Source of the DNA: Lingula anatina
Taxonomy: Eukaryota > Animalia > Brachiopoda
Assembly (NCBI GenBank): GCA_051362555.1
Contig: CM120642.1
Location: 32,364,001-32,428,000, forward strand
Length of the DNA: 64,000 nt
Direction: 5' to 3'
Below, one piece after another: positions 1 to 64,000 of the stretch. The first letter of the stretch is position 1. Each line of letters starts with the position of its first letter. Position numbers and translations under genes: made by a program. The notes below the pieces were generated by a model. That model saw only the letters and a list, made by a program, of their open reading frames with translations. It had not been told where the DNA came from and did not search any database.

Positions 1-624
1 TAAATACGGCTTTCCAAAGATAAATGTAGAACTAAAATCTCTGCGTAAAAAAATGTATTTATAAGACATTTTTGTTAGAAGAATTTGCTGTATGGATTGC
101 ATATCTTATCATTTCCATCCCTTTTTAACATATCTATTCTTTTTTTCTTAATGATTGACTTTTTCAAAAAAAATTGGGTTTATCGTGCATTATAATTAAA
201 ATTATAAAATCAATTAAGCAAATGTGGTAACTCTTTAAATGGATCTGGTTATAAATTTCCTCGTGATTTATTGAAAATTTGTAGTACCAGGGACAAGAAT
301 GTTTGCCCTTTGATAAGCCCACCATTTATTAATTAGCAAAAATTAGTTTACACAGCAAAACAGACACCTCTATGAATCAAGGAATAGGGCAAAGGATTCT
401 CATGATTAGATACACAGCACAGTAGTTATGACCTTAGATCTCACAGGTTGAACTGAGAGGAAAAACCTCTCAAAAAAAAGCTGCAATAAATCAATATAAG
501 ATGTGAGGTTCCTTAATTTGACACAACATCTACCCACCCTTACATATTTTCTTTCAACCCAGAAGAAGTCATTCACAGCAAAAGATGTAAAGAATCAATA
601 GTCAAGAGCACTACTTAGTGTATC

Positions 625-799
625 AGGCCCATTGCTGGGGGGAGGGGGTGTTTTTTTTCGAAAGAACTGCCCCTTTTCCCCCAAGAACAGGACCCCTCTG
701 GGTAAAATTTTATCTACGTAGGAACACCAAGGTTTCACGGTGAAAGGTCCACTTTTTCAGAAAAATAACCTGTCTTTTGAAATTGCTGGCGGTAGGCCT
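625..799. mobile_element. Degenerate dispersed repeat (MITE-like, CAGGCC/GGCCTG-type ends); related copies at ~20375-20567, 58708-58891, 63485-63680
   Basis: Shared G-run followed by ...aaaggtccactttttcagaaaaata...tttgaaattgctggc..aggcct in several copies, one in reverse orientation. Confidence 0.55.
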
Positions 800-1382
800 A
801 TATATCAATTATCACTAATTATACTGTTCACCCACATTTAAATAAAATAAAATTTTAAAAAAAATTCCCAAATGTGGCCTGAATATGCTTCTGAGTTATT
901 TTAAAGTAAAACATGGGGACTGTTGTTTTGGACAGCAACAGCAATGACATGGACAGACACAGTATATATCCAGAAACATATGGTACACATGCAAATCTTG
1001 AGAAAAGGGTCAATTCCTGGGGTGGATATATATACACAACTCTGTAAAAAGGATGCCCTGTAATTCTTTTCACATCATAGGGCACCTAGCAGCTGTGTCA
1101 ATTTCCATTTCAGTCAAATGTGCTCTGAGTGCAAAGTTGAAAGCTTAATTGTCAAGCTACCCTGTGAGGACAACTAAACATTGGGAAAACAAAGCATTTA
1201 ACAGTTGACCACTTTGAGCGGAAACAGGCATTTTTTTTTCTTTTTTTCTTTCTTTTTCTTTCTTTTTTTTTTTAAACAAAAAGGAAGTCCAAATCAAGGA
1301 TCAAAGGAAGGTTTAATTAAGTATATACTTCTTTAACTCTTTAAGGACAAAATGTTTGAAAGAAAATTGAAAGCAGTTTTAC

Positions 1383-1513
1383 CCTCGTGTCCATGGCATG
1401 GCAAAGTTGGGCCTCCAGTAGAATCTGGAGTTTTCTTTGGCTCCCCTTACTCCTGGTTCACTGGTCAGTGTGAGGATGACCAGTGCAGTTAACACTGCTG
1501 ACCAACATGCCAT
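1383..1513 (-). CDS. First coding exon of a secreted protein (signal peptide); gene continues beyond the window start; possible TGFBI/periostin paralog
   Basis: Acceptor tttcag at 1553-1554, ATG at 1513. Translates MACWSAVLTALVILTLTSEPGVRGAKENSRFYWRPNFAMPWTR-G (hydrophobic core, then VRG-A cleavage-like site). GT donor at 1382-1381 in phase 2 inside a Gly codon. Candidate non-coding upstream exon ends at a gtgagt donor at 8814-8813. Confidence 0.6.
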
Positions 1514-1781
1514 ACTGGTCACTGGGCACCACTACCTGATCACACTCTCTCTCTGAAATTTATAAATAAAGGTTTTTGATGCTTTACTGGACTCACAATG
1601 GAGACAATTAATGTTCTCATCAAGAGGATTGGTTTCTTCAGAATACCAATAGATCACCTTCTCGTACAGTACTTTAATTATTACATGAAACATAAGGTGA
1701 CAGTAATCTCAATGAAACAATGAAAAACAATTTAAATTTAAGAGTGTTGACAAATTTGTAAAATAAGCTAACATAAAAAAC

Positions 1782-1812
<31 letters not shown>

Positions 1813-2092
1813 TGAAATGCAAAATTTTTTTTTTTATGTCAGTAAGCAAACTGACATTTTCCATTTAAACTTGTTGAAATATAATCACAAGCTTAAGACA
1901 GCCATTCCAAGGCATCCTCACAGTGAAACATGGAAGGATAAAAAAAACACACACACACACATGTGAACATGCATGCACGCACACACATACACACACACAT
2001 GTAAGCATCATCAAAACCAAAACAATTTACAGTATGCAAAGACTTTACCTGATGGCTCCCCTATCAATTCCAGCACCTAGACAATTTGCTTA

Positions 2093-2304
2093 GGCTCTAT
2101 TCCCATAGATTTTAGATCGATCTATCCCCGCGGGGAGTCTCACTAGATTACTTTCAGATAATCCGACTTAAATGCCCGTCCCGCCTACTACAAGCTGTAA
2201 GGGGATAATTAACTTTCGTGTCCCCCCGGAGAGCTATTTAGCCTGAACCCCCAGGGAGTTAGGTCGATCTAAAGTAGGTCGATCTAATCTATGGAAATGG
2301 GGTG
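2093..2304. mobile_element. PIF/Harbinger (Tourist-like) MITE, family A copy 1
   Basis: Imperfect TIRs (ggctctattcccatagattttagatcgatct / gatctaatctatggaaatggggtg), TTA on both flanks, internal sequence shared with 3106-3262 and 7637-7827. Confidence 0.75.
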
Positions 2305-3105
2305 TTAGTGTTCTGAGCTCATACAAACCAGTAAATGACTTAAAAAACTCTTTTATTTGTCTTGTACCATGCATATTCCTTCAAAAATATAAAAATGAGT
2401 CATTCTCCATCTCTAAAACAATTGCAAAAAGAGATACCCATACAGACAGTGGTAACTGCTTAATGGCTATGGTACCAAATAACCAAATAAGACACATCCC
2501 AAAAGGTGTAAAGAACATAAAAATCCTGCTCATAAATCATGATGCTGCTCCTAAATAAGCAAGGTGCCTCTCAGTCGCTGCTGAATGTAGAAAGCAGAGA
2601 GGAGCATGGGGAATTATGGGTCTTAATTTGGATAAACAATTTATCATTTGTTAAATGTCATGATAATTTTGATCCCCATCTTAATGGGATAAACCTTTGT
2701 CGTAATACTTTGACATTTTTACCTGGCCCTGATCAGTTCCATTTATTTGTCAGTCTGTCTGTCTGATAAGAGAAAAACTACACTTTAAGAAAGCAGGCAT
2801 TTTTTTTCTCACATGTTAGAACAGTTTGGGACAAAACCGATCACATACTGAATTTAAGAAGAGATACAGATCCAGCAGTGGTTTTGAGAATATTTTTGAA
2901 AGATAATGCACCATACCTATATAATTAAAGTTAATAAGAAGACAGTTTTTCATTTCTAAAGTTAGATACAGAATAACAAAATTTGTTTTTTCCACAAGTT
3001 TTACAAATTATTAATGTGCATTTACACTTGTAAGCAAACATATACATGCACAAACAATGAATTACCTAAAGTCAGTTGCCATAGCAAGTGTATCCAGTGG
3101 TCTTA

Positions 3106-3262
3106 GACCCCATTCCCAGAGATTAGATCGATCTACTTTAGATCAACCTAACTCCCTGGGGGTTCACGCTAAATAGCTGTCAGCCTAGCGGGCACGAAAG
3201 TTAATTACCCCCTTACAGCTTGTAAGGGGATAGATCGATCTAAAAGCTCTGGGAATACGCCC
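3106..3262. mobile_element. MITE family A copy 2 (inverted, internally deleted)
   Basis: Reverse-complement similarity to 2093-2304; TTA flanks at 3103-3105 and 3263-3265. Confidence 0.75.
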
Positions 3263-4618
3263 TTATATGTACATCAAAGAAAAACCAGACTTAAGTCATT
3301 ATGACTATAATGACGACTTTAATTTTATTTTCATGCCAGACAAACAAAGCAATGGAACAAAAGGTCCAGCCTGACAGAGAACTACATAATTTTGTACCAG
3401 TTCCTTAAGTGCAACTGCCTAAAATCTTCAATTTTACATGTATATTGCTGCCCTTAAATAACTTCTGTCAAGGTCCATTTCCTCTGGTTGAAAAAGTTGA
3501 TGATTGGATTCTCAATGCCCCATTAGTCCAAGCAAATATAAATGTTACAGTATGTAAAAAAGGTGAGGCTTCTGGAATCTCGGAAAGATTAATTATTAGT
3601 TCAAATATGAACCCCTCCCTTAGCAAAATGAAAAGTTTTCAACAAGGAGTTTGTAGGAGTTTGCACGGAAAATTTGCTTTGCCAGGACATAAAATTTCTT
3701 TTGCAAATTTACAGCAAATTTGGGACAAAATTGTGCAAAGTTTGCAGCAGGCCTGATAATTTGCTAAGGGCCATAAATCCCATTTCCATACAGAAACTCT
3801 GCAGAAGAGAATTTTGAATGGTATGCTTTTACCTGCATCCATTAAAACACTAAAAGAAGTGGTTCAAAAATACTGTATACCAATCTTTAGTGTTCACAAG
3901 CCTTTCTTTGTATTAACTCCCACATGCTACGAGTTGCATCAGGTTTGTCAGATCAATAGCGTTTGCAACAGATTTCGGTAGCATTATCTGAAGAATTTCT
4001 AATGTAATACCTAAATATTTATGTTATGTTTCATTTGAGGAAATGGCAAGAGATAAATATTGTGTGACTGGTGTGTGTGCTTTACTGTAACACTTTAATT
4101 TGCCCTCACAGGTCCAAGCTCTGGTGTCTATAGGGTTCCAGAAAAGGTATGTACAAGGATGAGATTGCCATTCAGTGAAAAAGTCTAAAACTACGGCATG
4201 GGGTCCATGGGGTACTAAGGCCAATGATACATGTATGTTTGGCTCCCAAAAAGTCAGAAATATGCAGATATTCAAATAAAAATCACATCCATGCATGTAC
4301 GAGGAGTTATTTACTTGTATTTCATAAAATAAAGTTTACCTCACATTTTGTCTTGTACATTAAACTAAAGAGCAATGGACCCTCAAAATTATATTGGAAC
4401 TTGAGCTTTCACGTTATTTTTCATTTTAAAAAATCTCTATGATAAAGAGAAGAGGCATTAGAGAGGGGTCACTGCCTTCTGAGTATGCACCACCAGCTAA
4501 GCATAGGCTTTTATGAGATGAACACACAGATTTCTACATATTATGTGAAGTGACAAGTGATTTGCATTCATTTTGTATTTTAAGAAATAACTCGTAGCCT
4601 AATTTATAAGGTTAAAGA

Positions 4619-4764
4619 AAACATCCCTTTGATTTTATCAGAATTGATTGTGTTAGAGAAGAGATTGAAGTAGAAGATTGCAAAATACAACAAACATCCC
4701 TTTGATTTTATCAGAATTGATTGTGTTAGAGAAGAGATTGAAGTAGAAGATTGCAAAATACAAC
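4619..4764. repeat. Perfect 73-bp tandem duplication
   Basis: aaacatccctttgatttt...gcaaaatacaac occurs at 4619-4691 and 4692-4764. Confidence 0.9.
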
Positions 4765-6629
4765 AAATAACTTTCAGGAAAGCTGATTTTCAATCTTTAT
4801 CTGCCTTTTGACCAAATAATACTCCTCAGTAAATGTAAACTAAAATTAAATTTGATAGCTATGGGGTTTGAGTCCCAGATATCCAAATGCAGGTGAAAAT
4901 CGAAAAAAAAAAAAAAAAAAAATCAAGCACTTCCCTAATGATTAACTGTTCCTGCTGACTTCCTAAATCAAACTGCCTCATTATCAGTTAAGCTCCTTAG
5001 TACGTTTGAAGTATAACAAATATACAGGTTAGTGCTAATGGCGTGTTCGTCTCAAATATATATGCAAAAAAGCACAAAAATTCAATATATCGTTCGTAAA
5101 AATAACCTGATCATGCTGGTTTTAAAACTCACACTGCAGTTTTATCCCACAAATCTCCTGAGTAAAACAAAACTATGGTTTTGTGCCAATGGGGCACACC
5201 TAACAAAACTACATGCATAAAGACAAATACTTCCTCAATGACATAAAAATAATCCAATCATGCTGATTTTGATTTCAAACTCAGCCCTCACTTTTACCAA
5301 ACAAATCCACCCAGTATATATGAAGTAACACAAAAATACAGCTTGGAAGTTAAAAGACAAATAAGAAATGTTGTGCAAGAAACAAGATCAGGCAACAGCA
5401 TGGACAGGCAGTGATCAGACATATGCATCATTTATAGTGTCCGTTGATGATAAAAAGATACATAGATATGAAATAATATCAAAATATGCCAGAATAGAAA
5501 AAAAATTCATTCTTTTACAGATGAGCTTCCTGTGTGTGTCACTAAGTCTTCAAGCTGTACAGTTCAGTATTCAGAGAATTTATCATTGATATTAAAAATT
5601 AATTAAATTTAGCTACCACACATTTCACACAGACCTTGCATATTTTTGTTAGATATTTGATAAAGCCCACTGAACTTTCTTTTTAAGTTCTTTTTCATCT
5701 GTGCAGCCAACATGCTTTTTCACTATATTTGACAGCGGACAAAAACAACCCTGTTGGTGGTATGTCAGTTTACTCATATTTTGTCAGACCAACACCCAAA
5801 ATTGTGAAACTCATCATTGCACAAACCATCTCTCATCACCTATTATCACAAATACTAGACACATTTTCATGGCTAATCCTGGCCAATTCATTTTTAAAAG
5901 TACCAGTAACACATTTGACAGCAACGGTTTAAAACTGATCAGAAAATTATCACGGACCTAGAAAACCTGGGGTTTAACTAATAGGTAAAAATCTTCTTAA
6001 TTCCTCTTGCTGGGAGTCAGGTTCTTATATACCAAAAAGGTATAGGGTCATCTCATATTTACTTTATGTTTCCTCCATCCCATTCATCATGGTTCCATTC
6101 ATACCAAGATAACAGGCAACACAGTTGAGTATTGGATGTTCACGATTTGGCTAAACAAGGCCCCCTTTTATTATATAACCCCCAAAACAAACTTTCCTTT
6201 TTCACAGCCTTGTTTTGTCTCTCATTTATGTAAATGAAGATCAAAGATAAAGCTTTCATTTTGTTTATATGTATCCTGTCTTAGTTTGGAAAACTTTGCC
6301 CACATAAAATTCTTTTAAATGTTTTTCAGAAAAGAAAATGTGTGAGCAGACCTGGTGATACATGTAGAATGACTAGATTGAATTACACAATATACACACC
6401 ATTGGTATCAGTGTGGTAAAACCTCCAATGTCTAATGCTGTTCACAGTTACTTAATACTCACAGAAGGCTACTGTAATAAAACTTATGTTTCAGAACAAG
6501 CTCATTATCTCTGTTCTTTAAACTGTAAGTTGAAGGTACGTTGTACCACAGAATTATCTGCTTCTACAGAATAATAAACTGTAACGTGTACAGTAACATC
6601 TTTATGCCATAGATATGTACAGCATCAAT

Positions 6630-6780
6630 GGCCCCTTTCAGAATAAGGGACTAAATAATTCGAGGGTCAAAAATGGCCAACCCACTTGAATACTTCTTCA
6701 CAATGTATATTAGTGGATTAGACAGCAAGCTTTGTAGTTGGTCGCCATATTTGAGTGAGTCCTATGTTCTAAATGGGGCC
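6630..6780. mobile_element. Short MITE with GGCCCC termini
   Basis: ggcccctttcagaata ... tgttctaaatggggcc, flanked by aat on both sides. Confidence 0.55.
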
Positions 6781-6878
6781 AATGTTGTCCACCTCTCTTC
6801 CAAGCTGATCAATTCAAGGTGGTGGAGCAAATATTGACAGACACTGGACTTCCAGTGAACCAATGAGGTGTGATAGTC

Positions 6879-7036
6879 AGGGATGTTGCAATAGTCTGAA
6901 GGTTCACAAGTCCGAAGGTTCATTGGTCCGAAGGTTCACAATAGAACCTTTGGACCAACAAACCCTTGATTAAAAAACTGATGAAAATGCTACGATTTTT
7001 CGGACCAATGAACCTTCGGACTATCGAGATGCCCCC
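6879..7036. mobile_element. Foldback-like element built from ~16-bp subrepeats
   Basis: (gtccgaaggttca)-type units in the left arm and their reverse complement (tgaaccttcggac) in the right arm; agtc on both flanks. Confidence 0.55.
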
Positions 7037-7410
7037 AGTCTAAGCTCAATTAATTAACAGCGTGTTCAATATTGCCACAAGTACAGGTGCAAGAAACCCA
7101 CTGAACCACATCATATAGGTTAATGGCTGTCTGCATATGTACAAGACCACGAAGGATAGAAATTGGTACAGTAACTACTCACAAATAATCTTGATTCTTA
7201 ACTTAGTCTCACTTAAAAAAAATATTTATCTTTCTAAAATCTTACAAAATATTCCTTCTCTCATAAATGAAAACTTTTAAATAACATATTTTAGTTTTAT
7301 GAAAAATAAGGTTTTGAGAGAAAAATATTTTACGTCTGTTTGCATAATTATAGTATATTCCTTAGTTTATGTTAAAAGATGGGTTCATATGTATGCCTAA
7401 GGACTAATTA

Positions 7411-7576
7411 CAGGGGCGTAACCAGACCATTTAAAATTGTACGCACAAATTTTGAAAATTCCCAGGTACGATTATATTCCGTGAAAAATACACTGAATTT
7501 AAGGAGAGTAATATCATGGCTGGCTCAAAAAATTGTACGCACAGTGCATCCGTGCGTATGCCTGGTTACGCCCCTG
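7411..7576. mobile_element. MITE with 15-bp perfect TIR CAGGGGCGTAACCAG (hAT-like termini)
   Basis: caggggcgtaaccag at 7411 and ctggttacgcccctg ending 7576; internal repeats of aaaattgtacgcac; aatta on both flanks. Confidence 0.7.
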
Positions 7577-7636
7577 AATTACATCAGACTCTCAGACATA
7601 CATCATGTAGCAAATCTGTCCAGCCAACTTGACCAA

Positions 7637-7827
7637 GAGTGCATTCCCATAGATTTAGATCGATCCATCTAGATCTACCTAACTCCCTGGGGTTCACACT
7701 AAATTGATTTCAGCCGAGCTTACAGCTTTTAGTAGGCGGGACAGACGCTTAAGCCGACTAAGCTGACAGTAATCTAGTGAGACTCCCCACAGGGATAGAT
7801 CGATCTCACATCTGTGGGAATGGGGTC
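7637..7827. mobile_element. MITE family A copy 3
   Basis: Same core (ctaactccctggggttcac, agtaggcgggac, ctagtgagactcccc) and TIRs as 2093-2304; flanks caa/taa. Confidence 0.7.
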
Positions 7828-10800
7828 TAAGTGATCCAGAGTTTAATTAGTTTTACCAGAAATGGATATGCTGCTGAAAGCACCTGGAAGAAGATTCCTC
7901 AAGCAAAACAACCACTGATGGAAAGTCTGACAGAGTGGAGAAAGCTGATGTTGAAAGCAATACAAATGTACATGTACACAAGCCATGGGCAATTTATCAC
8001 TAGATTAACAAACAAACAACATGGATTAACTGAACTGAAAATTTGTTTGTAGTTTTTCAACTGTGGATTTCAAATCCTGACCTCTAAATGATGTCATGGT
8101 AAATGTAACAGAAATGCTGTTTTTTGACTGTGGTGTATGTAAAAAGGCCAACATTTATGATCTAGCTCTGTAAAGTTCCCAGAGTAAACAGTATAAAGGT
8201 ATAACTGGGGACATTACCCTATCAAGTGTGAACTTTTTGATGGCATTTATGGGTAGAATGGGGCAGAACATGTAGAAAAAAATTTAAAAAGTCAATGTTT
8301 TGAAAAATTATTAGACAATACCAGTTTTTGAATGGGTCCTGACTTGACCATGCAGAACTTTCTACATGTAGCATCTTTAAAGATATATATATATATACAG
8401 AAATACTGTTTGGCACTTAATACAACTGTAGGTTGGGTACACGAACAGTGTTGAAATATTTGCAAAAAGCAATAAAAGCTGTAACAACTGTTGTAAAGAT
8501 AATTTGACAATAAACTTTTTCAGTTACATTTTACATAACATAACCAAATTTTAACTGAAACAGAAAAAATCTCCCCATGTAATTATGGAGCAAATGATTT
8601 CAGACAGGTTATGATACCAGTACATATAGCAGTACATGCCAACATAGGATAAAATTCAGCAAAAATTACTAAATTAGATAAGATTTTTTTAGAAAAGGAG
8701 ACGTCAGAACAGTTTTTCGTTTGCCTATTATTTTTCTACATCTTCCTGCACACACGAAGTGCTCTCCTCAATCTAGCTACCAGACTAAACCAAATAACAA
8801 GGTTGTCTACTCACTTCAAGTGCTGTGGTTAGCACATGCCCCAGGTGAATGCAGCCAGCCTGCCCAGACACACAAATGCCCTCCGCAAGTCCCTCTCCCA
8901 CTTCTTATTTGGATCCTTCTAATTTACTGACATGAAATCTGTAAAATTTTCTAGTTGAGGTTCCTACCGCCTTGCACAGAGGTCCCACTGTTAATGGAAA
9001 AATTAAAAAAAAAAATTCAGTGCAGCATAAAGCGCTAATTTTTCATCAAGTTTATGAAAAAATATCTTACAACAGAAAGTCTCAAAATGTATTTGTTGAT
9101 TACTAACTGCTGCAAGATGATGTACTTATTTAGAATACAAAAAAGAAACTTGCTTTAATGGGGTACCCTTCATAGAAAACATTGGAAGACCTCAAATGTG
9201 GGCATAAACAGGAGGTTCCCACATCTTTTTGGGAGAGGCAGAGGCAGACAGTACCACTATAATTATGATCCATTTTCAATTTGCAAATGCTAAATCACAT
9301 TGTGGGTGGGCAGGGCGTTTTCACCAAATCCGAAATTTGAAATTGTGAAATGTCTTTCCACTTTCAAGTCATCACAAAGGGTCAGCTGTCTTGTTTGGCA
9401 CCAGTTCTGTTTGATAATTGAAGAGCCATTGGTGCTGTGTTCTAGAAGTCCCTGTCAAGAGTGCCAAGTGCCTGTATTTTCCAGATTCAGCCATCTGCGT
9501 CCTACCATGTGCTTCTCCACTAAAAATATCATTAATTTCTTCAAATCTTACAAAAACAAGTTTCATTTCAATTTCAAGGATAATAAAAGTCTAATGAAAC
9601 CTATCCATATTAGATTTAATTGCAGAAACTGTAATCAAAGACATACAATTCTCAACAAATCAATTTGATTTAAAATATTTTGATGATTAAAAAAGCTCAC
9701 ATACTTGGTTGTCAATCATCCATTCCAATATAAGTGCTTCCACATGTATTTTATGCTTTATGCAAGACTCAAAAAAGAATTACTGAACTTATATGTGCAA
9801 AACAAACAGTCATTCTAGCTGCCTTTATCCTCAGACAGTCAGTGGATGAAATTTATGGCAGGCATATGCTGAAAAGAAACTGTTCTGGGTTCATTAGTTG
9901 GACATCTTTAGAAGTACACATATATCTTACAAGTCACACTCCAACATTCCAGAGGAAGCGCAATTATGATCATAATTATACTGAAGTATTCAAAAGTATA
10001 AGTTAACTTTACTTTTTTTATGTACATGTATTTATAGAGCTTTCAATGTTTACTTCATATCCACACACAATTGATCAACTTTATTTTATTTCCTTACCTT
10101 ACACCAAAGTGTACAATTGTATTTGCTGCATGTAAAGAAGTGCATACTGATCAAAGCACATGTAGGTACCAAGTGTAAGTCCACCTCTTCAAAGTCAAAA
10201 ATTAACTTGATTTTGCCATTGAACTCTGAACATCTTAGAAATTCTCAATCACTAGAGGTTTTATCAAAACAGCTTATTTTAAGCTTTGAAGATTTTGTGT
10301 ATGCTTCAGTTACTGCAAAGGTGCTGGCATAGCAAATTTTTTAGTTGCAACAGAGGAGATGCAAGACACACTAAAATCAGTTTGAACTCCAGCAAGATGC
10401 TGGGAAGATTGTGAAAAGATGCATCACTTGGGCAATAGCCAAATTTGTGCCAGATATCTAGGTTCTGCTTTCAAAATCTGTAGCTGAGGAGATCATTTAG
10501 AAGATTTTGTTTTGTAAACAAATGCCAAATATGGAGTAGAGTGAATTTACAAAGAATGCATTATAGGTAAGTTATTTCACAATTCAGTGTTAAATAATTC
10601 ATGTTTAAAAAAAAATACATGAACACAAATAAAATCATTGATGTAAAATAGGCTTGTTTTATTGGCAAACTTCACACATGACAATCATAAGCAGATTTTC
10701 AAATTACTCATATTACATATATTTGATTTAAAAATAAGGATTTATTTCTGAAACTTTTCAAGGGACAGAGGTATCTTTATCTTGTCTATCAGAAAATTAC

Positions 10801-11428
10801 AGAGTGTAAAAGACAAAGAGTACAGTAAAATATATTGTCTAATACATTGGCCTAATGAGATGTGGCTGAATAAAGGTACAAGTACTGTAGTATAGAAATA
10901 CTAGTAAACCTGTATCCTATAAACAAGTATATATTAATGAATTTTATGAATTTATTTACTTTAAAATGAAGAGAAAGAGGCAATATTTTTGGTCTTACAC
11001 AGGACATCAACGAGGCAATAATTACTGAAAGCCAGAGTACAAGCACAGAAAAATACTAAAAATAGGGTTTAACAAATCAGAATAGAGTCCTTAATCTCAA
11101 TAAATGATAAATTATATGTACACATATTGACTGAGAAATCATTACGGGGTCTTCAGCTGTCCCCCGGCGCAAGTGGGACCATTTATAAATGACTGAAGTC
11201 CCTTGGATGCTGATACCATACAGAAGACATCAGATAACTCATGAAATAATATCATGAAATAATATAGAGCACCTGCTCTCACTGCAGCATCGTTTCATCC
11301 TCAGAATTTCAAATAAGATAAATTATCTATTTAATGATAAGTGTTTTTCATGTAAACCACTGCAAAAGTCACCAATAAGTTCATAATGTGAGATATAAAG
11401 TAACACACATGTTGTTCAAGATCTGTTT

Positions 11429-12194
11429 TTAATGTTCAAGAACTTCATCAACAACATGAAGAACTCCGTTTGTTGCCATGATGTTTGTACGACTCACTCT
11501 TGCACGTCTTGACAGCAGCATGCGCCCCCTACTTTTACTACATGAGAGCTCTTTGCCGTTTTGGTTCTTCAGCGGCAGGATAGTTCCTTCCTGGAAAGCA
11601 CAACTGGTGTACACGCCTTCCAGAATGTGGTTCTTCAAGATCTGTAACAAAGTTAACAAACTGCATATAATGCCTAAATGCATGGCCAATCTCCATGAAA
11701 CAAACAACACACAAATACTATAATAGCTTTAACGTAATCATTTATCAAATTGGGAATATTATAAATTACATGTATAGTTCTGCATCATTTCTCTCCTCAA
11801 AAGTTTAACTTTTTACACAATTTTCTTGTTTTTAATTTCAATTTATAATTTTATAATTGGCGGACTGATAAGAACATTTTACTTATAATTCTGTCAATAT
11901 TTAAATTTAAAAGTAGACTAAATATATAATTTAAAGATGAATTAATTAAGAAATCAAAGTGACCTTCTTCAGCTGGTCATGGCTCATATTGTCCAGCCTT
12001 CTCTTCACCCTCCTCACCGCGGCGCGGGTAGGAACAAACACGGTGTAAGAGCCAGACTGGCTGAGCTGAGCTGCAAGACCCTCCTTCTTCAGTGCCTCTT
12101 CAAACGGTCTGAGGTAGGAACATTGAATAGATATAGTAAAGTTGACGAAGATGATTTTCATTGGAATTAAATCTGTAGAAGCATAAGATATATA

Positions 12195-12235
<41 letters not shown>

Positions 12236-15200
12236 CATGTGAACACACAGTACATGTGATTGTCTATCTTATCTGCTGTGACAAGTGAACTATAGAAGTA
12301 AAAGAGTGACTTGAATTACACATACTGTGATGTGAACATTTGCAGGCACATCTTCTAACTATTGTGATGTGAATCAAGGTTGAATACAGATTGTATGTTT
12401 TATCAGTTCACACTGGGTGAGTTCACAGTGAAACTATTGTACTCGGTAGTTCAAATTAACTCCATGGAGACTTTTGCTGAATGCAATCAGATTAAAAAGA
12501 TTAGCACGCCTCCTCTTGTTTTCAGTATACATGTATAATCAGCTCTAATCTACTCAAGGCCAGGAGGAGGTGTGTTCATCTGTTAATCTGGCTGCATTCA
12601 GCAAGAGTCCATGGGAAGTTAGTTCCAACTACCTATTACGATAGTTTCACTGTGAATGCACTCATTGGCTTACCTCATTTCATAATCTTTACTGATAATT
12701 TCAGCCAGTGTTTCCATTGGAGGAAACAACACATGGTTTATGACATGGATAACACCATTCCCAGCCTCTTTATCCTGTTTGATCATGCAAGAACCCTCTA
12801 CAACCACACCCTACAGAATAAGGTTTTATGTCTACAAATGCAAGAATGAAGAATGAAGCCAAATATACATAACCACGTTCTATAGAATGTGGCAAAATCT
12901 AGCTCTGTTGTCACATCCCATAGAATGGGGCAAAATCCCCACTGCCACACTGTATACGAAGAACAAGGCAAAAATCTCTACAACCAAAGCCTATAGAGTA
13001 TAGAATAGGGAAAATCTTGACAAGCTTCTCACAATTTTCCTGGGAGAATAATTTCATTCCATGCACCTCGGAGTAAAGGCCAATATTTGCGAATATCTTT
13101 CAGCTTCGTGCTTAACAAAAAGACACCTACAATCATGCATTTATGGATGATCATGAGAAAAATGTCACTTCTTGTTGTTATTTAAAGATGTTCAATCTGC
13201 AACCTGTGGCTGTGTTCATAAATAAGATATTTGTGCAAGTGAATTAATTGTCTGTTAACATGTAAAATGATCTGGCAGATTGCTAAAAAGTGACTACAGT
13301 GAAAACTGCTTTACAAAAATACATATAGCCATGCATAATTTAACATTTCAGTCTTTCTCTGAAGCAATAACAAAATCAGTATGCATCTGAGTTACAAAAC
13401 CATTTTTAAGGTTAAAATACTTCTTTTTAAACTGAAATGACCAAATAGTAGTTCATAATTGTTAAAAGCAACTCATGCAGTTTCTGGTGAGTTTTTGTTG
13501 CCATTCACTGTGAAAACAAGGAAATATTCAGACAGGTTCCTCACAAAAACACATTACGAGACTGTGAGCACATAGTCATCGCAGCAATTAATCAAAAATT
13601 TCAAAAACACCAACTTTTTGCAATACATCTTGTTCCCAAGATTTATTGTTTGTTTTACTGCCAAAAACATACTTCCTGATTCATGTAAGAAACCAGCATG
13701 ACTATTTCAATAGTTTTATTAATCTTTGCCAGATATTGAAAATAAGATTGACAATATGTCAAACACACCAGTTTCTTACAATTCATTAATTTCCCCAAAA
13801 CATATGATTTTATTCTAATAACCAAAGCATACTTCCTGATAGGAATACAACTTGACTTCACAAACTTTTCATTAATCATGTAATATTTTCCAGATTTTGC
13901 ACAAAAAAATCAGAGAATGTCATACATCAATCCTGTTTGAAATTTTGTGTAAAATTACTGCAGGGTTTCAGTGACATTTTGAGATATACAATTCATTCCT
14001 CGTGAGACCGTACCTCAAACACTCATCTTCAGTCATGATCTCATCCAGAGTTTGTTCTGGAGGGAATATCACACGGTCAATTATGTGGATAACCCCATTG
14101 GCTGCCTCAAAGTCTCCCTTTTCAATACTGGAGGCCTCTATACTGGGTTGCTAGGGTTACAAGCATAATACTAAGCAAAGCTGTTGTTTAACATCTGTAA
14201 ATTATACAAATTACTCTGAACTGTTAATGCCTTTAAAAAGTTAAAATTCAACCAAAAGTGTTAATGGCCTGAACTGATCATTTGATGTACTTATAAGAAA
14301 GCAGAGCCTTTAGTTGTTTAAGTAAATAAAAAGATGGTTAACAGTATAACAGGAGAAAATAATAATTAGGTGTACACACATACAAATATTTATATTAGTT
14401 AATGTGCAAAATAAAACATGTATAAAAGTGGTTAGCACATGCAAAACAAACCACTTCAATCCCTACAATTTTGTATTTCATAATAAATCAAGAAATTACT
14501 TGAAAATGTTGAAAAGATGGATAATTTATTATAAAGATGATGAAATATTTCTGATGAAGGAAACAGAAAATGCAATAAAAAAAAATGAAAAAGTGACAAA
14601 CTGTGTACCAGATTCTCTTTTAACCTATACCCCAGTATCTGCAAACATATACAAAGATAAGTAATAAAGTAATGTGTAAAGAAGAAAAACGACATCTTGA
14701 AGTTTCTATGACTATCACTGTGAACACTATGAAAGTGAAAAACTAAGATCACAAAATCAGGATGACAAATACAAACTGTGACAATATTGTGAAAAGCCCA
14801 AGGGATTGTGAAAACTTCTCATCCTTTTCAGATAAGCTCTTTTCACACCAAAGATGGACTTAAATAATAATTAGGGTCAGGAGAAGGACATTTAATACCA
14901 ATCCCCCATCCCATCTCTACTTGTGAAGATATTAAAAAAAAAAACATTGTGCAATTTGGGACACATTGCAAATTGTGGTGATGAGAAGAGACATAGGCCG
15001 CATTCTCAACGAATTGAGCCAGGCTTTACAAATCCTGAGAACTAAAAATGGCGGACGTACATGAAAGAAAAAACGCCTAATCTTTTAATAGTCTCTCCGC
15101 CTCTCACACGCCTCCCCACACGTCGTCCCTGCGGGGTACAGTAATTAAATCTCTGCTCCGTTCGCCTTGCGGAAGCTACCTGAGAAATATTAAGTGCGCA

Positions 15201-16415
15201 TGCTCATCAGTTAAACTCGTGGTGAAGAGAGCATGTCGGCTGAAGGCGATCGAAGGAAAAAAGCTCTTCTGTTCTATTATCTTTCAAAACAGAGACAAAA
15301 AAGAAATGAATTGGCCCGTAGAGCAGCAATGAATCGACTATCTACGGAAATAATATCACCAGAGATATTCACAGAGATATTCACAGAGATACCCAGCCCC
15401 AGTAGACGGAGCCGAGATTTAATTACTGTACCCCGCAGGGACGACGTGTGGGGAGGCGTGTGAGAGGTGGAGAGACTATTAAAAGATTAGGCGGTTTTTC
15501 TTTCATGTACGTCCGCCATTTTTAGTTCTCAGAATTTGTAAAGCTTGGCTCAATTAATTGAGAATGCAGCCATAGACAACCTGTCCTAACAGTATGTGCT
15601 GTAACTTACTGCTCTGTACACGTTGATCCTCAGTTTCCGTGGATACAACTTGGTGTCCACCGTGGTGTCATCCACCAGTTGATTGGACATGATCTTACCA
15701 AAACCAATGTGGAAATTCAGCACATTTCTCAAAAAGTCTTTATCTGAGTTTACTTTGGCACTTCTGTCTCTTCGCATTGCTGGGAAAGAATTGTGAGTTC
15801 CACTGTGTTAGTTGTACTGGTTGCAATCAACAGATTGTGAGTCCAAATCTTCTCTACCACATTTGGAGACTAGATCACTTTTGCTCTATCACACTACTGT
15901 AAACCTGAGATATTGTGCGTTTACATATATAGTTTCTAACACTGACAAACTTTATTTGAACATATCAGCAGAAAGCACATTTTACCCTCTCTACAATTTT
16001 AATTGCCAGGTAAAAATACAGGTAGAGACTTGAAATACAGGTTAAATTACACATTTCTGCCATTAAAATACCAAAACTGTTGGGGTTAACTTATATGGAA
16101 ATCAATGAAAACAAAACTACTGATTAAAAAAAAAATCATTTCTCACCACTGAAAGCATAATCACTGGGTGCAAAGAGTGTATATGGGCCAGATGAATACT
16201 TGGCCAAATCTTTGTCCAATCCAGCTTGCTTGAGCAATTTCACAAATGTCTTTAACCCAAGTTCTTCTGCTCTATCAAGCAGGGTTTTAGCTGCAACCAA
16301 ATGATTTTCTTCTCAAGAATTTGTCTTCTTTAAAGATATATACAAATCAAATGTTCACTCTAAAGTGAAGAGAAAAGAAATGGCAAAGAATTTAAACATA
16401 TTGCAAGTGGACTTC

Positions 16416-16475
<60 letters not shown>

Positions 16476-19400
16476 GAAATTAAAAAAGGAGACACGCTGT
16501 TACATGTGGTAAAAGGATTATTCATTCTTACCTTCCACTGGCATCAGAACAGTATCAATCATGTGAACAACTCCATTAGACGCTATGATATCTGGTTCAA
16601 CTATTCTTGCCTTCAGTTTGTTAAGAGTGACGCCACTCCGGTCACAGTCTGCCTCCAGTTTTGAACCTGCTAGTGTTTTCAACGTCTGCTTGCGAGTAAT
16701 AAAGTTAGAGCAGATGGTACCTTTCACAACATGGTGCTGGAGAATTTCTGGAAAGAAAAAATTCAACCATATTAAACTTTTACAGGATACAGGCCCATAG
16801 GAACAGGCGGAGGTTCAAATTAGCCACACTTCTGGCTGGAAAAGGTCTGCTCAGATTCAAAGTTTTACCAGAGTTCTAAGCCTTTTCTCCAGCCGGTAAA
16901 AAGGTTTATTTCTTCAAAATGAAAAAAAAACCTTTATAGATGAAAAAAATGAGGGCTACAAGTCCAGCTTTTGTTTTTATTCTGCAGTGACAGCTTACAT
17001 ATATTAAAATAATCAAACACATCAAACAATCAATATGCTCAGCTTCTATAGACTCTTACAAAAGAAAATAGATGTCAAAACTGAAAAAAAAGTTCAGTGC
17101 AAACAAATGAAAACAGTAAGTAAATGTTTATTTGCTATCTTGTAAAACAATCTTTTTCCATCTCTCTAGCCATGCAATTTTAAAAAGACATAAGCTTACT
17201 AGTCAGCGCCTCTGTGTTAGCGAGGATATTAGTCAAGACCTCAGATGGGATCTTCTTGAAGGCATCCACGGTGGGGGCAAAGACGGTAAAGGGTCCATTT
17301 CTCATCAGGGGATCTGTCAGCCTGGTTCTGGCTATCAGGTCTTGGAGGGTCTGCAGGCGCTTGTCTTGGTAGATGATATTAGTGATGGTTTCTGGGTAAC
17401 GATCTAAAATCTTGTCGATAAGATGGATGATGCCATTGGTTGCAGGGATGTTGGGACGAGTTATCCTGGCACAATTGACAGTGGTGATCTGAATGGAACA
17501 AAAATGTCCAGCACTGAATCAATCCTTTGGTAATTGAAAATCTGTCCATGTGTCTTTATAAAAATTGAAGCCTTAAAATATATCAGCCTTACTTACTGGA
17601 CAAAACTTCAACTGTGAAACTAGTCCATGCTTTCATTACTTCTAAGCTTGATTATCGCATCAGTCTCTTATATGGTTTAGGCAAAAATCATCTGAACAAA
17701 CTTCAATTAATTCAAAAATCTGCAGCTAGGCTGGTAACTAAAATGGGATGGAACAGCCGAGAGCATATAACACCTGTTTTGATGGAACTTCACTGGCTTC
17801 CGGTTAGAGAGAGAATTTTATTTAAAATTTTATGTGTCATTTTTAAAGCAGTCACTGAGAATAAACCACTTTATATCTCAGAACTTATGAAGCAACATCA
17901 GCATGGAAGAGTTACCAGGTCTTCAACTTTAAGTCAATTTCTTTTAGAACACAGTGTCTTAGAGAAAAAAGCTGGTAAATTTTATGGTGAAAGGGCATTT
18001 ATGATATATGCACCCAAAGTTTGGAACACCTTACCCTCTGAAATACGAGCAGCAGGTGACATAGATACTTTTAAAAAGCTTTTGAAGACTCATATTTTTA
18101 GAATAGCCTTTCAGTAACTATCATATATTTAATTTTAGTTTTTAATAAGGTGTACTGTAATTTTATGATTAATTTTAAATGTTGTCACTTAAGTTTCTTA
18201 TCATTTTAGAATATGAAATAATTGGTTCTTTAAATTAGTTCTTAGTCCTTTAAAACTGTAATGTGTTCTTATACTAGTATTGTGTTATTTAGCTTTTTAA
18301 GTGAATGTTGTAAGGCGCATTGAGATTTTTAATGGAATGCGCCATAGAAAAATAAATTATTATTATTATTATTATTATTATTCATTACCTTTCAAATTCA
18401 TTACAACTGAATCACATTCCCAATCTGGATGCACCAATGAGCCTGATTTAAATTTTCATAAATGTACACCATGCTGTATGTTTCAACCCTTGTATCAGTC
18501 TCACTGAAAGTACATGCAATTCACTGTTCTTAATTTGATGTATCTATTGCTATCGATTAGACTTAAAGCAGGAAAAGCTCTGAACATTTGACGCTTTTCC
18601 GATTAGTTGTTTGAGAAATATTTTCCAAATCCCTGATGGAGGATTGTTGGCCACTCAGCACATGCTCACACTCACTCCAGTTTCCTTGTTGTTGACGACC
18701 ACCTTTCCAGGAATTGCCAGTGTCTCCAGTTCAAGTTCATCATCAAAGTCTTTCAGCTCTACCCCATTCTTTACGACATGGTACTGGAAACCTGGGTGGA
18801 AAATGTTAAATTTCTCATTATCTACTCAATTTGTACTTCAATCAAAATATTAATTCAGGCTGATAACAGTTTTGATGTAAAAGTTATATTAAAAGATTAT
18901 ATTTTACTTACAGTAGTTCATTTTTATCATTTTTTATGGTCACACACAAGCATAATTTGATATTTTATTTTTCTACAAGTCAAAGACCCAATGTCTCATT
19001 TAATCTTGTACAATGAATTTTTTTCAAATTTCATCTATAACTATTTCTTTAATCTGCATATCGTATGACTGTAAAATAAGTATATCATGAGTAATCATAC
19101 CCACATATCGATATTTCAAGTTGGCAGCAAAGTCTAAAACCAATGATCAGTACATGTAAAAGATCAGAAACTGATTAAACCAAAAACTTCAAATATTTGA
19201 TGCACATATAATAATCGTTAGGACAAGGTGACAGATATGCCACACCTTGACTGGTCCTAAGCCTTCTTCTGAGGTCTTTACTGGTCTTGTTGAAGACCTC
19301 ATTCACTGGGGCAAATAAAGTGTATGGTCCAGTGCGGGATAGTGTATACTGGACACCAGAATACCTGGCAGCATTGAGGAACTCTGTGGCACCAACATCA

Positions 19401-22400
19401 GCAAGTGTTTCCATCAAGTCTTTGAGGGGGGTGGCTGAAGTACACAAGGAAAACAGAAGTAATTCATAATAAATTCTTATTTTCTTCATCACTTCATTAA
19501 TCATCTTACAATCTATACATCTTATTCAAAATACCAGGGCTATCAACTGCAAATTTGCTTTTTTGATTTTCAAACCAACTGTTACATAAAGTTGAATAAC
19601 ATGCACACACACACGCACACACACACGCGTGCACACACACACACACACACATACACACACACACACAGAGAGAGAGAGAGTCAAATACTGACATTTCATT
19701 CAAAGTTTACCTTTTGAGCACCCTGGGTAGCCAGGAATTTTTTCATAGCCAATACAACAGTCATACTCTTTGTATCTGAAAATATGAAAAGGTGGAACAT
19801 TGTTTATTTGTGTTAAAGTATGTAATTGGGTACATGTATATGACATAAAGTTAATGTCAAAGATATGTTACTTTGCTTGGACAACTAGTAAACACAGATA
19901 TTTTGGTAAGCCCTTGAAGACACATAATAAAGGAAATTAGTAATAGATTTTCTTCTATATGCAAGTTTATCTAGAAATTGGATAAAAGGATAGAAAAGGC
20001 AAGGTTGGCAGTGAGCAATAAGATAAAGTATTCAATGCAATCAAAATCTATAAAAATTTTTAAAAATAAAAATATTTCAAACTAATAATTTAACATTTTT
20101 ATCTTGAAAGATGTGGGAAAAGTATTTCACATTTAATTTGTCACTGATTTATCTCAACTAGCTGTTTGAAGAGGGCTAACCTATTTGAGTAAAACTTTGG
20201 ATCAAATGAAAATTGCTAATATTTGTATACACGCCAAATGTACGTTGTACCAGTACTCGTATACATTGATATCTAATCAGTTGATTTTCACATTAAAAAC
20301 ATCTGATATTTCTGCATGTGCCCAAATTTTAAGCCAGTTTTTACCTGACATCTTACCCAAGCAGTCTTGAAGGAATGTGGTGGAGGGGGGGTGGGGGGTG
20401 GGGTGGGGGGGGGGGGGGGAGGACAGGTTTGAAAAAACCACCCATTTGGGAAAAGAATCACTCTGTTACAAAATTCTGTCTAGCTTCTACGATAACACAG
20501 GTATTTCACGGTAAAAAGGTTGACTTTTTCAGGAGAAACGGCTTTGCTATTGCTGGCTACAGGCCTGCTAAGTAAGTTGCATGTCTAAGCATACAGTGGG
20601 TATCACATGCTGCAACAGGTACTTGTTATTTACCCAATAAACAAGGTACATGATTACCGTCAACTGGCATTTCATCAAGCAATTTCAGCTACATAGTTAG
20701 GTTTCTTTTTTTCAAAACCATCTACTAGCTATACTGCCCGGTAAGCAGCAAAAATTACTGTTAAGATCACCTGTCTTAAATCTAACTTCTGATCATTACT
20801 GGGATTACTTCAACTCTACCAAATTTTTAGCACGTTATTACGACAAAAATTCAGTTCTTTTTTATAAAAAGAAATTGGATTTGCATTTGCTTCTTTGAAG
20901 TCAGGGAAATAAATAAATTCACTATTTGATTACATTTTCCTTCAAACATTTGCTATATTAGTATTTGAGCCAACAAGTCTTGTTCAGTCGCATTTACAAA
21001 ATACAGCTGCACTGGGGGTCTCCACATTGACAAAATCTGACTTCTAAGCCAAAAAGAAGAACTTTTCTATACTTTTCACAAGTTTCTAAGTACATATAAA
21101 ATCTCTGTACATTTGTATTCAACAAATACAGAACTGATGAAATAAGAACAAAAAGTAGTAGGAATTTCACACAATTTTGTTCCAGTTTTTTTTTGTTTGT
21201 TTTGTTTTGTTTTTTTTTATTTAGTTTGTTTTGGTTTTCTTAATCACTGACAAGAAGAGTTGACTTAATTAGAAAAGGAAACCTATAACAGGATCAATCA
21301 ATTAACAATGTTGTGCAACCTCCCCGGGACACATCCTGACAAATATACAAACACAGCGTCTCTTCCGTCTCTTCCGGAACCCTCCAGCATTGCCTTACAT
21401 GCACTCTTATTACAGGGTCTAGACTCTACGTCAGAGTATAACACGTGCAATTTACCAAAGACAGTCCAAGTAGTCTGAGGATTTCTAGAAAGGTAAAACT
21501 GCAGTAACATTTTCATAAACTATTGTACTTGTTTGGTTAATGAAGCCATTGTCAAATTTTCAATTCTTGTGAACTTAACTTCTTAATCAATTACAAAAGA
21601 TGGAAATAAAAATGAGAAATTAATTACTACATCATCAAGTGACCCAAAACAAACTGCCTAGTTAATAGTGTATCACAATTACAGCTGCAGCACTTAAATT
21701 AAGGACATCAAAAAGCATTTCCCACTTAGTTGTAATAGATGAAAAAATAAACATCCACAGCTTGTCTGAAGGAAATACCCACTGGCACTGAAAAAAATCA
21801 ACAACATCAATTCAAAGAGGAACACAAAGTTTACACAGGGATGATGAATCTGAACAAATTTGAAACAAACCATTTTCAAATCGTTAAGTCATGAAATTTG
21901 GAAGAAACATGCTGCAATACTACGAAAAAGTCCATCTCTCTGGTGAAAATATGTTCCAATTATAGTTTGGTTTTGGTGGAATGCAGAACATGGTGCATAA
22001 TTTCAAGGTTAACCACATTTGTTTGGATGGTTAAACAAAACAAACATACATTGAAGCACTTGTCTAGATTTCCAATAAAATCAGAAAGCTCTTCCGTATT
22101 GCCATCAGTCATTTTCCTTGCACTTTCGCTGAGTTTTAAATGTTGTCCTTTCAATTACTTCTTTGAAATTAAACATAACAGAACATTTGGTGGTCCTATC
22201 AGGACATTTTGTTAGCTTTTTAAAGCTTAATTTTGGCTGCTCTTATCACTGTTTGGCATACCACACATCACTGAAAACAGTAATGGTGTAACCCCCCTGC
22301 TCATTTCAATAGAAAAAATATATGATAAGTACAACTGCAAAGAAGATTAGTCTCAAAAATGTACATTTTTAAGATTTAAGTGTTTGAAAATGGCACTAAA

Positions 22401-24642
22401 TAGAGTGATGGACAATAACAAATAACAAACTGTTTTGGTGTCAGGTAAATTATCATTTTTCTTCTTAGTCAATGTCCCATGAACTGTTCCACTGCAGGCA
22501 AAGGAGTCGCATTTTTGAGTCAAAATTATCCATTAAGCCTTGTACCTAACCATGCAAACTTATATGGCATATCCCCCATATTAAACATTTTAATTTCATT
22601 CAGGTCTTAAAAGAAATTGAACATTTAAATGATACGAAAGGCTCAAAACAGCAAAATAATGAGATGAATGTCATTCAACTCCCTGCCCCACCCCTTCTCA
22701 TGGAATACGACAATCTGCTGCTTTGATTTTGATAAAAAATTAATTATCATTTAACTTTGATTGCCTTCTTGCTATACATTTCAAGCACCTACTGCAGTAA
22801 GTATCTTTCCTTCTTTTTACTCATTAAATTTTGTACTTGAAAGTGGAATTTAAATTGAGTGGGAAACCTCATTCAGTTAATTTGACTTTGGATAAAAACA
22901 TGAGACTAGGATTCCCAGATGGCCTTGGCAGGTGCTTGGTATATCATTATTTTCAGTTTAGAATTGTTGCCCATGCTCCAGTAATGATCTGTAATCACAA
23001 TGCCTTTGATATAGCATGTCTACTGGCAAAAACAAGTTTGCATACATTGTAATAGATTTTCACAAAGCCAGCTGTAATTAAGGAAATTTGAGACCCAGAA
23101 AAAGAAGTACACCTATTTCTTTCCCTTGCAAGCGTAGGTTTTATTTCAATGAATTAAACAACACAGAAAACTGTTCTTTGCTGTTGGTGTTGAACAATGG
23201 CCAAAAAGAAAAATTCAACCTCATACCTACGCTCAGACCTTCTGGAGGTGAAAAAAGTTGTCTAAAACAGATGGTTCTGATGGCGTTATTTTCTTTTAAA
23301 CAAGAACAATTTTTCTAGCATAATTCCTCTAACCTTATATTCGTTGGGTAACTCCCTACCCTTTTCATGTCTTATTATTTAATTTACTTCATGTAGGTGT
23401 AGCTTGGATGTGATGCAATCTTTGTGAGCATGTCAAAAAATAGGATTTAAAAAAACTTGAGTAAAATGCTTATCACTGACTGCTGTACATCCACACTGTA
23501 TTACGACATGCATATTGAGATATCATGCATCTTGATGAGATTTATTCAAATGTTCATTTAAGTCTTTGTCTTAAAAAATTATAGTTTAAATCAAAACAAT
23601 TTAAAAAAATGAAATTCCAAAAGTATAAGTACTAAGACACTGTTTATCAAAATACCAGTAATAAAGTAAAGCCAAATGAAATAGATAATATTGATATTGT
23701 GTCTATCAATATGCTTATTTAGAGTAGGTGAACTCATATGTTCAGGGTACATAACCCATCTTTATTCTGTTTTATTCTATAAAATTCTATACAACTAAAA
23801 AAACATGAAGGGTGTGTGCCTTAAAAAATTGCATTAGGTGAAGTTACACTTGTTATGGAAATTTTGGTTGTATGGTGCCAAGACATGCAACCATATACCA
23901 GTAAATCTGCCACTGTTTAATATACACAATGTTTGTAGATGTAAGTTTCAGTGTTTTCTTACTTAGTTGATTGTGCTATTAAAGATCATTAAAGGCAAGG
24001 CTGCATACCAGTGATTTCTAATATCAACTTAAACTTTCTAGTATGACAACTTATGGGAGTGTTTGTTTGATTTTTGGCATCTTAAAATTTTCTTACTAAA
24101 AATTAAGGAGACTAAAAAAAAATATACCTAGTTAAATTGGTAATCTTACCTGTATTTTTCCTGTTAGCATTTTACCTATATATTATACTCAAATATATTA
24201 AAACTACTTTCTAAAGTAGTGATGCCAATCTATTTTAAAGCAGACTTTTTAACCAATTTAAAATAAAATCCTGAAATTTGTGGTATTTCTTTAGAAACAC
24301 ATAAAGAACAAAAGTAAAATTTGAATCCCCCTCCCCCCCCCCCCCCAAAAAAAAAAAAAGAAAAAAAAAAAGCTGCTTTAACACTCAACAAAAGGCTTTT
24401 AGGAACATTAAATCTATGGATAATAATAATAATAATAAAAATGGGAAAACTATTAACACTTTTTTAATTCCTCAGAATTTTTTAATATCTTACCATTAAG
24501 CACATAATATTTGCAGAAAAAAAAGAATGGTTGTGATCCAGCAAATTATGCACTTTTCATTCATTCAAAACAAAAAAAGACCAAGGAGTGAATGTGTTCA
24601 GATACTTTTAAACAAGAATTAAAACTATAATACTAACCCCCT

Positions 24643-24687
<45 letters not shown>

Positions 24688-25718
24688 CATGCACATACGC
24701 ATGTGCATCAATTAAGCAATTCATCAAGAGGCATCCTATGCAACTTCTGCTCCAAATTAGATGGTTCCTCAAACTTATCTTAAGTTGTCACAATTTTTCT
24801 CATTTAACAGCATTCACAGGTTTGTGACACAGACAGACTGATTACAGAGACCTTTTACAGAGATCCTGCCATGTGAGTTAAATATCTCTCCTCACTGCCA
24901 CGTGTTAAGGTCTTCGTGTGTGTAAAGATTAATTGAAATTGAATAGTGCTAAGGTCACAACTGATTTTTAAATGGATTTTTGCACTCACAGGTTTCACTG
25001 CTTTTTTTCCCCTTTCCAAAACTGATGAATCCATATCATAAAACTTTGGGAAAAAAAAATATCCAAAATGCGATCGAACATGTGTTTAAATGGGAGTATT
25101 TCATGCCCGCCAACAGTTTGTCTACTTAACCTTACACATAAAAAGGAGATTACTTACGGCCTTTGACCACAAATATCTTGGGAAGTATACCGCACAGTTC
25201 TTGATTCAGTGTATATCTTTTTTGATCCAACCCTTTGCACAGAACAAACATTGGGCCTGGAAGAACAGGTAGATTACATGTAGATATATGGTTTATTGTT
25301 ATACAATGTCATACTTCTGTAAAAATACAGAGACAGTTGTAACAGCAAGTTATCACCATTTCTAATTTTTAGTGTGTTATTTTAAAAATCTGATTCACTG
25401 CTGATAAGATAATTCACCTTTCGTTATTAATTCATAATTCATATTTTAAAAGGTATAATTTGAAAATAAGAAGAAAAGAATCCAACTGCAAAAAAAAGTT
25501 TTATAACATTTTTTAACATAATTAATTTGATGATTCAAAATATAAGAGAAAATTTTGATTTAAAATGAAAGCCGAAAAAATCATCAAAATGTCCATATTA
25601 ATTTTACTTACCCACTTAACGTATAGCTCTGTGTATTGTAATAGCTGCGACGGTAAGAGTAATACTGCCCATATATCTGTGTGAATAACATCAGCTCTAA
25701 AAACACTAAAATCTTCAT
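11429..25718 (-). CDS. TGFBI: TGFBI/periostin-like fasciclin extracellular matrix protein (signal peptide + EMI-like + 4 FAS1), 629 aa, 12 exons
   Basis: Exons 25718-25612, 25256-25158, 19775-19711, 19434-19246, 18791-18676, 17488-17200, 16747-16532, 16290-16147, 15779-15610, 14150-14014, 12108-11964, 11641-11429; all GT-AG and in phase (1890 nt). Motifs GPNVCSVQ, YDCCIGYEKIPGYPGC, YTLFAP/FTVFAP, TVNCAR, and ATNGIIHLIDKIL-type H2 motif four times. Symbol denotes the TGFBI/POSTN family, not strict orthology. Confidence 0.93.
12197..12230. repeat. (CA)n microsatellite; others at ~24646-24684, 27010-27048, 19605-19680
   Basis: Direct reading. Confidence 0.95.
12415..12664. mobile_element. Degenerate palindromic MITE (~115-bp arms) in the last-but-one intron of the FAS1 gene
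   Basis: ttcacagtgaaactattgta / tacgatagtttcactgtgaa, ttgctgaatgca / tgcattcagcaa and cacgcctcct / aggaggtgtg are nested inverted pairs. Confidence 0.7.
12790..13020. repeat. Degenerate ~35-40 bp minisatellite
   Basis: Recurrent (c)cac...tatagaat.gggcaaaatc unit, about 5 copies. Confidence 0.5.
14996..15571. mobile_element. Young non-autonomous DNA transposon (Harbinger-like) with ~165-bp near-perfect TIRs
   Basis: ggccgcattctcaa...gtacagtaattaaatct (14996-~15160) is the reverse complement of ~15405-15571; 3-bp TSD ATA; CpG-rich relative to the flanks. Confidence 0.85.
16416..16473. repeat. (AAT)n microsatellite; also (AAC)n(AAT)n at ~37547-37606
   Basis: Direct reading. Confidence 0.95.
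17570..18382 (+). mobile_element. 5'-truncated L2/CR1-clade LINE (ORF2 C-terminus, 3' UTR and (TAT)n tail), antisense in FAS1-gene intron 5
   Basis: ORF 17614-18117 has LVHAFITSKLDY, LQLIQKSAARLV, HITPVLMELHWLPV, GERAF..APKVWNTLP, FKKLLKTH. 3' stem ggcgcatt/aatgcgcc at ~18313-18343 followed by (TAT)n. Confidence 0.9.
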
Positions 25719-25825
25719 TGTCCTGGATGCTGTAATCTTGTCCAATTTGTCAAATATTCCTCACTCTTCTGAACCACCCTATCCAAAGGAGCTTTCAGAA
25801 TGAAAATCAAATGCTGAAAATTGCC

Positions 25826-25832
25826 TTTTATA
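25826..25832 (-). promoter_or_regulatory. TATA box of the TGFBI/periostin-like gene
   Basis: TATAAAAGG on the minus strand ~110 bp upstream of ATG 25718. Confidence 0.6.
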
Positions 25833-27007
25833 CCAACAGAGCAAAACTGATCCAATGCTCTCCATTTTTTTTTCTCTCGTGACTTGCAGGTAAACCAATC
25901 CAACCTGGCCTTTACGTTCACACAGAACCTGCGTTATTCTAGCCAAGGAAAACAGCTTTGACACGCTCACTTCCCTGGGCTTTTCATGTGGTGCTAGATT
26001 CAAATTTCCTTCAGCATATAAATCAAAGAGAGGCTGGAAGAGCCCTGCTGGGTTTCCCTCTACTTGCCATCAGATAAAGATGCCCCATGATTGCAGACAA
26101 GATCAGATAATAAAGAAGGCTTAGCCCCAAGATGCGTTGCATAATTCATTTATCAAAATGGCAACTGTCAAAGTTCTCATTTAACAAGAGCAGAACTGAA
26201 AAAATTTCCCTTGTGAAAGCAAAGTAGAGGTAACATTAAAAGAATCCCAGAAAATGGATTATTATAATTTGCAATAAAAAAAATTAAATCCCAATATCAT
26301 TGTCACACTTATAGAATCAAACTGTGACGACAAACTGCCATAGAAACAAGTGTGAGATTGCTCTATAAGTAAAGGTACATACATGTCATTTAATCATTTT
26401 ATACTTTTATGGGTGGATTAGGGTAGACACGCATTTTCATGATGCAATCACAAATCATTAAAAAGACAACTTAAATATATGAGATGCAACATGGGGCTAC
26501 AAAAAAAAAAAAAAAAAAAAAAGCCTTTAAGGGGTCTGTTGAAGATTGAAATCTGCCAAGAAAAAAATTGAATTTCTGATTGAAGTTTTCTGTGATGTTG
26601 ACAGACATAAATTAACCCATCATTCTACTTAAAGAATGTGTTATCTAAATAATTTAAGTAGATGTCTCAGATATCAGCATACCTCCATAAGGAGGTCAGT
26701 CAATCTAAAAACATCATAAAATGTCTTAAAGCATTTATTACATGTATACTGATTTCCCTTAAAGGTACACAGTATAAGATTTCCATTGAAAAAACTGTAC
26801 CTAACCAATTTTCCTGGGGTAAAAGATATTCTTTCGCCTGTCCAGCCAACCTTTGATCCTCCCTTCCTGACACTTGCCATAGGTCTCTTAAAATCTGGCC
26901 AAATTTAAAAGTCTTTAAGAGGGTCCTACGTGTATATCTTACAAAGGCCTACCTTTGGCAAAATAACTTCTTTTACATGAAATACTCATTTTGAAATGAG
27001 CCCAATT

Positions 27008-27050
<43 letters not shown>

Positions 27051-27457
27051 TTTAGAACAAACTCTTTTTTTGTTTGATGCACCAAATGTTAATTGTCAGT
27101 TTCCCTGCTTTATAAATTGGTATGAGATAGTTATCAGTTTCCAAGTTATGTAGCCCATTAGGAATTAAGCTGTTAATATGTAAATTTGCATAGTCAACAA
27201 CAACATGTAGAGTAAAAACTACAATCTGGTTCCAATGATTGGTTTTAAATGTTTTTGTTTAGGAGATATGAGTCCCTCATCAAGTATTTCATTAAACAAA
27301 TTAAGGCTCTTTACTATGAAATTTAGAAGGAAGAATTTTAAAGAAAAATTCCTGGCACTGGATTGTTGCAATTAAAATGGTATTCAAATGATGTGGGAAG
27401 CTTCTCAGGTGAGGGAAATGTGTTTGAAATTAATATCATAGTTTTCACTCCAAAAAA

Positions 27458-27491
<34 letters not shown>

Positions 27492-30400
27492 CTGCTATTA
27501 TATCATCAGCACAAGTTGGCAAATTCACACGAATGTACTTCTGATGTAACAGCTTGTCTTCAAATAAGTTCAGCAAAAACTGGCTTATGTAACTTAACAT
27601 GTGCTTAAAATCCTACGCTTTGTCACTTAAAAGTAAAAACCTGCACAGCAAATGTCAAGAATAGCAATTTTTATCAGATAACGCACTTTCTCAATGACAA
27701 ATAAAAATTAGGAAAAGGAAATATTGTGTCCAGTTGTGCAAGGTAACAGTTTTTATATCCTGCATGATACAAAGGTCGTTTTATTCTCCAATAAATGCCA
27801 ACAAATTGAGAAAGAAGGATCCTTTCACAATGCCAATATGTCAGATGACTTTGTCTACTGGAGCAAACCAATTTACAAATCTGTAACCAATTATTCCAAC
27901 CAACCTTCATCAGAACAATTCACTGGGGTCAACTAGGACAGCTTATTTAACTTACCAGACAACAAAACAAATGGATACAGTAAAAAAGTAAAGAACAGCA
28001 ACTTTGCCATAAGCTTAACATTGCAGTTATTAACATGTCCACTCTAATTTGGCTCCCAACACAGCACCAGTGCTTTGTTTATACAGGTTTTATTCAACAA
28101 GCACCTTGAATCAATTTTAAATAAGTGTGCCTTCAAGGCAAACTGAATCATCCCCATGGTAAGAAAAAAGGCAAGGAAATTTGATTTAAGAATCTGTGAT
28201 CCTTGAAGCAATTTGCAATTAGTTCCATTAGTTCCCACTTTCATTACGTTAATTATTATTGGCATTTATATTTGTAATCTTCCTTCCATACATAAGCTCT
28301 TCTAAATCTCATTTAGTCAGAGCAACTTTTTCCCCCCAAGTGTTGTGTACTTTTATTTTTGCGAAAACACTTAATTGACACACCTCGGTGCCCTTAAACA
28401 ACTGTCTCAAATTTTTTTCTAACCCAGTTGATGAAATTTCTGAAATTGCCATGGGGCTGTTCAAATGTGAACAGTTCTGTACTGGCAAATAGTGCCAGAA
28501 GAAAAATCCCAACGAGCCAATTACCCCAGCTGGTCTCTCAATTACTTCCCAATCAGCACAATAACTTTAAAGAGTTGTTAGGTAACAATTGATGCAAGAT
28601 CAAGTCACATTAGACCACATGTTTTGGCGGTCAGCAAATCTGACATTAAGGGAGCATATACATAAGGTCCCTATCCTGCATTTCAATTGGTCAATCTGTA
28701 AACTGCAATAAAGCTGGACTGTGCACAGCATGTTAGAAAGTATGAACCTTCCAACTGCATGTACGGTAGTTCGAACTACTGGTATTGCAGTTTGTTGTAA
28801 AATTTATATGATCAACATATACATTTATCAAAATTACATTGAAGCCCGTGTGAACACAACAATTAAACTGCCAATTACAGTTTGTAATACAAGTACAAAG
28901 TGTTCTAATCTAATAACTGCACATTTTCCAGAGCCAACCGGAAATAAAAGCTCTCTGTCAGAATCCATTCTTAACCTTCAACTGACTTTCTTCAGTAAGA
29001 CGATCTGCCTCTAGCTAACTACATACACTTGGAAAGGATTTGTCCCTTGCTGGGTGTATTTACATTCCACTTTTTGTCCTTAGAATTGTGCATCTCCCAC
29101 TCAAGGCAGCCAATTACAAAGATTTTCTTTAACAAAAAAGTTACATCTGCATAGAGTTTATCAAAACTTGAAGTGGCTTTGAAGTGAACATGATGTAAGT
29201 TTAAAATAATAAAAGTAAGACTGCGGAAAAATATAAGGCACTAGCAAAGACACCTTTGCAGATTATAATGGCAGAATTCACCGTTACCTTGGACATAATA
29301 ACGAATTCATAATTTTGTCCATGCCGTTACACAGATTATGACACGTATGCACAGTTAACCAGTTTCCATTGGTCATGGTTTTATATGTTTTTTTAACCAG
29401 AAGACTGCTTATTTATTCATTCATACATCATTCATGATATAACAATATTTATGACATTCTTTGTAATAAAAATAACTTTTGAAATTTGCTTGCACATTTT
29501 GCATGCACAGCATTGCTTAACAACTTGTCGCTTATCAAAAATAAGACAAATGAAGTTTTAAAACAATGAAGATGGCCAAGAAAATGTATAAACAAAATGT
29601 GAAAATAAAAAATAAAAGAAAGAGAAAAAATATGACAGGAAAAAATGGAAGCCACCCCCCCTCCCCCAGGTTCCATCAAAAGAAAAGATAAGGGCATATC
29701 CGCATTTAACTTCTAGAGAGAGGACAAGAAAAAAACTGTCACGTCCAGATAATGAAATATTGATAATGTTTCCAAACACAAATGAATTACAATAATAAAT
29801 TACACACTTCTTTACAAAGAAATGTTATACTTATACAATACCATTACTATGGGCATTTAGAAAATGTAACTACATGTAGGGCAGGACTTCAAACCAACAG
29901 ATTTTCAGTCACACCTTGGAAATGCCTAGATGTAAAAAGTGCTAAATTCACAAAAGAAATTATAACTTTCAAAAAAAAAAAAAAAAGTATCCAATCAGGC
30001 CATTTTTACATTATCTAGGGCTGTACTTCAGCCCTTTGAATCGTTCTTGTAGATTTAAGAATAATAAGTGGCATGTTTTTCCTTTTATGGTGTTTACAAT
30101 GAAAATGCACGGTGACACTAACATGGCTGGTGGCTAAATGTCCAGACGCCATGTCTCTCCATAAAAAAGGGTGTCAGAGCTTGAACTTACAAGGATACGA
30201 CAAATACTTTCAATAGTTCAATGCCCCTTTACGCAACCTACAGCTGTTACCTATTACTTCAACAATTGATCACGCAACACTTGAACCTTCTACATGTGGT
30301 AATCGGAGCAAATGACATGGACAATGAAAACAGAGATGTTTATGTGAAAAATCCCACTTCATCACACCCATGAAATTTAACAAACTGTTGAGAATTAAAC

Positions 30401-31069
30401 TCATGAAATTTAACAAATCGTTTAGAATTAAATGTTGTAATAATGTGATTTTGAACTTGTTGCCAACTACACTTATTAAAAGGGCTACACCCACTAACAA
30501 GGAATAAAGTTAAACAAAGTTAACATGTAGCGCAGTGCATGGTGTAAGGGTGATTACTGTGATTACAAAAAAGTTACGTACAGTAAAAGCCAAGAAAAAT
30601 ACTTAGAAACAGTCAATTGAGGCTTCATAGTTTACTTATATTTAAGTGTATTTGGAGAAAGGATTTTCACTACATTTCACTTTTTCCCCAACCAAACAGC
30701 AAAGTATGCAGACACAAAAGTATTGAAATTATGTAGTAGGTTCAAAATATTTACAAAAATATTTATTTTATCTTCATGAATTTTCTAGTGCATGCACTCT
30801 TGGCAGATACTAAGGTTTAGGAGTTTAAAATATATTCTTGTCAAATAATGTCTGTCAATCGTAACACTTCCCCTGTTTGCAAAAAATTGTGACCCCTTTG
30901 ACCTCAAGGTGGAGGGCAAAAAATTAACTATTAAATATACAAAAAATAGTTTAAATCACCCACGTTTGAAATTTTTAATAGCACCCAATGTTAAAAAGGA
31001 ACTTGATGCCTGACTAGTAAAAAAAAAGTGAAGATAAAATAAGTGGACATCACAACCTAAACATTGACT

Positions 31070-31122
31070 AACCTTGTACATTAAAAGTACATCAACCTTG
31101 TACATTAAAAGTACATCAACCT
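31070..31122. repeat. 24-bp tandem duplication
   Basis: accttgtacattaaaagtacatca twice. Confidence 0.85.
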
Positions 31123-34100
31123 CTACATTATAATATAATTATCATTGAACAAGGACTCCTTTCTTGCAAACCAATCCATAACTCTATCGCCCAACATTTT
31201 TCTTTTCTATAAATCAAAGCAGCCTGTGGTACAAAAATGACATTTCAATTAACTAGCATGTGATTACTATTACATCATGGGTGATGTCATCTTGAGGTCG
31301 GGACCAACGCCTGAAAATTTTTGAGTTGCTGAAGTCAAGATCAAGCTCCTCAATGGTGGAGATCAAAGGTCACTATGGGTCAAGATAAACGGTATGTCGT
31401 TAAAAGTCATAAATAAAAGAAAAGACAAATAAAGTTCGAGAAAGTTTATGCAAACCTTTGTGCGAATTGTGAAGAATACATTTAATACAAAATGATAAAG
31501 TTAACTATATCTCACAACCAATAAAAAAATGAATATAAACATATACAAAGTATACAAAATATTGCACAGGTGCACCGTACTCCTAAATAATAAAAACTCA
31601 TGTCTCATCCATCAAAATGTCAACTTTGCGCAGCTTCCATCAAGAGACTACACTGGTGACATAAACAGCATGTCTTGCTTCACACACTTATCCATTTTTC
31701 TTTAAGGTCATATTTCAGCCAACCTGTAGCTATTTTCTAGGTTTAGGAAGTCTGAAATTTTCATATGCTATACTGTTCCACAGCATGTAATCATTTGATT
31801 GTCTATTTCATTCCCTTTCAGTGTTGGTTGCCTATGCAGGTTATCATGCTGCGCAGCAAACAATAACTAAAAATATTATGACCCCATACTTCATCATACA
31901 CTTTTACATTTCTTGAAAAATATCATTAACAAAGTAAACTTTTTACAAATAGCAAAAAATATTCAAAACCTAATGTATTATTTATATCACTTATCTAATA
32001 TGCATAACAATTATCAATTAGCAGAAAATAAATTGATATCAATATAATGTAAGTATTTGTCAGCCAAGTCCATGATCACCAGTGAAAAGGTTAGTGTCAA
32101 GTCAGCTCTGAAGCTCAGGGTGATGATCACCTGACATATAAAACAAAGCTCTAAATAAACTTTCCATTTTACCCATGATAACAATTGCACTTAAAGGTAC
32201 ATCTCTGTGCATTCCATTACTATGATCAATAATATAAAGTCTCTTGGTTATACATAAATCATATCAATATATAAAGGCACAACATTTGTAAGTTTTGTAT
32301 ATTTTATACAACAGTTATATTCAAACCTTTATATGAAGTTAACAATTTCCAACTTGCCTCTCCTGATACCCCCTTCGAAAATTATAAAAAATAAATTATA
32401 ACTGCTTTAAAGCTAAAGGCAAAAGAGGAAGAGTTGTTTGTGTTTTGATTATTTCAAAATGAAGCAACTTTTTGGTACTTGATATTCACTATATGACTTA
32501 TATAAGTAATGCTTAAAATATAAGATTCTATTTGTTGTAAAAAAACTCCCTAAAAATCTAAACTCACACATGGAAGCATGTACAGTAACAGCAACAGATG
32601 GCAATGAATTATTATTGGGATCACAAATGTGAAAAGAAAATGCTTTTGGATACAATGATTAGGGTGACTGAAAAAGGTGAATTAACAATTACGGGTTGAG
32701 ATAAAAAATGGAATGGAAATCTCTTTAATGACATTTTTTGCTTCCAAGGCCATGCCTTTAAAAGGTGTAATTAATTTGTTACAAAACATCTGACAATTTT
32801 GTCGTGTGCTTAAGACATATGTTTGCACAATCACAATCATAAAACATAACTCTCCTGTTAGCATTATAACTATAGCATGTGCTATACTACTATCTGCATG
32901 CAATAGCCACTTATCTGGGCCAGTGCTTCAACCTTTAATAATGTTCAATGACTTGGAACAACAAAACTTCCGGAATTTCCACATACAGAGTGTCCTGGTG
33001 GGGCAATCTGAAAAATGAGGAAATAATGAAATCGGGTTAATTAATAACATCAAATAAAAGGCTTTCAGCAGGTTTTGTTCAAAGCATTTGGCGCAGATCC
33101 AGAGTAACAAATGTTAAAATCAAGTTTGAACGCACTTTTTTTACATGCAGCCAGTTTTGGTTCTTCATGAATGCCATACCAACCAGGGGCGTAGCTTTTT
33201 GTATTACCAAAATTCAATTGTGTGTAAATAAACATGAAAGTAAAACTGTTTTTTCTAGGGTCTGATATGTGTGAAAAGGTTAAACACTTATATAAACAAG
33301 TTTGAAAATCTCTGCTTCTGTGTAAAAAATTGAATGCCTTCAAAATAAACATATGCAAAATACCAAAAGATAATGAGCCCAAGAACCATGTACCCGTAAC
33401 CAAGACATCGCAATAAAAAAGAGAAGAAAATTAAAGTTCCATTTTTTCTACTCAATGAAAATATTAAGCATATCATTAAAACATGCACAATAATTGTGAC
33501 ACAATGCTAACAATCAAGATTTGTCTATATTCTACTACACAGGGAAAGTACAGATTAAATCTTTGGTAGGTCATTAAAACAGTCCTAAATAGAAATTCAA
33601 CTTGGTTTCTTTTAACATTATAGAGGTCTGAAAGTCTAAAATACATATAATATCTTTTATATATGCAAATGCATATACATGGGACTCTGATGCTTTAGAA
33701 AACGCTTCTGTATGGTATTTCTACGAACAACTTAAAAAAAATACAGCTATTTTTTGTACCACACATGTTGAGACAAGTGGTACCATCCACAATTAAATCA
33801 ACTGCCAATTCACAGCAGTGTTGTCATCCAAACTCCAACCAAAAAACCTTCAAAATTATGTCAAATTTGCTCTCATTTTCTGTGTTTATCATATGTCAAG
33901 GACCTAGAAAAACTAGGTAAAATAAACCAATCTGATTTAAAGAAGTGAACAGGAATGAGATACACGTAATTAGCAAAACCCAAGAGTTTCATAAATGCAA
34001 TCACCAGTTCCACAAATCATTTTGTGGGAGTCTTAATGACTATTATCCTCACTAAACAACGTCATTGGTGTCCCACAGAGGAGAATCAAGGGCGTTAAAT

Positions 34101-35249
34101 TAGTGCCACACAAAGTTGATATCGCTTAACATTTTCTCGCTATTTTGCTTGGCGTCTCCATTTACCAGACTAAATGTTATAAAACCAGGCAACAAGCAAA
34201 AGAAGTTGCCATAGCCAAGAAATGTGACAAGACAGATGTTTTGGAAAAATAGAAACATGATGCACCGCCCTTAATTTCACAGAATTCAATTTTCCATTGA
34301 GCCTGCAAACTTTTTCAAGCATGAGTCATCTTATTTTTAATTCTGAAAGAGATAGTATAGGGGAAAGTTTGCTTACTATGTAGGAACTTTTTTCAACCGA
34401 GATGATTGCTAGCATTAAAAAATATTGGCAAACTGTGAAGAAATATAAAAATATCAATGTTCAAACTGTGAAAAATACGTAATCAATTTTACTTTTTGTT
34501 CTCTGACAAAACTTATCAGTGAATGATGAAGAAATATTTCATTTAAAATCCAGTTTGTCTTAATTTCACAGTTACAACACACATTGGGCATGTCCTGAGC
34601 TCAGGCACATCTTTGAAGAAGTATTATAATTTTTCATAGATGGTGAGATATTAATCCAAAAATAATATGTGTTAGGTTTCCTAATTCAAAGAACAACTGT
34701 GGGCCACATAATGCAGTCTTGGCATATGATAAAATCTTACAATCTGCTGAGGCATAGACCATTTTTTTTTCTACAGACCATTAGGTTACATATCTATCAC
34801 CAGGCAAGCGACACAGTTTAACTCAATAACATTAGAGTGCGTGGGACAATAAAAAGATTAGATTTGCACCCTATGGTAAGAAATTGTAATCATATGCACT
34901 GCTGAGACAGCGTTCTAATTATACTAGTAACAATACTCAACCAAGCCAACAGAACCAAATTGTAAATGCCTTTACGCTTGTTACATGTAGCTAGTGTACT
35001 GGATTTGGATTTACTAGAAGTTTGGAGGTGTGTGTGTGTGTGTGTATGTGTGTGTGCATGTATGTGTGTGTGCACATGTAAGTGCATGCATGCGTGCGTG
35101 CAGCCTCATTAGGGTCTGTACCACTTGTGAGGATATGGATTTTCTAGCTTCTATTGAGAGATTAAAATTAGTCATTTAAGGCAAGAGAAATATTTGAAAG
35201 GAATAAGACCTTTCACACACCCCATTCCAGCCTTCATGGCACTCACCAT

Positions 35250-37563
35250 TCAATCTTCACTCTCTTCTTTATTCCATATCTTAGTCAGGCGCGGGGGTGG
35301 GGGCCTATTGGGCCTCTGTCTGATAGCACTGGCGCCCACCTGCAGGGGAGGAAAAACCGCCGACTCCACCTTACTGGGGACATCGATGGCACCATCTACT
35401 GAGCGCGTTCTTGGTCTCTGCCCAGGCCGCGGGGGTCTCTGCCCTGCTGCCTTTTTGTCACCTCTATCCGGGGTGGTGCTGTAACCTGATAACGTGTCAC
35501 TTTCAGATTGGCTTCTTTTGCTGAGTTTAGGAATTGTAACATGACCTTGTCCCAAGGTGGTTCTTGGTTTTGGTTTAACAGGTGTTCCACTCTCCTGGCC
35601 TTGACCTTGACCCATTTTTGACCGTGGTTTCGGCTGAGGTACGGTTCTTTCTGGTGTCCGATTTAATGGCGCACCATTGGAAGCTTGCTCCCCATCCTCA
35701 GAATCTCTACCATCAACTTTGTCTGATGTGGATCTCAGTTTTAAATTAGGTTTAACAGGCAGAGATGGCTTAAGTTTAGGAACTGCAGGCTTAGAGCTGT
35801 TACCTTCAACAGAAGCAACTACGGGAGAAGCTGCAGCAGCATCCTGAGGGACTGAACTCGCCTCTGGTCTCTTCCTTCTAGCTAGGATAGACTCTAATTC
35901 TGACATGTGAGATTCTCCATCATTGTTCTTGCGTACAGGCTTAATGGCAGCTATTGGTTTCTTTGGAAGATCTGGTTTGCTGCCTATGCCAACTCCTGGT
36001 TTACTACCTGAATCAATTCCCAATAAGACAGGGGGATGTTCTGTACTGTCTTGTTTCGTCTCCACTTGCTGGGTTTTTGGTTCATGCTTATTGTCAAACC
36101 CCCCTATATCAGTTGTTTGAGGGAGATGTAATGTTTGTCCTGTAACAGTTTGTTTTATTTTCTCTGGATCAGGGGGTTGCGGTCTAGGTGGTGGAGCGCG
36201 GTGAACTGGTCTGGAGACTTCAGTTGCATCCTTTCGTACCCTCTTTGTGGGAATTTTCACAAGGCGAGGTATCACCCATCTTGTGGGGACAGCAGGCTTC
36301 TCTTGCCTCTTCCTTATTATAGTTTTAATTCTATGAGCCTCTAGGTCTGCTGTGCTGCTTATCAACTGTGGGCCTGATATCTCAAAACTCTTCTTGCTGG
36401 TAGCACTCTCTGGGCTTGGCAAATCTGCCATTTCTATCGACTGGTCAGGTTTTTTGGGGAAATCAATTTTCGGCACATTGGGTTTTTTCTTTACCACTGC
36501 ACTGCTTGGGGAAAATGTTTTTAACTCTACATTTGCTTCAGGTGACTTTGGAGAAGACTTCTTTGTAGCTTTTGGAGCAGGTGGTGCTGGCCGTTTAGGC
36601 TTCCTCTTTAGCGTACTGCTCTTTGATAATTCTACAATGGGTGCCAGGGTACCACTTCCTGCCACACCTGATGATGTTGTTGTATCTGAAGCCAAGGTAG
36701 GTGGTGGTGGAAAATCTGAAAAATATTAAAAATATTCAACATGGTTATCTAATTCAGTTAAAGTTAAGATGAAAATTTAGAGTTTTCACTAATAAATTCA
36801 TCAAATTTAATATACCACTTAAAGTTTCTGGTGGAACATCTTTATAAATTTCATCTCTAACATTGACATTTTATTTAACAATAATTAAACAAAAGAAAAA
36901 ATGAACAGTCAATAATACAGCAATGAAAAACAAAAACAATAAACATTTTGAAACACAGTTTGAAACACAATGCAAATATGAAAATCACATACTTAAAAAC
37001 TGAAAAAACAACATGATTATAACATCCAGGCCTTCTACTCTGTACATTCTCCATTAAAATGAAGACCAAAAATATGATCAAAATCATTAAGAGGAAGCCG
37101 AAGAAGAAGAAGAGAACGAAGAAGAAATAGAAGAAACAGTGTACTTAACCATTATTTCACAATCAAAGCCATACTCACCAGATGATATAAATTCGATGTA
37201 TGATGCAGCAGAAACCCTTTGGTCATTGATTTGGTCAGTTGTCTGGTCAATGTCTCCTCTGCCAACACTGAGTTGGACATACTGGTAATCAGTGCTTTTA
37301 GGAACATCCTGGTCTTGGTCAATGATCTAGTGAAAAAAAAACTTTACAATGAGCATAAAGACAGTAAGTATACTTCAAAAATTGTACACTAATCTACATC
37401 TTTGTTTACTGTGTTTACAGTTAATTCTCATTACTTTCATTTTTGTTATATTTGATAAAATAAAAGATAATTCCACAACAAATTCATTTAGCTGACTTAA
37501 AAAGCATACATACTTGAGAAATCTGTCATAAGTATATTATGTGGCAACAACAACAACAACAAC

Positions 37564-37609
<46 letters not shown>

Positions 37610-39322
37610 AGACGTGATGCAATTTGCCACACTTACCTCTAGGTAGGAACCTGGAAACCAGCCCTGCTTTTTGCCATGGAGACCAAACCACCATCCATTT
37701 TCCATGATCTCCGTGACAACAATAAGGTCACCTGTGTTAAAGCTGAGGTCACCTGGCAGCTCAGAGTGGTATGCATACAGGGCCTGATGCTCTAAAACAC
37801 AATTTGAAACACACTTCATCATTATAAATATTCCATTATAGCTCAAACACACAAGGAATACTCAAATTACTCTTAACTTCACTTGTAATAATATTGCAAA
37901 TTTTCAAAATTCAACATTTAATGATATTCTCAAAAACATACTGTTTTTAAACAAAAAATGTTTTTAGAGTTAAAACATTAACTCTAATAATTCTTTAAAA
38001 ATTCAGAGTCACTTTTTCAGTTTAATATATATTTAAAATGATTACTCTAGCAAATAGTAAAAAAATAGGGTAAACCTGACTTAACAGTTTTTATTTACTG
38101 TATGTTGGAATTGTCTGAATGAAATGTCATAAGTCTACATAGTATGAATACACAAGGATATATGACTGGTAAGTAATGGGAATGCTAAAGCTAAACCAGG
38201 TTTTTGGGCAACAAAAAACCTAGAATCAATATCCTTTAGGTATTAAAAAATAATCTAGTATTCAAAATTAGTTCTCACCAATCCCAATGATGTCCTCTGC
38301 ACCATGATCACGTTGTTGATTCCTCTTTAGATGTTCATATGCTTTGGAATACAGAGGTTCCATAACCTACCAATGAAATTGGAATAGATAAACAGCTGTT
38401 AAATTTCAAAAATTCTGAAACAATTGTCATGAACAAGCAATTAATCTAATGACATTCAACATGTTCTTCATATATCAACTACAACATGGAAAACCAAAGG
38501 CGACATGCTTTTAAGCTGTTATTAACAATAGTAAATCATTCAATTTTAAAATAAAGAAATGACAAAGTTTACTTGTCTAATTACATTATCACAGGTATGT
38601 GCTTAACTTGCAGTCAGGACGTGTTGAACTTATGCAGACATTCAATAATGAAATACCAAAACAAATTTATGGCAAAATAGCAAAAAGCAATTATAGTGCA
38701 TACTACACACAAAATTAACCTTAGCCACCATTCAGAACAGTGGACTAACTAGTCCATGGATCAAAAATGGCGACCCACTGAAAACCTTGCCATCTAATCC
38801 CCTTATAGACACTGAATAGATTCCTCGCAGAAATTAGGCAACAAGCATTCAAGTGGGTCTGCCATGTTTGATACACGAACCAGTTTATCCGCTGTTGTGA
38901 ATGGGACCTTAGATTACACACTTCCGTCTCAACAGACTGGTCATCCCCTCCAACCTCTTGGACGTAACTGGACGGGAACCAGCCCTCCTCTCCAGAGACG
39001 TCCAGTGTCCCCCACATCCAGTCCTGCTGGTGATCTACAGCCTTCACTACTATCACGTCCCCTTCTGATAGCTCCAGCTCTCCAAACTCTGCCGCATGGT
39101 ACGGGTGGAGGACTTTGTAATACTTTTCCTGAATAGTTAAATGTTCTACATGTTTATAATGTATTAATATTGTTATTGAGTATTCCCTGCATATATATAT
39201 ATGTGCATGCATATAAAAGATGCAATGCAAGAATCCAAACAGTGAAGCAAATCAAATCATTTGAGTCTTGATCATGTCAAATCTAAAAACTGATATTCAA
39301 TAACACCAATGAATTTTGTTTT

Positions 39323-39391
<69 letters not shown>

Positions 39392-42300
39392 CTGTCTCTG
39401 GTTTTGACATAATGGATTCTGAAACCTCTAAAGATTTTCAACTTACAACTGTTAATACAACAATTCATTTGTTCCTTACCCTCTCTAGGAATATGGTGTT
39501 ATCATTAACATAGTCATTATGTGGTTGTTCTGTCTCCTGTTTGGTTTTCTTCTTCCCAAAGGTTTCAGCTGTAGTCTCAGTATAACCATAGTTAGAAATG
39601 CCTGTGGTTATAGAATAGAAAATAAAACAATAGTTTAATAAGATGAAAGTCCATAACAAACGCCTTCTTTTACCTCATTAATTGAATTTTGATGCAATCA
39701 AATGAAATGCAATACTCAGTACTGCTATTAGCACAAAAATTCATGCATCAGCATGCCTATTTACATTTTCTGACACACACACACACACACACTGTACATG
39801 GTAACACATGAAAAAAATGTGTAAATAACTGTATAATGACCACCAGCCAGCACAATCCATACCTCTGCTTCCCTTCACCACTTCCACATAATTGCCAGGA
39901 AACCACCCCTTCTTGTTTCCCAGTTTTCCCAGCCACCAGCCACTGTCATCCCGTTCCAGCACATCAATAAGGTCTCCTGAACACAGGGAGATCTGATCCT
40001 CTGCCTGGGATTTATATGGGTAAACCACTTCATACTGATTCACTACTGGAATGACACAAGTGATACCATTACTAATTTGACATTCGAAATTTTCATAAAT
40101 TCTGACCTTCCTGCTGGTCATTACTGCAGTAGACATTTTCCAATATTTACTGCACAATCCATCCAGATATCTTCTTAATTCATTTTTAAAGCTAAACGTA
40201 GACGGTAGAAGTAAGAAGGCCATTCACTGCAGCAAGTCCCTACTGCACACTCAGCACAGTGAAGATTGCATCTGTTTTTCTTTTCTTTCTTTCCTTATTT
40301 TTTGTTAAGAATGTCTTTTTCACGACCACTCATGCGGCAGTATACTTTTGTGCGTTTTTCTTCTGTTAAATATAACTGCAAAACTTAATGGACATGAAGT
40401 AAAGAAAATTTTACATCATGGAATTTCGCCAAAGTGATTGCTTTGGTGGAAACTGGAAAAGATCGGCAGTGGAACTCAGCACTTAATGAAAATCAAACGG
40501 TTCGGTAACAAACAAAACGCAATATTCCTTCAAATATTATAAATAAAAGTGCTCAAAAATCAATAAACCAACCACTTTTCGGAAGTGTTCCTATTTAGAC
40601 CTAACCACTAACGTACTTCACGGGCGCTGTACGGTCCAGAGCAGACTCCTCAATGTTTACAATCAGTAGTCGCGTGGTTCCGGTTTCAAGAATTGTGGGT
40701 ACAATATCTAGGTCAAGTTATAGAAAGGTAAAGGTCGAATCGGTTTGCAATCTTGTAAAACTGACTCAGATTCACATCTATCGATGCACAGCAGTGATGT
40801 GACCATGAAATTACCAAGGTTTTTACAACGAGTCACGGGCATTCGAAAGGTACGCTATGTCGGATTTTGAACTTAAAATTTCCTATCTACATCGTCACAG
40901 TCGGTGATCGAGTGAGTGACTGAGAGCATTTGTTCTCTAATAATTCTAATATTCAAATGCTTTGCAATTTGTTTATAAATGTTTAAAAAAATCGATGCTT
41001 GCTATTTATAGTCAAACTTAAAGAAAGATTTCTAATTAAAAGGTGGATTTCTTTATCTCATTTGTTAGTATGTTACTGCGTTTGTTTAAAACTTTAAACC
41101 GAATTGTGGCGAGATTTTATTTAATTATTTATGATATAAGTACAAACGCATGACTTAATTTTCGTGCTATAATGGAGCCTGAAAAAAAAATTACCTCAAA
41201 TTTATATATATGAATGTAAGAACTATAATAATCAAATTATTCCATGGAATTCCAACTAGCTTTTATATACTTTTCTTTTCTTTTCTTTCTTTCTTTTTTT
41301 TTTTTTTTTTAATAAACAATTTTTATCATGTCAATATCTCTTCCTTGCAGAGAAGGGAAAAAATGGTCCTAGAGTCGAAAAAGCAAGATACTTCAAGAGG
41401 AAATAAGCTTCTCAGAGCATACTGGGAGCCTGTCAAGAAGGCATGCCTCTCAGCACCCCAAAAGGGTGGTATATATGCAATAGGATTACGAGGTTTTAGG
41501 CATCCCATTTATATTGGACAGTCTAACAACATCAGAGACAGACTTCAAACACACTTTAGAAAGTCTTCTAATGTACAGGCAATAGACAAATTTGTTAACA
41601 TTATACCAAAGAGATTATTCAAGGTAAAATATGTGCAGGACAGGCACCATAAAGATTATGAAGGAGTCTATCTTGCACACAATCTGAAACACACAGGATC
41701 ATGGCCAGTGTTTAACTTAAAACATGGAAATAGTCGAAAGAAAAAGAGCTTCTGGAAATTTTGGGAATGGTGAAGACACCTTTGATTATTAATAATGTGT
41801 TAGAGGACATTTTACATGGTTCAGATTACTTCTCATCGGTCACTTGGCCATATTCATCCTGGCTTGATGTAGGTAATTGCAGGTGTCTATAATACAACTC
41901 TAGATAAAAAAAAAATAAATAAATAAAAAAAAATTCCAAGATCCACCCTGAAATTCCACCCTTAAAACAAATGTGTGTACATAATATTCTGTTATTTATA
42001 ATTTATTTATTTATGAGAGAGTGAGAGAGATTGGACTGTATAGTGCCTATAATTGGTAGTATATGGATGTGGCAGCCTTTTACTGAATTCCAAAAATGTT
42101 TCTATTTTGATTCCACAAATATGACTTGTATTGTTTAGATGCCATCTGAGAGCAAGTGATGAAAGTCTATTCACAGTTACAGAAAAAAAAAATTAGTTAC
42201 CTTCAGAAGTTCCTTCTTCTGCATCCAAGGGGCTGGAAATGACTTCTTTAGATAATTCTCTCCCAAAATGTCTGCCAGGTTTATGTATTGGCTGAAAAAC

Positions 42301-44437
42301 ATAATAAATATAAAATGAACCTTGTTTCTGTTTTTTTTACTATAAGATTATAAATGATTAATTTACCTTTATAACATACTTCTTTTGCACCAAAAACAAA
42401 AAATCCTGCTTTATGGCAAAGTTACTTAAGCGAACAACTGACCAGTTTATAATAACCAATGTGACAAACAATTATCAGAAAAAAAAACTCCAAAATTAAC
42501 CAATCCATATAAGATTCCATTTCAATAAAATACAGTTGGTGACAATTTTCACAAGTACACTCTATAATGATCTCAGCTAGGCCAGCTGTAGATGTCTACC
42601 TACATCTCGATATCTCCGCCTCCTACAGCAAATTATGTACAGGACACCTGCCGTTACCACTCCTATCAATACTACCACCACAGGGACTGATATCACAACT
42701 GCTGTCATCTCTGGGGACAAACCTGGAGAAAATTGTTCACAAGACACATTTAGCCAGATGATTTACAATAAAGACTTACAATAAAGAATGTTTATATAAT
42801 TTATTACAATCAATTCCAGCTCTTTTGAATGGAATTATTGTATTCAATAAGTGTAGCAGAAATACCTGACAATGTTTATTTTTAAAAGGCATTTCTGCTA
42901 CACCTGTGTGGAAAATACTATAAAATAAGTCATTCACATTTCAATAATGTGATGTCATTAATTGCAGAACATGTCTAAGAAATGCAATGCACAGTTAACT
43001 TGCCATGTCTCAAGCAGTCATAAAAATTCCATCTAATCTATAGGCATAAGAAATTCACTTTAACAAATATATCACCTTTAAATTTGAAAGATTATCATCA
43101 CTTTACAAAATACTTACAAACAGGTATAAAAGTCTAATCTACAGGCATAAAAATTTCACTTTAACAAAAATTTCACATTTAAATTTTAAAGACTATATTC
43201 ACTTCATGAAAATACTTACAAATAGGTTCAAAATTCTCTTACCTGTCTGTGCTTTGACTATGGTGGCATTACTCTCTGTGCTACTAACTGGGAGACTGGT
43301 GGTGAGTATTGGAGTACTGGAAGACTGGGTAGATGACCCCTGGGTACTGGCTGTTGACCCTGGGGTACTGGTTGTTGATCCTGGTGTACTGGTTGTTGAT
43401 GATACTGTCGTTGTAGAGGAAGTTGATGATGATGTTGTTGTTGTGGATGAACTAGTCATAGTTGTAGGTAATGTTGTTGTTGTTAGTGTCATAGTTGTAG
43501 GTAATGTTGCTGTTGTAGTAATAGGTGCTGCTGTTGTTGCTGTCATAGTTGTAGGTGCTGTTGTTGTTATTGTAGTTATAGGTGATGTCACTGTTGTTGA
43601 AGGCCTAGTAATATTTGTATCTGAAATTGTTGTTAATGACAATGTTGTCATTACTGTAGAACTTGAAGATGAAGATGAAGATGTTGTAGGTGAAGAAGAG
43701 GTACTGGTAGGAGTACCTGTAGTTATATTAGTTGTTGGGGTTGTAATATCTGTGGGTGTCACAGGCACAGTTATAGGTATTGCTGTTGTTGTCGCACCTG
43801 AAGATGAAGTTGGTGGCAAAGTTGTTGTTGTTATTGTTGTTGTTGTATTTAAAGTAGAAGTTTCTGTAGGCAATGTTACTGTTGAACTTTTTGGTGACAA
43901 CACAGTTGTTTTTGTAGTTGCTGTTGTTATGGAATATGAAACAGTTGTACGTAATAAAGAAGTGTCTGTGGAATTAGTTGTTGCTGTCAAATTATTCACA
44001 TTATCTTGAGTTGTGCTGTTGCCTGCAGCTTCCCTTGTGATAGGTACGGTGGACGAGGTGCTGGTGACAGCCGTCTTTCCTGTAGTTGTTGTTGACAACT
44101 CTGTTGCCATGGTTACAGTCTGATTCACAGCATTCTCACTCGGAGTTGAAGCAGTTGTGGCAGTACTGTTAGCCATTGTTGTTGTTGTTGTTGTTGGCAT
44201 TTGTTGACTGGTCTGTTTACTGTTATCAGTACTTGTTGTTGCCATGGTAGTGTTAGTCACACTTTCCAGAGGCGCAGTTGTCAGCGAAGAAGAATAAGAC
44301 TCATTAACTGATGGTGAAGCCAACGAAGTTACAGTTAAGTTAGTGTTCTCAGTTGAGGTGAAGTTACTGCCTCCAACAGCAGTGAATGGTGTTGTTATAA
44401 ACACAATACTTAACCAAGTTAACCAGTACAAACTCAT
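35250..44437 (-). CDS. Predicted type I membrane protein: mucin-like ectodomain + TM + three SH3 domains + Pro/Lys-rich tail (~1257 aa, 10 coding exons)
   Basis: Exons 44437-43243 (signal peptide and Ser/Thr stalk), 42722-42604 (TM AVVISVPVVVVLIGVVTAGVLYII-CCRRRR), 42291-42201, 40045-39863 (SH3: YPYKSQAEDQISL..GWWLG..GWFPGNYV), 39601-39480, 39128-38922 (SH3: GWFPSSYV), 38366-38279, 37791-37637 (SH3: ALYAY..GWWFG..GWFPGSYL), 37326-37179, 36715-35250. All junctions GT-AG and in phase (3774 nt). Individual exons are high confidence; the 42201-to-40045 join is the least certain. Alternative in-frame ATG at 44461. Confidence 0.75.
39326..39387. repeat. (TA)n microsatellite
   Basis: Direct reading. 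Confidence 0.95.
40805..41773 (+). CDS. Stand-alone GIY-YIG nuclease-family protein, 155 aa, 2 exons, nested antisense in an intron of the mucin-SH3 gene
   Basis: Exon 1 40805-40849 (accATG, MKLPRFLQRVTGIRK, donor aag|gtacgc); exon 2 41351-41773 (acceptor ttccttgcag), phase 0. Motifs P-QKG-GIY-AI, IYIGQS, NIRDRLQTH, YEGVYL, WPVFN. AATAAA at 41914. Confidence 0.8.
43032..43227. repeat. Diverged ~101-bp tandem duplication next to the mucin exon donor
   Basis: tctaatcta.aggcataa.aa.ttcactttaacaaa...aaaatacttacaaa.aggt twice. Confidence 0.8.
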
Positions 44438-45204
44438 GGTTTGGAATGTTAAAGCTATCATCTTCCTATAAAGAATCATTGCTAAGTAATGGGAGCATAC
44501 AAATATATATATAAACGCTGAAGACACTGTTATATAATGTGGAAAACTTATCAAATATGGAATGGTAAATACAAAATGGAATGCTTAGGTAAACTGTCTT
44601 AAAAATGTACAAAAATATGATTGTCTGATATACTTAGCTTTTCTGCAAGACTAATTTGTAGACAAAAATTATTTGAGAAAATCACATTGATACGAATACC
44701 ATCTCTATTTAACACTGTAAATGCACCAATCTATAGTTTTGTCTTGTCTCTTTTCATCAACAAGATAACAAGGCATCTCTGGATAACCTCTAACCTCATA
44801 TTTCATACACTGCTTTGGTTCTTTCCAACCTAGTCAATACATTGCAAAAAGACCATATTAAAGCCACAAAATAATTACAGCAGTTTCACTGTTACTGTAT
44901 GAATCATCACTTGCCGTGACAGCCAGAACAACTGCAGAAAGCCTCTTTCTCTGGTGGCTGGTCGCAAACAACTTGTTTTTCTCAGTGTCTAAAACGGAGT
45001 CAATATGTTTCACAGCTGTCCTCATTCAGTTGAAGTGTTACTTTGCTACTTTTAGTCAACCAATTTGATTATTCTCTCAATGCTGCCAGCACGATCTATA
45101 CTGTCTATGCATTTCTTTGCCATCTTAGTGCAGCCAACATATTCTGTTGTTGCCTAAATGCAGGCAACTTTTTTTTTGTCAATGTAAATAAGTCAGAGTG
45201 TTTA

Positions 45205-45330
45205 GTTGCTAAATGCTGAAACTTTTGTTTCTTTTTCATAAGCACAAAAGGTACAGTTAATCTGATCCTTAAATTTTAGCTGATATAATTGAGTATGAGG
45301 CCTCCAGTATATATATCTTTGTGTGCACCA
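45205..45330 (-). mobile_element. Possible decayed L1/Tx1-type LINE ORF2 C-terminal (zinc-binding) remnant
   Basis: QRYIYWRPHTQLYQLKFKDQINCTFCAYEKET resembles the FQY..HR...TN..L.K.K....C.FC...ET pattern of these elements. Confidence 0.35.
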
Positions 45331-48300
45331 GGGTTTCTCTTTCTTGGTACAGTGTACCTTCCATGCGTGTTCATAAATATTATTGTCCATTCAGAACACA
45401 CGATCTGTCTGAAACACCACGCCCTACATGCAATATTTTACATAGCTCATTGCAGCAGTGGTCATAAGGATAATGAAAGAGCAGAAAACACCTGATGACC
45501 GACAATGTTAGTGCTGTCACATTGCTGTCAGTGCCCCACTCCTAAAAGCCCCAAATGTGACTATTCGCATTTTCTTCCTTCAAAGTATCAATCCATATTG
45601 ACAGAACACAAAATTTTGTTACTTTCAGCTTTGTGTCTCCTTTGAGTGCTTCCTCTATCTGCTTCTTCTCACCTTGATATGTGAGTGATTGTAACATGAC
45701 ACACCTGCACCATCAGTTCTTGAGTCACGTCTGATTTATATTTCATGAGCCAGTCCAGTATCAGTTTCGTGGTAAGCTAGACATTGCTTCCTTCTGGCAC
45801 TAAAACGCAAACAGAAACTGGTCAGCAAGAATGACACACGCATACATATGAAACTAAAAACAAAGAAGCCAGATAAAATGTGGTCTATTTTAGATGGCAT
45901 TATACAGAAAGAAAAAGAAAAAAATTATTTAGTGACTGAATGTGAAAATGTATCATGGGATCTTCTTTCTTTTGTTAAAATGAACATAAAAAGCATGACT
46001 CTGGGAAGTACATGTAATTATATATGTGTGTGATTCAAATGTTCCTTTTTCCATTTTTGTAAATTAAACCAATGAATCAAGATCCATGACAAGGATGCCA
46101 TAAAACAAATTTCAATTTAAAAATGCCCAACCTGAGGATAGTATCATATGTCAGTTTTTGTTTAAGTGGATAAAATGCAGTTTGCTCAGATATAGATTTT
46201 ATTCACCATATAATATTAACTCTCTTACCACAATAATCTAATCCTTCGGGGCAATACAAATCTAAAATATGTAAGGCAGCTTACAAATAACTTCCTGGTT
46301 AAGAGCATAATACGGGAAACAATATTACATCAAACTTCACTGACTGGAATGATGACCAGCTTTTGTATTTTGACATTTTATTTTATCATGACATTACATA
46401 TTAAATAACTGTCACTTAACATAAATATTAACATGCGCGCGCACAAACACACACACACACACACACAAAGAGGTTATATTTTGATGACATGAAGTGATTG
46501 TTTTGTAATTTGCAGTAATAATTCAATTGTAGGTGTCAGGCACAGACTAAGTCTTTACCATACTATGGAAGATGGTCATAATGTACTCAATTACACAAAA
46601 TAAGTGGACACACCCTGATGAAAGACTAGCTGTTAACCTAGATTTCTGCATCTCTTGTTGAGTGTGATATTGTGAGAAGAAAACTCAGACAAGAATATTT
46701 TTCAGCTAAAACCAGTTACTAGTATTCATTTTTTTCTTTTTCTTAGCAATTTTTTATCCATTAAGTGTCCCAAAAATGATAAAGGCCATGGAACCACTTC
46801 TACCTACTTTTTTCTTGAAACCCAAAATCACATAAAATCCAAACAAATCCTTACAAGTTACCTCTCTGGCAACATGACACCTATTTTGTGCTTAAACACT
46901 GCCTGGGTGTTATAAAAAGTCTGAGCCTTTTAAAAAATGCCCCAATGTAAATTCCATGTCTGCATGCAGTGACAAAACACTGTACTAGTAGTATAGTAAA
47001 GTTACATTCTATAGAGAAACTTACAGGCTGTGAGACACCATGGAAAAAGTTGAATTATACCCATACGCAGAAGAATTGAAATATTTTTAAGATAAATATC
47101 ATCTGTTCAGTATTTATTTATTTGCTTACTTTATTTTATTCATTGACTTTTTTTGTAAATGCACAGGGAATATTTTACAATTAAAGGGCTCAACAGTGAA
47201 TGGTGTACAATACGTATGAAAGTTGTATTTTTGTCTGCCATCTATCATTTCTCCAGCAACAGGTCTGTTCCTTAACATGAACATGCACCTACCAATACTA
47301 TGTAGTATGCTCTCTTCTTCCAGGAATGCATCTCTCTTTTACTTTTCAAGTAATTTGAGAAACCCTTTTGTTAGAAAGAATTTAAACAGGTATTGGGACA
47401 CAAACGTATGACTTAGACTTACTGTACAAGTGGCTGTAAAAATCCGAATGTAATTCATATACCAGTACTAGTAGAAACGTTTATTTAATAATTACAAGGG
47501 CAAATCCCTCCCCCTCCCCCACAAAAAAAAAAAAAAAAAAAAAAGTCACAATATTCCTTTAATTATCCAAACTGTAGGAAAATTCATATGGAATATCTGT
47601 TCATTATTTACAATTATCAATTACATTAACTACTCAGCGCAATAATATATACACTCATATAATATTAACTTTATCCACGTGTGTGTACATCTCAATACTC
47701 ACCTATGGGCATACGTATATACACAAAAGTCATCAAAGGTGGCATTTTCCAGAGAAGTCCACCATTTCTTCAACCCAGCAGAGTACGATGGTTCTTAACT
47801 CTTGCTGTCTACAGCTGAAACACGACCAAACACAGATGATGTTGTCCTGTAATAGTATAACATAACTATATTATTCCATAATGTGTATACCTTTCCACAA
47901 GCACGGAGGTGACAGTTTGTTTTTACAGACACAATTCCCATGACCCCCACCCACGACACTCCACACCTCCGCACACACAACGCACCAGTCAACTAATCCA
48001 GCTTATTTTTGAGCAACATGCCATCATAATCTCCTCTGCTGTCCTAGGTGAATAGCTCTCCTTGTTTGTCTGCCAACAGAATATGATAACTGGGAGTTGA
48101 CTACAGACACAGCTGAGTCATCCTGGGGTGGTTTTGTTGTATCTTCCTTTGGGATTCAGTGAACCATTCAACTACTGGTAAATGCAGTGTCAGAATGAAC
48201 AAGGAAGAAGGCATACAAATGTATAATATAACTTCAAGCAATGACTACAAATATTGACAAAATTTCAAGTAATATTACATGATGTGGGACTGTGGCTTAA

Positions 48301-49589
48301 TTATATGTTTGTTCAGATATAATAGCTGTATGCTCTTGTGCACTGTTAATATTACTCTGAAGTGGTTTTAGATGGTATACACTGTGCTGTGCAAGCACAT
48401 GCAGGTACAAGTAAATAAGAAGTAATAATAAATAACATGTAAAAGATGTGCAAAGTTATTTTTAAAAGGGTTTATTTATATAAGTAACTATTTGAAGCCC
48501 AAATTTTAGAGATGTATGAAAAGCCACTTAGAAAAAATTTAATAAGAATTTTTTTCAGTGTGAAGCTATTTGCATGGCCTTGCATTTAGTAAGTATAACA
48601 TTTAAAGTCACTCAATTCCTGCTACAATACCAGGAGGGTCTAAGCCACGCCCTTTTGGTCACCTTTTAAAGGGATAACAACAGTTTGCTTTGGTCGAAAA
48701 AAATGATTTTCCTTGAGTAAATGACAATTACTCCATACTTCCCAATGGATAATGATTCCATTCTGACATTCAAAGTTAGTCCATGATTTTTTTTTTTTTC
48801 GTCTATAATTTTTTTTTGTTGAAATTATCTCTTAAGAGATTATTACAGAGGTGCATATAATCGTGATAATCACTGTTCTGGTGTTAAAATGGAATTTAAT
48901 TATTATATTTCTATGATTTGTTAACAATGTTTTTATTGAGAAATATGAATCCCATATATATGGCTATTTTCTTTTTAAATAGTGAACTGAATTAATCAAT
49001 AAAATCCTCTGCGCCCAGATTTGCAAAATAATTACTTCTTCTTTTCAGGTAATAAAGGAGGAATATAGGCTTCACATCTGTACAAGGTAGTTACATGTTC
49101 TTTAAAACGTACTAGTAAATCTCATGACTGTATTTATATTACATATTACTTATTTACTGCTTTCTAAATGACTTTCAGTGATCCAAATACAATGTACTAA
49201 TTCATTTTCACAGACGCATATGCAGCCCCAGAATGTGAATATCTAAGTCAATAAAATATAATTTGTGTATACCGACCAAAGAAAACTAGCTTCTGTAATA
49301 TGTGACCATTAATTAATATATTTTCGATGAGCCATGCTTATATAGTAAATTGTAATGAAAAATAAGTGAATGAATAGAAAATTATTTGATTATCAATGAA
49401 CGATCCCAAGCCCCACGGTTTTGTTACAAAGGTTAGTCAAACAGCAACAAGTTAGTAAGAACAATTCGTTTTACGAAGGTTATAATTATTACACTATGGT
49501 TCAGACTTACCGCAAATCAGAGAATGCTGTTGTTGTGATCCATGTACTTTTATCTCTTCAATTGATGCTGCTGATGAGTGAAAATCATA

Positions 49590-49745
49590 TTAAACGGTGT
49601 TTTCTCCATGTACGCTGACACGAAAACGAAACTCCACTTCCGTTTTACTTCCTGGTAACTGTAAAAGCCCCACGTGCCGTGTAAGGAAAAGCGAAAACAC
49701 AAGTTATCAAGACCTGACACGACAAGTGAGTTACGGTAAGAACTT
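49590..49745. promoter_or_regulatory. Candidate bidirectional promoter between the mucin-SH3 gene and the protease inhibitor gene
   Basis: Local CpG enrichment, ETS-like cacttccg and acttcctg, cacgtg E-box, divergent donors (minus gtaagt at 49510, plus gtaaga at 49736). Confidence 0.5.
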
Positions 49746-49977
49746 GAGAACGAGTTTTTAACGTAGTGTTGAAATGTGAATAATTCAGCACATTTTCTAT
49801 GTATGATATTATTAAAAGTAGAAATATAAATACTTGGAATATTATATGCATATTAAATTAATCGTCGGAATAATATCAAGTTCTCCCCCAATTTTTACTT
49901 TCAGTTTCTGTCACCGTTCTGTCTCATACACTGTAGTTATAATCTGTGGGAAGTCAACGAATATTACCTGTACAAGG

Positions 49978-50771
49978 ATGTCAGAGCAAGAAGAATGGAC
50001 AGATTTAGTTGGGAAAGTAAGTGTTATATATGACACGCTATTATATACAGCTTACCCTGAGCTTCAGAGCTTGAAACAAACCTCTACAGTATAGCATACC
50101 CTTGCCGTTTCGCTATAGTGCAGATGTTTGTTTCAAGTAATCTCTGAAGCTCAGGGGGATGAAGCTGTGCTCGACTGTCCTTTGAGCAGTTTATCAATCT
50201 ATAAGCTGCTTCAAATGACCTCTGTAATAGCACACTTGTCTAACATGATGTGAAAACTAATCAAATTTGGTAAAATATTTTTATGTGAATTTAGTAATTG
50301 TTCCATATTTATTTCATAATATTTCAGTTCATATTCTTTATAATTCAATTATCAATTTTTATTTTCCAGACAGGAGAAGAAGCTAGAGAAGTTATCAGTA
50401 AATCAAACCCAAACCTCACTGTAAGTGCTTAGTTAGCATTCAGATTTTTCTTCATTTAAAACAAAGGATCGGCAAAATAAACTGCAATATTTTGTAATTA
50501 CTTGTAAAAAGAAAACTGGAAAAAATTAGACACTGTAGAATAATGCAATGGGTGCTGTAGTAGTTAGGATTGCATGAATAAATAAAAAGTTTTATCTGTC
50601 AAAGTTTATATTTTATATTTATATATTATATATTTGTATTTTATATTTAATCTATTTCAGATCCAGATTATTCCAGATGGCTCAATGGTGACAATGGACT
50701 ATGTTACAGAACGTGTCAGGATATTTGTGGATTCTGAGGGCAAGGTTGTGCGGCCACCTCGTATGGGATAG
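49978..50771 (+). CDS. Potato inhibitor I family (I13, eglin c/CI-2-like) serine protease inhibitor, 66 aa
   Basis: Exons 49978-50016, 50370-50420, 50661-50771 (all phase 0): MSEQEEWTDLVGKTGEEAREVISKSNPNLTIQIIPDGSMVTMDYVTERVRIFVDSEGKVVRPPRMG, with W..LVG, VTMDY and RVRIFVD..G.V...P..G signatures. AATAAA at 51145. Confidence 0.93.
50048..50167. repeat. ~120-bp imperfect palindrome in the first coding intron of the inhibitor gene
   Basis: ccctgagcttcagag / ctctgaagctcaggg, cttgaaacaaac / gtttgtttcaag, tatagc / gctata. Confidence 0.75.
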
Positions 50772-53087
50772 GGAAACTATGAAGATGATAGAGAAATTTA
50801 TATACTCCTAAGAGAGCTGCAAGGGTTGACTTTTCCCATCTAGTCATTGAAGCTGGGATTGGATACTGTGCAATAATTATATGTTAATCACCTCTTAAGA
50901 CTGATCTTGAACGGCCAAAAATTGAAGAGATTCAGACACATTGCAACTTAGTTATGCATTCTATAGACATCAACAACTTGAACATGCGAAATGGAACAGG
51001 GTGTCGGTCTTAAAATATATATATATTTTTGATAAGGTGTGGAATTTTAAATAGTTTACATCATGGCAATTTAAGAACAAATTTAGTATTTTTGTCATGC
51101 AAAGTAAGTGTAAAAACAGATGACTAATTTTAATATTCCGACAGAATAAATACAAACTGAGTATTACTTTTAATTTAACATCAGTTTATTAACTTTTTTT
51201 CAAAAATCATGATCTCATTTAAAATCTTTGAAAGATTAAAAACAAACATATTAAGTATTTATAAATAATCAGCCATGATCTAGGTTATAAAAAGCATAAA
51301 AAGCTCTTATCAGATACTCTAACAGAAAAATTATCTTGTATTAATACGACTAACATGATAACAATTAAAATCTGTATTTGCTACGTACAATAATAAATAT
51401 ATGTTAACAGATAGGTATTTCTATGTATGGTTCTCTAAACAGCTGCTAGAATTGTATAACTGATTTATTCCTCAAAATTAATTTTTATTTTATTAATATA
51501 GTGTCTCTAGTATTTTTTCTCCTATAAAACAATAGATGTCAGTTAAAATATTGAAGACACTTGGTATCTAAAGATTAAATTAACAGGCAAATTTTCACAG
51601 AAACATCCACATTTTTTTGTTTTAGAAAAATAATGAAAAAAAACCCCTAAAGGGAACCTGCATGAGACACATGTACACATAATACTTCTTTCCTAACAGA
51701 CCCCCATATTGACAGCCTGTTGAGAAGCGTTTCCAGTCATCTTATTTTTGATGATAATAAAAGACAATCTATAAATATACTTGCTGAGTTCAAGCTTTAA
51801 GGGAGAAGATAAAAAACTAATGGAACTTGTATATTATGCCTGCCACAATGTAACATATTGTTCAAGGGCAAATTTAAGATTTGTTCATTAGGATATTCCA
51901 TCTTAATATATCTTTAACAAGTACATATTAATTGAGCCATATCTGTTACGAACTTTGCTTTTGTCTTAAAGATATACCAGAAGATGAATTGAATTGGTCA
52001 ACAGTGTCTTTCCATGCTGTCATCTTTAAAGCACCTCAGAAAAGCACACAAACTGTAAAGTATACCTCCTCAACCTGCACCACGTTCTTGATAGGAACAT
52101 AGACACAAGACGTCACAGTAAATGGCACTTTACTGACTAAAAGGTATAAAAATATATAAGTATACCTAAACCGTATGCGTATCGGAGGTATAAATTTTGA
52201 TCAGACCCTCTCTATTCTCCATGGTGTTCACAAGTCCACCTCGTGTGACCTTGAAAATTGGTCAAGTTGAACTATCTAACAACCTGTTTTAGCACCCAAT
52301 CCAATTTGGTGGATCTACAAAGCCCCCTACGCCCCCCATACTCCATTCTGTATTTTTCCTGTACACCTAGTTTGTGACGCAAAAGTACCAAGTGATGTAG
52401 ATCTCCATGGATTTAAGCATGAGGTTAATTCCCAGGTGTACAACCAAATGTTCAGGTCTTCAAGCATGTAAGGTTTAACTGATATTGTTTAAAACATGTC
52501 CTAGGACATGGGCAGGCACAGTTGTTGCTGACATTAGATGTCCATAAAATATGTGTAACAGCCCTAGTTGTTCACTAATGTCTTGGCCACCATAGCTCAG
52601 TTGTGGGGACTGCCAACAATGAAACACGTGATGCAATTTTTCAAGCAGACCTGCCCCTGCACTGAGAAATAACAGAATTTTCCTCCTGATTGTTTTGTGT
52701 CCTTTGACTGATACAAATGCAAGGTCTCTGCTTTGCTTAAATTTTAGCAAAATTATAAAGTAATTTAAGAGAATTTTAGGTTTTCCTTTTTAAATCAGTT
52801 TTAATAATGTACCACTTAAAAATCTTATTATCTAAAAAGATATCCTGCCCCACCCCACCTTTTTTTCCCGGCACAAACTTGACGCAATTCATTTTCGCCA
52901 GGAATAAAAACATTCTTTGCTTTTGTAGTAACACCAGTTCAGTTCAATACTAAAATAAAAACTACAGCAGTCATGGAAACCAAGCAGTTAACTACAAGAC
53001 AAAATGTCTATAAGCAAATGTCTTGTTTTAAATATATATAAACTTGAAGGAAAATACTGTAATTGGCCGCTCAAAATGGAATCATTG

Positions 53088-53157
53088 GGGCCTGTTCAGA
53101 GCCAAGTTGATCCATGGATCAGTTAGTCCTGGGTTCAAGTTGGTTCTGAACATGCCC
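53088..53157. mobile_element. 70-bp palindromic mini-MITE
   Basis: gggcctgttcagagccaa ... ttggttctgaacatgccc. Confidence 0.55.
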
Positions 53158-54387
53158 TTTGCCTGTCTGGTCATGCAACAATGGCAGTATGACAGTGTGT
53201 GAACAATTCAAGGTTTTTAATCATGTCAACAGTATCAATATTCCTCGATACAAACTAACAAACTTCAACATATACACATAACTACAAAATAAAGACATGC
53301 TGAAAACTTTTAAAAACAGCCAGACATTCAAACCATCAGTTATTTAAATTTAGCTGAATTGAAGGGCTTTTTATTGTTGTGACTGTAAATTGAACATGGT
53401 GGCTGTTAAAATTATTGTCGGTGACTTGCATTGACTGAACACAATTTTCTACCAGTCCTTAATTTTTTTTCAGTCATGACAGTAAGGACCAACAATTTCA
53501 GCATGTCTGAATATATATTTTGGAGATCAATCATAATATGGACTACAAAAAATTATTTAACTTATGTGCCCTTCAGCAAAGAGGAGAACTGTTGGGGAGA
53601 AATAGCGACTCTCCAACAGAGTTCGTCCTTAAATGTCTTCTTGTAAGATTGCATAGAAATGATATACAAAACTGTAAACATCATGTTTCATATGACATTT
53701 GCAATTCTTCCATTCATTCTTTCAATTTTTTGCCATTACAGAAGATATAAAACATCTTCACACGGTTTTCTTACCTATTTTGAATAAAAAGAAAAACAAA
53801 CTTGAAAGTTCTAATTCGTGTATGTGGATTTGCATATTTTATACATTATTCCTCAAACGCTGAGAGGTATTTGTAATTTGCTAATGTTATACTGACGGTA
53901 TTTCCACTGTTTCAGTTCTCAAGTGTGAAACCCTTTAGTTGATGTCTTACTGAATATATACGCAGGAAGACAATGTTTTAATCTATGGCCCCATTTCTCA
54001 ATTGGCAAAGGTCAACAACTGGCATAAGATAGACTTTCAGGTAAAACGCAAATATCAGAAATGGTGCACGGAGCTATAAATGGTCACAGAAGAGAAAAAG
54101 TTGAGTTTCCCCCTTAAGTCTCAAAAAATCTTACGCATACAGAAGTGACGACAGCTTTGAAACCCATTCATCAGATGATTTTCCAGGACACTGGCCCAAG
54201 TCCACTGATGGGGCAGCCAGAAAATTAGTTCCCTGAATATTAACACTGAATAAACCATGTGACTTGACATTCCCTGTGATGAAGCTGGGAATGGAGTAAT
54301 GGAGCCTCCATGGGGAGCTGCAATCAGGCCATTTAACCTGTTACCGGTAGATCAGTGTAACTTTAAGGCATCTTTTGAATGAATATC

Positions 54388-62798
<8,411 letters not shown>

Positions 62799-64000
62799 CT
62801 GAAAGGTGAACAAACCGTTACTGTATCATTTAATTCTATTATTAAACTACATTTAACTACAAAAATTTTTTCTACATGACAGAAGATATATACACATTTC
62901 TGAGGTTTTCAGCTCAATAAACATTCAAAAACACAAGCATACCAATATCCTAGGCTTAGTTTGAACTATGGGGTATTCTCCATGCCAATAGGCAATCTTA
63001 GCCATGGTCCTATCTTCTTCAAAATAAATATTGTGGACTTAATGCTCTCGGTTCCTTATCATTACACATCCTAGACAGCACCTTGAAACTGCCCTGACAA
63101 CTTAACATCTGTCACCTTCTTTAAGAACTGTTGAAAGGTATTTATTTCACGTCATTTAAATTTAAAAGCCACGATGAAAATAATCCTGTGCGTAATTTCA
63201 TTCCAGCATACTCATTATAAGACATACAGTTAGGCATTCGGCCCTGACACAGCATTTTTCATTTTTTATTCTAAACACTTAGGGCCTTAATAACCACACT
63301 TTAAGACCTCTTCTACAGGAATTACAAATGTTAACAGCATGCAAAGCCTGATCAGGTGAAAGTCTGGGGCTGGCGCATCTGGTTGCCAGGCAACCCTGGA
63401 ATACATGGCAAATAAGGCACCTCTCTGTGCAAAAGAGGTATACTAGTAAAAAACAATGGGAGAAATTAATATGAAAGCTGTAAAAGGCCTGTTGCCATTA
63501 ATTTCAGAAAGGGGAAAGGGGTTCTTTTTCTGAAAAAATGAAACCTTTTGCCTCCTCAGTTGACCCAACTTGACAAATGGCTTAGAACCTACATGGAATT
63601 TTGAGTCTGACTTTTTCTGGCCAAACAGGCTTTTTTTTTTTCAAATACCCCACCCCATCCAACCCTGCCTCCTGGCCTGTGTAACAATGTTTTAAATAAA
63701 GAGTCTCATTCACTAAAATACCTTACTTTAATCTCATTTGAATATCAAAATTTTGAAGTAGATTAAAAAAAGGGTTGCCCCTGGAAAAAAATAAGTTTGT
63801 GGAAGATGCCCCAGTATGATATGAGTCAAATGACATCAAATTAGAAAAAAAAAGGTTAATCTCTATCCTCAAATCTTAACTAGTCATGACATCTCTTAGA
63901 GTAAAAACAGCCCTCCCTAAGTGAGCCACAGACACATTATGCATGTAACATATGTCAAAGGGTGGAACCATCAACTGAATTCTACACATACACTTCGACT

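Follow-up and report, generated by a model that had tools for sequence, protein, structure and literature searches.

In animals, surface receptors and the SH3 adaptors that they recruit are normally separate proteins. Membrane mucins and sialomucins have, to our knowledge, short tails that contain no folded domain, and CD43, CD34/podocalyxin, MUC1 and yeast Msb2/Hkr1 resemble the Lingula anatina protein described here in having a Ser/Thr-rich, Cys-free stalk, one transmembrane (TM) segment and a basic juxtamembrane stretch. LAT/PAG-type transmembrane adaptors have a very short ectodomain, juxtamembrane Cys, Tyr motifs and no folded domains; the Lingula protein shares the Cys and Tyr motifs but has a long stalk and SH3 domains, and is not of this type. 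CIN85/CD2AP (SH3KBP1) likewise combine an SH3 triad with a downstream proline-rich region, but are cytosolic with SH3-A at the N-terminus, whereas in the Lingula protein a stalk and TM segment come first.

The initial annotation of this locus held that yeast splits the corresponding roles between the mucins Msb2/Hkr1 and the TM-SH3 protein Sho1. Sho1 is reported to have four TM helices and one SH3 domain, versus one TM segment and three SH3 domains here, and the general layout is united in one yeast protein, Saccharomyces cerevisiae Fus1p, reported to be O-glycosylated and single-pass, with a long cytosolic tail that contains an SH3 domain and a proline-rich region (PMC2063912, PMC3718343). 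Fus1p and the Lingula protein are both single-pass, Ser/Thr-rich proteins with a cytosolic SH3 and Pro-rich region, but Fus1p has one SH3 domain versus three or four in the family described below (TM-SH3x3-Pro), the stalk of which is far longer. Fus1p is likened by layout alone and convergence is assumed. Fus1p is reportedly held at the mating tip via its cytosolic tail, and its polar localisation is unaffected by loss of the SH3 domain or proline-rich site (PMC2063912); domain content, therefore, need not predict function. Two chytrid proteins, Rhizoclosmatium KAJ3081863 and Siphonaria sp. KAJ3028075, likewise have one TM helix followed by tandem SH3 domains, 9-10 in number; the nine SH3 domains of the one protein included in a tree form their own group (97) and stem from a separate expansion.

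Mucin stalk, TM segment and SH3 domains are encoded by one gene

Ten minus-strand exons (Table 1) in the window, the 64,000-nt stretch of L. anatina DNA analysed, form a single 1257-aa frame with one terminal stop, and all nine introns have GT-AG termini. The initial proposal that small TM and linker exons join separate ORFs in phase into this frame is borne out by the introns, the joined frame and junction reads: the mucin stalk, TM segment and SH3x3-Pro-rich tail are encoded by one gene. The RefSeq Lingula anatina entry XP_023932918 ('uncharacterized') is also a fused model and is 97% identical, as an orthologue or near-identical allele. Further in-frame ATGs are present upstream of 44437, and the RefSeq start is at 44479.

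Table 1. Exons and associated features of the locus, numbered by position in the window.
Feature	Position	Strand	Remarks
Coding exon 1	43243..44437	-	Hydrophobic N-terminus (predicted signal peptide) and Ser/Thr-rich, Cys-free mucin-like stalk
TM exon	42604..42722	-	One hydrophobic helix, CC (predicted palmitoylation), RRRR stop-transfer; also in RefSeq model
Juxtamembrane linker exon	42201..42291	-	3' end spliced to SH3-1 in 23 reads
Candidate alternative terminal exon	41826..41899	-	In phase; putative short mucin-TM form without SH3; outside read-covered stretch
Nested antisense gene, second exon	41351..41773	+	GIY-YIG-like domain (PF01541 E 3.9e-4, below Pfam cut-off)
Nested antisense gene, coding part of first exon	40805..40849	+	In-frame ATG 40805, donor after 40849; 4 junction reads in X5
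CpG-rich internal region	40501..41000	.	Observed/expected 1.25; putative bidirectional promoter; transcripts exit on both strands
Alternative first exon	40617..40660	-	5' end approximate; donor after 40617, spliced to 40045; 4 X1 reads
SH3-1 exon	39863..40045	-	Main acceptor 40045; NAGNAG alternative 40042 (4 reads, one Val fewer)
Linker exon with Tyr motifs NYGY, DYVN	39480..39601	-	Acceptor 39601 read-supported, not longer RefSeq version
SH3-2 exon	38922..39128	-	Pfam SH3
SH3-2/3 linker exon	38279..38366	-	Conserved YxxL motif (AYEHLKRNQ)
SH3-3 exon	37637..37791	-	Best-conserved SH3 of TM-SH3x3-Pro family
Linker exon with Tyr motifs DYQYVQL, SYIEF	37179..37326	-	Between SH3-3 and Pro-rich tail exons
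Pro-rich tail exon	35250..36715	-	KRAP-like KRPAPPAP; family motif KPAVPTR...LVKIP, then PPPRPQPP; stop codon; without fourth SH3

Raw same-species RNA reads were examined over 39815-41240 in four RNA runs (X1, X4, X5 and X7). At the SH3-1 acceptor, 23 of the 27 loose-end reads listed, from three of the four runs and three studies, carry the linker exon end at 42201. The 42201-to-40045 junction accounts for 3 reads in X1, 4 in X5 and 12 in X7, with 4 more X7 reads at the in-frame NAGNAG acceptor 3 nt downstream; no such junction read is listed for run X4 (4 reads). The 39863-to-39601 junction is present in 21 X7 reads, all taking acceptor 39601, and a hydrophobic insert that follows SH3-1 in the RefSeq model was accordingly dropped. 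For the remaining seven junctions, among them mucin-to-TM and TM-to-linker, support comes from splice signals and from agreement with the RefSeq model and orthologues. That a mucin-TM gene and a cytosolic SH3 adaptor gene have been wrongly merged might be argued from intron 3, which houses a CpG-rich promoter, a nested antisense gene and the in-phase candidate terminal exon, but the 23 reads from three studies refute this at the junction itself, the same layout recurs in 22 named species, and such an error is extremely unlikely.

Within the stalk (residues 24-398), 211 of the 375 residues (56%) are Ser or Thr and there are 13 N-x-S/T sequons and zero Cys, in agreement with the ~375-aa stalk first annotated. 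The signal peptide is predicted from hydropathy (11-residue maximum 1.92), and one hydrophobic segment (398-433, KD>1.6 cut-off) is followed by CCRRRR so that, by hydropathy, the protein has the extended Ser/Thr-rich ectodomain and single TM segment of membrane mucins and sialomucins. Three SH3 domains exceed the Pfam cut-off and are the sole domain type to do so. Hydropathy, Pfam and the joined frame thus uphold the annotated order of one TM segment, CCRRRR, three SH3 domains and a Pro-rich tail. Pfam identified no folded domain in the ectodomain, and no match up to E 1 to a SEA domain or a CD34/podocalyxin-type tail. A PDB search matched SH3 domains in general (p47phox, Grb2 and others) and nothing more specific. 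By eye, the C-terminus is Pro-rich, and no exon encoding a fourth SH3 was found within the window by tblastn and a family profile in six frames, the best downstream match having E about 2.

Transcription from the putative internal promoter

The remaining 4 of the 27 loose-end reads, all from run X1, originate from the internal promoter exon. The initial annotation named exclusive transcription of the SH3 exons from a ~40.6-kb promoter as an outcome that would contradict a fused gene; this promoter does yield some SH3-exon transcripts, in one run, but the reads that join 42201 to SH3-1 establish that it is not their sole source. A soluble SH3 adaptor made from the CpG promoter could, in principle, be the main working product with the membrane form secondary, given that X1 has 4 reads from the internal exon to SH3-1 versus 3 from the linker exon and that six database records close to the oyster protein are without a TM segment. 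However, the alternative first exon has an in-frame TGA just ahead of its junction with SH3-1 and SH3-1 contains no in-frame ATG, so that this form would need a GTG start or would lose SH3-1 and most of SH3-2. No internal-exon reads are listed in the other runs, the first residue of the six TM-less records corresponds to an internal Val of the oyster protein, apparently a start set by a gene caller, and the TM segment is kept in all 14 further Ostrea isoforms listed. A predominantly soluble product is, therefore, improbable.

An old family under unrelated names

The homologues examined were the best 120 of 1686 and the best 150 of 9185 matches, and among these, orthologues with a Ser/Thr ectodomain, one TM helix, SH3 domains and a Pro-rich tail are present in at least one sponge, at least one annelid and at least 19 mollusc species. 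Models with the same layout include XP_067664002 (Haliotis), XP_050415356 (Patella), XP_056011424 (Ostrea), CAH1776870 (Owenia) and EP00118_P007595 from the homoscleromorph sponge Oscarella, the last being a complete transcriptome ORF according to its record name. The family is conserved from sponge to molluscs, and the receptor-adaptor fusion first noted belongs to an old lineage and is no one-off event. Relatives are named 'uncharacterized', 'serine-rich adhesin-like', 'dynamin-binding protein', 'intersectin', 'SH3PXD2A-like' or 'mucin-2-like', none of which states the TM-SH3 layout, and the family has remained unnamed because of these unrelated automatic names. The initial statement that no animal family of this architecture has been described agrees with a literature search on the family and its accessions, in which no paper was found among matches judged from titles and abstract openings, but the family is already in the databases as misnamed gene models.

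A TM segment precedes the SH3 domains in 23 of 29 family proteins examined (22 named species and one further record). K/R residues are commoner after the TM segment than before it in all 23, and 21 have juxtamembrane Cys. Signal-peptide-like N-termini are, by hydropathy, present in only three of the 23 (Lingula 1.92, Oscarella 1.75, Plakobranchus 2.81), with most mollusc models having none, and surface delivery of the signal-less members consequently requires an N-out signal anchor or 5' exons missing from the models. A degenerate C-terminal fourth SH3 occurs in 15 of 23 members and is absent in Lingula; as the Owenia model is also without one, it is not counted as a family requirement. Lingula has the TM segment, position-matched SH3 triad and PxxPxR-(basic)VKIP tail motif of the family. 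The SH3 adaptor is here part of a membrane mucin, and its layout and short tail motifs recur in a brachiopod, an annelid, molluscs and a homoscleromorph sponge, which suggests that it belonged to the cell-surface toolkit of early animals. This may be a receptor family that arose in early animals and is found in sponges and lophotrochozoans, with possible loss from the main model animals.

SH3 relationships

Kinship of the SH3 domains with CIN85/CD2AP, raised in the initial annotation, is contradicted by profiles and trees. For Lingula SH3-1, SH3-2 and SH3-3, the top-scoring profile is in each case the mollusc one for the same position (80.5, 56.3 and 92.5 bits), versus at most 68.1, 42.4 and 41.8 bits against CIN85-like profiles. 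In the concatenated SH3 tree, lophotrochozoan members group with support of 96/93, the whole family with 81/87 (not starred), and the CIN85/CD2AP triad forms a separate group (91/94). A single clade of Lingula plus CIN85-like proteins is rejected (AU p=0.0376; two of the CIN85-like rows are named SH3KBP1(-like)), so that the SH3 triad does not derive from a recent CIN85 fusion. Membership of CIN85/CD2AP was rejected on these grounds and because the stalk and TM segment precede SH3-1 across a read-supported junction. The sponge SH3-2 and SH3-3 both score best against the mollusc SH3-1 profile. A quick, poorly resolved single-domain tree (121 rows, 56 columns) places Lingula SH3-1 and SH3-3 with the TM family and SH3-2 in a weak mixed group (80). 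Intersectin, SH3D19, SORBS and DNMBP were also rejected as parent families, as Pfam identified SH3 only, with no EH, DH, BAR or SoHo domain, and two of the three Lingula SH3 domains, the first and third, cluster with the TM family.

Tail motifs and possible functions

A KRAP-like tail motif is present in 19 (loose pattern) or 15 (strict pattern) of 21 members, versus 0.4 and 0.3 by shuffling, and the core PxxPxR-(basic)VKIP motif in 12 of 21, including the sponge, versus 0.0, counts obtained with patterns written after seeing the sequences and in which related species are not independent. Motifs of both kinds extend to the sponge, whereas the KRAP match in Lingula is to the loose pattern alone. 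The syndapin SH3 is reported to bind KRAP/RKKAPPPP motifs (PMC8282341). In a model of the Patella orthologue, three folded SH3 domains are connected by disordered linkers with no fixed arrangement (pTM 0.29). From such sequence features, we propose, with a probability of about 0.55, that the protein acts as a scaffold tethered to the membrane, where it brings together proteins of actin assembly and membrane bending (endocytosis) beneath a patch of glycocalyx. The topology is predicted to be N-out/C-in, with an O-glycosylated stalk and palmitoylated juxtamembrane Cys. Dynamin/WASP-type partners could dock, via their PxxP motifs, on the three flexibly linked SH3 domains, a syndapin-type F-BAR protein would be recruited by the KRAP-like motif, and the PxxPxR-(basic)VKIP motif might bind one of the protein's own SH3 domains, either in cis as a latch or in trans, clustering copies. 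The stalk contains no folded domain and its length differs greatly from one species to the next; bulk, spacing and sorting are therefore more probable modes of action than binding of a single ligand. The scaffold would offer a testable glycocalyx-to-cortex coupling within one chain, for which oyster, mussel or sponge cells could be used.

By analogy with yeast, the protein might instead be a signalling mucin, akin to the glycocalyx or mechanical sensor suggested in the initial annotation, its stalk sensing crowding, osmotic or mechanical stress or being shed, whereupon the tail opens and the SH3 domains recruit a kinase/small-GTPase module; one chain would then do the jobs of Msb2/Hkr1 and Sho1, of which Msb2 is reportedly activated by ectodomain cleavage and Sho1 reportedly functions in osmosensing. 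Mucin stalk and SH3 adaptor do share one chain, the self-complementary PxxPxR motif could serve as the latch, and Lingula and Owenia have in common an EIS[G/T]PQL[I/V]SST motif, which we take to be half-CRIB-like. This motif is, however, matched in just 3 of 19 proteins, the ectodomain has no SEA or other folded domain detectable by Pfam, and stalk length ranges from about 60 to >1000 residues across models, leaving a sensor as a tentative possibility.

A YxxL motif in the SH3-2/3 linker, found in 21 of 23 members, would suit an adhesion or immune receptor in which lectin or cell binding clusters the stalk, Src-type kinases phosphorylate tyrosines in the tail and SH2 proteins dock, much as in LAT/PAG or nephrin but with a built-in adaptor. 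The frequency of juxtamembrane Cys and the additional linker tyrosines in Lingula (DYVN, YEHL, YVQL, YIEF) are consistent with such a receptor. But YxxL lies at the start of a helix in the Patella model (H309-317, pLDDT about 54-76), and so may be structural, it is absent from the sponge member, and the other Lingula tyrosines were not found as conserved columns; a Tyr-phosphorylated receptor is rather doubtful. Nephrin-Nck-N-WASP and LAT-Grb2-SOS are multi-protein SH3-proline clusters, of which a TM-SH3x3-Pro chain would be a one-protein version. More speculatively than for the scaffold itself, this early-animal family might unite the two sides of a multivalent SH3-proline system in a single membrane-anchored protein that could self-polymerise or phase-separate on the membrane, with the stalk setting or sensing cluster density.

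Nested antisense gene

The antisense gene nested within intron 3 is spliced and, if the ATG at 40805 is used, encodes a 151-aa product. A viral search with this GIY-YIG-like protein gave 35 candidate stretches, in which 4 loci match weakly (E 1e-4 to 2e-4), and its single-sequence fold is too poor to use (pLDDT 41.6).

Gene structure and transcription across intron 3

Joining ten minus-strand coding exons by their coordinates reproduces the 1257-aa product and the two small exons of the initial annotation; all nine introns are GT-AG and a single frame is maintained. Ser/Thr makes up 56% of the stalk (residues 24-398), which contains 13 N-x-S/T sequons but lacks Cys, and one hydrophobic segment (398-433) is followed by CCRRRR; the signal peptide and TM helix are predicted from hydropathy. 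Three SH3 domains score above the Pfam cut-off, and Pfam found no domain in the stalk and tail ORFs. The sole match of the first SH3 exon, 97% identical, is XP_023932918.1 ('uncharacterized protein LOC106176107', Lingula anatina, 1299 aa), a model that already unites the mucin, TM and SH3 exons but places its start 14 codons further upstream and extends the exon that follows SH3-1. The sequence analyzed here most likely represents another Lingula haplotype or a close relative. Three bases past the stop codon, at ~35247 (-), ATG/GTGAGT resembles a strong splice donor, possibly of a 3' UTR intron.

Doubt over the SH3 fusion was reasonable, as intron 3 contains a CpG-rich patch (CpG observed/expected 1.25 at 40501-41000, where the 25 remaining bins range from 0.0 to 0.62), an antisense ORF that matches GIY-YIG weakly in Pfam, and an in-phase candidate terminal exon that, judged from its sequence, could yield a mucin-TM isoform without SH3s.

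Coordinates of features in the window
Feature	Position	Strand	Remarks
Ten-exon mucin-TM-SH3 gene	44437-35250	-	
Linker exon	42291-42201	-	
Intron 3	42200-40046	-	
SH3-1 exon	40045-39863	-	
Candidate terminal exon	41899-41826	-	strong acceptor, in-phase short ORF to stop
Antisense gene in intron 3	40805-40849 and 41351-41773	+	spliced; 40849-41351 junction present in four X5 reads
Exons of another SH3 domain, upstream	59546-59674 and ~62825	-	Pfam SH3_1 E 3e-8
Fasciclin (FAS1) domain exon of downstream gene	17213-17416	-	E 8.5e-10
182-aa ORF	17569-18117	+	no Pfam match

Four raw L. anatina RNA runs from three studies (X1, X4, X5 and X7; 6-25% of each sampled) were aligned over 39815-41240, a stretch that takes in two of the gene's nine splice junctions, placing 84 reads; counts include mates, and the number of molecules may be lower. 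At the SH3-1 acceptor, 23 of the 27 loose-end reads listed continue into the end of the linker exon (X1, 3; X5, 4; X7, 12, plus 4 that use a NAGNAG acceptor shifted downstream by three bases), with letters that map to 42203 onward; none is listed for X4. Within the region covered, the first SH3 exon is therefore joined to the linker exon, as initially proposed, and a wrongful merger of two genes, which the content of intron 3 might have suggested, is hardly credible. SH3-1 is joined to 39601 in 21 X7 reads, which favor the acceptor originally chosen and disfavor the longer RefSeq exon.

The remaining four reads, all from X1, join SH3-1 to an internal minus-strand exon ending at 40617. This exon has an in-frame TGA just ahead of the junction, and an in-frame ATG is lacking in SH3-1, so the internal transcript would not simply yield a full soluble triple-SH3 protein; that the product is mainly soluble is very unlikely. 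The X5 junction reads, on the plus strand, show that the nested antisense gene is transcribed and spliced and indicate that the CpG patch fires both ways, as a probable promoter common to this gene and the internal SH3 transcript. If ATG 40805 is used, the nested product has 151 aa and a basic N-terminus; its match to GIY-YIG nucleases is weak (E 3.9e-4, below cut-off) and a viral search returned only weak look-alikes.

A family of TM-SH3 proteins

Relatives were gathered by three protein searches and name look-ups, from the best-listed matches of large searches. Among the matches listed, they come from 19 mollusc species, the annelid Owenia fusiformis and the sponge Oscarella pearsei, whose transcript-assembly entry is flagged as a complete ORF; one further record is unnamed. 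A TM helix precedes the SH3s in 23 of the 29 family proteins examined; the other six, unnamed records starting at an internal Val of an oyster sequence, were excluded from later family counts. Ectodomain Ser/Thr is 27-53% across the 23 members (unnamed record, 18%), K/R is richer after the TM than before it in all 23, and 21 have a juxtamembrane Cys. A degenerate fourth SH3 ends 15/23 members, is absent from those of Lingula and Owenia, and was searched for and not found in the 64-kb window; the Bradybaena model has only two SH3s. Only 3/23 have a signal-peptide-like start; in several others a possible N-glycan site stands at the N-terminus, in which they would resemble N-out signal-anchored proteins. 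Most mollusc and annelid models (proteins P0002-P0231) have a long Ser/Thr N-terminus without a signal peptide; either their first exons are missing, or they are N-out signal anchors whose ectodomains are unusually long.

In the ESM Atlas, the Lingula region (score 0.90) and the sponge region (0.91) are nearest to the same cluster of 89 members, most of them molluscan. Among 290 other SH3 proteins screened, seven have a hydrophobic stretch upstream, two being Patella isoforms of the TM-SH3 family and three chytrid TM-multi-SH3 proteins. The chytrid proteins (P0130, P0178 and P0203), which carry the automatic name 'Sorbin and SH3 domain-containing protein 2', likewise combine one TM helix with a long tandem SH3 run (9-10 in P0130 and P0178). 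Yeast Fus1 is O-glycosylated, spans the membrane once and has an SH3 and a proline-rich region in its cytosolic part (PMC2063912, PMC3718343), so the general TM-SH3-proline layout has precedent. No description of the animal family was found among the papers listed by literature searches. The TM-SH3 family is real, apparently undescribed and, among the matches listed, an early-animal family.

Using profiles built without Lingula, each Lingula SH3 scores highest against the mollusc profile of the same position. A careful concatenated-triad tree (21 rows, 170 columns; CIN85-like and SORBS rows as the only outgroups) supports the lophotrochozoan members at 96/93, the entire family at 81/87 and the CIN85-like rows at 91/94, and a topology that places Lingula inside the CIN85-like group is rejected (p-AU 0.0376). 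A quick single-domain tree unites Lingula SH3-3 with those of Owenia and molluscs (98), and also the fourth SH3s of sponge and molluscs (81); in it, the first three sponge SH3s and Lingula SH3-2 are without resolved placement or misplaced. Layout, fourth SH3 and tail motif consequently carry more of the sponge link than the SH3 tree does.

Motifs and proposed role

Motif patterns were drawn up after the sequences had been inspected. A KRAP-like motif follows SH3-3 in 19/21 members in loose form and 15/21 in strict form (0.4 and 0.3 expected from shuffling); the Lingula tail fits the loose form only. Syndapin SH3 is bound by KRAP and RKKAPPPP motifs (PMC8282341). The tail motif [LIV]PxR...[VI][KR][ILV]P is present by pattern in 12/21, sponge included (0.0 expected); a proline ahead of it creates a class II PxxPxR site, and PPRP follows. 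Plain PxxPxR, in 18/21 versus 8.7 expected, is weak evidence. The Patella orthologue model has three folded SH3s separated by disordered linkers. YxxL recurs in the SH3-2/3 linker of 21/23 members; this region is helical in the same model, so the motif may be structural, and a phosphotyrosine receptor is a doubtful reading.

The most probable reading is a scaffold tethered to the membrane: its stalk would work by bulk and by sorting, actin and endocytic proteins would be assembled by its SH3s and proline motifs, and the conserved PxxPxR site may serve as a latch on SH3s of the same protein. With stalk and SH3s in one chain, an Msb2/Sho1-like sensor is conceivable, if unlikely; membership tests placed the Lingula protein outside CIN85/CD2AP, Sho1, intersectin and SEA mucins.

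Elsewhere in the window, the sequence of the upstream SH3 is reminiscent of Tec/Btk kinase SH3s, and the 182-aa ORF resembles the C-terminal portion of a reverse transcriptase of LINE type.

Follow-up and report, generated by a model that had tools for sequence, protein, structure and literature searches.

A 64-kb stretch of Lingula anatina DNA (the window) carries, antisense within an intron of a host gene, an intact gene for a 155-residue protein with a single GIY-YIG nuclease domain. We found relatives of this protein in scleractinian corals and abalone. Together they apparently form an animal sub-family, so far without a name, within a well-known nuclease superfamily, and the interesting part of this sub-family is the variety of its targeting ends. 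The gene marks a further group of animal GIY-YIG proteins that is UvrC-like in fold, is labelled 'uncharacterized' and has been kept under selection in three or more phyla. We tentatively predict, at somewhat below even chances, that its product is a host-encoded, low-specificity DNase whose ends re-target it, likely in defence against foreign DNA.

Structure and expression of the nested gene

The 155-residue reading frame consists of two plus-strand exons joined across a GT-AG intron (Table 1). An initial sequence-only reading had described an intact protein with GIY, YIG, Arg/His, Glu and Asn positions, and this was borne out by the sequence and by two RefSeq models: the catalytic set, i.e., G55-I56-Y57, Y69-I70-G71, R79, H83, E119 and N137, is complete. 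LOC106176112 (Lingula anatina, 155 aa), the sole match of a first word-indexed search with the nuclease protein, differs from the window protein at 3 of 155 positions. LOC112042511 (162 aa) differs at four over 155 positions and has a seven-residue extension. None of these differences is catalytic and both models share the exon junction of the window gene. The 90% cluster of the nuclease is made up of these two uncharacterised entries, which are 97–98% identical to the window protein; they are 97% alike and may be paralogs or alleles. Within the window the gene is present in one copy.

Table 1 Features of the nested nuclease gene and of the surrounding host gene, in window positions
Feature	Position	Strand	Description
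Host exons with first two SH3 domains	38900–40045	−	Pfam SH3 E=4e-13 and 7e-11; read joints
Host intron holding the nuclease gene	40046–42200	−	2155 nt; neighbouring introns 261–520 nt; read joints in 4/4 runs
CpG-rich patch	40250–41250		Likely internal promoter of the nuclease gene, unmethylated (putative function)
Alternative in-frame upstream start	40784–40804	+	Adds 7 residues, giving a 162-aa form; start context weaker
Nuclease exon 1, coding part	40805–40849	+	15 codons; basic amphipathic leader with no acidic residues; leader same in both RefSeq models
Nuclease intron	40850–41350	+	501 nt, phase 0, GT...polypyrimidine...CAG; bridged by RefSeq models
Nuclease exon 2	41351–41773	+	Entire GIY-YIG domain and basic-aromatic C-terminal tail; internal ATG 41363
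A-rich tract with two AATAAA	41906–41933	+	Possible polyA signal, or what is left of an old polyA; weak
Host TM exon (42604–42722) and juxtamembrane exon (42201–42291, 91 nt)	42201–42722	−	Read joints; open reading

Both ends of the transcript are less clear-cut than the sequence-only reading had them. The start at 40805 was called Kozak-like; ATG 41363 likewise lies in good context and would yield 136 aa, and the first seven residues of LOC112042511 agree at 6/7 positions with the reading from the in-frame ATG at 40784. A polyA signal is indeed present twice (hexamers at 41914 and 41922), but both copies fall within the 28-nt A-rich tract and are weak evidence because AATAAA occurs in 28% of local 200-nt windows. 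The statement that neither reverse transcriptase (RT) nor TIRs or LTRs flank the gene held up: we found no TIRs or terminal direct repeats in 39900–42400 except A/T-rich chance runs, and, the nuclease ORF aside, no plus-strand ORF of at least 110 codons inside the host intron. An Rfam scan of 39500–42500 gave no match.

RNA evidence was taken from the reads of four of nine listed runs, three of the four being stranded. The reads confirmed five minus-strand host introns, among them 40046–42200. The proposed antisense nesting in a receptor intron was thus correct, but the gene does not lie in a TM-to-SH3 intron. It sits one exon downstream of the TM exon, in the second of the introns that follow, with the 91-nt juxtamembrane exon intervening. 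Over nuclease exon 2, RNA depth was about 1–4 and the reads were of opposite strand to the host in all three stranded runs, which answers positively, at low depth, the stranded RNA-seq check that had been suggested. Exon 1 was covered at a depth of about 0.5 in runs X1 and X7, and depth was near zero in the intron bins 40856–41317. In the four runs, at these depths of about 1–4, none of the listed read joints spanned the intron of the nuclease; for this reason its splicing, described earlier as spliceosomal, rests on the RefSeq models joining across it and on the near-zero intron depth. Expression was low in 4/4 runs, which fits DNA upkeep as well as defence.

CpG o/e was 1.04–1.29 in three 500-nt windows across 40251–41250, compared with 0.28 as the median of the 64-kb window and 0.30 in the host gene body, and this patch near the nuclease 5' end had the second-highest CpG count among 127 windows. 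The ratio was 1.26 over 40450–41200 and 0.19 in exon 2, which shares its CpG depletion with the host gene body. The patch is likely an unmethylated internal promoter and exon 2 likely a long-resident coding exon; alternatively, the patch could be read as a young CpG-rich insertion. Lying inside another gene is nothing out of the ordinary, and functional relevance of the nesting is without support.

Domain architecture and predicted fold

GIY-YIG proteins are defined by a GIY and a YIG motif upstream of an Arg and a Glu, with His and Asn in addition (PMC1564403). By its motifs and its predicted fold the Lingula protein can be assigned to this superfamily. Pfam PF01541 matched exon 2 with E=4e-4 and 21 bits, just below the cut-off of 22.6. 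The same family was found in 28/28 family members at E<=0.05, with P0001, the RefSeq Lingula protein 98% identical to the window protein that we used for modelling, again just under the cut-off. AlphaFold2 with a 28-row alignment gave a P0001 model of mean pLDDT 87. Its best VIA fold match was UvrC-N (Z 9.7, rmsd 2.1, 83 residues), followed by the AtGRXS16 N-terminal domain (Z 9.5), T4 endonuclease II (8.3), R.Eco29kI (7.9) and I-TevI (7.2); At-HIGLE and Slx1 scored 2.9 and 2.5. The first seven VIA rows were all GIY-YIG chains (Z 9.7–4.1), the next row had Z 3.4, and Foldseek was concordant. The model of a relative, P0004, matched UvrC-N with Z 8.7. A homodimer prediction for the nuclease scored 0.01, which does not bear on its oligomeric state.

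The domain leaves little room for other modules, as it ends near residue 138 with 17 residues following, and GIY has no more than about 50 residues in front of it. The protein is strongly basic (pI 10.8), its sole Cys is C47, upstream of GIY, and the exon 1 leader has the top hydrophobic moment in the protein (0.75). At the C terminus (41741–41770, plus strand), a basic stretch is followed by five aromatics in seven residues; this end has low model confidence and is without counterpart in the other aligned relatives. It presumably resembles membrane-binding tails.

Comparison with known GIY-YIG proteins

UvrC-N and Cho are closest to the nuclease, with the best fold match, the best NCBIfam and PDB sequence matches and a Tyr/Arg/Glu/Asn set common to both. 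In contrast to UvrC, however, the nuclease has no Cys4, UvrB-binding, EndoV or HhH domains and scored 27.6 bits against a cut-off of 818; moreover, it is encoded by a spliceosomal gene, has an extra N-terminal helix, and its family has swappable targeting ends. With 155 aa, no C-terminal UvrC or Cho domains and NCBIfam scores far below the cut-offs, it was rejected as a UvrC or Cho. The tied-best fold, the N-terminal domain of the plant chloroplast protein AtGRXS16 (93 residues), is likewise a UvrC-like domain in a eukaryote, but it is fused to glutaredoxin, the profile match reached only E=0.23 and a sign of orthology is absent. T4 endonuclease II and R.Eco29kI, which are sequence-selective oligomers, resemble the nuclease as stand-alone domains with an N-terminal extension. 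They provide a model for a bare domain working in conflict, although they share only 13–15% identity with it.

Prokaryotic stand-alone clusters of 110–127 aa (PF19239, DUF7508) have the same size and a single domain, with language-model scores of 0.94–0.96; they rank first among the look-alikes by language-model features, without alignment, and the Pfam scores are weak and below cut-off. PADLOC matches (PDC-S14, UzuA) shared the GIY-YIG core only and are uninformative on function.

Known animal GIY-YIG proteins were compared in the same way. Penelope-like endonucleases (ENs) have the GIY-YIG core with R, H, E and N in animals. Animal Penelope-like ENs and the stand-alone Terminon ENs are described with a CCHH finger and two Cys between GIY and YIG (PMC8557442), whereas the nuclease has no Cys in this interval, only C47 before GIY, and no RT in the host intron; we hence rejected this assignment. 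Chlamys ENs also lack the CCHH finger, but are reported in that source from outside animals. SLX1 and ANKLE1/LEM-3 are, like the nuclease, nuclear-encoded animal proteins. We rejected SLX1: the nuclease with its one Cys has no C-terminal RING finger, and the motif-E Asn, absent in Slx1 (PMC1564403), is present (N137) and conserved. The fold matches to Slx1 and HIGLE were far below the 9.7 of UvrC-N, although such weak Z values are compatible with kinship. ANKLE1/LEM-3 (COG3680) was rejected as well, with no ankyrin or LEM found and Pfam giving only GIY-YIG families for P0001. A GIY-YIG homing endonuclease was rejected for lack of room for a C-terminal DNA-binding module such as NUMOD, for a host intron that is spliceosomal rather than group I, for the empty Rfam scan and for 21.8 bits against a cut-off of 56 for TIGR01453. 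Domain content, fold and flanks thus agree with the stand-alone, UvrC-N-like host gene, distinct from SLX1, ANKLE1 and Penelope, of the sequence-only reading. Its accompanying statement that minimal single-domain forms are typical of bacteria, phages and viruses needs a qualification: RING-less Slx1-like eukaryotic GIY-YIG proteins exist, one of them from Schistosoma (PMC1564403). In the part of its table considered here, this 2006 survey assigns the eukaryotic proteins to COG3680, to Penelope, to the Slx1-like group or, in a few cases, to homing-like forms, and none to the UvrC-like group.

A family in corals, abalone and Lingula

The nuclease is not confined to Lingula. An exhaustive family search with unrestricted length gave 38 matches, i.e., 35 relatives (116–279 aa), P0001 and two proteins that were dropped, the fungal TPR protein P0028 as a non-member and P0035 as a non-member with 30 bits on the family profile. 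Named relatives came from Haliotis rubra, Desmophyllum pertusum and two Montipora species; most relatives in the clusters looked up or listed were unnamed. Haliotis rubra had five proteins with near-consecutive LOC numbers and a shared longest contig, Montipora had several paralogs, and the metagenome loci L001 and L002 held two family copies each. Strong family matches were found in 17 of 21 metagenome loci, with 33–41% GC; 16 of these 17 had no ORF of at least 150 codons, as expected for animal DNA. In 16/17 relative ORFs with upstream sequence, many of them near-copies, an AG acceptor lay immediately before the first codon. The family hence seems to be laid out as a leader exon followed by a single exon for the domain; in Lingula the acceptor lies 11 codons upstream of its place in the relatives. 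In the open-access literature searched, essentially main texts, we found no description of a GIY-YIG family of coral, abalone and Lingula.

R, H, E and the YIG Tyr were invariant in 42/42 non-redundant members (<70% identity) and N in 40/40 with a residue at this position. The dN/dS median was 0.29, with values below 1 in 55/55 non-independent pairs from the ORFs of 11 relatives, Lingula not among them, and no sign of positive selection. Of the dN/dS and intron comparison suggested earlier, the former points to purifying selection in the relatives; in the latter, the intron position is not identical.

The members vary at their ends. Hydrophobic, signal-like leaders occurred in 7/73 proteins belonging to two sequence groups, six of Montipora type and P0034, mostly together with long Ser/Arg/Gly-rich basic tails. 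CAIL (CaaX) ends were found in 2/73, both from abalone. Signal peptides and CaaX ends were called by simple rules and concern a minority of the 73 proteins. Among 6104 longer candidates we found no fused forms, which is weak evidence. Two pairs of Cys co-occurred across members (25/2/0/6 and 14/1/3/19), a pattern compatible with possible disulfides; on the tree there were too few contrasts, with only two supported phylogenetically independent pairs. The Lingula protein has no signal peptide, no CaaX end and none of the paired cysteines of the family.

Proposed function

In GIY-YIG chemistry, as known from UvrC-N and I-TevI, one active site with one metal cuts one strand. We predict that a single intact domain of this kind acts as a metal-dependent DNA nickase with little sequence specificity. 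Presumably, E119 holds the metal, Y57, Y69 and H83 take part in water activation and R79 steadies the phosphate. Such residue roles are partly given in PMC8557442. Because recognition, partner-binding and RT domains are absent, DNA would be bound loosely by the basic surface, and control would lie in the destination of the protein. Relatives may be re-addressed by signal peptides with cationic tails in Montipora and by CaaX ends in abalone. The Lingula form would act inside the cell, with the basic leader probably sending it to the nucleus or the mitochondrion. Its nesting would most likely be an accident of gene duplication into the intron, the gene having its own CpG-rich promoter.

Conflict effectors typically show a patchy spread, expand in tandem and swap their targeting ends. 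The catalytic invariance, the purifying selection, the local expansions, the signal and CAIL ends, the Cys pairs and the shortness of all relatives argue for the defence DNase proposed above. Against it stand the low expression in 4/4 runs, which were without known challenge, and the Lingula gene itself, for which two RefSeq entries, maybe alleles, leave an expansion unsupported. Moreover, the dN/dS values, taken from relatives, are without positive selection, the Cys pairs are not phylogenetically independent, and the signal and CaaX forms are a minority. Elsewhere, a defence role has been suggested for a GIY-YIG expansion in lungfish (PMC4764851), and a mussel GIY-YIG transcript was lowered by toxin exposure (PMC6215123); either may or may not belong to the coral, abalone and Lingula family.

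Extended to its full form, the proposal would be that marine invertebrates possess an undescribed innate-immune DNase family built on a bare UvrC-type GIY-YIG domain, of probably ancient bacterial or phage origin and re-addressed by exon swaps, i.e., secreted, disulfide-bonded and cationic-tailed in corals, prenylated in abalone and mitochondrial or nuclear in Lingula. As a whole we hold this to be rather doubtful. If true, animals would have their own equivalent of the single-domain restriction nucleases of bacteria, and it would include secreted GIY-YIG enzymes; of the latter we know of no described example. Defence DNases of this type would add to the cases in which animals have taken over a conflict nuclease of prokaryotic type, and would be a small, easily assayed effector class for coral and mollusc immunity.

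The strongest competing explanation, which we nevertheless consider unlikely, is a housekeeping nuclease that helps to maintain genomic or organellar DNA. Here the leader would direct the protein to mitochondria or nucleus, where it would nick damaged or branched DNA with a partner, as thought for plant organellar GIY-YIG proteins. Such a role is suggested by the closest folds (UvrC-N and the chloroplast AtGRXS16 domain), by UvrC and Cho as best NCBIfam families and by DEDD-exonuclease/GIY-YIG fusions as nearest bacterial matches. The amphipathic, basic and acid-free leader, the CpG-rich promoter, the low expression in all four runs and the purifying selection would also suit it, and a Nematostella transcript, known only by the label 'GIY-YIG superfamily', cycles daily (PMC4476465). 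However, there is no UvrB-binding, RING, LEM or other partner module, forms with signal peptides cannot serve in repair, and core repair genes do not usually spread patchily or form multi-copy arrays. If the Lingula form were organellar, it would bear on animal mitochondrial DNA upkeep.

We think it improbable that the family serves DNA clearance or scavenging, acting without an immune role on self DNA of dying cells, gametes or extracellular fluid, or on dietary DNA. Animals already possess DNase I/II and EndoG, transcript depth was low, unlike that of a bulk digestive enzyme, and the Lingula copy is without a signal peptide. Signal-peptide forms among the relatives speak for clearance, as does the bare catalytic domain shared with T4 endonuclease II, which breaks down bacterial DNA for base reuse (PMC1564403).

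Origin of the family

Equally improbable in our view is that the nuclease is cargo or an accessory of a mobile element (Crypton, Penelope/Terminon type or DNA virus), with the Lingula copy a resident or recently tamed insertion. It would agree with the whole domain on one exon, the unusually long host intron, the A-rich tract after the gene and the patchy spread. Moreover, a 474-codon Crypton-like tyrosine recombinase ORF (DUF3504, QRICH1 and integrase matches) lies at L001:6472–7893 between two oppositely oriented family copies. However, no Crypton match was found in the other 16 loci or in the 64-kb window, and 16/17 loci had no ORF of at least 150 codons. Terminal repeats were absent from 39900–42400, and with no Cys between GIY and YIG there is no Penelope-type CCHH finger. 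Exon 2 is CpG-depleted, and the AG acceptor abuts the first codon in 16/17 relatives.

Searches of viral and prokaryotic sequences gave at most distant matches. In tblastn with P0004 and P0001 against phages and P0024 against plasmids we found no matches at all, and three of five scans of viral contigs were empty, the other two giving weak or partial matches (E 2e-5 to 5e-4); a full-length match to a viral contig or phage was not found. Prokaryotic genomes gave three partial matches in one search, and 28/401 and 2/401 genomes had matches of at most 44 bits in others, mostly longer fusion proteins with a DEDD-exonuclease/GIY-YIG fusion on top. On the family profile, members scored 75–175 bits, some of them having trained the profile, versus at most 44 for prokaryotic or phage matches. 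The 35 best family matches were animal-named or unnamed and none was prokaryote-named. Language-model look-alikes were small prokaryotic and phage GIY-YIG clusters, which we regard as leads only.

Trees were built from 59 of 119 matches, a set without Penelope, SLX1 and ANKLE1 rows. In a quick tree the family formed one clade with support 59. A careful tree had four label changes and the one-change topology occurred in 0/200 bootstrap trees, but a one-clade family was not rejected by the AU test (p-AU 0.268). The Lingula branch was long (~0.9–1.0). On the placement that the sequence-only reading asked for, in bacterial/viral versus Penelope/SLX1 clades, coral and abalone relatives are closest by score, and the trees do not settle monophyly; the superfamily phylogeny in PMC1564403 likewise failed to resolve.

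Recent acquisition of the Lingula gene by horizontal transfer from a bacterium or virus, unconnected with its coral and abalone counterparts, might account for the long branch and the split family of the careful tree, but is very unlikely in view of the animal-named or unnamed best matches, the gap in profile scores, the AU result and the CpG o/e of 0.19 in exon 2. Of the earlier proposal of a domesticated or horizontally acquired nuclease, a recent event is thus very unlikely, no close prokaryotic or viral relative having been found in these searches, whereas the family may have an old prokaryotic or viral source, on which the trees are undecided.

Host gene and further features of the window

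The host gene (35250–44584, minus strand) has a long Thr/Ser mucin-like exon, one TM helix and at least two Pfam-confirmed SH3 domains, and further a third SH3-like ORF (37526–37861) and a long Pro-rich exon (35250–36725). The reading frame stays open through six joined host exons, with a hydropathy peak of 2.87, in the order mucin-like stalk, TM helix, short juxtamembrane exon and SH3 domains. Several cytoplasmic SH3 domains in one TM protein make for an unusual architecture.

Few host-strand reads were seen at 40394–40701 in the CpG-rich patch (depth at most ~1 in X1, 0.3 in X2). They may stem from host pre-mRNA, or from divergent transcription at a two-way promoter, which could give an SH3-only isoform without stalk and TM helix. 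Beside an SH3 exon, a deep short stretch (38729–38872) with many loose ends and strand-switch joints is likely a small multi-copy inverted-repeat element. Two further CpG-rich patches (15001–15500 and 49501–50000, o/e ~1.0) are probably other promoters. ORF pieces at 17180–19525 (minus strand) carry what we take to be fasciclin-like motifs, and a 182-codon ORF at 17569–18117 (plus strand), ~22 kb from the nuclease, presumably resembles the C-terminal part of a LINE-type ORF2. Most RNA reads aligned to 38700–43300 were just 90–95% like the window. Repeats and junctions account for part of this, and the donors of the RNA may belong to diverged populations sharing one species label.
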